From Octopus vulgaris (taxonomy: Eukaryota): 64,000 nt of DNA. The translations under genes were made by a program, and so were the position numbers. Shown here piece after piece: positions 1-64,000 of the stretch; the stretch's first letter is position 1, and every line of letters starts with the position of its first letter. The notes beneath the pieces are model-generated. The model did not search any database and was not told where the DNA came from. It saw nothing but the letters and a program-made list of their open reading frames with translations. The stretch covers positions 6,448,001 through 6,512,000 of the forward strand of contig OX597836.1 in the NCBI GenBank assembly GCA_951406725.2. The letters run 5' to 3'.

Positions 1-130
1 ACACACTTATTGCAGCGGACCTTCAGAATTGGCAAACCCAGTAAAAGGTCTCAGGCCTCCAGCAGGCCTTTCTCCACACCCTTAAAGCCGGGAGCTTTTC
101 AGCACTTCGTCATGTATATATACATATTAT

Positions 131-217
<87 letters not shown>

Positions 218-623
218 TAGATAAAAGAATACTAAAAATGGGACAAGAACGCAACAGGCGACAGCAAAACCTCCAGACAGTTAGATGATACAAAAAGAGA
301 CACGAGAAAACATGGACGGGTTATTCGGAGTTTTCTTTCCTCTGTCGAGTTCCAGATTAGCTTTGCAGTTTCGGCTGGTTATACTCGAGACTGGCCCAAT
401 CTGGCCAGCCCCAACGAAAATCTAAGCTAAGAGCACTAGATTCCTTGGAAGAAAGCAGTGAATGTATCCGAAGTCAAGGACGGGAAAAAACGGAGAAATG
501 GTACACAAATACAAATGCAAATAACAGGACGTGAACAACAGGTGTCTTTCGACTAAGGACTAATTAAATTAAGCTGGCGTGTATGAAAGTGAAGCCTTGC
601 AGCAGGGAAATAACAGATGACAA

Positions 624-674
<51 letters not shown>

Positions 675-675
<1 letters not shown>

Positions 676-1571
676 GAGGTATGATCAATACGTATCCGGA
701 CAGTTGCCATAGTAACGAAGCTAAAGCAAACAGAGTAAAGCCGCTTAGCACAGTTTGATCTTGATCCCTAATGTGCATTCACACTAAGTTTTAACGCTCT
801 AGCGCACTTCCGCTCTTTACAGCAATGCTTGGAAGGAACGTGTGTAGCGTGTACTCGTCGCATTGACCATGTCAGAAAAAGTTATCATGGCGATACCTGC
901 TCAGAGGGCTACGGAAAGTATTCAGAAAGTGTATGGGGAGGAGTGTATGCGCCGCACACAAATGTATGTGTGGTGCAGACGTTTCCAAAATGGCCGAAAG
1001 AATGTCGATGCTGACAAACGTTCTGGGACACAGGCAACCAGCAGAACAGAGTAAAACATGGCAGATGTGCATGCAGCTGTGTGGAGAAATCGTCAAATCC
1101 CCATCCGTGAGTTATCAGAGGATGTGCAGATTAGTTACGGTTCAATTCAGTCCGTTATCTCTGAAGATTTGGGTATGTGACGCGTGTCTGCCAAGTTTGT
1201 ACCAAAAACTGCTTTCAGCTGACCAAAAGGACACTCGGGTTTCAGTTGCACAAGATCTCATTGATTGTGTCGAGAACCAGGCAAACGTTTTGAAAACCTT
1301 ATGTAGGCCTCTGTGCATAGATCGCCAGGCTTCTGGCAAAACTTGATGGAGATTCTCTGCTCGGCTTTCTCTGTCATGGTCAAATAAACTATTACATGCT
1401 ACACACCTTCCTTCCAAGCTCTGCTGTAAACAGCGGAAGTGAGCTAAAACGTTAAAACTTGGTGCGCATGCACAGCAGAGTCCAAGGCCAATCTGTGCCA
1501 AGCGACTTTGCTCTCCGTGCTTTAGCTTCGTTACTATAGCAACAGTCTGGATACTTATTGAACAGACTACG
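675..1571. mobile_element. Mariner-derived foldback element made of two inverted 5' ends
   Basis: ~210-bp imperfect inverted arms (675-~890 vs ~1360-1571), TA at the right end. The + arm encodes a frameshifted mariner HTH region (VYGEECMRRTQMYVWCRRFQNGR...RVSAKFVPKLLS). The - arm begins MTEKAEQRISIKFCQKPGD. Confidence 0.85.
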
Positions 1572-1694
1572 TATGTATGTATATATGTATATATATAAAC
1601 ACATGTTGATATCCATATTCGTTCTTAATTCGTTCCGGTAGATTAAGGATATGAATATACTATTCACAGTTTTATTTCAGAATTGGAGAACAAC

Positions 1695-1740
1695 AACTTT
1701 CTGATGAATGAGTTTACAATAAACTCGATTCATTAAAGTA
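1695..1740 (+). ncRNA. Degenerate minimal hammerhead ribozyme relic
   Basis: CTTT-CTGATGA-AT-GAGTTT/ACAAT/AAACTC-GATT-CATT-AAAG. Core and stems I/II are intact; GAAA has changed to GATT. Confidence 0.45.
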
Positions 1741-1929
1741 AGTTGACTTTCGGGTCACCGGGCGACTCCCCTTTGACCTCGTGTCGACTCTGCGTCACAG
1801 TTTGAAATCTGCTTAGAAACCGGTTTGATTAATTGACGTCACTGGTGACCTTGCGAAATATAAGCTTTAGATGATAAAAAAAAAAAAACCCACAGTAGTT
1901 TTTGTAGGTAGAAGTGAGGAATTTCCAGC

Positions 1930-2083
1930 CATGTTCGCGACCAAGAAGCTTGCTTTCCGACCATATGGTTCCGGGTTCACTCCCACAGCGTGGTAACATG
2001 GCCGTGTTTCTTCTACTATAGCCACGGACCGACAAAAGTCTTGTGAGTGGATTTGGTAAACGGAGACTGGAAGAAGCAAGTCG

Positions 2084-2116
<33 letters not shown>

Positions 2117-2730
2117 GTGTGTGTGTGTGTGTGTGTGTGGAGGCGCAATGGCCCAGTGGTTAGGGCAGCGGACTCGCGGTTGTAGTATCGCGGATTCGAT
2201 TCCTAGACCGGGCGTTGTGAGTGTTTATTGAGCGAAAACACCTAAAGGTCCACGAGGCTCCGGCAGGGGTTGGTGGCGATCCCTGCTGTACTCTCTCGCC
2301 ACAACTTTCTCTCACTCTTTCTTCAATTGGCCTGCTCGCTTAGCCAGCGGGGTGGCATCATTTGGAGGCTAAAACAATGCAAAGCGCATTGTGACCAGCG
2401 GTCATCTGATAGCCTGGTCAGTCACGGTGATCACGGTGATATATATGTATGTATGCATGTATGTATGTATGTATGTATGTATGTATGTATGTATGTATGT
2501 ATGTATGTATTTGTGTATGTGTGTTTATCCCCCAACCGTCACTTGATGATCGATGCTAGTGTGTTTATGTCCCCGTAAGCTAGCGGTTCAGTAGAAGAGA
2601 CCGATAGAATAATTACTAGGCTTATAAAGAATAACTCCTGAAATCGATTTGTACGACTAAAACACTTTAAGATTGTGCTCCAGCAGGGCCGCAGACAAAT
2701 GACTTAGGCAAGTAGGACCATGATAAAAGA
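1930..2730 (+). mobile_element. tRNA-derived SINE family B (CORE-like), interrupted by a family C SINE
   Basis: Head TGGTTCCGGGTTCA, internal (TA)n/(TG)n, tail GTGCTCCAGCAGGGCCGCAG shared with many copies in the window. Confidence 0.75.
2139..2439 (+). mobile_element. tRNA-derived SINE family C nested in the microsatellite of a family B SINE
   Basis: A-box TGGCCCAGTGG and B-box GATTCGATTCC. Related copies at ~16345-16621(-), ~57250-57530(-) and ~62473-62740(+). Confidence 0.75.
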
Positions 2731-3310
2731 TCCGCTCACCTCACCTTTCAACAGGTGATTTTCAAAAAGTGTATATATTAATATATTCTATGTAGTCATT
2801 TCAAAAGTAAATAGACACATCTCATCTTTCTGATTCTAAATTGTCCTCTAAATTACTCAAAAATGAAAATAACACTGACATCTCATTTTTACAGATATAT
2901 TTACCAAAATTACATAAAAATATCTTGAAATACTAAAGAAATTTATTCAATAAAATCGACATTGGCTGCATCGACAGTCTCCAGACGACTTCGGAATCTG
3001 CAACTTTACTCGACGGCGTCCGTGTTTAAGCTAGAGAAAATCACATCTTTAATTATAGAATTCAACCTACAAATCCAACAATTCTGTTGCATCAAGATAT
3101 CTAGATATAGAAAATGTCGCCCAAGGTGTAACATAGTGGGACTGAACTCGGAACCATGTGATTTGAGAAGCAAACTTCTTACCACACAGCCACGACTGCG
3201 CCTACGTTTGTTTTGTTACTAACACGATTTGATTGTATCTCTTTAAACTCTGTTAAGTTTCTGAAAATAGGTGAAACCGGACTTCGTCTTCCGTAAGTTT
3301 CTACAAGAAA

Positions 3311-3697
3311 TCTCTCTCTATATAAACGGCAGTTTGTCTGTGCGTGTTTCTGTGTGTCTGTTAGGTTGTACCCTCACCCTGACCACGGCTTTCAACCGAT
3401 TCTGATGAAACTTGACACACACACACATAGCCCAATGTCATAATTCAAAACTAACGCAGCGAAAACTTTGAAAAGTTCCCCCAGTTCTGAAAAAAATTGA
3501 TAAATTCGACATGGGGTCGAGAATCAGAAACACAAACCGCAAACTGTCTAGGGGACGCAACTCCACCTTTTTTAACTAAAAAAAAAATTTACCATCATTT
3601 TCTTCCATTTTTTGGCTATTTTTTGGCTATAACTCTCTAAAAATGCTTTATAGTTATTTCCCTTACAAACCTGAGCAACGCCGGGTGATACTGCTAG
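3311..3697 (+). mobile_element. Non-autonomous Helitron (Lep1-like architecture)
   Basis: 5' TC, subterminal hairpin ACCTG-AGCAACGC-CGGGT, 3' CTAG, inserted between A and T. Near-identical to 50326-50699. Confidence 0.85.
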
Positions 3698-3897
3698 TAT
3701 ACAATAACAATGAGACACTCAACTAAATACGTGCAAAGCTAAATATTTTCAACTTGCCAAACACTCCTGCCACCACTTGTAATTCTAGTGATGTCTCGCG
3801 TTGTGGCTACACTCTCACCTGTACACACATATGGACAAAATCTTTCGTCTTAACTCTGGGCACTTAGTGTGTGTGTAGAAGATATATCAAGGGTGTA

Positions 3898-3928
<31 letters not shown>

Positions 3929-4332
3929 CTATGTTTGTGTAGGATATATAAAGTGTAATTATGTGTGTGTGTGTGTGTGTGCGTGTGTGGTAGATATATA
4001 AGGAGTGAATGTGTGTCTGTGTGTTTGGGTATGTGTGCGCGCTTGTGTGTGTGTGTGCGTGTGAAACAGAATGTGTGTATGTGAGTGTATGTGTGTGTTT
4101 AAAACAGAATGTTGTATGTGAATGTGCGTGAGTGTGTGTGCATGCGTGTGTATATGTATATGTGTGTAAGTGTGTGTGTCGAAAATAGACTCTGTGTATG
4201 TGTGTGTGTGTGTGTTGGTGCGAATACGTAATATGTGTGTTGGTGTTTATATGCATATAAATTTAATCCTTATATCAGAAGTATATATATATATATACTT
4301 ACATATAAGAGAACAAGGTGTACATACGCCGC

Positions 4333-4405
<73 letters not shown>

Positions 4406-4575
4406 CAAAATGGGACAAAAACGCAAAACATCCGGACAACAAGGTGATACAAAAAGGGACAACAAAACATCCAGATAGACGATACAAAAAAAAACACGGA
4501 CGGGTCATTCGAAGCATTTTATCTTCAGTCAAGGATCATCCTCGCAATTTCGGCTGATTAATCTTGAGATTGCTT

Positions 4576-4612
<37 letters not shown>

Positions 4613-4865
4613 TTCTGATATAAGGATTAAATTTTACTGAAACAATTTATCAGAGGCCACAAAAAAATAATTTTGAGAAGAACTGGGGGAATGCATATAT
4701 CTGTGGTAGCTTGACTACGTATGTTTACACACACAACTAAGGAAGATTATGTGTGGTAATGGGATCATGTGATTATAGTTGAAATTTACAGAAAAACAAA
4801 GATGAAGACATGTGTATAAACAACATACAGGTGTATTGGTTTAACGCTCGGGAAGATGAGAAAGT

Positions 4866-4901
4866 CTTTTACATTTCGAGCCTACGCTCTTCAACAGAAA
4901 G
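4866..4901 (-). ncRNA. Minimal hammerhead-like motif in a Penelope-type repeat
   Basis: Reverse strand reads CTTT-CTGTTGA-A-GAGC/GTAG/GCTC-GAAA-TGTA-AAAG. The host repeat recurs at ~34060-34200 and ~42745-42940. Confidence 0.55.
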
Positions 4902-5560
4902 GAACACGAGGAAATAAACACAGAGACAATAAAAAATTTTTTGGAGCAAGCGGTCAATCATAGCGAAGTGGCCAAATCTAGAGAACAAAAATGAAATTTA
5001 AAGATATTTAAAGATATTTAAAGATATTTCTACTTGAATTTTCCGAATAGGGTTTTTACTGTGTATACTTTAAAGTGCGTTCATTATTTACAATAAATTT
5101 TGTAGGACGTGATTAATAACTAAATGATTTATAATAGAGAAAATGCTTAGTTGGAAAATCCAAGATGGAGAAAATTAGAGAGATTATGGCGTAAAACACA
5201 AGAAGTAAAATCTGGCAACACTCTGACCGATGTAAACTAAGTTGACCTAATCAGCAGAAGCCATACAGGATGTCAATGCGCAGGTCATTATCTTTTAGGA
5301 ACATGATCAGCTTCCTTCTGACAGTACATTTTATGAATGTGCTGTTATAAAGTTAGAGAGACCAGCCTATAATTTTTGTAGCATCCGTTCTGTTACCTTT
5401 TTTATGGATAAATAGAGAATACCAAACGAGTTCCCTATGGATACCGTATTTATTACAACTCGTGGCTTGTAAACGTCACGAACAAACGACCATATTTTAT
5501 TAACCCAATAACTAAATTCTTCACGTTTAGTTGTAACTTATGAATGACAAAAGTAGTGCC

Positions 5561-5664
5561 GTCACCGTGACCTCAAATCATCACCATGGATTGACCAATC
5601 AGAAGCAGCGCTGTCACCGTGACCTCGGGTCATCACCATGGATTGACCAATCAGAAGCAGCGCT
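5561..5664 (+). repeat. 52-bp direct tandem duplication, each copy with a CCAAT box
   Basis: GTCACCGTGACCTC...GATTGACCAATCAGAAGCAGCGCT at 5561 and 5613. Confidence 0.85.
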
Positions 5665-5779
5665 CGCAGTATCTGACATATGTTAGATATCAAAAATATC
5701 TCAAAGTGGTCGCACTCACATGTGTGTAATAAGACATGTTATGCCATCTTAGGCATAACATGTCCTATTCATAAGGGTA

Positions 5780-6474
5780 AGACATGTTAGGCCGCTACAG
5801 CGATGAAGATGAAGCTATTTTGGAGAGAATAGTCACAGGTGATAGGATCTTGGTCCGTCACTTTGAGCCAGGATCCCAAAGGCGGAGTAAAACGGAAACA
5901 CGCGGAATTGCGAACGGAAAATAATTTATAGACTCAAACATCCGAAGTGATGGTAACCGTTTTGGGGGACACGAAATGGCCTACACAGGAACATTACTTG
6001 TAAAAAGGGACAACTGTCACCAATGTAGGCTACAGTGCAATACTGGTCAACAAACTGAAGCCAGCAAAAATCTATTTTTTTCAAAGGAAGTGCTGCTGTT
6101 GCACGACAATGCGTGCCCACATACACCCGCCCACACCATTGAAACCATTGAAGAATTGGGTTTCGAGTTGCTGGAATATCCTGCTTACAGTCCAGATTTC
6201 ACCGCTTCCGACTATCACCTCTTTGGACCGCTCAACATCCGCTACGATGTCGTCTGCTTGCTTCCGACGAAGAAGCACAAGAAGCGGATCATAAATGGCT
6301 GCGCAACCGGCCGAAAAACCATTTCCGATGGCATAAGCAGGGTTGTGGACCGCTGGTAGAAGTGCATTGTAAAACAAGGAGACTATGTCGAACAATGATA
6401 TCATTGTCCATCGCCTGATTTTGCTTTAATAAATTACAGAAACATGAGTGCATATAATGTTTGACTTAACCTCG
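5780..6474 (+). pseudogene. 5'-truncated mariner transposase relic with right TIR
   Basis: ILERIVTGD, LLHDNACPH and YSPDFTASDYHLFG motifs with frameshifts. Ends TTTGACTTAACCTCG-TA. Confidence 0.9.
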
Positions 6475-6765
6475 TATATAGAACTGAAACGTCTAGTAAC
6501 CGTCTAAACACTCTATGTTGATTTCCACTCGCTTCCAATAATGTTAGCATTCAACCTTCTGTAAACAAGCTTTCCGCTTGTTACTCCCCGTCCCTCTTTC
6601 CCCTTATTCACTCTTATAATTATTGTCCTTCGCTCTCGCAGCTCCCGTTCCTGTTTCCCCCTCAACACCAGCAAACGACTGCTCACCTCTGTCAAACCGA
6701 CGGGAGATCGGCGTGGAACGTTACACTTCTCTTCTTCCCTGTGATATAAATATTTATTCCAGTTT

Positions 6766-6801
<36 letters not shown>

Positions 6802-6957
6802 GACACACATGTATGCGTGTGTATGTGTATATATATATACATGTGTATGAATATATATGCATCTATATATATGCATATATATAAATATATATACAAGTAT
6901 GTATATAAACATGTATAGATATATATATAATAGACATATATATATAAATATATTATA

Positions 6958-6994
<37 letters not shown>

Positions 6995-7922
6995 ACACAC
7001 ACACATATATATATATATACATGTATACATATATATGTACATATATCTATACATACTTGTACACATACGCGCACACACACATACACACATATATAAACGC
7101 ACCTCTGTGCGTAAGTATGTATAGTTGTATATGTATACTTGCATCTGTATGCATATAGATATACACACACATATATGCTTTCATATATATATATACATAC
7201 ATACATACACACATTCATATATGCATTCATATATATACACACATGCATATATGCTTTCATATATATATATATACATACATACACACATACATATATGCTC
7301 TCATATATATACACACATACATTTATGCTTTCATATATATACATACATGCATATATACATGCATTACCCTTGGTCTTCTCGGCATAAATATTTATACCGC
7401 CGTTTAATCCGTTTTTAATTACTGTTTTCCGTTGTAGAACGACTCTCGTTTCATTGGTTTTTAATGTTTTACTATACATACTTTAAGGTCTCGTGCTATA
7501 TCTTATGTTCTTTCCAGAATAAATGTGTAGGCAATATTAGGCATGCATGCATACGTATATACAAGCACTCTCATACTCACACACACACACGTACACATGC
7601 TCATATATAAAAAATAAAACAGTTGAGATCTTTTTCAGATAATTTTCTCGTTACATCGTTTTGCGCGTAAACAATAATAACCGTTATATAAAGAAAATTT
7701 TGTAAGCTGATTAAATCACAAAATCTTCAGAAGAAATTGCATGCCACCCGAAAATAACCTTCAAAATTTATAATTGGTACGAAGGCGGTGAGCTGGCAGA
7801 AACGTTAGCACGCCGGACGAAATGCGTAGCCATATTTCGTCTGCCGTTACGTTCTGAGTTCAAATTTCGCCGATGTCGGCTTTACCTTTCATCCTTTCGG
7901 GTGTCGATTAAATAAGTACAAG

Positions 7923-7975
<53 letters not shown>

Positions 7976-8116
7976 TACACATATATATATATAGAGAGAG
8001 AGAGATGGCGGCATAATGCACCCTTTATTCCTTCGGAATTAGGAATATGCAGCCTTCGAAATATGTGTCGAGAGTAAAGGAATTTTGTTAAAATCGTCGT
8101 TCGACTCCATTCTTTC

Positions 8117-8196
<80 letters not shown>

Positions 8197-8938
8197 AAAT
8201 AGATAGATAGATAGGTAGGTAGGTAGGTAAATAGATAGAGAGGGGGAGGCAAAAGAGGAAAGCATAGGAAGAACATGTGGAAGATCAAATCGCACCGCCT
8301 CGCTGGCATTATCTGCTATTATATGTATATTTACTGTCTGCTTGTCGTTCTCCTGTTGGTTCTATCTATTTGTTCACTGTGTTCGTGTTGTTGTTGTTGT
8401 TGCTGTTGTTGTTCTTGTTTATATTGTTGGAATTGTCATTGCAATTGTTGCTCTCTAAATACAGTGAAATGTCAACGTGCGTGAAATATTGCCAAATTCG
8501 AAAGAGACGACAGAAGCGCCATCTAACCACATCCGTCTCGTCCGCTCTACGTCGTCTACATTTGCATTCACACATACACGCAGGGCCAAGTCAATGACAC
8601 ACCCAGACATATACAAAAAAAAAAAAAGATAAACAAGACGCACACACATACACACACAGAGGTACACATACTTCTGTACGTGAATACAGACACAAACAGC
8701 ATCAGCATCGTTCTATTTAACCAAATCTTTGTCCCACAATCACAAACAAACACGCAAAAATCTGCAGCCATGCCATCAAACACAAACTCACATATGTACA
8801 AAAGGAGCGGACACATATAACCATAGAGGCATATACAGATAGTTTGCTTTAAAGACAAACGCACACACATATGCATACGTATATATATATAAGTATATAT
8901 ATATATACATTTATATATACATATATATACATATATAT

Positions 8939-9011
<73 letters not shown>

Positions 9012-9080
9012 CATACACATATATGTAAATATATATATATATATACAATACAATTGTATGTTTATATTTATCTATCTATC

Positions 9081-9113
<33 letters not shown>

Positions 9114-9653
9114 ATGTAATTACATATATATATATTTATGTTTGTATATCTGCATATGTATGTATGTATGTATGCATGTATGTATGTATGTATGTATGTG
9201 TATGTATAGATATATATATATATATATACACAAACACACACATGCGCGTATACATACATACATATACACATACAGAAACGTAGCACCGTCAACATTCTTC
9301 TATCGCTCCAAACACAGATACCCCCACCCGTGCACACACAAGTACCCCCACACACACACACACGCACACACATACAAACACATACGAATACAGACGTACA
9401 CAAGCCCACACATGCCCAAACATAACTACATTCGTACGACATGGGGAATATACGAATGAGGTAAGCTCAACGAGAGTGGGTCATAACCTTTTTTAAATAG
9501 CAACCAAAAGTAGGTCATGATTTTAAGATGACACAAAAATTCAAATATAATAATCTTTTCATGAAAGATAACAATAAATTTTCCTCGAGTTATTTCTGTT
9601 TCTTTCTCTTTATCTGCCTCTCTTCCTCTATCTGTATGTATATATATAAATAC

Positions 9654-9685
<32 letters not shown>

Positions 9686-9702
9686 GTATGTATGTATATA
9701 TG

Positions 9703-9741
<39 letters not shown>

Positions 9742-9806
9742 CATATATATATATATATATATATGTATATATGATGTATGTATGTATGTATATATATGTA
9801 TGTATG

Positions 9807-9843
<37 letters not shown>

Positions 9844-10696
9844 ATGTATGTATATATGTATGTATGTATGTGTTTGTGGAGTTGTTAGCTAACTCCTCCT
9901 ACATCGTTATATCGACTTTTATGTAACTTGACGCGTGAGTAGAGTTCATGTCTGGAAACCTCATGGCATACTCAGATTGTTGAAAATATCGATAATAGGG
10001 ACCCTGGAAGGGATCCTTATATATACCCAAGGGAAATAACCCGTTCATTTTCCTAAATTATTTGGTAAAAATTAAATTGAGTGTGCTTATTTCTTAGTAT
10101 TTGAACTGTTTGAGTTATTTTCGCAATTTATCCAGTATAACTCTTAAACAAGTAAATAGTATTTTTCTAAACAATAGATCCTCTTATTTCAGTTAGTGTC
10201 TTATTCACGAATATATATCTACACTAGCGCCTATGAGGGTAATATTCTCTGGGAACGCACAAAATCCCTTTTCAGAGTTATTTACTTTGAATTGTTATTA
10301 TCTCATATCTGATTAGCCTGTTATTACGTAACATGCTTCACGATTTTAGTATACATACCTTATTAGTACTTCCTCCTGTGTTCTATATACTCTGGGATCG
10401 CATTAAAGCCCATTTCGGGGATACAGATAAATAGTATTGACTGTGGTAAGAGCCAACAATGTCTTAAAATTGGTGGCTAAAACGAGATGACCATGTTCGA
10501 TATTAAAAAATGACTTATTGACCAAATTCCTTTGCTTCTTTTTTTCTTTACTTTCTTTTTTTTTGGAGTTGGTTGGTTTTGGCACTGCAGAAGATAGCTT
10601 TCGGCTACGGGTTTGCCTATATTTTTGGTCGATCAATCGATCTATCGCTTGATAAGATTGAACCTTGGAAGCAATTCAAAACGGAGAGAGGTTTGT

Positions 10697-10871
10697 GATG
10701 AGGATGACGATGACGATGATGATGATAGAGGAGGAGGAGGAGGAGAAATTAAAGAACAAGAAGGAGGGGGAGGAGAAAAAGAAGAAGAACAAAAACAAGA
10801 AGAACAAGAACAACAACAAGAACAACAACAAGAATGAGAAGAAGAAAAAGAAAAAGAAGAATGAGGAGGAA

Positions 10872-10931
<60 letters not shown>

Positions 10932-10964
10932 AAGAAGAAGAAGAAAAAGAAGAATGAGGAGGAA

Positions 10965-11048
<84 letters not shown>

Positions 11049-11123
11049 AAGAAGAAGAAGAAGAAGAAGAAGAAGAAGAAGAAGAAGAAGAAGAAAAAGA
11101 AGAAGAAGAAGAAGAAGAAGAAG
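10697..11123. repeat. Compound (GAT)/(GAG)/(GAA)/(TAA)n microsatellite
   Basis: Read directly. Confidence 0.95.
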
Positions 11124-11448
11124 ATATCCTTACGATACTTAAGAAAATAAAAGGCGAAATATGAAGGAGGAGAAATAGAGTTTTTAAGCGAATGAGCTGC
11201 TTCTTAGAGGATCTTAAATAGTTTTTACTAATGATAATTTTCTGTTTTTTATAAGAGAAATGTTCTTGTGTTAGAGGGGGGTGGCGGATGACAGAGGAGA
11301 TGGGGTGGGTGAGGTTCAATTGCTTTTAAATTTCAATTAGCATTTCGTCATTATGTGATGTTTTCAAAGTTGATAAGCGCTGGAGTGGAACCGGGTGGGG
11401 GTGGGACTGGTGTCGCGTGAACCACATACTGTTACTTTCGTTAGAATG

Positions 11449-11486
<38 letters not shown>

Positions 11487-11511
11487 TATAAGTGTATGTT
11501 CATGTGTATGC

Positions 11512-11552
<41 letters not shown>

Positions 11553-11669
11553 TACATTATATATAAGCAGATGTATATATTTATGCATATGTATATACGC
11601 ATATACAAATGTGTGTGTGTTTGTGTCTGTCTGTCTGTCAGTTATATATGTATGTATGTATGTATGTAT

Positions 11670-12055
11670 GCTGGCAGAAACGTTAGCACGCCGGGCAGAA
11701 TGCTTTGCGGTATTTCGTCTGCCGTTACGTTCTGAGTTCAAATTCCGCCGAGGTCGACTTTGCCTTTCATTCTTTCGGGGTCGATTAAATAAGTACCAGT
11801 TACGCACTGGGGGTCGATATAATCGACTTAATCCGTTTGTCTGTCCTTGTTTGTCCCCTCTGTGTTTAGCCCCTTGTGGGTAGTAAAGAAATAGGTATTT
11901 CGTCTGCCGCTACATTCTGAGTTCAAATTCCGCCGAGGTTGACTTTGCCTTTCACCCTTTCGGGGTCGATAAATTAAGTACCAGTTGTGTACTCGGGTTG
12001 ATCTAATCCACTGGTCTCTTCAAAAAAATTTCGGGCCTTGTGCCTAGAGTAGAGA
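11670..12055 (+). mobile_element. tRNA-derived SINE family A with internally duplicated body
   Basis: GCTGGCAGAAACGTTAGCAC head, GAGTTCAAATT B-box, central GCCTTTCAT..TTTCGGGGTCGAT domain (MetaSINE-like). The body restarts after AAAGAAATAG. About 20 full or partial copies occur in the window. Confidence 0.85.
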
Positions 12056-12232
12056 ACTATATATTATGCACGCATATGCATACAAGCATGTGTATATGAC
12101 TGTTTCTGTGCGCGTGTGTGTGTGTGGGGGGGTGTATATGTGTGTATTGCAGTTGGTTTGTTTTCGTTCTGTCGATTAATCGATCTATCAAGTGATAGGA
12201 TTGAACCTTGAACGCCAACCAGGCGGAGAGAA

Positions 12233-12332
12233 AATGATGATGATGATGATGATGAAGGAGGAGGAAGAGGAGGAGGAAGAGGAGGAGGAAGAGGAGGAGG
12301 AAGAGGAGGAGGAAGAGGAGGAGGAAGAGGAG

Positions 12333-12364
<32 letters not shown>

Positions 12365-12624
12365 GAAGAAGAAGAAGAAGAAGAAGAAGAAGAAGAAGAA
12401 GAAGAAGAAGAAGAAGAAGAAGAAGAAGAAGATGAAGAAGAAGAAGATGAAGAAGAAGAAGAAGATGAAGAAGAAGAAGAAGATGAAGAAGAAGAAGAAG
12501 AAGAAGAAGAAGAAGATGAAGAAGAAGAAGATGAAGAAGATGAAGAAGAAGAAAATGAAGAAGAAGAAGAAGAAGAAGAAGAAGAAGAAGAAGAAGAAGA
12601 AGAAGAAGAAGAAGAAGAAGAAGA
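12233..12624. repeat. Compound (GAT)/(GAG)/(GAA)n purine tract
   Basis: Read directly. Confidence 0.95.
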
Positions 12625-12858
12625 TTATGTGTGTGCACACACACACACACAAAATATATATTTCTCACAAAAATTCCTTTGGTTTGCTCCTACCAAACAG
12701 TAATTTATTCATATCATTCGTCATTTTGTTTCTTTTCTTTTCTTTTCATGATTATACCTTCTGTCTTTAATCGCAAAACACCAGACCACACCAGACCACA
12801 CCAGACCGATTCCTACAAACAGAACGAAGATGAAAAACCCAACGTCTTCTAAACAAAC

Positions 12859-12928
<70 letters not shown>

Positions 12929-13151
12929 TCATACAAACACATTCTCTCTCCTTCTTACACAAGCGCATTCATAAAATGCTTGTTTATTCAACACCTTTTT
13001 ATCAGCGAGTGATGTCGAGAAAGGGTTTCCATTTAAAAGGTTTACGAAGGTTTGTGAGCCAGTCACACAAGTATTTGTTTCTGTGTAAACAAAAGTCATG
13101 TAGTCACGTGACTATACTCTTCTGCCACCATACTTTGAATTGGTTCTGTAC

Positions 13152-13194
<43 letters not shown>

Positions 13195-13195
<1 letters not shown>

Positions 13196-13582
13196 ATTTG
13201 TTTCAGTTATTTGACTGCGACCATGCTGGAGCACCGCCTTTAGTCGAGCAAATCGACCCCAGGACTTATTCTTTGTAAACCTAGTACTTATTCTATCGGT
13301 CTCTCTCTCTCTTGCCGAACCGCTAAGTTACGGGGACGTAAACGCACCGGCATCGGTTGTCAAGCGATGTTGAGGGGACAAACACAGACACAGACACATA
13401 CACACACACACATATATATATACACACACAGGACGGGCTTCTTTCAGTTTCCGTCTACCAAATCCGCTCACAAGGCTTTGATCGGCCCGAGTGTATAGTA
13501 GAAGACACTTGCACAAGGTGCCACGCAGTGAGACTGAACCCGGAATCATGTGGTTAGTAAGCTAGCTACTTACCACACAGCC
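13195..13582 (-). mobile_element. SINE family B, near full length
   Basis: Same head, internal microsatellite and tail as copies at ~38950-39480, ~51545-51897 and ~61765-62090. Confidence 0.85.
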
Positions 13583-13588
13583 AATCTA

Positions 13589-13641
<53 letters not shown>

Positions 13642-14509
13642 TAAGAAATAAAATATATGCATACATACATATATGTACGTACCTACATCTACATGTATAT
13701 ATACATGCATATATAGATATATGTACGTGAGTACAGGACACCACAAATAGACGCAGAACTCAACGAAGTATATATATATATATATGTTATAGTACACAAT
13801 TACTATTGTATTATCTACTAAAACCACACACACACACCGCATGATGTGACTGTTATTGCATTATTGCCTTATGTAAAATGCCGTCCAAATGACATGCCAG
13901 GCATAATGGTTTACAATATTTCCTTATTTTTCGTTCTCTTTTAGTGAAAGTTCTTGAGATGGTAGGGTAGTGTGTGAGTGTGGGGGGGACTAGGAGGTGG
14001 GAGTGGGGAGAGCGATGGAGAAATGTCAGGAAGTTTATCTGCTGTCAACACTCAGGATGTTCTGCATCGTGTATATATTTGCATGCATGTAGGTAGGTAT
14101 GTGCGTGTGTATGTGTGCATATATACATATATGCACGCACAAATATATATATATATATGTACATGCACACACACAAACAGATATATACATAAAGTACGAG
14201 TGATGGGCAGGGCTCCAAACAGCCACAATGGCGAAACAATGTAAACATCTATTTATTCTTACTATTTCTTTATATGTATATGTATATATATATATATACA
14301 TAAATACATATATATACATATATATATACATATATATATACATATATATGTATATATATATATACATAAAAATATGTATGTATGTATATATGTGTGTATG
14401 TATATATGTTTATATGTATGTATGTATGTAAGTATATTTATTAAGTATATATATATGTATGCATGTATGTATGTATCTATATATGCAAAACATACAAACA
14501 TATACATAC

Positions 14510-14543
<34 letters not shown>

Positions 14544-14704
14544 ATATGTATGTGAGTGTATACATACATACAAACATATACATATAAACATATATATATA
14601 TCTGTATATGTACGTATATATAAATATAAATATATATATATGCATACATACAAACATACAAACATATATATATGCATATATATACATATATACCTGCATG
14701 TGTG

Positions 14705-14739
<35 letters not shown>

Positions 14740-14741
<2 letters not shown>

Positions 14742-14970
14742 TATATATAAACGGAGTTTGTCTGTGCGTGTTTCTGTGTGTCTGTTTTCTCGATCACCCT
14801 GACCAGGCTTTCAACCGATTCTGATGAAACTTGACACAGGCATAGCCCATGTCATAATTCAAAACTAACGTATATATCGATAAATATAGAATAAAAAACA
14901 AACCACAGACTGTCTATAACCTATATATAATATATATATATATATTATATAGCAACGCCGGCGATACTAT
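14740..14970 (+). mobile_element. Patchy third copy of the Helitron
   Basis: Colinear blocks of 3311-3697 interleaved with TA runs, ending AGCAACGCCGGCGATACT. Confidence 0.7.
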
Positions 14971-16125
14971 ATATATATATATATATACGTATATATATAA
15001 ATTCTGCCGAGGTCGACTTTGCCTTTCATTCTATCACAGTCGATAAATTAAATACCAGTTGCCTACTGGGGTCGATCTAATCCACTGGCCACTTCCCCAA
15101 AAACTTTTGGGCCTTGTGCCTAGAGTAGAAAAGACATTAATACACTTAAGAACAGAAGGCAACAACAAAAATACAAAATCGCTTTACTGTGTGATACCAA
15201 GAAGACAGAAATAAAACACGTTGAACATCCATACTTTGAGATTAACGATTGTAGTCACTACAAATGTAATAACAGGAAGAGTAGCAGCAGAAGAAGAAGT
15301 ACGAGGGACTAATAAGGGGGCCGCAACTGTAGTAATATCAACAGTAGCAACAGTGAAAACAACATAAATAACAGCAACAACAAGCACAACAAAATTATTA
15401 CAGTAGCGAGGCTATTGATCAGGCAGATCACAAACCAATAATACCTATTTCTTTACTACCCACAAGGGGCTAAACACTGAGGGGACAAACAAGGACAGGC
15501 AAACGGATGAAGTCGATTACATCGACCCCAGTGCGTAACTGGTACTTAATTTATCGACCCCGAAAGGATGAAAGGCAAAGTCGACCTCGGCGGAATTTGA
15601 ACTCAGAACGTAACGGCAGACGAAATACGACTACGCATTTCGCCCGGCGTGCTAACGTTTCTGCCAAGCTCGCCGCTAACTGAAACACTCGCAAGAACAA
15701 GAGCACGGCTTCTTTCACTGGGGTAGCTTTTGTAAGGGACCTGTACGGCCTCTCCCCAGAAGTCAATTACAGAGCACCACTCGATTTACGGGAAGGGAAA
15801 AGCTTGCGCCCCCACCTGAAACTCAATCTGCGACTGCTAGAGTTCTACATATTTTGTTCTTCGATTATTCAAATGTATGTAATTGTATTTGAATATGGAT
15901 TTACAGAGTGTTTCCCTTACATCAATGTGAAACAGGAGATTCGGGGCTACAATGGTTTTTTTTTATTGTTACATCATAAATTGTGTTTTACGACGAAATA
16001 ACATAAAAACATTTTTACAGCCAACTGTCAGGTTTCGCTTTGATCTTTTTTATACCCATGCGTGTATGCATCCATGTAGTATGTGTGAGTGTGTGTGTGT
16101 AATATTTATGTTTATGCATATATGC

Positions 16126-16198
<73 letters not shown>

Positions 16199-17269
16199 CA
16201 GGAGTGGCTGTGTGGTAAGAAACTTGCTTCCCAACCACATGGTTCCGGGTTCAGTTCTATTGCGTGGCACCTTGTGAATAGATTTGGTAGATGGAAACTG
16301 AAAGAAGCCCGTCACATATATATATATTGTTTGTTCCTTCTCAAGTCATGCCTGACTCATAAGGGCCAGTTTCCGTGTTTCCTTGGCGTATAGGTTCCAC
16401 ACCTGGACGGGACGCCGGTCCGTCGTAGGTGAGCTGCAAGATGGAGGAGAAAAGAATGAGAGAAAATTTGTAGCGAAAGAGTCAGCAGAAGTTCGCCATT
16501 ACCTTCTGCCGGAGCCGCGTGGATCTTAGGTGTTTCGCTCATAAACACACACATCTGAGATTCGAACCCTCGATCCCTTGACCGCAAGTCCGCTGCTCTA
16601 ACCACTAGGCCATGTTCCTCCACATATATGTGAAAAAGATAAGGAAAGCTCCCACGAATGATTTTCATCTCCTTTGATCTGAAACAACAGTGAGTGAACG
16701 AAGCTTTTATTTTTAATTGGTGAAGGTCACCTTGTTTGAATGTCTTACAATGGAGTGTACACTCTTAAAAGCGCTACAGGCCTTGACGGTGGTAAATCAG
16801 TGTTCCCATGAAATCTACCTGTCAATCACTTGAACAATCCATATGACGGGTTTCCACACAGTTTCCGTCAATGGAGTTTTCCCTCAAAAGACATTAATTC
16901 AACGAGAAGATATAGCACAAGACACTAAATCCGCCACGGAGCGGGATCGAACTCTGGCACCACGTAAGCTTCTCCGTAAAACTATCAAATACTACTTCCG
17001 TACATTAGAATTGAGTTATATCGCTTTGCATTCTGAGTTCAAAACCTACCGAATCTGGCTTTGCCCTTCGTACTTCCGAGATCGATAAAAGTTAAGTACC
17101 AGTTAAGGACTTATGGTTGACACACAATCTGTGTCTTTGTGTCTGTTGTTGTTCTTGTTGTTGTTATGAGTTTTCTTATTTCGATGTTGTTTCCAATTGT
17201 CTTCTTGCCAATTGTCTTCCCGGCTTCTAGGGTAACGCATCTTACTATATACATTGATTGGCTATTAAA

Positions 17270-17688
17270 AAGGCGGCGAGCTGGCAGAAACGTTAGCATG
17301 CTGGGCGAAATGCTTAGCGGTATTTCGTCTGCCGCTACGTTCTGAGTTCAAATTCCGCCGAGGTCGACTTTGCCTTTCATCCTTTCGGGATCGATAAATT
17401 AAGTACCAGTTACGCACTGGGATCGATATAATCTACTTAATCCGTTTGTCTGTCCTCGTTTGTCCCCTCTGTGTTTAGCCCGTTGTGGGTAGTAAAGAAA
17501 TAGGTATTTCATCTGCCGCTACGTTCTGAGTTCAAATTCCGCCGAGGTCAACTTTGCCTTTCGTCCTTTCGGGATCGATAAATTAAGTACCAGATACGCA
17601 CTGGGATCGATATAATCTACTTAATCCGTTTATCTGTCCTTGTTTTTTCCCTCTGTGTTTAGCCCCTTGTGGGTAGTAAAGAAATAGG
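17270..17688 (+). mobile_element. SINE family A: head plus two body units
   Basis: Two tandem bodies joined at AAAGAAATAG|GTATTTC. Confidence 0.9.
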
Positions 17689-17779
17689 CTATTAAACTAA
17701 ACACACCAGATTGTTCCTTTTCAAAATGAATTGAAGTTAAATGAAAAAATTAAAATACATGATTAATAAAATCATTCCC

Positions 17780-17995
17780 ACATCAACAACGCTCTTCTCA
17801 GTACGTATGATGTACCAGTCAAGACAATCTTTTGCATTTCTTGCCGGGATGGTAAGCCAGGGATCATTTCCAAATAGTTTTCATTTCCTTTTCGGATCAT
17901 CCCAGCGCTTCCATAATCACTGGTTTGTAACTTCCTTGAGATGCCACAATTTTTCTATTTCAATGCGCAAATCTTTATATTGTCAAATAATTCTT
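17780..17995 (-). mobile_element. R4/Dong-like non-LTR retrotransposon C-terminal (restriction-like endonuclease) fragment
   Basis: Frameshifted translation QYKDLRIEIEKLWHLK...PVIMEALGMI...EMQKIVLTGTSYVLRRAL. Confidence 0.8.
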
Positions 17996-18894
17996 TTGTG
18001 GCACACACACACGCACAAGCATGCGCACACACGAACACATAAATATGCAGAATACATGCATACATGCATACATGCATACATACATACAGTCAGATAGATA
18101 CGCTCGCATGCATACATACATATGTACGTACATACACATGCACATACATATGTACGTATATACATACAAACAGAAAGACAGACACACATACATACATACA
18201 TACATACATACATGCATACATACATACATACATAATACATACATGCATATATACATATATGTTTAACTACTACGTACATACATACATATATACGCACGTA
18301 CCTACATACACACACAAGCATACGCACGCTGGCACGCGCACACAAACGCACACACCCGCGTGACAAAATCTCAAACAGACAAACAAACGCACCTTCTATA
18401 ACAGACACTTGACTGTCCCTGAGAAGGTTGCGAAAAAAACAAAGAAAGAGCTTTGACAAAAACAAACAAAAACACAAAAAAGAAATCGGATATTTAATGA
18501 GTGGAATTTAACCAGTACGTGTGTCAATTATATTGGCACGATTACCCTCCCCACTCACAACAAAATGTTGCTTGTTTATCCGTTAAGGGGCTTGTCACTA
18601 TGTATTTTCGTTGCTTGGCTTTAAAATTATTCTGGCCTCTTCATGGGACTCGTTACAATTGTTTGTTTTTTAAGATCGCAACTTTACAAAATGTCAACGA
18701 GTGACGAAGAAGGGGCGATAAGGGGAGGAAGTGACGTTAAGGAGCGACAATAAGGGAATGGAAGCAACTTTTCCCTGTCATAATAACCGAAGAAATGTTC
18801 GCCCCCTCGCCCCCCACACACACACACACTTTACTTCGATGCACGAAAGGAAGAGGAAAGACGTAAGTATGTAACAACACAAACACACTCACCG

Positions 18895-19720
18895 CACTAC
18901 CTCCACCACCACCACCTGAATTACCACCACCACCAACAACAACAACAACCAATACCACCACTACCACCATCATCACCATCACCGATTCCACCTCCACCAC
19001 CACAACCACCTCCACCAACAACATCACCACCGCCGTCACCGTCACCACCACCACAACACCAACAACAACCAGCACCAATACCACCACCACCACCATCAAC
19101 ACCACCATCAGTGCCACTTCCACCACCACAACCACCACCAACAACAACAGCACCAATACCACCACCACCACCACCATCAACACCACCATCAGTGCCACCA
19201 CCACCACCACCACCACCAACAACAGCACCAATACCACCACCACCACCACCACCATCATCACCACCACCAGTGCCACTTCCACCACCACAACCACCACCAC
19301 CACCGACAACAACAACACCAATGTCACCCACCACCACCACCACCACCACCACCACACCGCTACTACCACCACCACCACCACCACAACCGCTACTACCACC
19401 GCCACTGCCACGTCTACCGTCTCCACCGCTGGGATGAGTCTGTCAGCGTTAATTATCATCTCTGGCAACAACAAGAATAAAAGAAGCGTCTTCACCATCA
19501 CCACCACCGCCGCCTCTGCCGCCGCCGCCGCCACCGCCGCCGCCACACTCAACAGCCGTCGCGACAAGATGGCGATCTTTGTTCCCGGAATCGATGAAAT
19601 TTGGAACGAGCATATAAAACAGGATTACCACCAACTTCCACTCCGCCAACACCAACACCACCAACACCTCTGCCAACCCCTTCGCTATACCCGACGGCAA
19701 CCGGAATAGTCCCCGGGTGA
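18895..19720. other. GC-rich (CAC)n/(GCC)n low-complexity island, function unresolved
   Basis: CpG-rich block in an AT-rich background. No recognisable protein in any frame. Confidence 0.4.
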
Positions 19721-19932
19721 TAGACGCATTCATTCTTGCAAACATCCTGCTCATAAGGGCCACTGAGCAATTAAATCGGCAACGAGGAGTATTTTTGTCA
19801 TCCTTTGTTACTCCTCTTTCTCGCGTATCCAGTTTGAACCATTTCTTTCCTCTTAATACTTTCCTCTCAATAATACGATTCCCGACCAGTTCTGAGTTTT
19901 TCTTTTCCTTATCTTAAGCCACATCAGTTTTG

Positions 19933-21216
19933 CCGAGTCATCCCATAAATACTCGGCTTTTTCAATTTCATAAACGAAAAATCGGAGGGGGACGGGATAA
20001 ACTACCTGCATCAATTGGCTATAAAAGCAGGTAGTAATTTTACCTTGTCCTTATTCTTAGTGCAAATTTCGAAGAGTGCAGTTCGATTTTAACATTTATT
20101 ATTTCAAAGCTATAATGGAAGCGGCAAAGGAGCATATTTGGCACATTTTGCTTCATGAGTTCAATAAAGGCAATTGAACAACGGAAAGTGCCAAGAATAT
20201 TAATAGAGTGTATGGGGATCGGACAATAAGTGTAAGCCAGTGTCAACAATGGTTCCAGAAATTCCAAGCCGAAAAGATCCGGGAGAATCTGTAGAGCTCG
20301 ACGAGGACATCCTGAAAACCCTGGTGGAACAAAATCCCATTGGAACTGTTGAGGAACTAGCAGAGAAGCTTGGATTTGGTCATTCAACCATTCATCGATA
20401 CCTGCATGCCATCGGAAAAGTCAGCATATTGGATCAATGGGTTCCTCGCAAACTTTCCGAATCTAATTGCATGCAGAGAGTGAGTGTGTGCTGTTCTTTG
20501 CTGTCGCGTCTCACGAATGGATCTTTTTTGGACCAAATAGTGACCGGTGACGAGAAATTGATTCTCTATATAAATGTCAAGCGCCGAAGACAGTGGATAG
20601 GGAAAGGAGAAACACCGGCACCCCAGGCTAAAGAATGTCTTCACCCACATAAGGTGTTGTTATCTGTTTGGTGGGACACGAAAGGTTGAGTCCACTTTGA
20701 ACGTTTAAACCCAAACCAAATGATAACAAAGGAGATCTACTGCAAGCAGCTTGAGCGGCTTAAGTCAGCGCTAGAAGAAAAACGCCCATCTTTGGTTCCA
20801 TGACGAAAGATATTCTTGCATCGGTTATATACAGCGAGAATGACATTCAAAAGGATGGAGCAGTTTGAATGAGAAACGATGCCCCACCTACCATATTCAC
20901 CGGATATTGCCCCATCTGACTATCATTTATTTCGCAGTCTTCGAAATCATTTGGACGGAAAAAATATGAATTCTGTAGAGGAGGTCAGAACAGTACTGGA
21001 GGAGTATTTTTCGTCAGGGACAAGTGAATTTTAGAAAAGGGGCCTTGTAAGTCTACCAGATAGAAATGGGGCCTTGCAAGTCTACCAGTTAGACGGAAGC
21101 GCATTGTAGAAAATGACAGAGAATATATTTTAGATTAAAAAAGAACTTTCTTTATCTTAATTTTGAAAAATATAACAAGTATAAATGACAACCGTATTAT
21201 TCATGAGATGACCCAA
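19933..21216 (+). mobile_element. Full-length mariner element with inactivated transposase (relic ORF 20115-21138)
   Basis: Imperfect TIRs CCGAGTCATCCCATAAATA / TATTCATGAGATGACCCAA-TA. Motifs MEAAKEHIWHILLHEF, WVPRKL, IVTGDEK, KVLLSVWWD and YSPDIAPSDYHLF. Several stops and frameshifts. Confidence 0.95.
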
Positions 21217-21861
21217 TATTTTCACAATTTTTATTGCCATTGTCTCTGTACGACATTTTTGCAACTCCGTTTTTATCCTCGTTTATTGCATCGTATTGTT
21301 TCTATTGTTTCTCCTTTCTTCCTACAAGGTCGCTTCACCCTTTACGTTATTTTAGTTCGTCTTCATATTCTATTTCACCAAACACATTTAGAAAAAAAAA
21401 GCTGTATTAATTTCTTTTTTATTTCAACTAAGTTTATTTTCGGTCCAACAGCGGATATTTTATATTAATTTTATAGCTGCAAAGGACCCCTACCACTTAG
21501 GGATCGTCGTAAATATAATACTTCTGTCGGATTTTATATTTCTACATGCAGTTATTTTGTTTCTTGTCTTATTCCATAGTTTTACTAATTCGTTTAACTC
21601 CCAGCTGAGAATACTGGCTTCAAATTCTGGCACAAGGCCTGCAATTTTGATGGGGGCGGAGCAAGTAGATTACATCGCTCCAAGTGCTAAACTGGCGCTT
21701 ATTTTATCGACCCCGAAAGGTATGAAAGGCTAAATCGACACCGGCGGCATTTGATCTCAAAACGTTAAGACAGACGAAATGCTCAGCTTGCTAACGATTC
21801 TGCCAAGCTCGCCCCCCCACCGGCCTTCCCAACTGTAAATATTGATTTCAGATTTTCAGCA

Positions 21862-21928
21862 CATGGTGTAATGGTTAGTACTCTGGACTTTGAATCCAGC
21901 GATCCGAGTTCATATCTCGGTAGAACCT
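21862..21928 (+). tRNA. tRNA-Gln(TTG) pseudogene, 5'-truncated retrocopy
   Basis: CATGGTGTAATGGTTAGTACTCTGGACTTTGAATCCAGCGATCCGAGTTCATATCTCGGTAGAACCT matches metazoan tRNA-Gln as I recall it. Anticodon TTG at 21890-21892. First 5 nt missing; T-loop A58 changed to T. Confidence 0.9.
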
Positions 21929-22509
21929 AGTAAACTAACTTTTTTTAACGGCGGTGCATCAGCATGGCCGCAGCTCTGAGCTGAAACTAAAAAAAAAAAA
22001 GCTATTTCGGTGTGGTGGTGATGGTAGTGGGGTGGGTGAGTGTTAGCTGATTACATCAATCCCTGTGTTCAACTGATACTTATTTTATCGATCTCGCAAA
22101 GATGAAAGGGAGAGTAGACGCAGCGGAATTTGAACTCAGAACGTAAAGACGGACGAAATGCCGCTAAGCTTTTCATCCGGCGTGATAGCGATTCTGTCAG
22201 CTCACTTAAAATCCTAACTTACAACTGGGAGGCATATTTTCCCTGCTATTATTCTTTTATTCATTTCAGTCATTTGACTGCGGCCATGCTGGATCACCGC
22301 CTTTAGTCGAGCAAATCGACCCCAGGACAAACACAAACACATATATATACGACGGGATTCTTTCAGTTTCCGTCTACCAAATCCACTCACTTGGTCGGCC
22401 CGAGGCTATATAGTAGAAGACACTTGCCCAAGGTGCCACGCAGTGGAACTGAACCCGGAACCATGTGGCTGGTAAACAACCTACTTACCACACATCCACT
22501 CCTGCGCCT

Positions 22510-22890
22510 CAATCTGTTTATCTGTTTTAATATTAAATCTAATTCATCTTTAGTATTCCTCCTTAAACTTTCATTTGCCTGTGTCGCTCTCCCTATAGTT
22601 TTATTGATTTCCAAGTATTTATCCATCTGTGTTTGGTCATCATAGTTACCAAACACTCTTATCACATTTACCAAACACTCTTGTCACAGTAAATTTATCT
22701 AACATGATATTAAGTTTCTTCTGTATACACTTTCCTTAACGTACATTTCTAACCTAAATCTTATATCAATTCCTCTTGTCAATCTATGTACGAAATGTTT
22801 CTAGTTGTTTGTCAACTGCAGAGTACAACTTGAGGTCATCCATTAACAAAATAAGCTTAATTGTCCTCCCATAACACCGTATCCAAGATC
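22510..22890 (-). mobile_element. R4/Dong-like reverse transcriptase relic
   Basis: LLMDDLKLYSAVDKQLE (YMDDLKLY-type motif) followed by DKYLEI; heavily degraded. Confidence 0.7.
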
Positions 22891-24870
22891 AGTCTTGTTT
22901 AACATGTTTAAAGAGATTTATGTAGGACAGGAAAGACGTAGAAAGCGAGAGGTCTCGTTAAAATATTCCCCTTTTAATAACAAAGTGATTTGTTTACGTA
23001 ATTTCGTCGCTCGTTTGTATCTACAAAATTGTTTGTTATTTATTCGTGATATTTTTTTATGTATCCGCTTCTTAGAAGTGCCACCTTATTCATGGCTAAT
23101 ATATATCTCCAGATAAGACGGCGAACTGGCAGAATCGTTAGGACGCCGGGAAAAATGCGTAGCTGTATTTCGTCTGCCGTTACGTTCTGAGTTCAAATTC
23201 CGCCGAGGTAGACTTTGCCTTTCATCATTTCGGGGTCGATTAAATAAGTACCAGTTACGCTCTGGGGTCGATATAATCGACTTAACCCGTTTGTCTGTCC
23301 TTGTTTGTCCTCTCTGTGTTTAGCCCCTTGTGGGTAGTGAAGAAATAGGTATTTTTTCGTCTTTACGTTCAGAATTCAAATTCTACTGAGGTCGACTTTG
23401 CCTTTCATCCTTTCGGGGATCGGCAAAATGAGTACCAGTTATGAACTGAGATCGATATAATCGACTTACACCATCTCCTGAAGTTGCCTGCCTTTTGTGA
23501 AAATTCGAAATCAATAATGGTTTCAAATTTTGAAACATCGTGCCCAGTGTCCAACGGGCCATTATTTTAACGACAACCAAAGATTAAAAAGCAAGATCAC
23601 CCTCAGCTGAATTCGAACTCAAAACGTGAGACAGAGGAAATTCCAAATTGCTTAGCGGGGCATTTCACCCGTCTTTACGTTGTTCTGAGTTCAAATTCCG
23701 CTGAGGTCGACTTTGCTTTTCATCCATTCGCATCGATTAAATAAGTACCAGTTGTGAATATTGGGGGACGATGTAATCGACTTATCACCTCCCACGAAAT
23801 TTCTGGCCTTGTGCTAAATTCTGAGACCAACAATTTCCTACCACCTCTAATTTCTTTCAAAACATTTTTCTATTTATATATCATTGGTAGATTCTTAACA
23901 CATATTATTTTCTTATTTAATTCCCTATAGCCCTTTCATTTATCGTCTCAAAACGTAAGTATTCGAAGTATTTTACTTCGGATTATTCGATTCCTTCTTC
24001 AAATTCCTCTCTTCTCAATTCCTTTAACGCTCACCTTTTGTGTTAATATTTTCTTCGTGATGTTTATGATCCAGCTCCAATTGAGAGTCATGTTTTCTAC
24101 AGAACACTCTTAACGAATGACATTTTTATGGTCCTCTTTTGTGTTTTACTTATTTTGGTTTATATTTACTCACGCGATTTATTTCTTGTTGAATCTTTTG
24201 TTTTCAAACAGGTTTTCTAGTTCTAGTGTTTACTACACACATTGAGGCCTACAATATTTGATTTCAAACCTTTCTACCTATTTCATGTTTAATTCACAGT
24301 TGTTTCTTGTCTGAAAGCGCGTGGCCTATTTCCCTTGGCCACGATAGCAGGTTCGTAGTTTCAGTTAGCGCCATTGCTTTATGTGAATATTTTCTTATCT
24401 CGATGCGGTGAACTGGTAGAATGGTTAGCACACCGGGCGAAATGCTTAGCGGCATTTCGTCCGTCTTTACATTCTGAGTTTAAATTCCGCCGAAGTTGAC
24501 TTAACCGTTCATGTTTTCGGGGTCGATAAAATAAGTACCAGTTGAGTACTGGGGTCGTCGATATGAGACAACTTACCCCTGAACTTGCTGGTCTTGTGCT
24601 AAAATTTGGAACCAATTCTTGGCAGTGATAGCTTTCAGATTTACGCGTGTCGAGTTAACTGTTAATACATCCTTATTCAACTGCCGGAAATATTTCACTA
24701 ATTAAACTGCGACCATGATGGGGCGCGGTCTTGGAGAATTTTAGTCGGCCGAATGGATCTCTGGAGGAATTTGTTTCAAAGTTTGGTACTTATTCCATCG
24801 AAATCTTTTGCCGAACTGCTAAGTTACGGAGATTTAAACACACCAGAGGAGATAGGACACACACACACAA

Positions 24871-24903
<33 letters not shown>

Positions 24904-25488
24904 TGTATGTATGTATGTATGTATAAGACGGCTTCTTTCAGTTTCCGTCTAGCAAATACACCCACAAATTATTTTCCCCTATCCTTTCCTACGTTTCGTA
25001 CTTTTACTCTGTTAATTTCGATGTGATTCAGAGGGTAGCTTTCTTTTATTCCCAACCGTATTTACAAAGTAGAAACCCTGATATTACCCAAATGTGGTTT
25101 AATATGACAGTAAATCCGACGTTTACATTATCCAAGTATTCGGTTCTTTTGCATTTCAGTGACCAGGTGGCAGACAGTACGACGAAAACTTCAACACCAA
25201 GTAATATTAAGCGTACATGGCCTTAAGTCTTTGTATCTTTTCGAATGACTAATACGAGTCTCCAATGCTGTGTTTATTTTAGATCAACACTCGGAGGCAG
25301 ATCAAATCACTTGTCTAACATCTACACCTCAGAAATCATTTACGTGCTTTGGTGTTGTTATTTTATAATTGTGACTCGCGGTGAGATTAATCTAATTAAA
25401 TCTCATTACTGAATTATTTCGCGACGTCGTAATATCTTATTCAACGATAAACATAGTATGGTTTTAATGTTTTCGCTAATTATGTAGG

Positions 25489-25765
25489 GCAGCAAGTCTC
25501 AACTGGGGTTCATATGACGTTTGGGGGTCCGTATAATATTTTATTGCTAAAATTTATGTGAAATAAACTGTGGTATTTCTACAAACAGGAAATATTTTAT
25601 CAATGTTTTTTATACAATTCCTAACAAACAGAATGTTTTTATTAACAGTGATCTCATAATCACAGACAGACTTTGGTGTTAAAATTAATGTAACTTTACT
25701 CTCATTTATTCAGGTCAAATGGAAATCAAACAATTCCCATAGGTAAAGAAATGGTTGAGAACCGC
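25489..25765. mobile_element. Putative hAT/Charlie-type MITE
   Basis: Ends CAGCAAGTCTCAACTGGGG and GGTTGAGAACCGCAG resemble CAGTGGTTCTCAA termini. Confidence 0.5.
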
Positions 25766-25939
25766 AGATGCAAAATATATCGGGTGATTTGTGGTTGTCT
25801 CTCAATATCTGAAGGAACCGGTATCAAGGAAAATAATCGTGGGTCGAAGTGACCTGAATAAATGGGAGTAAAATTACATTAAATTTAGCACAAAAAGTCT
25901 GTCTGTGACTACGAGACCAATGCTATCAACAACCTTCTG
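25629..25939. repeat. ~90-bp imperfect inverted repeat with ~130-bp spacer
   Basis: CACAGACAGACTTT...CATTTATTCAGGTCA versus TGACCTGAATAAATG...AAAGTCTGTCTGTG. Confidence 0.8.
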
Positions 25940-26310
25940 CATAATTGTTGTAATTAATAAAATTGGTTGATTTTCTTACAATTTTATTTTTCTCTCAAAC
26001 AAATGAGTCACTTAAACACAGATTCAAGTCCCAAATGGTGCTTTTGCAAACTAAACTTTCTCATCAGCGTTGTGTTCTTCAAAGCAAAAGTTCCGGTTTC
26101 AACACAAACGCGCGCGCGCGCGACGGTCTTCTTACAGTTTCTGTTTACCAAATTTACTCACAAGGGATTTGTCAGCCTGAAGTTAAAGTAGAAAACACTT
26201 GCCCAAGGTGCCACGCAGTGGGACTGAACTCGGAACCATGTGGGTGGGAAGCAAACAGTTTAATATCCAAAGCTGTTGTATAAAATGCCATTCACTTTCA
26301 TTTACTAGGA

Positions 26311-26600
26311 TTCGCAACCGCGGACATACATTCGCAACCGTGGGTCTGCATTCGCAACGGAAGGCCTGGGTTCGCGACAGTGGGCCTACGCTCGCAACGG
26401 CGGGGCTGCGTTCATAGCAGCGGGCCTGCACTCGCAACATCGGTCCTGCATTAGTAACAACGGTCCTGCGTTCGCATCCGCGGTCCTGCGTTCGCATCCG
26501 CGGTCCTGCGTTCGCATCCGCGGTCCTGTGTTCGCAACCGTTGGTCTGCGTTCTCATCTGCGCACCCGCATTCGCAACCGCCCGGCCTACATTCGCATCC
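26311..26600. repeat. GC-rich 20-bp minisatellite, ~15 units
   Basis: Consensus TTCGCA(A/T)CCGCGGTCCTGCG. Three near-identical central units, divergent flanks. Confidence 0.9.
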
Positions 26601-27155
26601 AGACTTATGTAATGATTTCCAATTCACAAAAATTAATGACAACAAATAAAGTATGCAAATATTTAATACACGGTAGAGTTATTTAGTATTTTATTGAATT
26701 TTGAAAAAAAATAAAACAAACGATATATGAATGAAGAGATGTGCGAGAAAAAAGGGAACATTTGATATCTAATGTTGATAACAAGATCTAAGACACTACT
26801 TTAGAGAAGTCCTTCGCAATAAGGCAAAACTGGCATCGGAGCGATCTGCTTCAGTGATTTCTTTTGTTTTTTGGGGTTTTTTTGGGGGTTTTTTTCAGGT
26901 GTAGACTCGTCTCTCCTTAAACTACGCTAAATGGGTGTGCACGTGTGTTTTCATAGGTGTATAAAATTCTGAGTGTGTGTGTGTGTATGTTTGAGTGTAT
27001 ATATTGTATATAGATGTATTCATTCGAAGCTGGTTATTCACTCCGGTGGAGGAATGAATCCTCAGCTACATGTAGTGAGTACATGTATAAGAATACTTAT
27101 TACGCCCGTTTATTTGTATACCCATACATACAGATATATATCATATAATTATAAG

Positions 27156-27327
27156 CGTGTGTATAAAATTATACACAAAGAGGAGAAACACTAAAAGGGA
27201 TGCTGAAAAGGGATGTCAAATCATCAAACCACGAGAGAAACAATCTTATTTATATTTTTCGTGGTTTGGGGATTTGACATCTCTTTCCGGCATGGTTCTC
27301 CTCTTTCAGTATAATTTTATACACACG
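27156..27327. repeat. Long imperfect hairpin downstream of the fasciclin stop codon
   Basis: CGTGTGTATAAAATTATAC...GATGTCAAATC..AAACCACGA versus TCGTGGTTT..GATTTGACATC...GTATAATTTTATACACACG. Confidence 0.85.
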
Positions 27328-27473
27328 TATATATTATAAAAATATTTGTGGTCGACGGACATTTCTTACCCACGCTGGCCACTGGTATACATTATTATTT
27401 TTAATAAATTTTACCATTTATATATATGTACATATATGTAGCGTGTGGTATATATGTATGGTATATATGTATG

Positions 27474-27531
<58 letters not shown>

Positions 27532-27777
27532 AATACATACATATATATATATATATACATATATATGTATGTATATATGTATGTGTATGTGTGTGTGCTG
27601 CGTATGTATATATGTAAATTTCATTGTATCTATCTGTCTGTCTATCTGTCTGTCTGTCTATCTGTCTGTCTGTGTGTCAGTCGATCAAACTCTGTTCGTG
27701 ACTACAAAAGGAAGCATGTGTGTATATGTGTTCATGTCTGTTCGTGCGTTTATATTTTTCTGCGATGTTGTTTTTGT

Positions 27778-27950
27778 TTAGAAGATGTTGTCGAAGGAGA
27801 AGAATCTGTGCCACCAGGAGTGTCGCTTCCTGACGCTGATTCTGTCGACGATGTGGACCACACCGTCGGTTGCCATGTTGTCGCAGGATATGATGTGTCC
27901 TCCGCGGAAACGGAAGCCGCTACCTTCCAGGCTGGAGCAGCAGACGGAAG
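27778..27950 (-). CDS. TGFBI/periostin-like fasciclin, last coding exon (end of FAS1-4, stop)
   Basis: caacag acceptor, phase 1. (T)SVCCSSLEG...CDNMATDGVVHIVDR...SFDNIF* contains the H2 motif. Confidence 0.92.
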
Positions 27951-28045
27951 CTGTTGGAGGAGAGAAATAGAGAGAGAGTGAGAGTGTGGTGAGTGAAGTT
28001 GGGTGTGTGTTTTTGTGAGAGGGAAAGTGAGCGAGGGAGTGTGTC

Positions 28046-28088
<43 letters not shown>

Positions 28089-28417
28089 GAGGTTGAGCGT
28101 ATGTGTGTATGTGTGCGTGTGTGTTTGTGTTGTGTGTTTAAGAATGAAAAACTGTGGAGAGATGAAAAGTAAAATTGGATTAAAGTCAAGAGAGAGAGGG
28201 AGAGAGTGAAAGAGAAGGAGAGAGGGAAGAGGAGATTAAAAGATAGAGAGAGGAGAGAAAGTGAAAGCGAGAAGGGGAAATTTAAAGAGTGAGGAGGAGA
28301 GTGAAAGAGAGGGAGGGAGAGACTGGAAGAGGGGAAGAGTGAGAGAGGGGTGAGAGATGGAGAGAGAGGGAGAGAGAGAGGGCAGAGAGAGGGGAGATAG
28401 AGGGAGAGAGAGAGGAG

Positions 28418-28466
<49 letters not shown>

Positions 28467-28667
28467 GATGTGTCACAAGACGCAAAAGGGAATCCTTAGA
28501 TTGTGAGTGCAATCAGCAACTTGTTCAAAGGGAAGTAATTCAAACAGTACTAATTTATTTTAATTGAGAGTAGTTTCCCTTGACGCTAGTAAACTATATT
28601 TCAAAGGAATTTTTTAAAAGGAATATAATCACATTACCGCTCTCCGCCCTCACTCTTTCTCTTTCTC

Positions 28668-28702
<35 letters not shown>

Positions 28703-28766
28703 ATCTCCTCTATATATATCTCTCTCTCCGCCCTCACACTTTCTCTCTCACTCTATCTCTCCGCCC

Positions 28767-28800
<34 letters not shown>

Positions 28801-29621
28801 CCCTCACACTTTCTCTCTTTCTCTCCCTCTCCCTCACACACACACACACCACATACACACGAACACGCGTACACATGCGCTGACAAACACTTATATAATT
28901 CGATATATACAGTATATAACGTGTATCTGTATGCATGTGTGTATATATCTTTGCATGTATACAAACATGCGTGTGTGTGTTTGTGTGTGTGTGTGTGTGT
29001 GTGATGTCTGTGGTGTGCATATATGTGTATGTACGTATGTGTGTATATATACATACATATGCTTGTGCGTATGTGTGTGTGTGTAATATTCGGAACATCG
29101 AGTTTCAGACACGGATGTTGTGGTGATTTTTATGGCGAACATATACACCTACATGAACACATTCATACACGCATGCACGCATATACATACATACATACAT
29201 ACATGCATACATACATACATACATACATACATACGTACAGACATACATACATACATACATACATGCATACATACATACATACATACAAACATACATACAT
29301 ACATACATACATACATACGTACAGACATACATACATACATACATACATACATGCATACATACATACATACATACATACATACATACATACATACATACGT
29401 ACAGACATACATACATTCATTCATACATACACACATACATTCATACATACACACATATATGCATGCATACATACATACATACATAATACACACACATACA
29501 CACACATATGTACGTACATGCATACATGCATGCATGCATACATTCATACATACACACATACATACATTCATTCAAATATACATACATACATTCATACATA
29601 AATGCGCGCATACATACATAC

Positions 29622-29652
<31 letters not shown>

Positions 29653-29755
29653 CATACATACATACATACATACATACATACATACCTAAACACATACACG
29701 CATGCATAGAGAGATAAGTCATGTCAGGCAATAGAGTTGAAGAAACGATACTTAC

Positions 29756-29834
29756 TGTCATATATATACGCCGACAGAATTGAAGGGTTGGACTCCACTT
29801 GTTCCCTTTGTCGAGCATTTAACTTGTTGAAAGC
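29756..29834 (-). CDS. Fasciclin exon (FAS1-4)
   Basis: ccag|AFNKLNARQREQVESNPSILSAYIYD|gtaagt, phase 0 to 1. Continues APTND-AF. Confidence 0.9.
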
Positions 29835-30330
29835 CTGGCAATGTAGAATTTTATTGTATTAATTACATGAAGGTACGTTAGAAACACCGTTGCACACACA
29901 CACACACACATACAAAACCGCTGTATTTAGTGGCCATCTAAGCAATGTGTTCGTGAATGATTAATGAGTTGGATACTGAGGAAGGAGTAATAATTCCTGA
30001 AATATGTATATACGCTCATTACCCATTTTAGTATCTTTGATTGCATTCTTTACATAGACATATTAATATACGAAATATTGGTTCTTCAGCACTGGGTCAA
30101 GCTTCTACAGAAAATCTATAAAGATACGAAGAGTTTCGGAGATAATTGGTTTTTGGCTTCATTACGTCAATAGCAGAAAATCGGAGACTTCTTTGATGCT
30201 ACGTCGTTTAGCGTTTGAATTGAATCATACGTTAAAACTTGAATTAAGCAACGCAAACCACCTGACTACCCATTCCCTGTCTCGCTCTTCTTTTGTACGT
30301 TTACGAACATTATAATCCTTGTTTACTTAC

Positions 30331-30480
30331 ATCATTGGTCGGGGCAAAGATAGTGAAAGCTTCGGTTTTGTTCTGGATTTGATTAATCAGACCAGTTTTG
30401 TTGAGAGCGTTGACAAATGTTGTCAGACGTGAGTCTTTTCTCAGGATGGTCATCACATCATTTTCAGGTGGAGTCAACAT
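30331..30480 (-). CDS. Fasciclin exon (FAS1-4 H1)
   Basis: ttcag|MLTPPENDV...FTIFAPTND|gtaagt, 150 nt. Confidence 0.95.
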
Positions 30481-30674
30481 CTGAAAATGAGAGGAGTAAT
30501 TATTTTTGACATGAAACCATGTGACACTACAAAAAATATAGATGGACCGAGGGAGAGAGGGAGAGAAAGAGACTGAGAGGGAGAGAGAGAGAGAGAATGA
30601 GACAGACACACAGACAGATAGAGACAGAGACAGAGGAACAGAAAGGAAACTGGAGAGGGAGAAAGAGACAAATG

Positions 30675-30788
<114 letters not shown>

Positions 30789-30928
30789 CAGATAGATAGA
30801 TAGATAGATATATAGATAGATAGGGGAGAGAGAGTGAGGAGGAAATAATCGAAGAGGGAGGGAAAGAGAGTGATAAACAGATAGAGAGAGGGAGAATCAG
30901 AGACAGAGGATAGAGCATGTTTGTTTGC

Positions 30929-31117
<189 letters not shown>

Positions 31118-31327
31118 AGGGAGTGACAGTCAGAGAGAGAGAGAGAGAGAGAGAGAAACAGACAGCCAGACAGACAAAGAGGGAGCGAGACAGACAGACA
31201 GACAGAAAGTGAGGGAGGAGAGAGACAGACAAAGCAACAGAGAAATAGATTCATAGTTATGAACGAGGCAAAGTAAGAAAGCCGTGAAGAGAGAAATGAA
31301 ACAAAACTTGGTCTGAACAGCATTTAC

Positions 31328-31426
31328 CTTTTCAATTAGATAAACGATTCCATTGCATGTTCGGATTGGACCGGTCAAAGTTCTGACGCACTGCACAGTG
31401 TGAGTCCATTTGGTATTGAAGGAAAA
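31328..31426 (-). CDS. Fasciclin exon (FAS1-3 H2)
   Basis: ccag|FSFNTKWTHTVQCVR...CNGIVYLIEK|gtaaat, 99 nt. Confidence 0.92.
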
Positions 31427-31953
31427 CTGGTGTAGAAATATAAACGACCAATATATATATATATATAATGCAATATTAGCGCCAAGCAGTGTTTAGGTAT
31501 AAGCAAAATTTACGTTAGTTAAAATATGCTTGACATATTTCAACTGTTAAAAGGCATATCTACTGCAGCTATGTTAGGAAAGATATTTCTCTGGTGGTAA
31601 AAACCTGTGAAAACACCCTATTTGTTCAGTGTCGCCATCTGCCAGGATTCCCAGACATCGATATTGCAAGCTAGTTGGCTTTTATCAATGAGAAATACTC
31701 AAGAGGGGCAACTCTAAATAAATCTTAAGAAACAATAGCTTAATGTAAAATACAGTCAACAGCATTGATTGATTTGCGCTGGAAGATCGCCCGATCTCAA
31801 CTGGTTCTTAATTTATCGACCCAGAAAGGATGAAAGGCAAAGTAAACCTCGGTGTAATTTGAACGCAAAACGTAACAACAGACGAAATACCTCTAAGCAT
31901 TTTGCCCGGCGCGCTAACGATTCTGCCAGCTCACCACCTAAATAATAGCAATG

Positions 31954-32099
<146 letters not shown>

Positions 32100-32499
32100 C
32101 CTTTCTACTATAGACACAATGCCTGAAACTTGGGAAAAGGAATTAGTCAATTACATTAACCCAAGTATGTATGTAATTGGTACTTAATTTATCGACCCAG
32201 AAAGGATGAAAGGCAAAGTCGAACTCTGTGTAATTTGAACTCAGAACGTAGCGGCAGACGAAATACCTATTTCTTTACTAACCACAAGGGGCTAAACACA
32301 GAAAGGACAAACAACGACAGACAAACGGATTAAGTCGATTATATCGACCCCAGTGCATAACTGGTACTTATTTAATTGACCCCGAAAGGATGAAAGGCGA
32401 AGTCGACCTCGGCGGAATTTGAACTCAGTACGTAGCGGCAGACGAAATACCGCTAAGCATTATAGCCCGGCGTGCTAACGATTCTGCCAGCCCGCCACC

Positions 32500-32575
<76 letters not shown>

Positions 32576-32595
32576 TGATTCGCGAATTAACTCAC

Positions 32596-32769
32596 CCTGA
32601 CGTATTCATTGATGCGAAGTTTTTTGCCATCGTTGTTCAGTGTGTCTAACTCCATGTTGTTGTACATTCTCGACCAGCTGTGGACACCTTTCGCAAAGTG
32701 GTACTTCAAAATTTCCATCAAAGCTTCGTTATTTTTCACGTCGGCATTTTTGTACAGGGCATCCACTAC
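32596..32769 (-). CDS. Fasciclin exon (FAS1-3 YH motif)
   Basis: ctcag|VVDALYKN...EILKYHF...KKLRINEYVR|gtgagt, 174 nt. Confidence 0.93.
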
Positions 32770-33235
32770 CTGAGAATAGAATTAAGGGTTGTTGAAACAG
32801 GGTCCAAGATCTCTAAGAAAGTAACAAAATATTAGCGACGTCACCGCCAAAATCTTAACAGATGAAAAGGTATGAACATATAAGACATTGAAGGCATCTT
32901 TCTCTCTCTCTCTCTCCCCTCTCCCTCTCTTTATATATATGTATATGCACACATAATATACATACATATATACATATATATATGCATATATATACGTATG
33001 CATATTGATACGTACATACATGCATACATATATATGTGTGCGTATATGTATATATACATATTGTATATACATACATATATTAGTATATTCAGACATACAA
33101 CTATATATATATACGTACGTATGTACACACACACACACGCACACATACATTTATATACAAGGATAAATGAATATTAAATTCATAGATAAACGGCTTACAC
33201 ACACACACATGTGTGTATGTATGCATGCATGTATG

Positions 33236-33291
<56 letters not shown>

Positions 33292-33309
33292 TTGGTCTTT
33301 TCTACTTAC

Positions 33310-33446
33310 CTTCATTGCTTCATTAGTTGGTAGGTAAACTGTTATATTCTTGAGTTGCGAGAAATATTTCGTTAATTCTTTGTCGCGAAACAGGTTTGCG
33401 AAGATATCGGCGTTCTTACTTTTGGCAATGTCCAGGAAATTCTTGG
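33310..33446 (-). CDS. Fasciclin exon (FAS1-3 H1)
   Basis: aacag|(A)KNFLDIAK...ITVYLPTNEAMK|gtaagt. Confidence 0.93.
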
Positions 33447-33859
33447 CTGTTGGAACAAAGAAAAAAAAAAGGAACATTGTCTTAGTTACTTCATATTATT
33501 TAAGTTGTAGTTATTAGTGTGTTGTCATTGCTGATGTTGCGGTCGATTCTCTGATGCCTACGTTTAGCTTGGTTTAATATTGTTCAACAGGTACAGGCGT
33601 GGTTATATGGAGGGAAGCTTTCTTCCCAACCACGTGGTTCTGAATTCAGTCCCATTGCTTGACACCAAGGGCAAGTGAGTTCTACTATATCCTCCGGCCG
33701 ACCACAGCCTTATAAGTGGGTTCCGTAAACGGAAACTGAAGGAAGCCCGTCGTATATATATATATATATATATATATTTTATGTATGTATGTATATCTAT
33801 CAATCTGTATTATATATATATATATATATATATACATACATATATATACATATATACAT

Positions 33860-33894
<35 letters not shown>

Positions 33895-34140
33895 CATACA
33901 TACACATATATACATATACATACACATATATATACACATATAAGAGTGTGTATGTGTGTGTGCATATGTTTTTCTGTCTTCGTATCCGATATACATGTGT
34001 GTGTATGTGTGTGTATGTGTGCGTATGCGTGTATACATATGTAGTTCGAATTTACAATAAATAAAACAAACAAAAGACAAAGACGGGTGTATTAGTATAT
34101 TAGTATAATACAGATGTATTAGTATAACGCTCGGGAAAGT

Positions 34141-34177
34141 CTTTTACGTTTCGAGCTTACGCTCTTCAATAGAAAAG
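34141..34177 (-). ncRNA. Degenerate hammerhead-like motif (Penelope-type repeat)
   Basis: CTTTT-CTATTGA-A-GAGC/GTAA/GCTC-GAAA-CGTA-AAAG. Confidence 0.45.
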
Positions 34178-34533
34178 AACACCGAAATAAAAAAGGTTTA
34201 GAGGCTGTGGGGTGGGGATTCTTTTCTACTCTGGGCACAAAGCTCGAAATTTTGGGGGAGGGGCGCCATTCGATTAGATCGACCCCAGTACGCAACTGAT
34301 ATTTACTTTATCGACCCCGAAAGGATGAAAGGCAAAGTCGACCTCGGCGGAATTTGAACCCAGAACATGAAGACGGGCGAAATACCGCTAAGCATTTCGC
34401 CCGGCGTGCTAACGTTTCTGCCAGCTCGCCGCCTTGTGGGAATCAATTAATATGACCGTGCTGGCCTCGTTTTGTTAGGAGCTCAATTTTCATTCATAAA
34501 AAAAAGAGATGATTAGAGATTAGTAGGACTTAC

Positions 34534-34746
34534 CACTCTCTGGAACTAAGACTTCATCAATAATATGGATAACACCGTTGGTAGTAAGAACATCGCGGAC
34601 AACCATCTGAGCATTGTTAACAAACAGTTTTCCGGCTTCGTCTCTGCTCAGCTGCAAATGTTCTTTAAGAATGTTTGGCGTACGGACGTTTCCTACGATT
34701 GGTGCCGTACAAATGACGTTTCCTAAAATATGGTTCTTGATAATAA
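34534..34746 (-). CDS. Fasciclin exon (FAS1-2 H2)
   Basis: ccag|(V)IIKNHILGNVIC...DVLTTNGVIHIIDEVLVPES|gtaagt. Confidence 0.96.
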
Positions 34747-35020
34747 CTGGAATATAGAAAGCAAAAGAATAAGGTTTTAAAACCTGGAAGCCAAGAAAAG
34801 TGGAGAGTTTCTGGGTGGACAAGGAATAATATAAAGTACGGTCGGGGTAGGGATTGGAGTTAAAGATCAAATGTAACATACAGAATGGGGGTAGTTTTGA
34901 TGCAACGGTTTCTTCCCCTTTTGGGACACTTCATGCAATATATTCATTCATACACACACATACACACGCACACATACACACACACACACGTACATACATA
35001 CAAAAGCACATGCACACATT

Positions 35021-35051
<31 letters not shown>

Positions 35052-35183
35052 CTGTGTGTATGTATGTATGTATGTATGTATCCTTAAATCCTTAAAAATG
35101 TTTTAGCCTGAAGGCTGCGGCCATGCTGGGGCACCACCGCTGGTATATATAACTTATTTTATTATACCCGTAAAGGTCAATGC

Positions 35184-35272
<89 letters not shown>

Positions 35273-35311
35273 CATACATAATGTCGTGCGATGTGTGTAA
35301 GGCCTACTCAC

Positions 35312-35452
35312 CATTCGCACAGTCGTCTCCTCCTTGCAGCAGTTTCTTGTAAAGTCGCTTCTCAAGTCTTGAGAAAGCCGAATTAGTTGGTGCGAAAACA
35401 GTCATATGTCCATCGTTGTCTAGCATGGTAGACAAACCAGCTTTTTCGATGA
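35312..35452 (-). CDS. Fasciclin exon (FAS1-2 H1)
   Basis: ttcag|(V)IEKAGL...MTVFAPTNSAF...GDDCAN|gtgagt. Confidence 0.95.
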
Positions 35453-35511
35453 CTGAAATAACAACAACAACAATAATAATAATAATAATGATAATAATAA
35501 TAATGATGATG

Positions 35512-35609
<98 letters not shown>

Positions 35610-35614
35610 TTTGG

Positions 35615-35990
35615 TATAAAAGATGGGCTACAGCAAATATTCTGCTCAATACCACAGATTTTCTGGTCAGTTGTTTGACTTTAACTAGTTTAGTGATCGC
35701 GAGCAGAAGTAGTGGGGGAGCATCAAAGCTGTGTGTTGAAAGGAATTCTTGGAGGTTTGGATAATTCACCTTTGGCAACATGGGTGTTTCGTTCAACATC
35801 CTTAAACAATCCTTATTCAGGGACCTTTTGAACCGGATGGGCTACTCGACCAGAAGAAAATTCTAACAGGGCCCCACCTGTAAGGTCATATGCTGTTTAT
35901 CATAATATGAGATCATTATGTCGTGCACATATAGTTGTGATGCATGTGTGCCTGGTTTACCCTTATCGGAAGGGTAGTCATAAGGGGTAG
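35615..35990. repeat. (TAA)n-associated dispersed repeat
   Basis: Resembles the reverse complement of ~58393-58700. Family not identified. Confidence 0.55.
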
Positions 35991-36886
35991 AAAAATTTGC
36001 CGTCAAATTTTTCTGCTCTTAAAAGGATTTTATCCTTTATATAAACTGTTCAGTATTTACGTGTTGAAAAATATATCTTTCTTCTTGTTCTACAATATAT
36101 TTCAACGCTTCAAAAACAAGCTTATATTTGTTAACATTTGACGTAATCTATTTTATTTATAAATTCCCAACTTTAAGACATAGTTTTTAAAAGACATGCA
36201 TACAAAAATCTGGTGGTAATATTTTATTTTCTACAGGAACTGCAACATAATTATTTCGTTTGATCCCCAGTGTGGCACCAAGTAAAATAAAATAAAAAAA
36301 AGTCTGATATACACTGTTTAAAGTGTACACAAGGTGATGTTTAAGGGTAAACTTCTGTTGCATGATAAATCATATATTATCTATGATAAAAATGTATATT
36401 ATGTGGTTTGAACTCTGAAAGAGTCAACTTTCAAAACGCATGGTCAGTAAATTAAAAGGCACCACAGTATCGCAACGGTCAAAACTGATGCCAACTAGGT
36501 TTGTCTGAGAAATATTATATCCCTCCAAACAAGTCGGTAATACATTGAATAAAATAATCAAAGATGACTTCAAAATTCAGTCATGGAAGTATATTTTTCT
36601 TCTGTTACAAAGTGAACTAGTTGAACAAGAATTCTTACAACAAGAATTCCGAGACTATAATTCTATCATACAGTCTTTCTTTGTAGAGACACCCCTTATT
36701 TGAAAACTATGTCTCGATCTAGCTCGACGAACAATATCTCGACCTAGCTAAGAACCATACTACCCTATCAGATATTCTGCGATAAATCCTGTGATAAATC
36801 TCATTGAGTGTCCACTTGAATTCTATGTATTTATTTTTTAGATTTGAAGAGAGAATATAAAACAATAGAACAAGTTCGAGGCTCAC

Positions 36887-37037
36887 CTTTACTGAAGTCG
36901 CTCAGATCTGGGTTAGTCTTGATGTATTCCAACAGCGTGTCTGTTACGGGTTCCAACAGTTTCTCGACTATGTGCACCACACCGTGCTTTGTCTGGTGAT
37001 CAGCAGATTTCACTCGGACACAGTTGGCTGTCACCAC
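36887..37037 (-). CDS. Fasciclin exon (FAS1-1 H2)
   Basis: ttcag|VVTANCVRV...HGVVHIVEKLLEP...LSDFSK|gtgagc. Confidence 0.95.
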
Positions 37038-37130
37038 CTGAAATTGAGAGTCGAATGTATGTATGTATGTATGTATGTATGTATGTATGTATGTATGTAT
37101 GTATGTATGTATCTATCTATCTGTTTATCA

Positions 37131-37185
<55 letters not shown>

Positions 37186-38598
37186 AATGATTTTTTGGTG
37201 GTGGGGTCAGTCGATTAGATCGACCCCAGTACGCAACTAATACTAAACGTATCGACCCCGAAAGGATGAAAGGAAAAGTAACCTCTTCAGAACTTAAAGG
37301 CTAAGCATTTTGCCCGGCGTACTAACGTTTCTGACAGCTCGCCGCCTTAATTAAGTGCAATATTAACGTAAATGTAGAGCGTCCTCTGTATTCTTTCAAC
37401 TGAAACAAAATGACACGATACTAATATAAGGGAGATAAATTTTTAAAAGATCCAAGGGAGATAATTGTATTTTCTTCCTCGGACGCCTTTTGAATTTTAC
37501 GAGGAGAAAATATATTGTAGTTTTATATATTTTACAGTTTATCTTATATATTTTCCTTTTTTAGTCATTAGACTGCGGCCATGCTGAAGCAGTGTCTTGA
37601 GGAATTTTAGTCGAACGAAACGACACCAGTGTTTATTTTTCTTTTTAAAGCGTGGTACTTACTCTATCGGTGTCTTTTGCCGAACCACTACTTAACAGGG
37701 GGCATAAATACACCAATACCCGTCGTGAATTACTGGTGGACAACAAAACACACTCAAAGATACACACACACACATACACACATACACACACACATACATA
37801 CATACATACATACACACATACACACATACACACATACATACATACATACATACATACATACATACACACTCACACACAAACGCACATACATACATACATA
37901 CATACATACATACATACATACATACATACATACATACATACATACATACATAGACAAAGAACATGCTGTCTTCACTTCAGCTCAGAAACACTGAGATAAA
38001 ATTATACTAATGTGTCCATCTGTTTTAATTTAATTTTAATTCTATTTATTTATGGAGTTAAGGATTGCTCTGCATTTAAGTTGATGCATTTAGGTTGCAT
38101 TGTTCAATTAAATGGAGTCGCTTGAAACGATCGTATCCTCTCTCTTTTGAAAACGATACTTTTTTTTGTTGTTGTAGTTGTTCTTTTTTTGCTTTTTTTT
38201 GTTTTGTTTTGTTTTTGCTTATTTTGTTTGTTTGTTTTATTTTTGCTTATACCTATTTCTTTACTACCCACAAGGGGCTAAACACAGAAGGGACAAACAA
38301 GGACAGACAAAGGGATTAAGTCGATTATATCGACCCCAGTGCGTAACTGGTACTTATTTAATCGACCCCGAAAGGATGAATGGCACAGTCGACCTCGGCG
38401 GAATTTGAACTCAGAACGTAGCGGCAGACGAAATACGGCAAAGCATTTTACCTGGCTTGCTAACGATTCTGCCAGCTAGTCGCCTTATTATTATTTTTTT
38501 TTGTTTTTTTTTGCTTATGCCTTACTCGTGTCGGATGGCAGTTCTGGTGACTGGTCCCAGGTAAACCAAATATATAAGGTATAAGGCGTGATAATTAC

Positions 38599-38796
38599 CT
38601 TTGATGGATTGTAATAGGTGTTAACACGAATGGTAGACTTGAGTGGACTGGCAGTGGTGATGACGTCATCGTTGCTCATCATGTTGGTCTTCACCAAACC
38701 GGGTACGACGTGGTACAGCAGGGTGTCGGTGATGTCTTCCATATTCTTGTCAGCGTGAGACTTGGAAAAGATTATGACGTTCTTCAACAGCATCTC
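38599..38796 (-). CDS. Fasciclin exon (FAS1-1 YH motif)
   Basis: tctag|EMLLKNV...LLYHVVPG...IRVNTYYNPSK|gtaatt. Confidence 0.95.
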
Positions 38797-39260
38797 CTAG
38801 AAATAGATAACAACGTGGATGAATTAGATGTAAGGAGAATGTGAGAGAGAGAGAGAGAGAGAGAAGGAGGGAGGGAGAAAATATATATAGAGAGGGAACG
38901 TAAACAATGCAACCCCACCTATATATATATATATGCATATATTCTGTTATACCTTTACTTGCTTCAGTCATGTGACTGCGGCCATGCTGGAGCACCACCT
39001 TTAGTCGAAAAAATCGACCCCATGACTTATTCTTTGTAAGCCTAGCACTAATTCTATCGTTTTTTTTTTTGCCGAACCGCTAAGTTACGGGGACATAAAC
39101 GCACCAACATCGCTTCCCAAGCGATTGTCGGGTGACAAACACAGATGCACGCACACACACACACACACACACACGGGTTGGGGATGCAAATCCTCTCATT
39201 CACGTACGACATAATGCGGCAGCAGCATAGAATTGAAGCGTCCATCTCTTTCTTCTCTCA

Positions 39261-39317
<57 letters not shown>

Positions 39318-39504
39318 CGACAGGCTTATTTCAGTTTCCGTCTAGCAAGTCCACTCACAAGGCTTTGGTCGGCCCGAGGCTATAGTGAAAAACACCTGCC
39401 TTATGTGCTACAGAGCAGGAATGAACCAGGAACCATGTGGTTGGGAAGCAAGCTTCTTACCACACATCCACGCCTGCATTTGCCCATCTCTTGGTCTTTC
39501 CTTT

Positions 39505-39540
39505 GTTTCTGAAGAAGAGGCTCTACTCGAAATGTTAAAG
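39505..39540 (+). ncRNA. Minimal hammerhead ribozyme motif
   Basis: TTT-CTGAAGA-A-GAG/GCTCTA/CTC-GAAA-TGTT-AAA, canonical CUGANGA and GAAA core. Confidence 0.55.
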
Positions 39541-39594
39541 CATCTTTCTTTCCTTCTCTGAGCGTCATTTTGTGTTTGTTCTTCTTGGGGGGAA

Positions 39595-39632
<38 letters not shown>

Positions 39633-39841
39633 CCGGCTTCTTCCAGTTTCCCACTACCAAATCCATTCACAGGGCTTTGGTCGGCCAAAGTGCCACGCAG
39701 AGGGTTTGAACTCCAAACCAAATTTTCCCCGTACTGCCATGCCTCGAAAATATTTAAACTACAAAAAAAAAATACCAAATAAATAAATAAATAAATAAAT
39801 AAACAAAATACAAAATACAAAGGAAGGCAAATAATTCCTAC

Positions 39842-40029
39842 ATTTTGGATTTTCACTTTAGGGGGTGGAACCGGTTTCCCGTTTATTTGGAAGCCACTGT
39901 TGAGAGGAGCAAACATGGTGACGTTCTCGTTTTGGAAATCATCTTCCAGTCCCATGGTCTGCAAAGCGTGCAGGAAATTGGTCAAGTTGTTTTCTTTGAG
40001 GAATGTAAAAGTGTCGACTAATTTCACAG
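39842..40029 (-). CDS. Fasciclin exon (FAS1-1 H1)
   Basis: tgcag|(A)VKLVDTF...NVTMFAPLNSGF...KIQN|gtagga. Confidence 0.92.
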
Positions 40030-40124
40030 CTGCAAACAAAGAGAGAGAGAAATGCTAGGTTATCACACTGCCAATAAATACCTATCTGTCTATCTATCTT
40101 TCTGTCTTTCTGTCTGCCTGTCTG

Positions 40125-40200
<76 letters not shown>

Positions 40201-40203
40201 ACA

Positions 40204-40243
<40 letters not shown>

Positions 40244-40260
40244 GTCTGCCTGTCAATATG

Positions 40261-40332
<72 letters not shown>

Positions 40333-40489
40333 CAGTCTGTCTGTCTGTCTGTCTGTATGTATGTATGTATGTATGTGTGTATATATGCCTGTTTGTCTCT
40401 CTGTCTATCTATCTATCTATATATATATATATCTATCTATATATCTATCTATCTGTATGTATGTATGTATGTATGTATGTATGTGTGTA

Positions 40490-40559
<70 letters not shown>

Positions 40560-40675
40560 CCAATCTGTCTGTCAATCTATCTATCTAACTGTCTGTCTGT
40601 CTGTCTATCTATAATAATAATAATAACATCGAAAAATACCTTAAGAATGAGAACCCAGGTTCGAAAATTCTCCAA

Positions 40676-40721
40676 GACACCTGATGAAGGCTGGAGAGTA
40701 TATCAGCCGAAATATTGTGTT
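40676..40721 (+). ncRNA. Type I minimal hammerhead ribozyme (Penelope-type)
   Basis: GACAC-CTGATGA-A-GGCTG/GAGAGTATAT/CAGCC-GAAA-TATT-GTGTT, with palindromic AATATT at stem III. Confidence 0.75.
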
Positions 40722-40776
40722 AACAACAAACAAGATGAGGACAAATGTCCGTCAAATGTAAATAATGTATATATAT

Positions 40777-40843
<67 letters not shown>

Positions 40844-41103
40844 CTTGCGTAGGTGTGTGTGTATCTGTATCAGTACCGCACCGTCGCTTGACAACACCGG
40901 TGTTGATGTGCTTACGTCCCCGTAACTTAGCATTTCGGCAAAAGTGCTTACAAAGCATTGCACCTATGTATGTATGTATGTATGTATGTATGTGTGTGTG
41001 TGTATGTATGTATGTATGTATGTATGTATGTGTGTATGTATACGTACGTGAATGTTTCTCTTTGTGTGTGCTTGTATGCATACATATACAGGTATATACA
41101 AAC

Positions 41104-41198
41104 CTATGGGGCATCCATAATCGCCGATTTTCCTGGAGAAACCAGGACAGCATTCCATTATTTCCAGCTCCTCCATTTTCTCGGCATCTTCTACAATT
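41104..41198 (-). CDS. Fasciclin exon (EMI-like, C-terminal half)
   Basis: tctag|IVEDAEK...MECCPGFSRKIGDYGCPI|gtttgt. Confidence 0.93.
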
Positions 41199-41322
41199 CT
41201 AGAGTCAAAGAAAGAAGGAATATTGCAGACCATTTCGTTTTAGCAATCTAACAGTTATAAGGCGAAAGCATATATATAAACATACATACATACATACATA
41301 CATACATACATACATACATACA

Positions 41323-41356
<34 letters not shown>

Positions 41357-41605
41357 CATACATACATATATACATACATACATACATACATACCTACATA
41401 CATACATACATACATACATACATACATACATACATACATACATACATACATAAATACATACATACATGCATATATATACACAACACTCATACAAACATAC
41501 ATGCATGCATACATACATACATAAATACATACATACATACATGCATACATACATACATACATACATACATACATACATACACACATACATGCAAACATAC
41601 ATAAA

Positions 41606-41638
<33 letters not shown>

Positions 41639-41691
41639 GCACATACATACATACATGCATACATACATACATGCACATACATACATACATG

Positions 41692-41723
<32 letters not shown>

Positions 41724-41730
41724 CATATAC

Positions 41731-41762
<32 letters not shown>

Positions 41763-41778
41763 ATAGATAGATAGATAT

Positions 41779-41861
<83 letters not shown>

Positions 41862-41882
41862 TAACTACGTAGTTAAACTTAC

Positions 41883-42008
41883 ATGGTTTTGCAGCGGACG
41901 CTGAAGAACGACTGGTCGCATGACTTGCTGTAGCTGCCTTGGTGGACTTGCAGATCTGTATCTGTGATGTTGGTCACTTCAGTGGTCTTGTTCTTGCATA
42001 CGTTTGGC
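41883..42008 (-). CDS. Fasciclin exon (EMI-like, N-terminal half)
   Basis: tccag|(G)PNVCKNKTT...SCDQSFFSVRCKT|gtaagt, phase 2 to 2. Confidence 0.93.
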
Positions 42009-42141
42009 CTGGAATGTTAAACATATAAACAAGCATGTACACACCTATACGCATAACCACAAGAGCACGAGCGATCATAAACACACGCACGGTTGTGTGT
42101 GTGTATGTGTGTTTGCGTGTGCGTGAGTATATGTATTTGTG

Positions 42142-42433
42142 CTCTTTGGTTCGACTGTGGCTTTGAATATTTCAAGTTTGAAGTCTCTACTTAGATTTGA
42201 TGACCAGATCTTATGCATGTCATTACAGGCTGACCAGGCCATACCCTTTCTAGTTAGAAAGTCTTTTCCAGATGATGATATGTATGACCCAAGATATTTA
42301 TAATCAGAAACCATATTCCCAGGGATACAGACATCCAGCAACAGAACCTCCGTAATGCCATGATGGACCGTGAAGTCTGGCGTAGCATAGTAAATTCCAT
42401 TGTCTCGACCACGGTCGAACAATGATGATGATG
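42142..42433. mobile_element. 5'-inverted, truncated RTE-like LINE insertion with TSD
   Basis: The - segment encodes DYKYLGSYI...AWSACNDMHKIWSS...FKATVEP. The + segment encodes AMMDREVWRSIV* followed by a (TGA)n tail. Flanked by ATGTATTTGTG at 42131 and 42434. Confidence 0.85.
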
Positions 42434-42557
42434 ATGTATTTGTGTGTGTGTATGTGCGTGAGTGTGTGTATGTTCGTGTGTGTGTGTGTGTGTGCGTATG
42501 TGTATGTGCGTGCATATTTCGTGTGTGGGTGTGGTTATGACAGTGGAGGATACTTAC

Positions 42558-42605
42558 CCTTTCCACCAGACTCGGCCGTTGCCATTTCCAAAAGTCACCC
42601 GGAAG
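42558..42605 (-). CDS. Fasciclin 48-nt exon preceding the EMI-like domain
   Basis: Long pyrimidine tract, gtag|FRVTFGNGNGRVWWKG|gtaagt. Joins the next exon to form WWKGPNVC. Confidence 0.88.
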
Positions 42606-42679
42606 CTACCCAGATGAAAAGAAAAAAAGAAAAACAAAAAATGAAAACAATGTTTTAGCGTAAAATATAACGAAATTCA

Positions 42680-42748
<69 letters not shown>

Positions 42749-42840
42749 GGAAAGTTTACGAAAAAAAAAAAAAGACGAAGACAGGTGGTGTACAAAAGAA
42801 ACAGATGTATTAGTATAACGCTCAGGAATAAAAAAAAAGT

Positions 42841-42876
42841 CTTTTACGTTTCGAGCCTACGCTCTTCTACAGAAAG
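42841..42876 (-). ncRNA. Minimal hammerhead-like motif (Penelope-type repeat)
   Basis: CTTT-CTGTAGA-A-GAGC/GTAG/GCTC-GAAA-CGTA-AAAG. Confidence 0.5.
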
Positions 42877-42937
42877 GGACACAGAAAAAACAAGGAGAGA
42901 AAAAAATGTCTGGTGGCTAACGATCTATCATGGCGTC

Positions 42938-43048
<111 letters not shown>

Positions 43049-43057
43049 TAGATATAG

Positions 43058-43097
<40 letters not shown>

Positions 43098-43104
43098 TAC
43101 AGAC

Positions 43105-43273
<169 letters not shown>

Positions 43274-43506
43274 GTAAATGTTACATTTGGAAAAAAAGGC
43301 TGGAACACGTTTTTAAGTATCATGAGAGTTTTCATCAATTTGTTTTGCATTCTTCTAAAAGTTCAAATTGTAAAACTTACTAAGTTACGGGGACGTAAAT
43401 GAACCAGCACCAGTTATCAAGCAGCAATGGAACGAACACGAAACAGAAAAACACACACACATACATATAACACACACACACACAATTCTTAATAAAAAAA
43501 TATTAC

Positions 43507-43552
<46 letters not shown>

Positions 43553-43602
43553 CTTAAACAAAAATTATATATATGTATATATGCATACATACATGCATAC
43601 AT

Positions 43603-43669
<67 letters not shown>

Positions 43670-43993
43670 TACACACACACGTATATATATATGATTCTTA
43701 AACAAGAATATTTTTGATAGTTAGTTCGAAGTTTCGCCCAGGTAAGCCATCGTCGGCAGTCCGAAAGCTGTAAAGAAAGCTGGCCATTACATCTGGCTCG
43801 AGAGAGAGAGAGAGAGAGAGGACGATTTGTGCAACGTGAACGAGCACCGAGGACAACTGAAACATCTGGCCAAGCGTCAACAACATCTGAGGCAAAACAA
43901 AAAAAGGCTGGTGATGTTGCGTAAGAGTTTTGTCGCCTACATTAGTTGGAGGATTCGGGCGTTCTAGTGTCGTGGCAGAAGGGGCCGAAGCAC

Positions 43994-44034
43994 CTACAGA
44001 GCTTCTCCACCGTCTGGTGAATGCTTTCTGCGTT
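43994..44034 (-). CDS. Candidate 41-nt phase-bridging exon
   Basis: tttcag|NAESIHQTVEKLC|gtgctt, phase 0 to 2, would reconcile the flanking exons. Weak donor, no homology support. Confidence 0.25.
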
Positions 44035-44816
44035 CTGAAACAATGTACAACGCTAAACGCTAAGAGTGCTGTGGTGTTGTATGGAACTCATCGCATTCAT
44101 GTCTTCTCTTCTAAGCATACATACATCTACTTACACACATGAGGGCCTACATACACACGGGCATAAGACCAATTCTCAAACACAGAGTAGACCTTGAAAG
44201 GAGAGAGTAAGCGATTGAAAAGGTCGCGATAAGCGACAAAAGGACTTTGACCTACAAACAACCGATGAGTTTTTTTAACTATCAAATTAAACAAACGTTC
44301 GATTACTTAATTTGATATTTAACCAATTGAGTAGCAATAAAGAATAAATATCAAACCATTGCGTGTGTTATTATTGGCGCAATGATCCTCCCAACGTCTT
44401 CTCTATATATTGCATGTTTATATTACTAAGTGTGATGACAGGTTATATTTGGTGTTCTCTCGTTTGCCTGTTATAAACAAGAGCAGTATATTTGCTAGGT
44501 GTTATTTTAAGTCGGTTGATTTGCTGGCAAGCTTCAAGATGACCGCTGTAACCTTGGAGCTGAGCAGCAATGTCTGAAGAAGGGCTGGCGATTTGTGAAT
44601 GTGACGTCATCTGTATATGAAGCTGTCTCTATGTGATGGCGTGAGAGAATCGTTTAGACAGAGATGGAACTTGCTTATGCTAGAAATAGCAACATAATTG
44701 CATTCAAATGAAATTCTATTGCCGTAGTCACCTCTACAGCCTACATGTTTTGAAGTTGTTATTGTTGCTGTTGTTGTTGTAGTAATAGTTGTTGTTGCTG
44801 CTGCTACTGCTGCTGC

Positions 44817-44856
<40 letters not shown>

Positions 44857-44940
44857 GCTGCTGCTGTTGTTGTTGTTGTTAAGCAACAAGACGGGGTGAT
44901 TAGGTGATGGTCTAGGGCTTAGGGGCGGAAGACCCCAGAC

Positions 44941-45100
44941 CTTGGGAAAAAACAACTTCGGTCGTCTTGTTGTAGTCGAGGGCTCTTCGATGACGCCCGA
45001 CACCTCTGGGAGGTGGCCCTCGAAGTCGCTGGAAACGGAGATCTCCAGGTCCAAATTCTTGGACGGCTGTTGTTGCTGCTGGTAGTGGTGGTGTTTAAGG
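44941..45100 (-). CDS. Probable N-terminal-region exon of the fasciclin gene
   Basis: GC3-biased frame LKHHHYQQQQQPSKNLDLEISVSSDFEGHLPEVSGVIEEPSTTTRRPKLFFPK. Both boundaries are uncertain. Confidence 0.55.
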
Positions 45101-45358
45101 CTAGGTTAGTTCTGATCAAATTGACCTATAGTCAAAGGCATTCCAGCCGTGACTATCCATTCTTTTTGCAAGAAGTTCAGAACCACATTATCCAAGGTGA
45201 CCCCCTATTTTTTAAAACTCCATAGGGGATCGCAAGTCGAATTATCATGTGTCATTTCCCTTGTCTCTTCGTTGTTAAGTACCAGTAAAACACTGGGGCC
45301 GATATAATCGACGTTTCTCCTCTCACCAAAATGGCTGCACTTGTGGTAAAATTTGAAA

Positions 45359-45413
<55 letters not shown>

Positions 45414-46252
45414 TATACATACAGACAGACAACAGTCAGGCAGATAGACAGACAGACAGAATAGGCTAAGACTATCACACAAACACTCATGTACATACAC
45501 ACACACATTACCACACACACACACACACGCGCACATACACACATACACACAAAGACATACCGACAGACAGAAAGGCAAACAGACTCTCATATGCACATGC
45601 ATATACGCACACTGTCACACACGCCCGCGCGCGCATGCATACAGACATACAGACAGACTGGCAGACTGACAGACAGGCTGACAGACAGTTTGACTGACAA
45701 TCAGACTGTCAAATTCTCACACTAACTCGGTGAACGTTGAAAGGAAATTTCTGACACTTTCTCATTTTTAAAACATTTACACACACACACACATATTAGT
45801 TTTAAACATTTTTGACAAAATCTGATCCTTGGGCACCCAACACTGCCGACACCTACCAACGTCACCCTCACCCCCACCAACCGCGTACTCTGCACCACTC
45901 TGTTCACCCTCACCTAACCGCTCCCTACCATTCTCCATCACTCTTCACCCACCACCACCACCACTGCCACCACCATCAGCACCACCACCACCGCCGCCAC
46001 CACCATCTTCTGACACCATCCATCATTATTTTCAACGCCGTCACCACCTCCAACACCAACACCAACACCACCATCACCTCCACCACCTCCACTACCACCA
46101 CCTGCCTCAACACCACCACTACAACAGTGACCTCCACCACCACCACCACTACCTTCAATGCAACCATCACCTAAACAGTACAATTTCAACAACATCGCCA
46201 ACACCACCTCCACTACAACCACCACCACCACCACTACCACCACTACTACCAC

Positions 46253-46283
<31 letters not shown>

Positions 46284-47453
46284 ACTACCACCACTACTAC
46301 TACCACCACCACCACCACTACCGCCACCACCATTTTTTGCCATTCACTTCCGCCATCCTCCACCAGCTTCAGCCATTCCATTACATACACACGCTTACTC
46401 ACCACACATGCACACACACACACACACATGCATATATTCATATATATTCTTACACACACGCATGTATATATACTCACAGACGCACTCATATATTCACACG
46501 CACACACACACACGCACACACATACCACAACCGCCACCGCCGCTACCATCATCCACCGAATTCATGTCTCTCTCCACCCCGCCCCGTCTCACACCACATC
46601 GCTTCATACTGTCCTATTAATAATGGGACTGGCGGAGTCGGGTGGCGGAAGAGATGACGGTGGGATGCAGTGTTAAGTGCATTGAAAAATGTCACTGCTT
46701 CCTCTGTCACCGAATAATCAACAGCGTGGCCCGTCCGACGTGTTAGAAATAAAAAGTAAGTCGCTCTCAAATTACACCCTACCGCATTGAAAACGGAAGG
46801 ACACATTGGATGACGTGCTTTTGGATATTGCCTTTGAACACGATGCGAGATGGTCAGAGAGAAGCATGTCGAGTTCCGTAGCATAGCGTAAAAATACAGA
46901 AATGAATTTACACCCACCTAAAAAAGCAACCAGCAAATGTTATGTAATTTCGACAGTTGGCTACGTTACTCTCACCGCAACCTCACCACATCCTCACCAC
47001 ATCCTCACCACATCCTCACCACATCCTCACCCCATTAGTTGAGTGTAAGATTGCATTGAGCGAACATCTCTGGCCTTTTCTGCAGCAAGATGACGTACGC
47101 AATAACGGAAAAAGAGGGGCGGCTGTGGGAGCGTGAGAAAGGGGTTTGTTAAGATGAGAGATGTGAGAACGGGGTTTTTAAGCAAACGCGGGAAATGTCT
47201 GTAGTCAAGTTTCTGGGTAAACAGGACAATACAAATGCTGGTTAAGAAGTGGAGCGCTAAGGGGTCAGTGCAAAACTCCCCCCGAAACAAAGTGACCCAA
47301 CAGTTCGAACGCCGGACGTTACTCGGGACGTTCGCCAAAGGATTGTTCGAAATCCTAAGAAGTCAGGATATAAATTGGCGCAACAGTCTCACAAAAGCAG
47401 GAGATCATTCCAACGAAAGTTGCAAAGTCTAAAATTGAAGCCATAACGTTTCT

Positions 47454-48606
47454 TATTTCTTTATTGCCCACAAGGAGCTAAACATAGAGGGGGCAAACAA
47501 GGACAGACAAAGGGATTAAGTCGATTGCATCGCCTCCAGTGCGTAACCGGTACTTAATTTATCGACCCTGAAAGGATGAAAGACAAAGTCGACCTCGGCG
47601 GAATTTGAACTCAGAACGTAGCAGCAGACGAAATACCTATTCCTTTACTACCCACAAGGGGCTAAACACAGAGGGGACAAACAAGGACAGGCAAACGGAT
47701 TAAGTCGATTATATCGACCCCAGTGCGTAACCGGTACTTAATTTATCGACCCTGAAAGGATGAAAGACAAAGTCGACCTCGGCGGAATTTGAACTCAGAA
47801 CGTAGCGGCAGACGAAATACCTATTCCTTTACTACCCACAAGGGGCTAAACACAGAGGGGACAAACAAGGACAGGCAAACGGATTAAGTCGATTATATCG
47901 ACCCCAGTGCGTAACCGGTACTTAATTTATCGACCCTGAAAGGATGAAAGACAAAGTCGACCTCGGCTGAATTTGAACTCAGAACGTAGCAGCAGACGAA
48001 ATACCTATTCCTTTACTACCCACAAGGGGCTAAACACAGAGGGGACAAACAAGGACAGGCAAACGGATTAAGTCGATTATATCGACCCCAGTGCGTAACC
48101 GGTACTTAATTTATCGACCCTGAAAGGATAAAAGACAAAGTCGACCTCGGCGGAATTTGAACTCAGAACGTAGCGGCAGACGAAATACCTATTGCTTTAC
48201 TACCCACAAGGGGCTAAACACAGAGGGGACAAACAAGGACAGGCAAACGGATTAAGTCGATTATATCGACCCCAGTGCGTAACCGGTACTTAATTTATCG
48301 ACCCTGAAAGGATGAAGGACAAAGTCGACCTCAGCGGAATTTGAACTCAGAACGTAGCAGCAGACGAAATACCTATTCCTTTACTACCCACAAGGGGCTA
48401 AACACAGAGGGGACAAACAAGGACAGGCAAACGGATTAAGTCGATTATATCGACCCCAGTGCGTAACCGGTACTTAATTTATCGACACCCAAAGGATGAC
48501 AGGCAAAGTCGACCTCGGCGGAATTTGAACTCAGGACGTAACGACAGACGAAATACCAGCAAGCATTTCACTCAGCGTGCTACCGTTTCTGCCAGCTCGC
48601 CGCCTT
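47454..48606 (-). repeat. SINE family A head followed by six tandem 184-bp body units
   Basis: Unit phase positions ~47454, 47638, 47822, 48006, 48190 and 48374. A single head at ~48555-48606. Confidence 0.95.
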
Positions 48607-48854
48607 GAAGCCACATCGTTTCACATGTGAACAACAATTAAAAGTGGATGACAAGGGCAAACGAGCAAATAACTACGCATATCTTCTAAATAGCAGTTAT
48701 AAACAGCCACATTAACACAATGACACTTGAAAAGGAAAGGCTGATGGGATTGGGTCGTTTTTTTTTCTTTTGGTTTACTTGTATAAATTTATTTCTGTAT
48801 TTATACGAAACTACGGAACCTGGGCTACTTTTTCGTGCGCCACTCCGTACTAAC

Positions 48855-48887
48855 CTGTTTTCCAGCTTGACGAGGACCAGCCTGGGG
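48855..48887 (-). CDS. Candidate 33-nt symmetric microexon
   Basis: tttag|CCCCAGGCTGGTCCTCGTCAAGCTGGAAAACAG|gttagt. In phase 2 it reads PRLVLVKLEN. Confidence 0.35.
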
Positions 48888-50205
48888 CTAAACGACAACG
48901 CTAAAAGCATAAGCAGTAACAATAACAGCAACAATACTTATAACACTAATCCTCAAATAGCAACATTGTTAGTGTAACAACATCGTTGACAACATTAATA
49001 AGAACAACAACAACAGAAACACTAGCAACAGCATTAGCAACATCAATAGCAACAACACCCACAACAATAACAACAATTGCACCAGCAACGGCAGCAGCTA
49101 ATTAAAGGTCCAACGAGAGACCGTCGACAGGATCGCAACGACTGCAAAAAATAGTAACCAAATTTATATCGAATCACACTTTATGTCGGACGTATTGTGC
49201 AATATGATCAGAGGCTGGAGTTTATCACGGGTGGCAACTTAAAGAAATTTGAGAGCTTGAAGAAAGAGAGTAGTAATTAACCAAATATGTTAATTACTAC
49301 TTCTTTCAGGACTACTAAAGTGTCGTGTAACACAACACACCAAACGTTTGAGGATTTTGTCTTTCATCAGTGCGTGAGAATCAGAAAAGTAGAAAAAAAT
49401 AAGTGTTGCCACTTGCAACGCACGCAGGTCTTTCCCTGTACCTGCTTACATACCAGAGAGCATCTATTTTTTCCTATTTTTTTTTTTTATATTTCGATTT
49501 TCCTCCTATTGTCTGACGAAGACTATAAAATCTCAGACTATAACCTTATACAGATTGAAGAAAATGTTGTATAAAGAGGTATTGAGAAAGATATATTACA
49601 CTAGGACAAATTTTCTTTTGTTTTTTAAGGGATCACGGATTGATGGTATCTGATCATGGATTTGCTATATCTGGTCTGATTTGGGACAGAACAACGACAA
49701 CAGTAAAATAACAAGAACAACAACAACAAAAAGTGTTTCTCATGAGGCCATTTTTCACAGTTTAGTCTAGATTAGAACAATATCATGGCTGCAGTAAAAT
49801 GTAGCTCATTTCCTTCCTTCCTTCTTTCGTTAATAAGCTGAGATCACAGATCAAATTAATTAGGAATGATGTGGGTCTAGGTAATACCACCACCATCACC
49901 ACCATCACCAAAAAACACCATCACTCCCTCCCCCACTACCGTCACCACTTCCAGCAGCATCAAAAAGCCTAATATCGTGGTTGTTTCCGCCAATCTTCAC
50001 CAACACTAGTCTCGGTGACCTCTACAAAAGGTCATGGCCGTTGACCTTCCTTCTCTTTGTAAGAGTGTGTATGAGATAATGTTCACTCTCTTGTGTATTG
50101 GTGAACGGGTGACCTTTCAACAGTTGAATGCGATTGTCTAAAATGTGTGTATATATTTGTGCGTATATATGTACGCATATATATGTATATATATGTATAT
50201 GTATG

Positions 50206-50248
<43 letters not shown>

Positions 50249-50249
50249 G

Positions 50250-50294
<45 letters not shown>

Positions 50295-50325
50295 CTTTAT
50301 ATATGTATGTATATATATATATATA

Positions 50326-50698
50326 TCTTCTCTCTATATATAAACGGCAGTTTGTCTGTGTGTGTTTCTGTGTGTCTGTTAGGTTGTACCCTCACCCTGA
50401 CCACGGCTTTCAACCGATTCTGATGAAACTTAACACACACATAGCCCAATGTCATAATTCAAAACTAATGCAGCGAAAATTTTGAAAAGTTCCCCCAGTT
50501 CTGAAAAAAAATCGATAAATTCGACATGGGGTCGAGAATCAGAAACACAAACCACAGACTGTCTAGGGAACGCAACTCGACCTTTTTAACTAAAAAAAAA
50601 TTACCATCATTTTTTTCCCATTTTTTGGCTATAACTCTCTAAAAATGCTTTATAGTTATTTCCCTTACAAACCCGAGCAACGCCGGGCGATACTGCTA

Positions 50699-50699
<1 letters not shown>
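50326..50699 (+). mobile_element. Non-autonomous Helitron copy inside a (TA)n tract
   Basis: TC start, CCCG-AGCAACGC-CGGG hairpin, CTAG|T end. Near-identical to 3311-3697. Confidence 0.88.
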
Positions 50700-50740
<41 letters not shown>

Positions 50741-50771
50741 TAATTAATTAGAGAGATACAAATGACAATCT

Positions 50772-50899
50772 AATAATTTATTTATATTATAATATAAGAT
50801 ACTACACTATGAATATAATATGATATAACATAAATTATAATTGCTTACGTTATTATATTCATAGTATATTCTATTATATTATAATATAAATAAATTACT
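50772..50899. repeat. AT-rich hairpin element
   Basis: TAATTTATTTATATTATAATATAA..ACTATGAATATA versus TATATTCATAGT..TTATATTATAATATAAATAAATTA. Confidence 0.7.
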
Positions 50900-51033
50900 G
50901 GCTTCTCAATTGAATCTATTTAATTTATTGTTTATGATTTGCATGATACCCATATTTATGTGGTATTCAACCGACGAACCCGTGAATTCGATGTTTTATA
51001 CACCAATTTGAAAGAATGTTTTCCTTTGTTTGT

Positions 51034-51101
<68 letters not shown>

Positions 51102-51455
51102 CTGATACTGTTGTACATAGGGTAAATGTGTTTGAAAGTTGGGGTTTCTTTGGTTTGTTTGTTCCTAAAACAACACTTTTAGTGCTGTTGACACCGCTGT
51201 GTACTGTCCAGGTGTCGAAACAATAATGATATCCGTGGTGCAGCTGATGATGGAGGTATGTTGGATTGTTGGTGTGGCTGTTTTTGAGTATGTGGAATAG
51301 TATTATAACATATCTTTTATATATATATATATGCATAAGTGTATATTGTCAATATGCTGTGCGTTAGAGAGTAAAAGAGCACCATTTTTCTGTTAATACA
51401 TACACACATACATACATACATATGTATATAAATGTGCATGTGTGTGCGCGTTTCT

Positions 51456-51492
<37 letters not shown>

Positions 51493-52136
51493 CATTGATG
51501 TATGCTTCCGTATGTTCAACAATAGATAGCCGCATAACCGCAATTGCCTTTAGTCGAGCAGATCGACCCCAGGACTTATTCCTTGTAAGCCTAGTACTTA
51601 TTCTATCGGTCTCTGTTGCCGAACCGCTAAGTTACAGGGACGTAAACACGCCAGCAGCAGTTGTCAAGCGATGTTGGGTGAGCAAACACAGACACACAAA
51701 CACATACACACACATACATATATATACATGTACATATATACGACGGGCTTCTTTCAGTTTCCGTCTACCAAATCCACTCACAAGGCTTTGGTCGTCTCGA
51801 GTAGAAGACACTTGCCTAAGGTGCCACGCAGTGGGACTGAACCCGGAACCATGTGGTTGGTAAGCAAGCTACTTACCACACAGCCACTCCTGTGCCTATG
51901 TATTACAGAACAGAGGGATTTTCTAAGTTTATTTCAAGTCAGTCTTTTTTGTATGTATGTATGTACGTATGTATGCATGTGTATACAAGCGTATATGTAT
52001 GTATGTATGTATGTATGCATGCATGCATGCATGTATATACATTTACAGACACATTTTTGATGTAAATTCATAGAATTAATTGGCGAAAAAAATTAAATAT
52101 ATATAATTATGTCAATATGTTTTGGAACCAAAATAC

Positions 52137-53483
52137 CTGACACTTCTTGGAATCCTCCTCCGACCACCATTCCTGTCATCAGTTCGACGACCATTCTCGT
52201 CATATGTTGGACGACCATTCGCGTCATCAGTTCGACGACCATTGTCGTCATCAGTTCGACGACCATTATCGTCATCAGTTCGACGACCATTCTCGTCATA
52301 TATTGGACGATCATTATCGTCATCAGTTCGACGACCATACTCGTCATCAGTTCGACGACCATTCGCGTCATCAGTTCGACGACCATTATCGTCATCAGTT
52401 CGACGACCATTCTCGTCATCAGTTCGACGACCATTATCGTCATCAGTTCGACGACCATACTCGTAATATTCGGTTGTACGATCAATCACGTCATATGTTG
52501 GTGGCTGGGATTCACCTTCGTCAATGAATGTCGTAATTTCTCTATCGTAGGGTGGTGGTGGGATGACGGTCCATTCGTAGTCCTGTGTGCAGTGGTAGCC
52601 TAATTCCATTCCTTTCACGCCACAATGTGGATCATAACTGCGCCAATCGTCAGAGTAGTCGCGATGGTAGCTAGGGTATCTGTTTCGTCGGTTGCTCCGG
52701 CGATAGCATCTGCCACCTCCATCATGATAATCGCCATGGCAACCTCCATTGTGGTGACCGCCATGATGTTCTTCACCATCGTAACCTCGTTCATTGTCGT
52801 CCTCCCCATGATGGTGACCTCCATGAGGACCTCCTCCATGGTGACCTTCTCCATGGTGACCTCCACGATGACCTCCTTCATGGTGACCTTCTCCATGATG
52901 ACCTCCATGATGACCTCCATGGTGACCTCTTTCATGGCTACCCTCCCCATGATGGTTTCCCCTATGACCTCCTCCATAGGGCCGCTCCTCACTGTGGTGA
53001 CCCCCATGATGTCTCCCTCCATGTTGACCTCGTCCATGATGCATTCCACCACGGTGGCCACCTCCATGATGGCGACCGCCGTGATGGCCACCTCGACCGT
53101 GCCCCTCTCCATGACGGTCATCGTAAGTATCTTCCACATAAACGTCAGTTGGACGATCATAATCTTCACGCTCGCCTTCATACTGATCTTCATAGCGACT
53201 TCGTCTAGGACCATAGTCATGTCGACGTCTATCTTGATATCTATAGCGATCACGTCGAAAACCGTTATTATCATCACGTCGTTGGCTTAAAGGCCGCCGA
53301 AGAAACCGTCGCCAGCGTCGCTGACCGGAATTTCGATTCTGTTGGCCAGAATCTTGTCCATCGTCTTGACCTATGTTTTGCTGGTTCAAATGCTGACCTC
53401 TGATGCGGTCATAAAGCCTTGCAGAACGTTGAAGGCTTGGATTATCGTAGATTTCTGCAGGATCATTTTTCGATTTGTTAAAG
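52137..53483 (-). CDS. Large low-complexity exon (Arg/Asp/Tyr-rich, His/Gly-rich, GRRTDDxN repeats), probably part of the fasciclin gene
   Basis: 1347 nt stop-free and not microsatellite. Donor CAG|gtattt (phase 2). Acceptor at 53483 (phase 2) or 53454 (phase 1). Confidence 0.8.
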
Positions 53484-55131
53484 CTATTTTAACCAATCAA
53501 AAATAGAGAGAAAGAGAAAATTACGAGTCATGACAATTAACGACACGAATAGACATACATCGTCAGCAAATGCTGATGACTCTGATGAAGGAGCGTCTGG
53601 ATGGTCATTCAATATGCTAGAAATAACAGCCAAATCTCCATCAAACCCTACGCACACATAGAGGCTACCCCCACAAATTTAGTCGGCAAAATTCACTCAC
53701 AAGGCCCGGGGCTATCGTAGAAGACATTTGCCCAAGGTGCCACGCAGTGGGACTGAACTCAAAACTACGTAGTCACAAAACGAGCTTCTTAACGAAACAG
53801 CCGTGTCCGTATGTTTGCATTTGCAACCGACAGGGGGCTTCTTTGGTAACATTTAGTAAGGGAAGAAAGGGCAGAATCTATAACCGTTTATTAATTTCTT
53901 TTTTTTTTTTTTTTGTGGGGTGGGGAGGGCATTATTAGAGGAAGTTAAGCTTATGCTGATTCTTGTCCTGAATTTTAGAAACGAGTTGAAGTTTGCAGAG
54001 GGTTCCAAATGCTTGCAATGGAATATTTGCAAAGGGGTGTATTCCGATAAACTAGTCAATTTTATTGCAACCGAAAGGCGGCGAGCTGGCAGAAACGTTA
54101 GCACGCTGGGCAAAATGCGTAGCTGTATTTCGTCTGTCGTTACGTTCTGAGTTCAAATTCCGCCAAGGTCGACTTTGCCTTTCATCCTTTCGGGGTCGAT
54201 AAATTAAGTACCAGTTACGCACTGGGGTCGATGTAATCGACTTCATCCGTTTGTCTGTCCTTGTTTGTCCCCTCGGTGTTTAGCCCCTTGTGGGCAATAA
54301 AGAAATTAGAAACGATAGCACGCCGGGCAAAAATGCTTAGCGGTAGTTTGTCTGTCTTTACGTTCTTAGTTCAAATTTCGCCGAAGTCAACTTTGCCTTT
54401 CGGGGTCAATAAATTAAGTACCTGTTACACACTGGGGTATATCTAATCGACTGGCCTCCCCTCCCACAAAATTTCGGGCTTGTGCCTAGAGTAGAAAATA
54501 TTATTAGTTATACTTCCAATATGTATTTCAGAGGTGGAGGTCATACAATATTTTTATTGTTTTAAGGCGACGAGCTGTCAGAAACGTTAGCACGCTGAGC
54601 GAAATGCGTAGCCGTATTTCGTCTGCCGTTACGTTCTGAGTTCAAATTCTGCCGAGATCGACTTTGCCTTTCCTCCTTTCGGGTCGATAAATTAAGTACC
54701 AGTCACGCATATACAGTAATATACATATACAGTAATGTGTTAGAGATGGGAAGGACACATTTAAGAATTGACTAAATAACCACAGGTCCTCTTTTGGGAT
54801 CCAAAAGTGGTTCATTACTCTTTGGCTAACTACATATGTTGTTCAAAAGAGGAGGGACCACCATACACAATTGAAAGATTGAGTGGGAGATAACTCCATC
54901 TCGATAAGAAGGGGTTTTCTATTCGAAGTATTTCCTTTAAAAGCTGAATAAGCAGAGCAAGGGTACACACGGAGACAGAAAGTGTCGGCGAGGGGATCTC
55001 AGATGTGTGACGAAAGATTCCCGGACAATGGACAAGAGTTGGAATAAGAACAGAAATAAACGAGTGAAGAACGAATATACAGTGCGTGTGTTTATTTGGC
55101 AAAAACAAAATGACCGTCCCGAAATACAATA

Positions 55132-55176
<45 letters not shown>

Positions 55177-55569
55177 TTGTATATATACATATACACATAC
55201 ATATGTATTATACGTATGTACGTATTTATGTGTGTATGCATATATATAGGTATACACAAACACACACACACACACATATATATATATATGAACACACATA
55301 CACACGCACCACATGCACATACATACGCACACATGAAATGCACACACACACACACGCATACCGACAAACAGAAACACACTGACAATTTTGAATGAACCAA
55401 ATATGAAGAGTGCATTTTTCATAAAAACAACGAAATCCTAACAGCTTTGTACACCTTTTCTATTTAAAGTCTCTAACAGTATGATTCTACACGGATTTGG
55501 CTGCTATTTCTAGCATATAGAATGACCAGTTGAAGGCTCCCTCTTTGGCTTGTTGTTGCAGTATGCTGC

Positions 55570-55579
55570 GATGATGATA

Positions 55580-55614
<35 letters not shown>

Positions 55615-55618
55615 AATA

Positions 55619-55674
<56 letters not shown>

Positions 55675-55681
55675 TATAGTG

Positions 55682-55712
<31 letters not shown>

Positions 55713-55816
55713 TAATAATAATAATAATGATAATAATAATAATAATAATAATAATAATAGTAATAATAATAATAACAATAATAATAATAATAATAATAAT
55801 AATGATAATAATAATA

Positions 55817-55885
<69 letters not shown>

Positions 55886-55915
55886 GTAATAATAATAATA
55901 CTGATAATGATAATC
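55570..55915. repeat. (TAA)n microsatellite
   Basis: Read directly. Similar tracts at ~31950-32100 and ~35470-35610. Confidence 0.95.
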
Positions 55916-56315
55916 CTTTTTACTATAGGCACAAGACCTGAAATTTTGGGGGAGGGGGTAAGTCGATTACATCGACCCCAGTGTATCACTGGTACATAAT
56001 TTTGGGGGAGGCAGTAAATTAGATCGACCCCCAGTACGCAACTGGTACTTATTTTATCCACCCTGAAAATATTATGAAAGCAATGTCGACGACGGCGGAA
56101 TTCGAACTCAGAACGTAAAGACAGACGAAATAACGCTAACGTTTCTGCCAGCTCGCCGCCAACTAACTATCAATTATTACAATTATTATTATCATTGTTG
56201 GTGGTGGGGGGGGGGGCTGCGGCGGTGGTGGTGGTGGTGGTGGTGGTAGTGTTTTGGTTAATGCTGTTGCTGTTGTTGATGTTGTTTTAGGGGTTTTTAT
56301 TCTTGTTATCCCCTT

Positions 56316-56330
56316 CATCATCATCATAAC

Positions 56331-56366
<36 letters not shown>

Positions 56367-56390
56367 TATCATTACCATCATCACCACCAC

Positions 56391-56441
<51 letters not shown>

Positions 56442-56450
56442 TATCATTAC

Positions 56451-56507
<57 letters not shown>

Positions 56508-56528
56508 TATCATTACCATCATCACCAC

Positions 56529-56585
<57 letters not shown>

Positions 56586-56612
56586 TACCATCATCATTAC
56601 CATCATTATTAT
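56316..56612. repeat. (CAT)n microsatellite
   Basis: Read directly. Confidence 0.95.
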
Positions 56613-56894
56613 TATTGGTATCATCAATATACAAAATTTGATAAATAGTGCTAATATCAAAAATTAGGAGCATTTTAGAAAACATGCAAAAAGCTAATTA
56701 AGGTTAATAGAAACGCTCAAACATTTAATGGTTATTGCTATTATTATCATTATTGATGCTATTATTATTATCATCATCATCAAAATTATTATTATTGTTG
56801 TTGTTATTATGATTATTACATAATGCGTTGGACTGACAAAATCGGTAAAACATGAGACAACATCGCTGGATTCGTAGGGTCAAGAGGCACGTAC

Positions 56895-56958
56895 CCGCAT
56901 ATGCGACCACTAAGCAGAAGAGAGCAACGAGAAAAGACCTTCCACGCAACTACCTCAT
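56895..56958 (-). CDS. Candidate signal-peptide exon with in-frame TAG at codon 3
   Basis: MR*LRGRSFLVALFCLVVAYA then G|gtacgt. Phase 1 fits the cag acceptor at 53454, giving AYA-EIYDNP. Confidence 0.4.
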
Positions 56959-57650
56959 CCGAACAGCAAGACTACACATAGTAGTCCGGTCCACCCTTGG
57001 GGTACGACGTTCACCTGGAGCGTAGTTGTTCCCCCGCAGCCGGTCCAAGCGCTTCCAGACGGCTGCGAACGCGATATTGACCCCGTGCATGGGGTGTAAC
57101 CGGTAGCTGAAGCAAGGCCAGCACCAGTTTTTCTTCTGTCTAGCAGCTAGGGTAAAATGCTGAATGTTGGGACGAAGCAAAAACGATTAAGACAAAACAT
57201 TTTTCTCTTTCGATCAAGTATTGTCTACTTAATAGCTGTATAATCACAGTATCGTCCAGACTATCGGATGTTATTACACAACGCTGGTCACCATGTGCTT
57301 CACGTTACTTCAGCCTTCGAATGATGCCACCCCGCCGGTTAGGCGAGCAGGCCAACATTCCTCCCCGATCTGTCAAAGACCAACTCATTTGTAACTGAAT
57401 GAGCTGAAACAACGTGTAGTAAAGTGCTTTGCTGAAGAACAAACACAACGCGCCGTACGGTGGTCCGGGAATCGAACCCAATGATCTAGCGATCGCGAGC
57501 GCAATGTCCTAACTACAAGGCCACGCGCTTTCATGTATACTCAATACAAAAATAAATTCTTCCAAGTAAATATAAATCATGATCAGAACTGGTTTAGTAA
57601 TTCATGTAGCAAAACAGCCAAACATTAGATCAATAACCATAGCATTCTAC

Positions 57651-57681
<31 letters not shown>

Positions 57682-58142
57682 TGTATGTATGTATGTATGT
57701 ATGTATGTATGTATGTATGTATGTATGTATGTATATGTATCAGAGGCATTTGACTTCAGAAGCAAAGGCTTAAAGGTTTTATATAGAATATTGCAAAGTT
57801 TAAGAGACTTGCCAAAGATTCACATTCCGCATATGTATTTAAATCTAATACTGATAAAATGAATGTCCAAGATCAAAGGCTTAATAGAAATGCCCAACAT
57901 GCTTGTCCATTAAAAGGAAATATCGTCATTTGTCCTAAATAATTGACCTAAAGAAATGCACAAGATTTTTTTTTTTGGCCAAAATAGAATGTTTGCGCAA
58001 GTTAAGGTTAGAAGACACTGGTGCAGCAGAGAGGGCATCAGCGATAAAATACATCCCAAAGATATTGACCAATCAGAACTAGAATTATGGGACACCTGTT
58101 CCTTACGAAGCCACTTACCGAAGACTTTATTATTGCTTTTTG

Positions 58143-58302
58143 AGTGAGAGAGCCTCGCGTGCCATCAAAGTGACGCTGGGGTACAAATATACGAAGCCCG
58201 ATATATCCGTCATAACTACCCGTCTAATAAGGGTACACGAGGCACATGCATCACAACGATACCGTGATCTCATATCAAGACAAGCAGTACATGACCTTGC
58301 AA

Positions 58303-58383
<81 letters not shown>

Positions 58384-58560
58384 CATTATTGAATGAGAGA
58401 GCAGTGCATGCTATCAAAGTAATCCTGGGGTAAAATATACGAAGCCCGGTATACCCATCATGACTACCCATCTGATAATGGTATACCAGGCAGATACATC
58501 ACAACCATATGTACCCACCATGGTGACCTTTTATCAAGATAAACAACGCATGACATTGCA
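58143..58560. repeat. ~160-bp direct duplication separated by (TTA)n
   Basis: GAGAGAGC...ATCAAAGT...ATATACGAAGCCCG...CATGAC.TTGCA at ~58147 and ~58395. Confidence 0.75.
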
Positions 58561-58816
58561 GGTGGGGGGGGGGGGGCTAGTTAGAATTTTCTTCAGATCG
58601 TGTAGCCCATCTCGCCCAAAAGGCCCTTGTATAAGGGTTGTTTAAGGACGTTGAACGAAGTACCCATATTTCCAGAGGTGAATTATTCAAACCCCTAAAG
58701 TTGGTGCTCTAGCATGGCCGCAGTCAAACTACTGAAACAAATAAAAGAACACACACACACACACACACATACATATACATATATATACATATACATATAT
58801 ATACATATACACACAC

Positions 58817-58853
<37 letters not shown>

Positions 58854-59901
58854 TATATACATGCATATATATATATATATATAAATACACGGCGGGTTTC
58901 TTTCAGTTTCCGTCTTGGAAATCCACTCACAAAGCTTTGATTCGACCCGAGGTTTGAAACAAACTTCTTACCACGCACGTAACGCCTTTTACTTAACCTA
59001 AATACCTTCTAACTAATACTAACCTTAGCGTTAACTTTCTTCCCACAGTAAACCTAATCCTATTCTCATTCTTAAACCTAATGTTAAACCCACACAACTT
59101 TAGAAATCCAAAATATAATCGGCTTTGAACGAAATTCGGTGTCGTTATTTCGTACGGGAGATTCAAAAAAACGAAGTGCGCAATATAAACGATCTCCTGG
59201 GAAGGTTTGAGAAACAAAGAATAAAAGATAAGGAGGATGGGGAGGCGTAGGGGGTGAGGGTACAGAGATAATACTTGAGAGCGGGTTGTAGTAAAATAAT
59301 TTAAAAACAAAATGTTTTTAAGCGTTGGGGGTGGGGGAGGGCGAATAAAGTCTGACGTCGAAAATAATGTCCGTGCAATGTGTTTTTTTTTAGTTGTGCA
59401 TGCGAAACCAAAACAGAATAATGGAGGAAAAAATGTTAGAAGTTTTAACTGCAGAATAAAAATGGTATACTTACCAGATCTTAATACAGTCTCACACACA
59501 CACACTCACACACACACACACATACACACATACACACACTCACAAGAATATATATATATACATATATTTATATATATAAACATATATATATATACACACA
59601 TATATATAGGTATATATATATTTTTAATATATATTTCTTTACTACCCACAAGGGGCTAAACACAGAAAGGACAAACAAGGACAGACAAACGGATTAAGTC
59701 GATTACATCGATCCCAGTGCGTAACTGGTACTTAATTTATCGACCCCGAAAGGATGAAAGGCAAAGTCGGAATTTGAGCTCAGAACGTAACGGCAGACGA
59801 AATACGGCTACGCATTTCGCCCGGAGTGCTAACGTTTCTGCCAGCTCGCCGCCTTTCTGTACATATATTTTTAATATATGTACACACATGTGTATATATG
59901 A

Positions 59902-59941
<40 letters not shown>

Positions 59942-60211
59942 TCATGTAAACGTTCGTATGCTGTTTATACAGTCTTATACACACAGGCACGCGCACACAC
60001 ACACATATATAAGTATATATATATATATTTATATAAATTGACACACACATACGTGTATATTTATATATATATATATATATATATATTAATTAATAAGGGT
60101 GAGAGAATTAGATACTAATTTAATAGTATCCCGATTCAACACCAAGTGGCCCAGTGCACATAGAAACCTGGATTATTATAATATTTTATAATATATTATA
60201 ATATTTTATAC

Positions 60212-60456
<245 letters not shown>

Positions 60457-60997
60457 GTACGTATGTATGTATATATATATGCGTGTGTTTGTATATGCTC
60501 GTATATACATTTGCATCCTCATTCACACCAGACACAACTACTTAAAGAGAGAGACGAAATCATTTATTAGGTAAAGCATACATAAAAAGTTGTAATACGT
60601 ACGTATATATGTGACTGTAAGCGCATACATACATTCATACATCCATCTATACATATACATATATATCTGTATATAACACACGCGTGCACATGTATATAAA
60701 TGTGTGTGTGTATGTATGTATGTGTGTATGTATGTATGTATGTATGTATGTATGTATGTATGTATGTATGTATGTATGTATGTATGTGCATGTATGTATG
60801 TAGGTATGTATGTATGTATGTAGAGAGGAAAGAAAAATGGCAGCATCTTTTGTTCAAATTCAGTAAGAAATAAACTTTTCTTTCTAATTCTAACTTCCTT
60901 CATTTTCTTGCAAGTGATGACAAACAGTTAGACAAGGCATGGTTTCTCTATTCAAATGTAATACATAGATACATACATATATACATACATACATACA

Positions 60998-61029
<32 letters not shown>

Positions 61030-61325
61030 CATACACGCATACATACACGCATACATACATGCACATACGCACGCACACACACACATATATACATACATTC
61101 ATACATACATACATAAACATATACTCATACACGCGCACACACACACATGTATATGCATATATCATCTATTTATCTACGCATACATGTATATATATGCATA
61201 TATATATATATACATACATGTATATACATATATATACACACACACATATATATATATATACACACATATACATATATATGTATATATATCGAGTGAATAT
61301 ACGTATTATATGCATGTATATAATT

Positions 61326-61375
<50 letters not shown>

Positions 61376-62101
61376 TAAATATATACATACATACATACAT
61401 ACACACATACATACATACACACATACACACATATATACAAATGTACAATCATACGTATATGACAACCAAATCGTGGTCGAGGTCACGATGTCCATTTCAA
61501 TCATAAATATTCCCATTTACCCTTCATTGTTGATTAAGCCATTACAACCACCAGGTCGGCATTATTAGGTTTCAGATCATAAACCCACTGACCTTCGACA
61601 TCTCTCTATATCTCCACTGACAAAGGATGCGGGTGAGAAGAAAGACTTTAACCTGGAGGCATTATGGCATTATAACTAAACAAAGACTTTGGTACCATTT
61701 ACAAGAGAAAGCAAAGCTAAATATAAACAATATGTATGGATATAGATATTATTTTTCATGTTTTGCTTCCTTCAGTCATTAGACTGCGGCTATGCTGGGG
61801 CACCGCCTTGGATCTTTAGTGGAACGAATTTTTAAGCCTGGTACTTAATCTATCGGTCTATGTTGCCGAACCGCCAAATTACGGGTACGCAAACACACCT
61901 ATACCGGTTGTCAAGCGGTGGTAGGGAACAAACACAGACACAAACACAGACGCATATATATATATATATATATATATATACGACGAGCTTCTTTCAGACC
62001 CGAGGCTATGGTAGAAGACACTTGCCCAAGGTACCACGCAGAGAGACTGAGTCTTAGACTATGTGGCTAGGATGAAAGCTTCTTACAACATATATATGTG
62101 T

Positions 62102-62173
<72 letters not shown>

Positions 62174-62384
62174 TTATGAATGAGAAAAAGAAGAAAATGG
62201 AGAAATTGGCATATAAGACATCAAAGATATTCCAATCGATATAATATGGAATTCTTATTCCTACGGCTGTTTCCATAGCCAGTTGATTCAATTATAGCAA
62301 TTATATTAAATTAAGTAAATTTAAAATTTCCATATTGAACCTGGTTAATTGGGTGTTTCATCCGGGAAGAATATCCCGGAAAGG

Positions 62385-62436
<52 letters not shown>

Positions 62437-63241
62437 GTGTGTTGGGTGTATGTGTATGTTTGTGATTTTTTAAGGCGCTTTGCCTAATGGTTAGAGAGTT
62501 GCACCCCCGATTGCGAGATCGTGGGTTCGATTCCCAGACCGGGCGATGCGTTGTGTTCTTAAACAAACCACTTCATTTCACGTTGCTCCAGTCCACTCAG
62601 CTGTAAAACGGTAACCTTGCGATGAAAAGGCGGGGTGGGGGATGGATGGGGTATTGGCCTGCTCACCGTGGTGAGCAGAGGGGTGGCATCATTCGAAAGC
62701 TGAAACGATGCGAAGTGCATTGTGACCAGTGATGTACAACGACGACTAGCCGAGAGCCTTTCGGTTTCTTGTCTCCCAAATTCCTTCACAACGTTTTGGT
62801 TGAGTCGGATCTGTAGTAGAAGAGTCGTGCCCTAGGTGACATACAGTGGGACCGAACCCGGGAGCAAGCATCTAACCACACAACCACACCAGAACCTAGC
62901 CGATCCGATAATTCATACATAAATACATATACATCTCTGCTCCAGCATGGTCACAGTCAAATGACTGAAACAAGTAAAAGAACACACACACACACAAACA
63001 CACGCACATATATATATGTATACACACACACATATATACATACAAATGTATAAAAATATATATATATATATGTTTATGTAAGTAGGTGGTAGCGTTTAAA
63101 TGGTTATCACACACACACATGTACATACACAGACACAAACAAACACATACACATACTCGCACGCACCTGCTTCCGATGAAGTCTTTTGGCCAGCATGTAG
63201 GATGCAAAAGTGCGTGTGTGTATGTATATATATATATACAT

Positions 63242-63305
<64 letters not shown>

Positions 63306-64000
63306 GTATATGTATATGTATATTTATACATATAAATATCCCTATATATGCATATATATACCTATGCATACATATACACACACATATATATGTATACATA
63401 AATTTATACATATATATACATATACATTTCATGTAAATATATATATGTGTGTATGTGTGTATATAGATACATATATATGTGTGTGTGTGTGTGTATATCT
63501 ACATACATACATGTATACATACATAAATACATACATACATACATACATACATACATACATACATACATACACACACGTGCGGCATTGGAGAATTGAAGCT
63601 AATTTTGATGTAATTAGCTTAATGTTGACAAGTCGTATGTTTGGAAACTAAACAAATGAAATCCATCGTGTTGCTGGCGGAAGATGTGTGTGCGTTTGTT
63701 TACTTTCAACAGCGCAATCGCTATAAATAGGAGAGTAAATAATCACACAGACACACTCACACACACGTACACACACACACACACACACACATTTACACAT
63801 ATATACAAAAACATACATACATATATGTATATGTGAATACATACATATGTTAATATTCGTTTTTATGTCCAGTAATAATGAAGACGATTTTACATTAATC
63901 TAATGGGTCACCCTAAACTTTTGTAAAGTACAAATTAATTGTTCTTGTTCAAGATTAACATATATATATATTTACATATATGTATATATGCAAATGTATA

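Follow-up and report, generated by a model that had tools for sequence, protein, structure and literature searches.

A histidine-rich cassette exon with a candidate cleavage site at its end in a fasciclin gene of Octopus vulgaris

A gene of the TGFBI/periostin/midline fasciclin family in Octopus vulgaris carries a His-rich exon of 449 codons that is an optional cassette exon: the gene makes the ordinary short protein as well. The exon lies on the minus strand of a 64,000-nt stretch of contig OX597836.1 (assembly GCA_951406725.2, forward-strand positions 6,448,001 to 6,512,000; here called the window, position 1 being its first letter). Taken alone, the gene structure, a cassette exon in a fasciclin gene, is in our judgement close to certain. 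On top of this we suggest that the long form acts as a pro-protein, likely cut at basic residues where the insert ends, and that the His-rich polypeptide would be secreted together with an ordinary scaffold and serve a metal- or pH-sensitive role in the matrix; we give this chain as a whole a probability of roughly 0.45.

Extent and coding content of the exon

The exon covers positions 52137 to 53483 (minus strand, 1,347 nt, phase 2-2) within an open frame of 458 codons (53488-52112); the rough probability of 449 open codons arising by chance is 2e-11. Contig cover ends at both exon edges, at AG and GT. A sequence-only reading of the same DNA had placed a His/Gly-rich block at 52580-53120, described as ~130 residues of GHHGG/GHHGE pentapeptides followed by two Cys pairs, on the same strand as the fasciclin exons and phase-compatible with them. 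Strand, phase and both Cys pairs are as it had them, and its block does fall within the exon. The exon is far larger, however, and the start given for the block cuts through a conserved motif; that motif, a 124-residue front part, about twelve repeats, the RRRIPR|SV end and the alternative splicing had all been overlooked.

In coding order, the exon runs from an Arg/Asp/Tyr-rich front through a Gly/His block, a linker with the Cys pairs and a series of repeats to RRRIPRSV. By composition, the front part (53111-53483, 124 aa) contains 21% Arg and 15% Asp and is rich in Gln and Tyr, while the Gly/His block (52742-53110) has 123 residues, including 49 Gly, 38 His, 12 Glu and 10 Arg. The block is thus real, but exact GHHGG/GHHGE pentapeptides occur in only six copies, covering 28 of its 123 residues, and the looser pattern xHH[GS]x covers 62. 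Its computed charge goes from +24.6 at pH 5.5 to -5.5 at pH 8.1. The Tyr/Pro-rich linker that follows holds both Cys pairs: the first (52741-52706) is present in O. bimaculoides and missing from the more distant orthologues described below, which of the second pair (52624-52589) retain only the second Cys, in GxHC. This residue belongs to the conserved motif GxHC-x8-IPPPPYDR (52600-52541). A repeat scan finds a 24-nt tandem array (52161-52464, 12.7 copies, 87%) that encodes about twelve 8-residue repeats of the RRTDDDNG type; this polyampholyte is not found in O. bimaculoides and is a recent expansion beside the basic site. The exon then ends in RRRIPR|SV (52145-52162), a candidate proprotein-convertase site of the minimal RXXR form.

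Over the whole exon, Gly makes up 17.4%, His 10.3% and Ala 0.9% of the residues, with 6.9% hydrophobic, and there are ten RXXR sites. A Pfam search of the exon gave no match, and a search of the ESM Atlas no usable match. AlphaFold returned a mean pLDDT of 39.8 and no helices, from an alignment of only two sequences, a result that says little beyond fitting disorder. We regard the exon as encoding a predicted disordered pro-segment rich in His, Arg and Asp.

The exon is joined in frame to the fasciclin gene

The exon is present in 20 of the 24 public runs listed, from eight studies. Contigs of four runs (X1, X7, X10 and X17, one per study), whose RNA status is a guess as none is recorded as RNA, were placed on 52045-53620. 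At 52137, contigs of X1, X7 and X10 (three of the four runs, three studies) carry a 26-letter loose end whose only match in the window, an exact one, is at 42580-42605, and this gives a GT-AG intron of 9,531 nt between the cassette exon and 42605; among the contig pieces listed for X17, none covers 52137. At 53485, a 25-letter loose end in X7, X10 and X17 (again three of the four) has no match within the window and encodes FNSSKFPI, with which exon 1 of the annotated O. vulgaris protein P0005 (CAI9739244.1) ends; this putative signal-peptide exon lies outside the window. The O. bimaculoides protein XP_014784788.1 (P0002) independently joins signal exon, orthologous exon and EMI exon. The octopus contigs break in the 24-nt array and none covers the exon from end to end, so that its continuity is supported by tiling and by P0128, the long form of a distant orthologue.

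The proposed fusion of the block to an EMI-FAS1 gene is therefore borne out: splicing keeps the frame from the exon into the EMI and four FAS1 domains, and public-run contigs show the join of 52137 to the fasciclin exons. The transcript does not end before 45100, as the sequence-only reading had allowed it might, since the next exon is at 42605 and not near 45100. A separate gene for the His/Gly block is ruled out by the same junction. We also considered an upstream microexon of 27 nt, which is ruled out because the loose end at 53485 is the end of exon 1, outside the window. The main contig of run X1 continues unspliced for 124 nt into the upstream intron (53484-53607, minus strand) without a loose end; this may be a retained intron or an internal start, and the product would be without a signal peptide.

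The scaffold downstream is described by a 14-exon minus-strand model that runs from 42605 to a stop at 27780 and gives 657 residues equal to the tail of P0005. Its first exon (42558-42605, 48 nt, FRVTFG...WWKG) is joined either to the cassette exon or directly to exon 1, as in the skip form. Two exons of the gene model (41883-42008 and 41104-41198) encode the EMI/CROPT domain, and eleven further exons between 27778 and 40029 encode the four FAS1 domains (PF02469) and the stop, again in agreement with the tail of P0005; they lie at 40029-39842, 38796-38599, 37037-36887, 35452-35312, 34746-34534, 33446-33310, 32769-32596, 31426-31328, 30480-30331, 29834-29756 and 27950-27778. In P0005, PF02469 matches four tandem stretches (E 1.6e-80), and the EMI domain ahead of the first is matched by PF07546 with E 0.0024 and 19 bits, under the 25-bit cut-off. 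The EMI region nevertheless has six Cys in the pattern of the other orthologues, five of them invariant or nearly so across 57 sequences. Residues 9-19 of P0005 have a mean hydropathy of 3.1, and the closest solved relative is human TGFBI (5nv6, E 4.9e-74).

Members of the TGFBI/periostin/midline fasciclin family are described as having an EMI or CROPT domain followed by four FAS1 domains (PMC9555118, PMC8220419), and as binding collagen, fibronectin or integrins (PMC9555118). With its six-Cys EMI region ahead of the first FAS1 domain, and four FAS1 domains, the octopus scaffold is a member of this family, and its N-terminus is predicted to be of the signal type. The fourth FAS1 domain (27950-27778, minus strand) appears shortened in cephalopods compared with the 57-sequence consensus, most of all in Octopus.

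The window holds several further elements. Transposase remnants lie on the plus strand at 20207-20686 and 5925-6356 (matched by PF01359 at E 1.9e-11 and, weakly, by DDE_3), and 867-1343 is similar to them by eye, with no Pfam match. Intron 1 contains a MITE-like hairpin (60207-60343), a 53-nt inverted repeat that is 96% complementary around a 31-nt spacer. In the intron after the cassette exon, a 184-nt unit belonging to a repeat that is scattered across the window stands six times in tandem (47454-48557, 96%), and a 20-nt tandem array of 13.4 copies lies downstream of the gene (26311-26578). Two minus-strand frames, 42078-42605 and 22390-22683, resemble by eye what we take to be LINE reverse-transcriptase remnants; Pfam gave no match for either.

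Inclusion and skipping of the exon

Logan contigs are built on 31-mers (PMC12424806). A graph simulation at k=31, in which the unknown upstream letters were set at random, reproduces seven contig pieces observed inside the exon, while simulations at k=25 and k=35 do not. Of six models, only inclusion together with direct splicing of exon 1 to 42605 predicts the observed loose ends of 25 and 26 letters, although other junctions with the same three and four shared letters would give equal lengths. Inclusion alone predicts no break, and intron retention is rejected as the cause of the breaks, as it would give 28 letters at each end. An exon near 45.1 kb is likewise rejected: it is unused in the observed join and has no Pfam match, and the model that contains it predicts 29 letters rather than 26.

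The skip form is also found as protein models. P0004 (700 aa) and P0006 (705 aa) are each encoded on a single public-run contig, and P0005 is an annotated model; P0004 opens with the same 44 residues as P0002. The short form thus has 700 residues and the long form would have 1,149, and the cassette exon is missing from the public 700-aa O. vulgaris model. The exon has the symmetric phase, the canonical splice sites and the two isoforms of a cassette exon. Alternative splicing as such is shared with the family: periostin is alternatively spliced (PMC9555118), and midline fasciclin is named among alternatively spliced fly genes (PMC12765595). The variable exons of periostin are C-terminal according to PMC9555118, whereas the octopus cassette is N-terminal of the EMI domain, and a His-rich cassette of 180-449 aa with a basic end in cephalopods sets the gene apart within the TGFBI family.

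Conservation of the insert

Compared with P0002 of O. bimaculoides, the exon is 67% identical, with 91 of 123 positions identical in the Gly/His block and 74 of 124 in the front part; set against a scaffold identity of 668/700, this means that the front part and the repeats change faster. Run X17 differs from the window at 11 bases, which lead to 7 amino-acid changes.

Two more distant orthologues, P0007 and P0008, share 48-50% identity with P0005 and 81% with each other. In a quick tree of 25 sequences, taken from the 120 listed matches and cluster members, they group with Octopus (SH-aLRT 100), and they are likely decapodiforms. Both have a long and a short form: P0128 equals P0008 with 180 aa added at the same insertion point, and P0127, incomplete at its 5' end, is the long form of P0007, with which it has the last 673 aa in common. 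The sequence-only reading had proposed a lineage-specific chimera; the insert is not limited to Octopus, as a homologous one occurs in two distant orthologues of the cephalopod clade. Should P0007 and P0008 be decapodiforms, the date given in PMC9068888 would put the age of the cassette at about 275 million years.

The inserts of P0127 and P0128 are rich in His (18-20%) and Arg, with runs of Arg at the end and 7-9% Gly, and the best 50-residue stretch contains 19-23 His in each of the four inserts. All four also carry GxHC-x8-IPPPPYDR, a 20-residue motif with 11 fixed positions; in the comparison of the distant inserts with octopus it has local scores of 113 and 130, each reached by none of 2000 shuffles, and its core occurs in no other protein among those compared. 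What is kept across the cephalopod inserts is thus the position, the richness in His and Arg, this one motif and the basic end, while the Gly richness, the GHHGG pattern, three of the four Cys and the RRTDDDNG array are not kept in the distant ones. The insert of P0128 is still cationic at pH 8.1 (+12); with this and the 7-9% Gly of the distant inserts, the charge switch is not uniform across inserts.

Among the 120 homologues listed, which are cluster representatives only, none has 12 or more His per 50 residues; the absence of the insert beyond cephalopods is not established by this, because the representatives hid P0127 and P0128, which were found as cluster members only. Both were also missed when long fused proteins containing the exon were sought among 1,272 candidates (none found) and by phmmer against 50% representatives (two matches, P0002 and the unrelated-looking repeat protein P0003), so these blank searches say little about the range of the insert.

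In nine gastropod and bivalve orthologues (among P0009-P0056), segments of 58-99 aa with 13-26% Arg precede the EMI domain, and that of P0013 also contains 13% His; the cephalopod skip forms are without this molluscan Arg-rich segment. The cassette may be an elaboration of the segment rather than an imported domain. The sequence-only reading had taken family members to have only a short N-terminus, which is loose for invertebrates: in 71 of the 120 homologues listed, the median is 101 residues before the EMI start. One could argue from the gastropod and bivalve segments, and from the fast turnover of repeats and Gly content, that the exon grew out of the molluscan Arg-rich linker in a largely neutral way, with nothing but its reading frame mattering. 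We consider this very improbable, as the motif with its 11 fixed positions and the high His density persist over 50% scaffold divergence.

The basic end and a proposed splice-and-cleave mechanism

Furin-type convertases recognize the consensus R-X-[KR]-R, with RXXR as the minimal form. The inserts end in RRRIPR|SV in O. vulgaris, RRRLPR|SV in O. bimaculoides, and RRRRRRRR..KKRS and RQRRRRRR..KRS in the distant pair, and all of these ends stand just ahead of WW..GPNVC, the short stretch that leads into the EMI domain. P0127 and P0128 have the canonical RX[KR]R at the insert end; neither octopus exon end contains it, both having the minimal RXXR.

Based on this, we propose that alternative splicing switches a predicted secreted EMI and four-FAS1 protein between forms of 700 and 1,149 aa, with exon 1 probably providing the signal peptide in both. 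In the secretory route, a furin-type convertase would cleave the long form behind RRRIPR (residue 490), and the mature scaffold would then start with SVSFRVTF, nearly the same as the short form. The freed piece of ~460 aa is expected to be disordered and cationic in acidic vesicles and to lose its His charge at seawater pH; it would bind Zn or Cu, or condense in an extracellular layer. The conserved Cys and the IPPPPYDR motif would act as an attachment or oligomerization handle, so that after cleavage the His-rich polypeptide may be either free or disulfide-held to the scaffold. The choice of splice form would set the amount of His-rich material per tissue alongside the scaffold.

Alternatively, the long form may stay uncleaved, as one isoform in which an intact His-rich arm forms cross-links between the FAS1 scaffold and metals, chitin or catechols. 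The chimera originally proposed from the sequence is correct as to the in-frame join; the exon is optional, though, and the short protein is also made. In favor of an intact arm, a full-length inclusion ORF exists (P0128), and the octopus site is without a basic P2 residue. On the other hand, Arg clusters end all four inserts just ahead of the scaffold, in canonical form in P0127 and P0128, and RRR.PR|SV is retained in both octopuses though the adjoining repeat is not. Because the basic residues at the insert end suggest cleavage, the permanent chimera is our second choice, possible but on the unlikely side.

The insert might also be discarded after cleavage, having served as a trafficking or latency pro-domain by low-pH Zn condensation, granule routing or masking of the EMI domain. 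Its place between signal peptide and EMI domain, its basic end and the computed charge change would all suit such a role, but the short form without the insert carries its own predicted signal peptide, and masking needs no such range of lengths (180 to 449 aa); we hold this to be quite improbable.

Gly/His-rich antifungal peptides such as the shepherins and holotricin-3 exist, and a related idea is that the insert gives rise, by additional cuts at its many Arg pairs, to Gly/His/Arg-rich peptides of skin mucus or egg coats that are antimicrobial or withhold metals. The ten RXXR sites of the exon would allow this, and a TGFBI ig-h3-like isoform is reported from O. vulgaris skin mucus as the parent of predicted antimicrobial peptides (PMC11431876), which gene and isoform not being identifiable from that report. 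The internal sites are poorly conserved, however, with RWRR in O. vulgaris only, and the best-conserved part is the Cys/Tyr/Pro motif rather than the cationic stretches, which makes such a precursor rather improbable.

Comparison with other His-rich proteins

We thus prefer the reading in which a His-rich polypeptide is cut off and co-secreted, and metal binding or condensation in the matrix appears to be its likeliest job, because of the charge shift of the block and a composition like that of a Zn-binding Nereis jaw protein. This protein, NVJP-1, is given as 27 mol% His and 36 mol% Gly (PMC9999432), and NVJP-1-type proteins show Zn-induced assembly. With 31% His, 40% Gly and GGH-type repeats with acidic residues, the 123-aa block resembles NVJP-1 and Glycera MTP, the whole-protein composition of NVJP-1 being matched in this block only (10% His and 17% Gly in the exon, 18-20% and 7-9% in the distant inserts). 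Unlike these proteins, the block has only two Tyr, and the likeness in composition is lost in the distant orthologues.

A likeness to squid beak proteins had also been drawn from the sequence. The squid HBPs (DgHBP-1 to -3) are described as Gly/His-rich, disordered and predicted to be pH-sensitive, with GHGX[YH] and GFA/GAGFA motifs (PMC11931252), and the octopus insert is itself Gly/His-rich and predicted to be disordered and pH-sensitive. Neither octopus exon contains a GHGX[YH] or GFA/GAGFA pentapeptide, however, and the Gly richness is not conserved in the distant inserts. HBPs are hydrophobic and Ala-rich, with Gly, Ala and His together above 50%, none of which holds for the exon (Gly 17.4%, His 10.3%, Ala 0.9%, hydrophobic residues 6.9%); they are known for expression in the buccal mass and for pH-triggered coacervation, and are encoded by free-standing genes, whereas the octopus insert is an exon of a fasciclin gene. 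By these sequence comparisons, the insert is not a squid HBP. According to PMC9068888, O. bimaculoides yielded no HBP genes.

We can speculate that a splice switch common to octopuses and squids makes a two-part kit in one-to-one ratio, pairing the fasciclin scaffold with a new His-rich protein for hardening or gluing that is held through the Cys and IPPPPYDR, and that the octopus Gly/His version would be a stand-in for the squid beak proteins, stiffening beak, radula or sucker cuticle; such a kit is an improbable extension of our reading.

P0002, annotated as 'filaggrin-like', shares the orthologous exon, signal exon and EMI exon with the gene described here, but is a truncated automatic model without the FAS1 domains, the 48-nt exon and the RRTDDDNG repeats, and its name is uninformative.

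Significance

In the open-access literature on cephalopod fasciclin, periostin or TGFBI, histidine-rich and filaggrin-like proteins, we found no description of a His-rich fasciclin exon. His-rich proteins are central to the hardening of squid beak and worm jaw, and the only beak proteins explored so far are those of the Humboldt squid, according to a 2025 review (PMC11931252). The exon is a conserved His-rich candidate that annotation has hidden: the O. vulgaris model omits it, and the O. bimaculoides one bears the name 'filaggrin-like'. It is a genuine and conserved splice variant within a known family, with a predicted function, and its inclusion by tissue would be a simple read-out pointing to that function. 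If our reading is true, cephalopods would vary a periostin-family scaffold at its N-terminus, by splicing and cleavage, where vertebrates vary it by C-terminal splicing.
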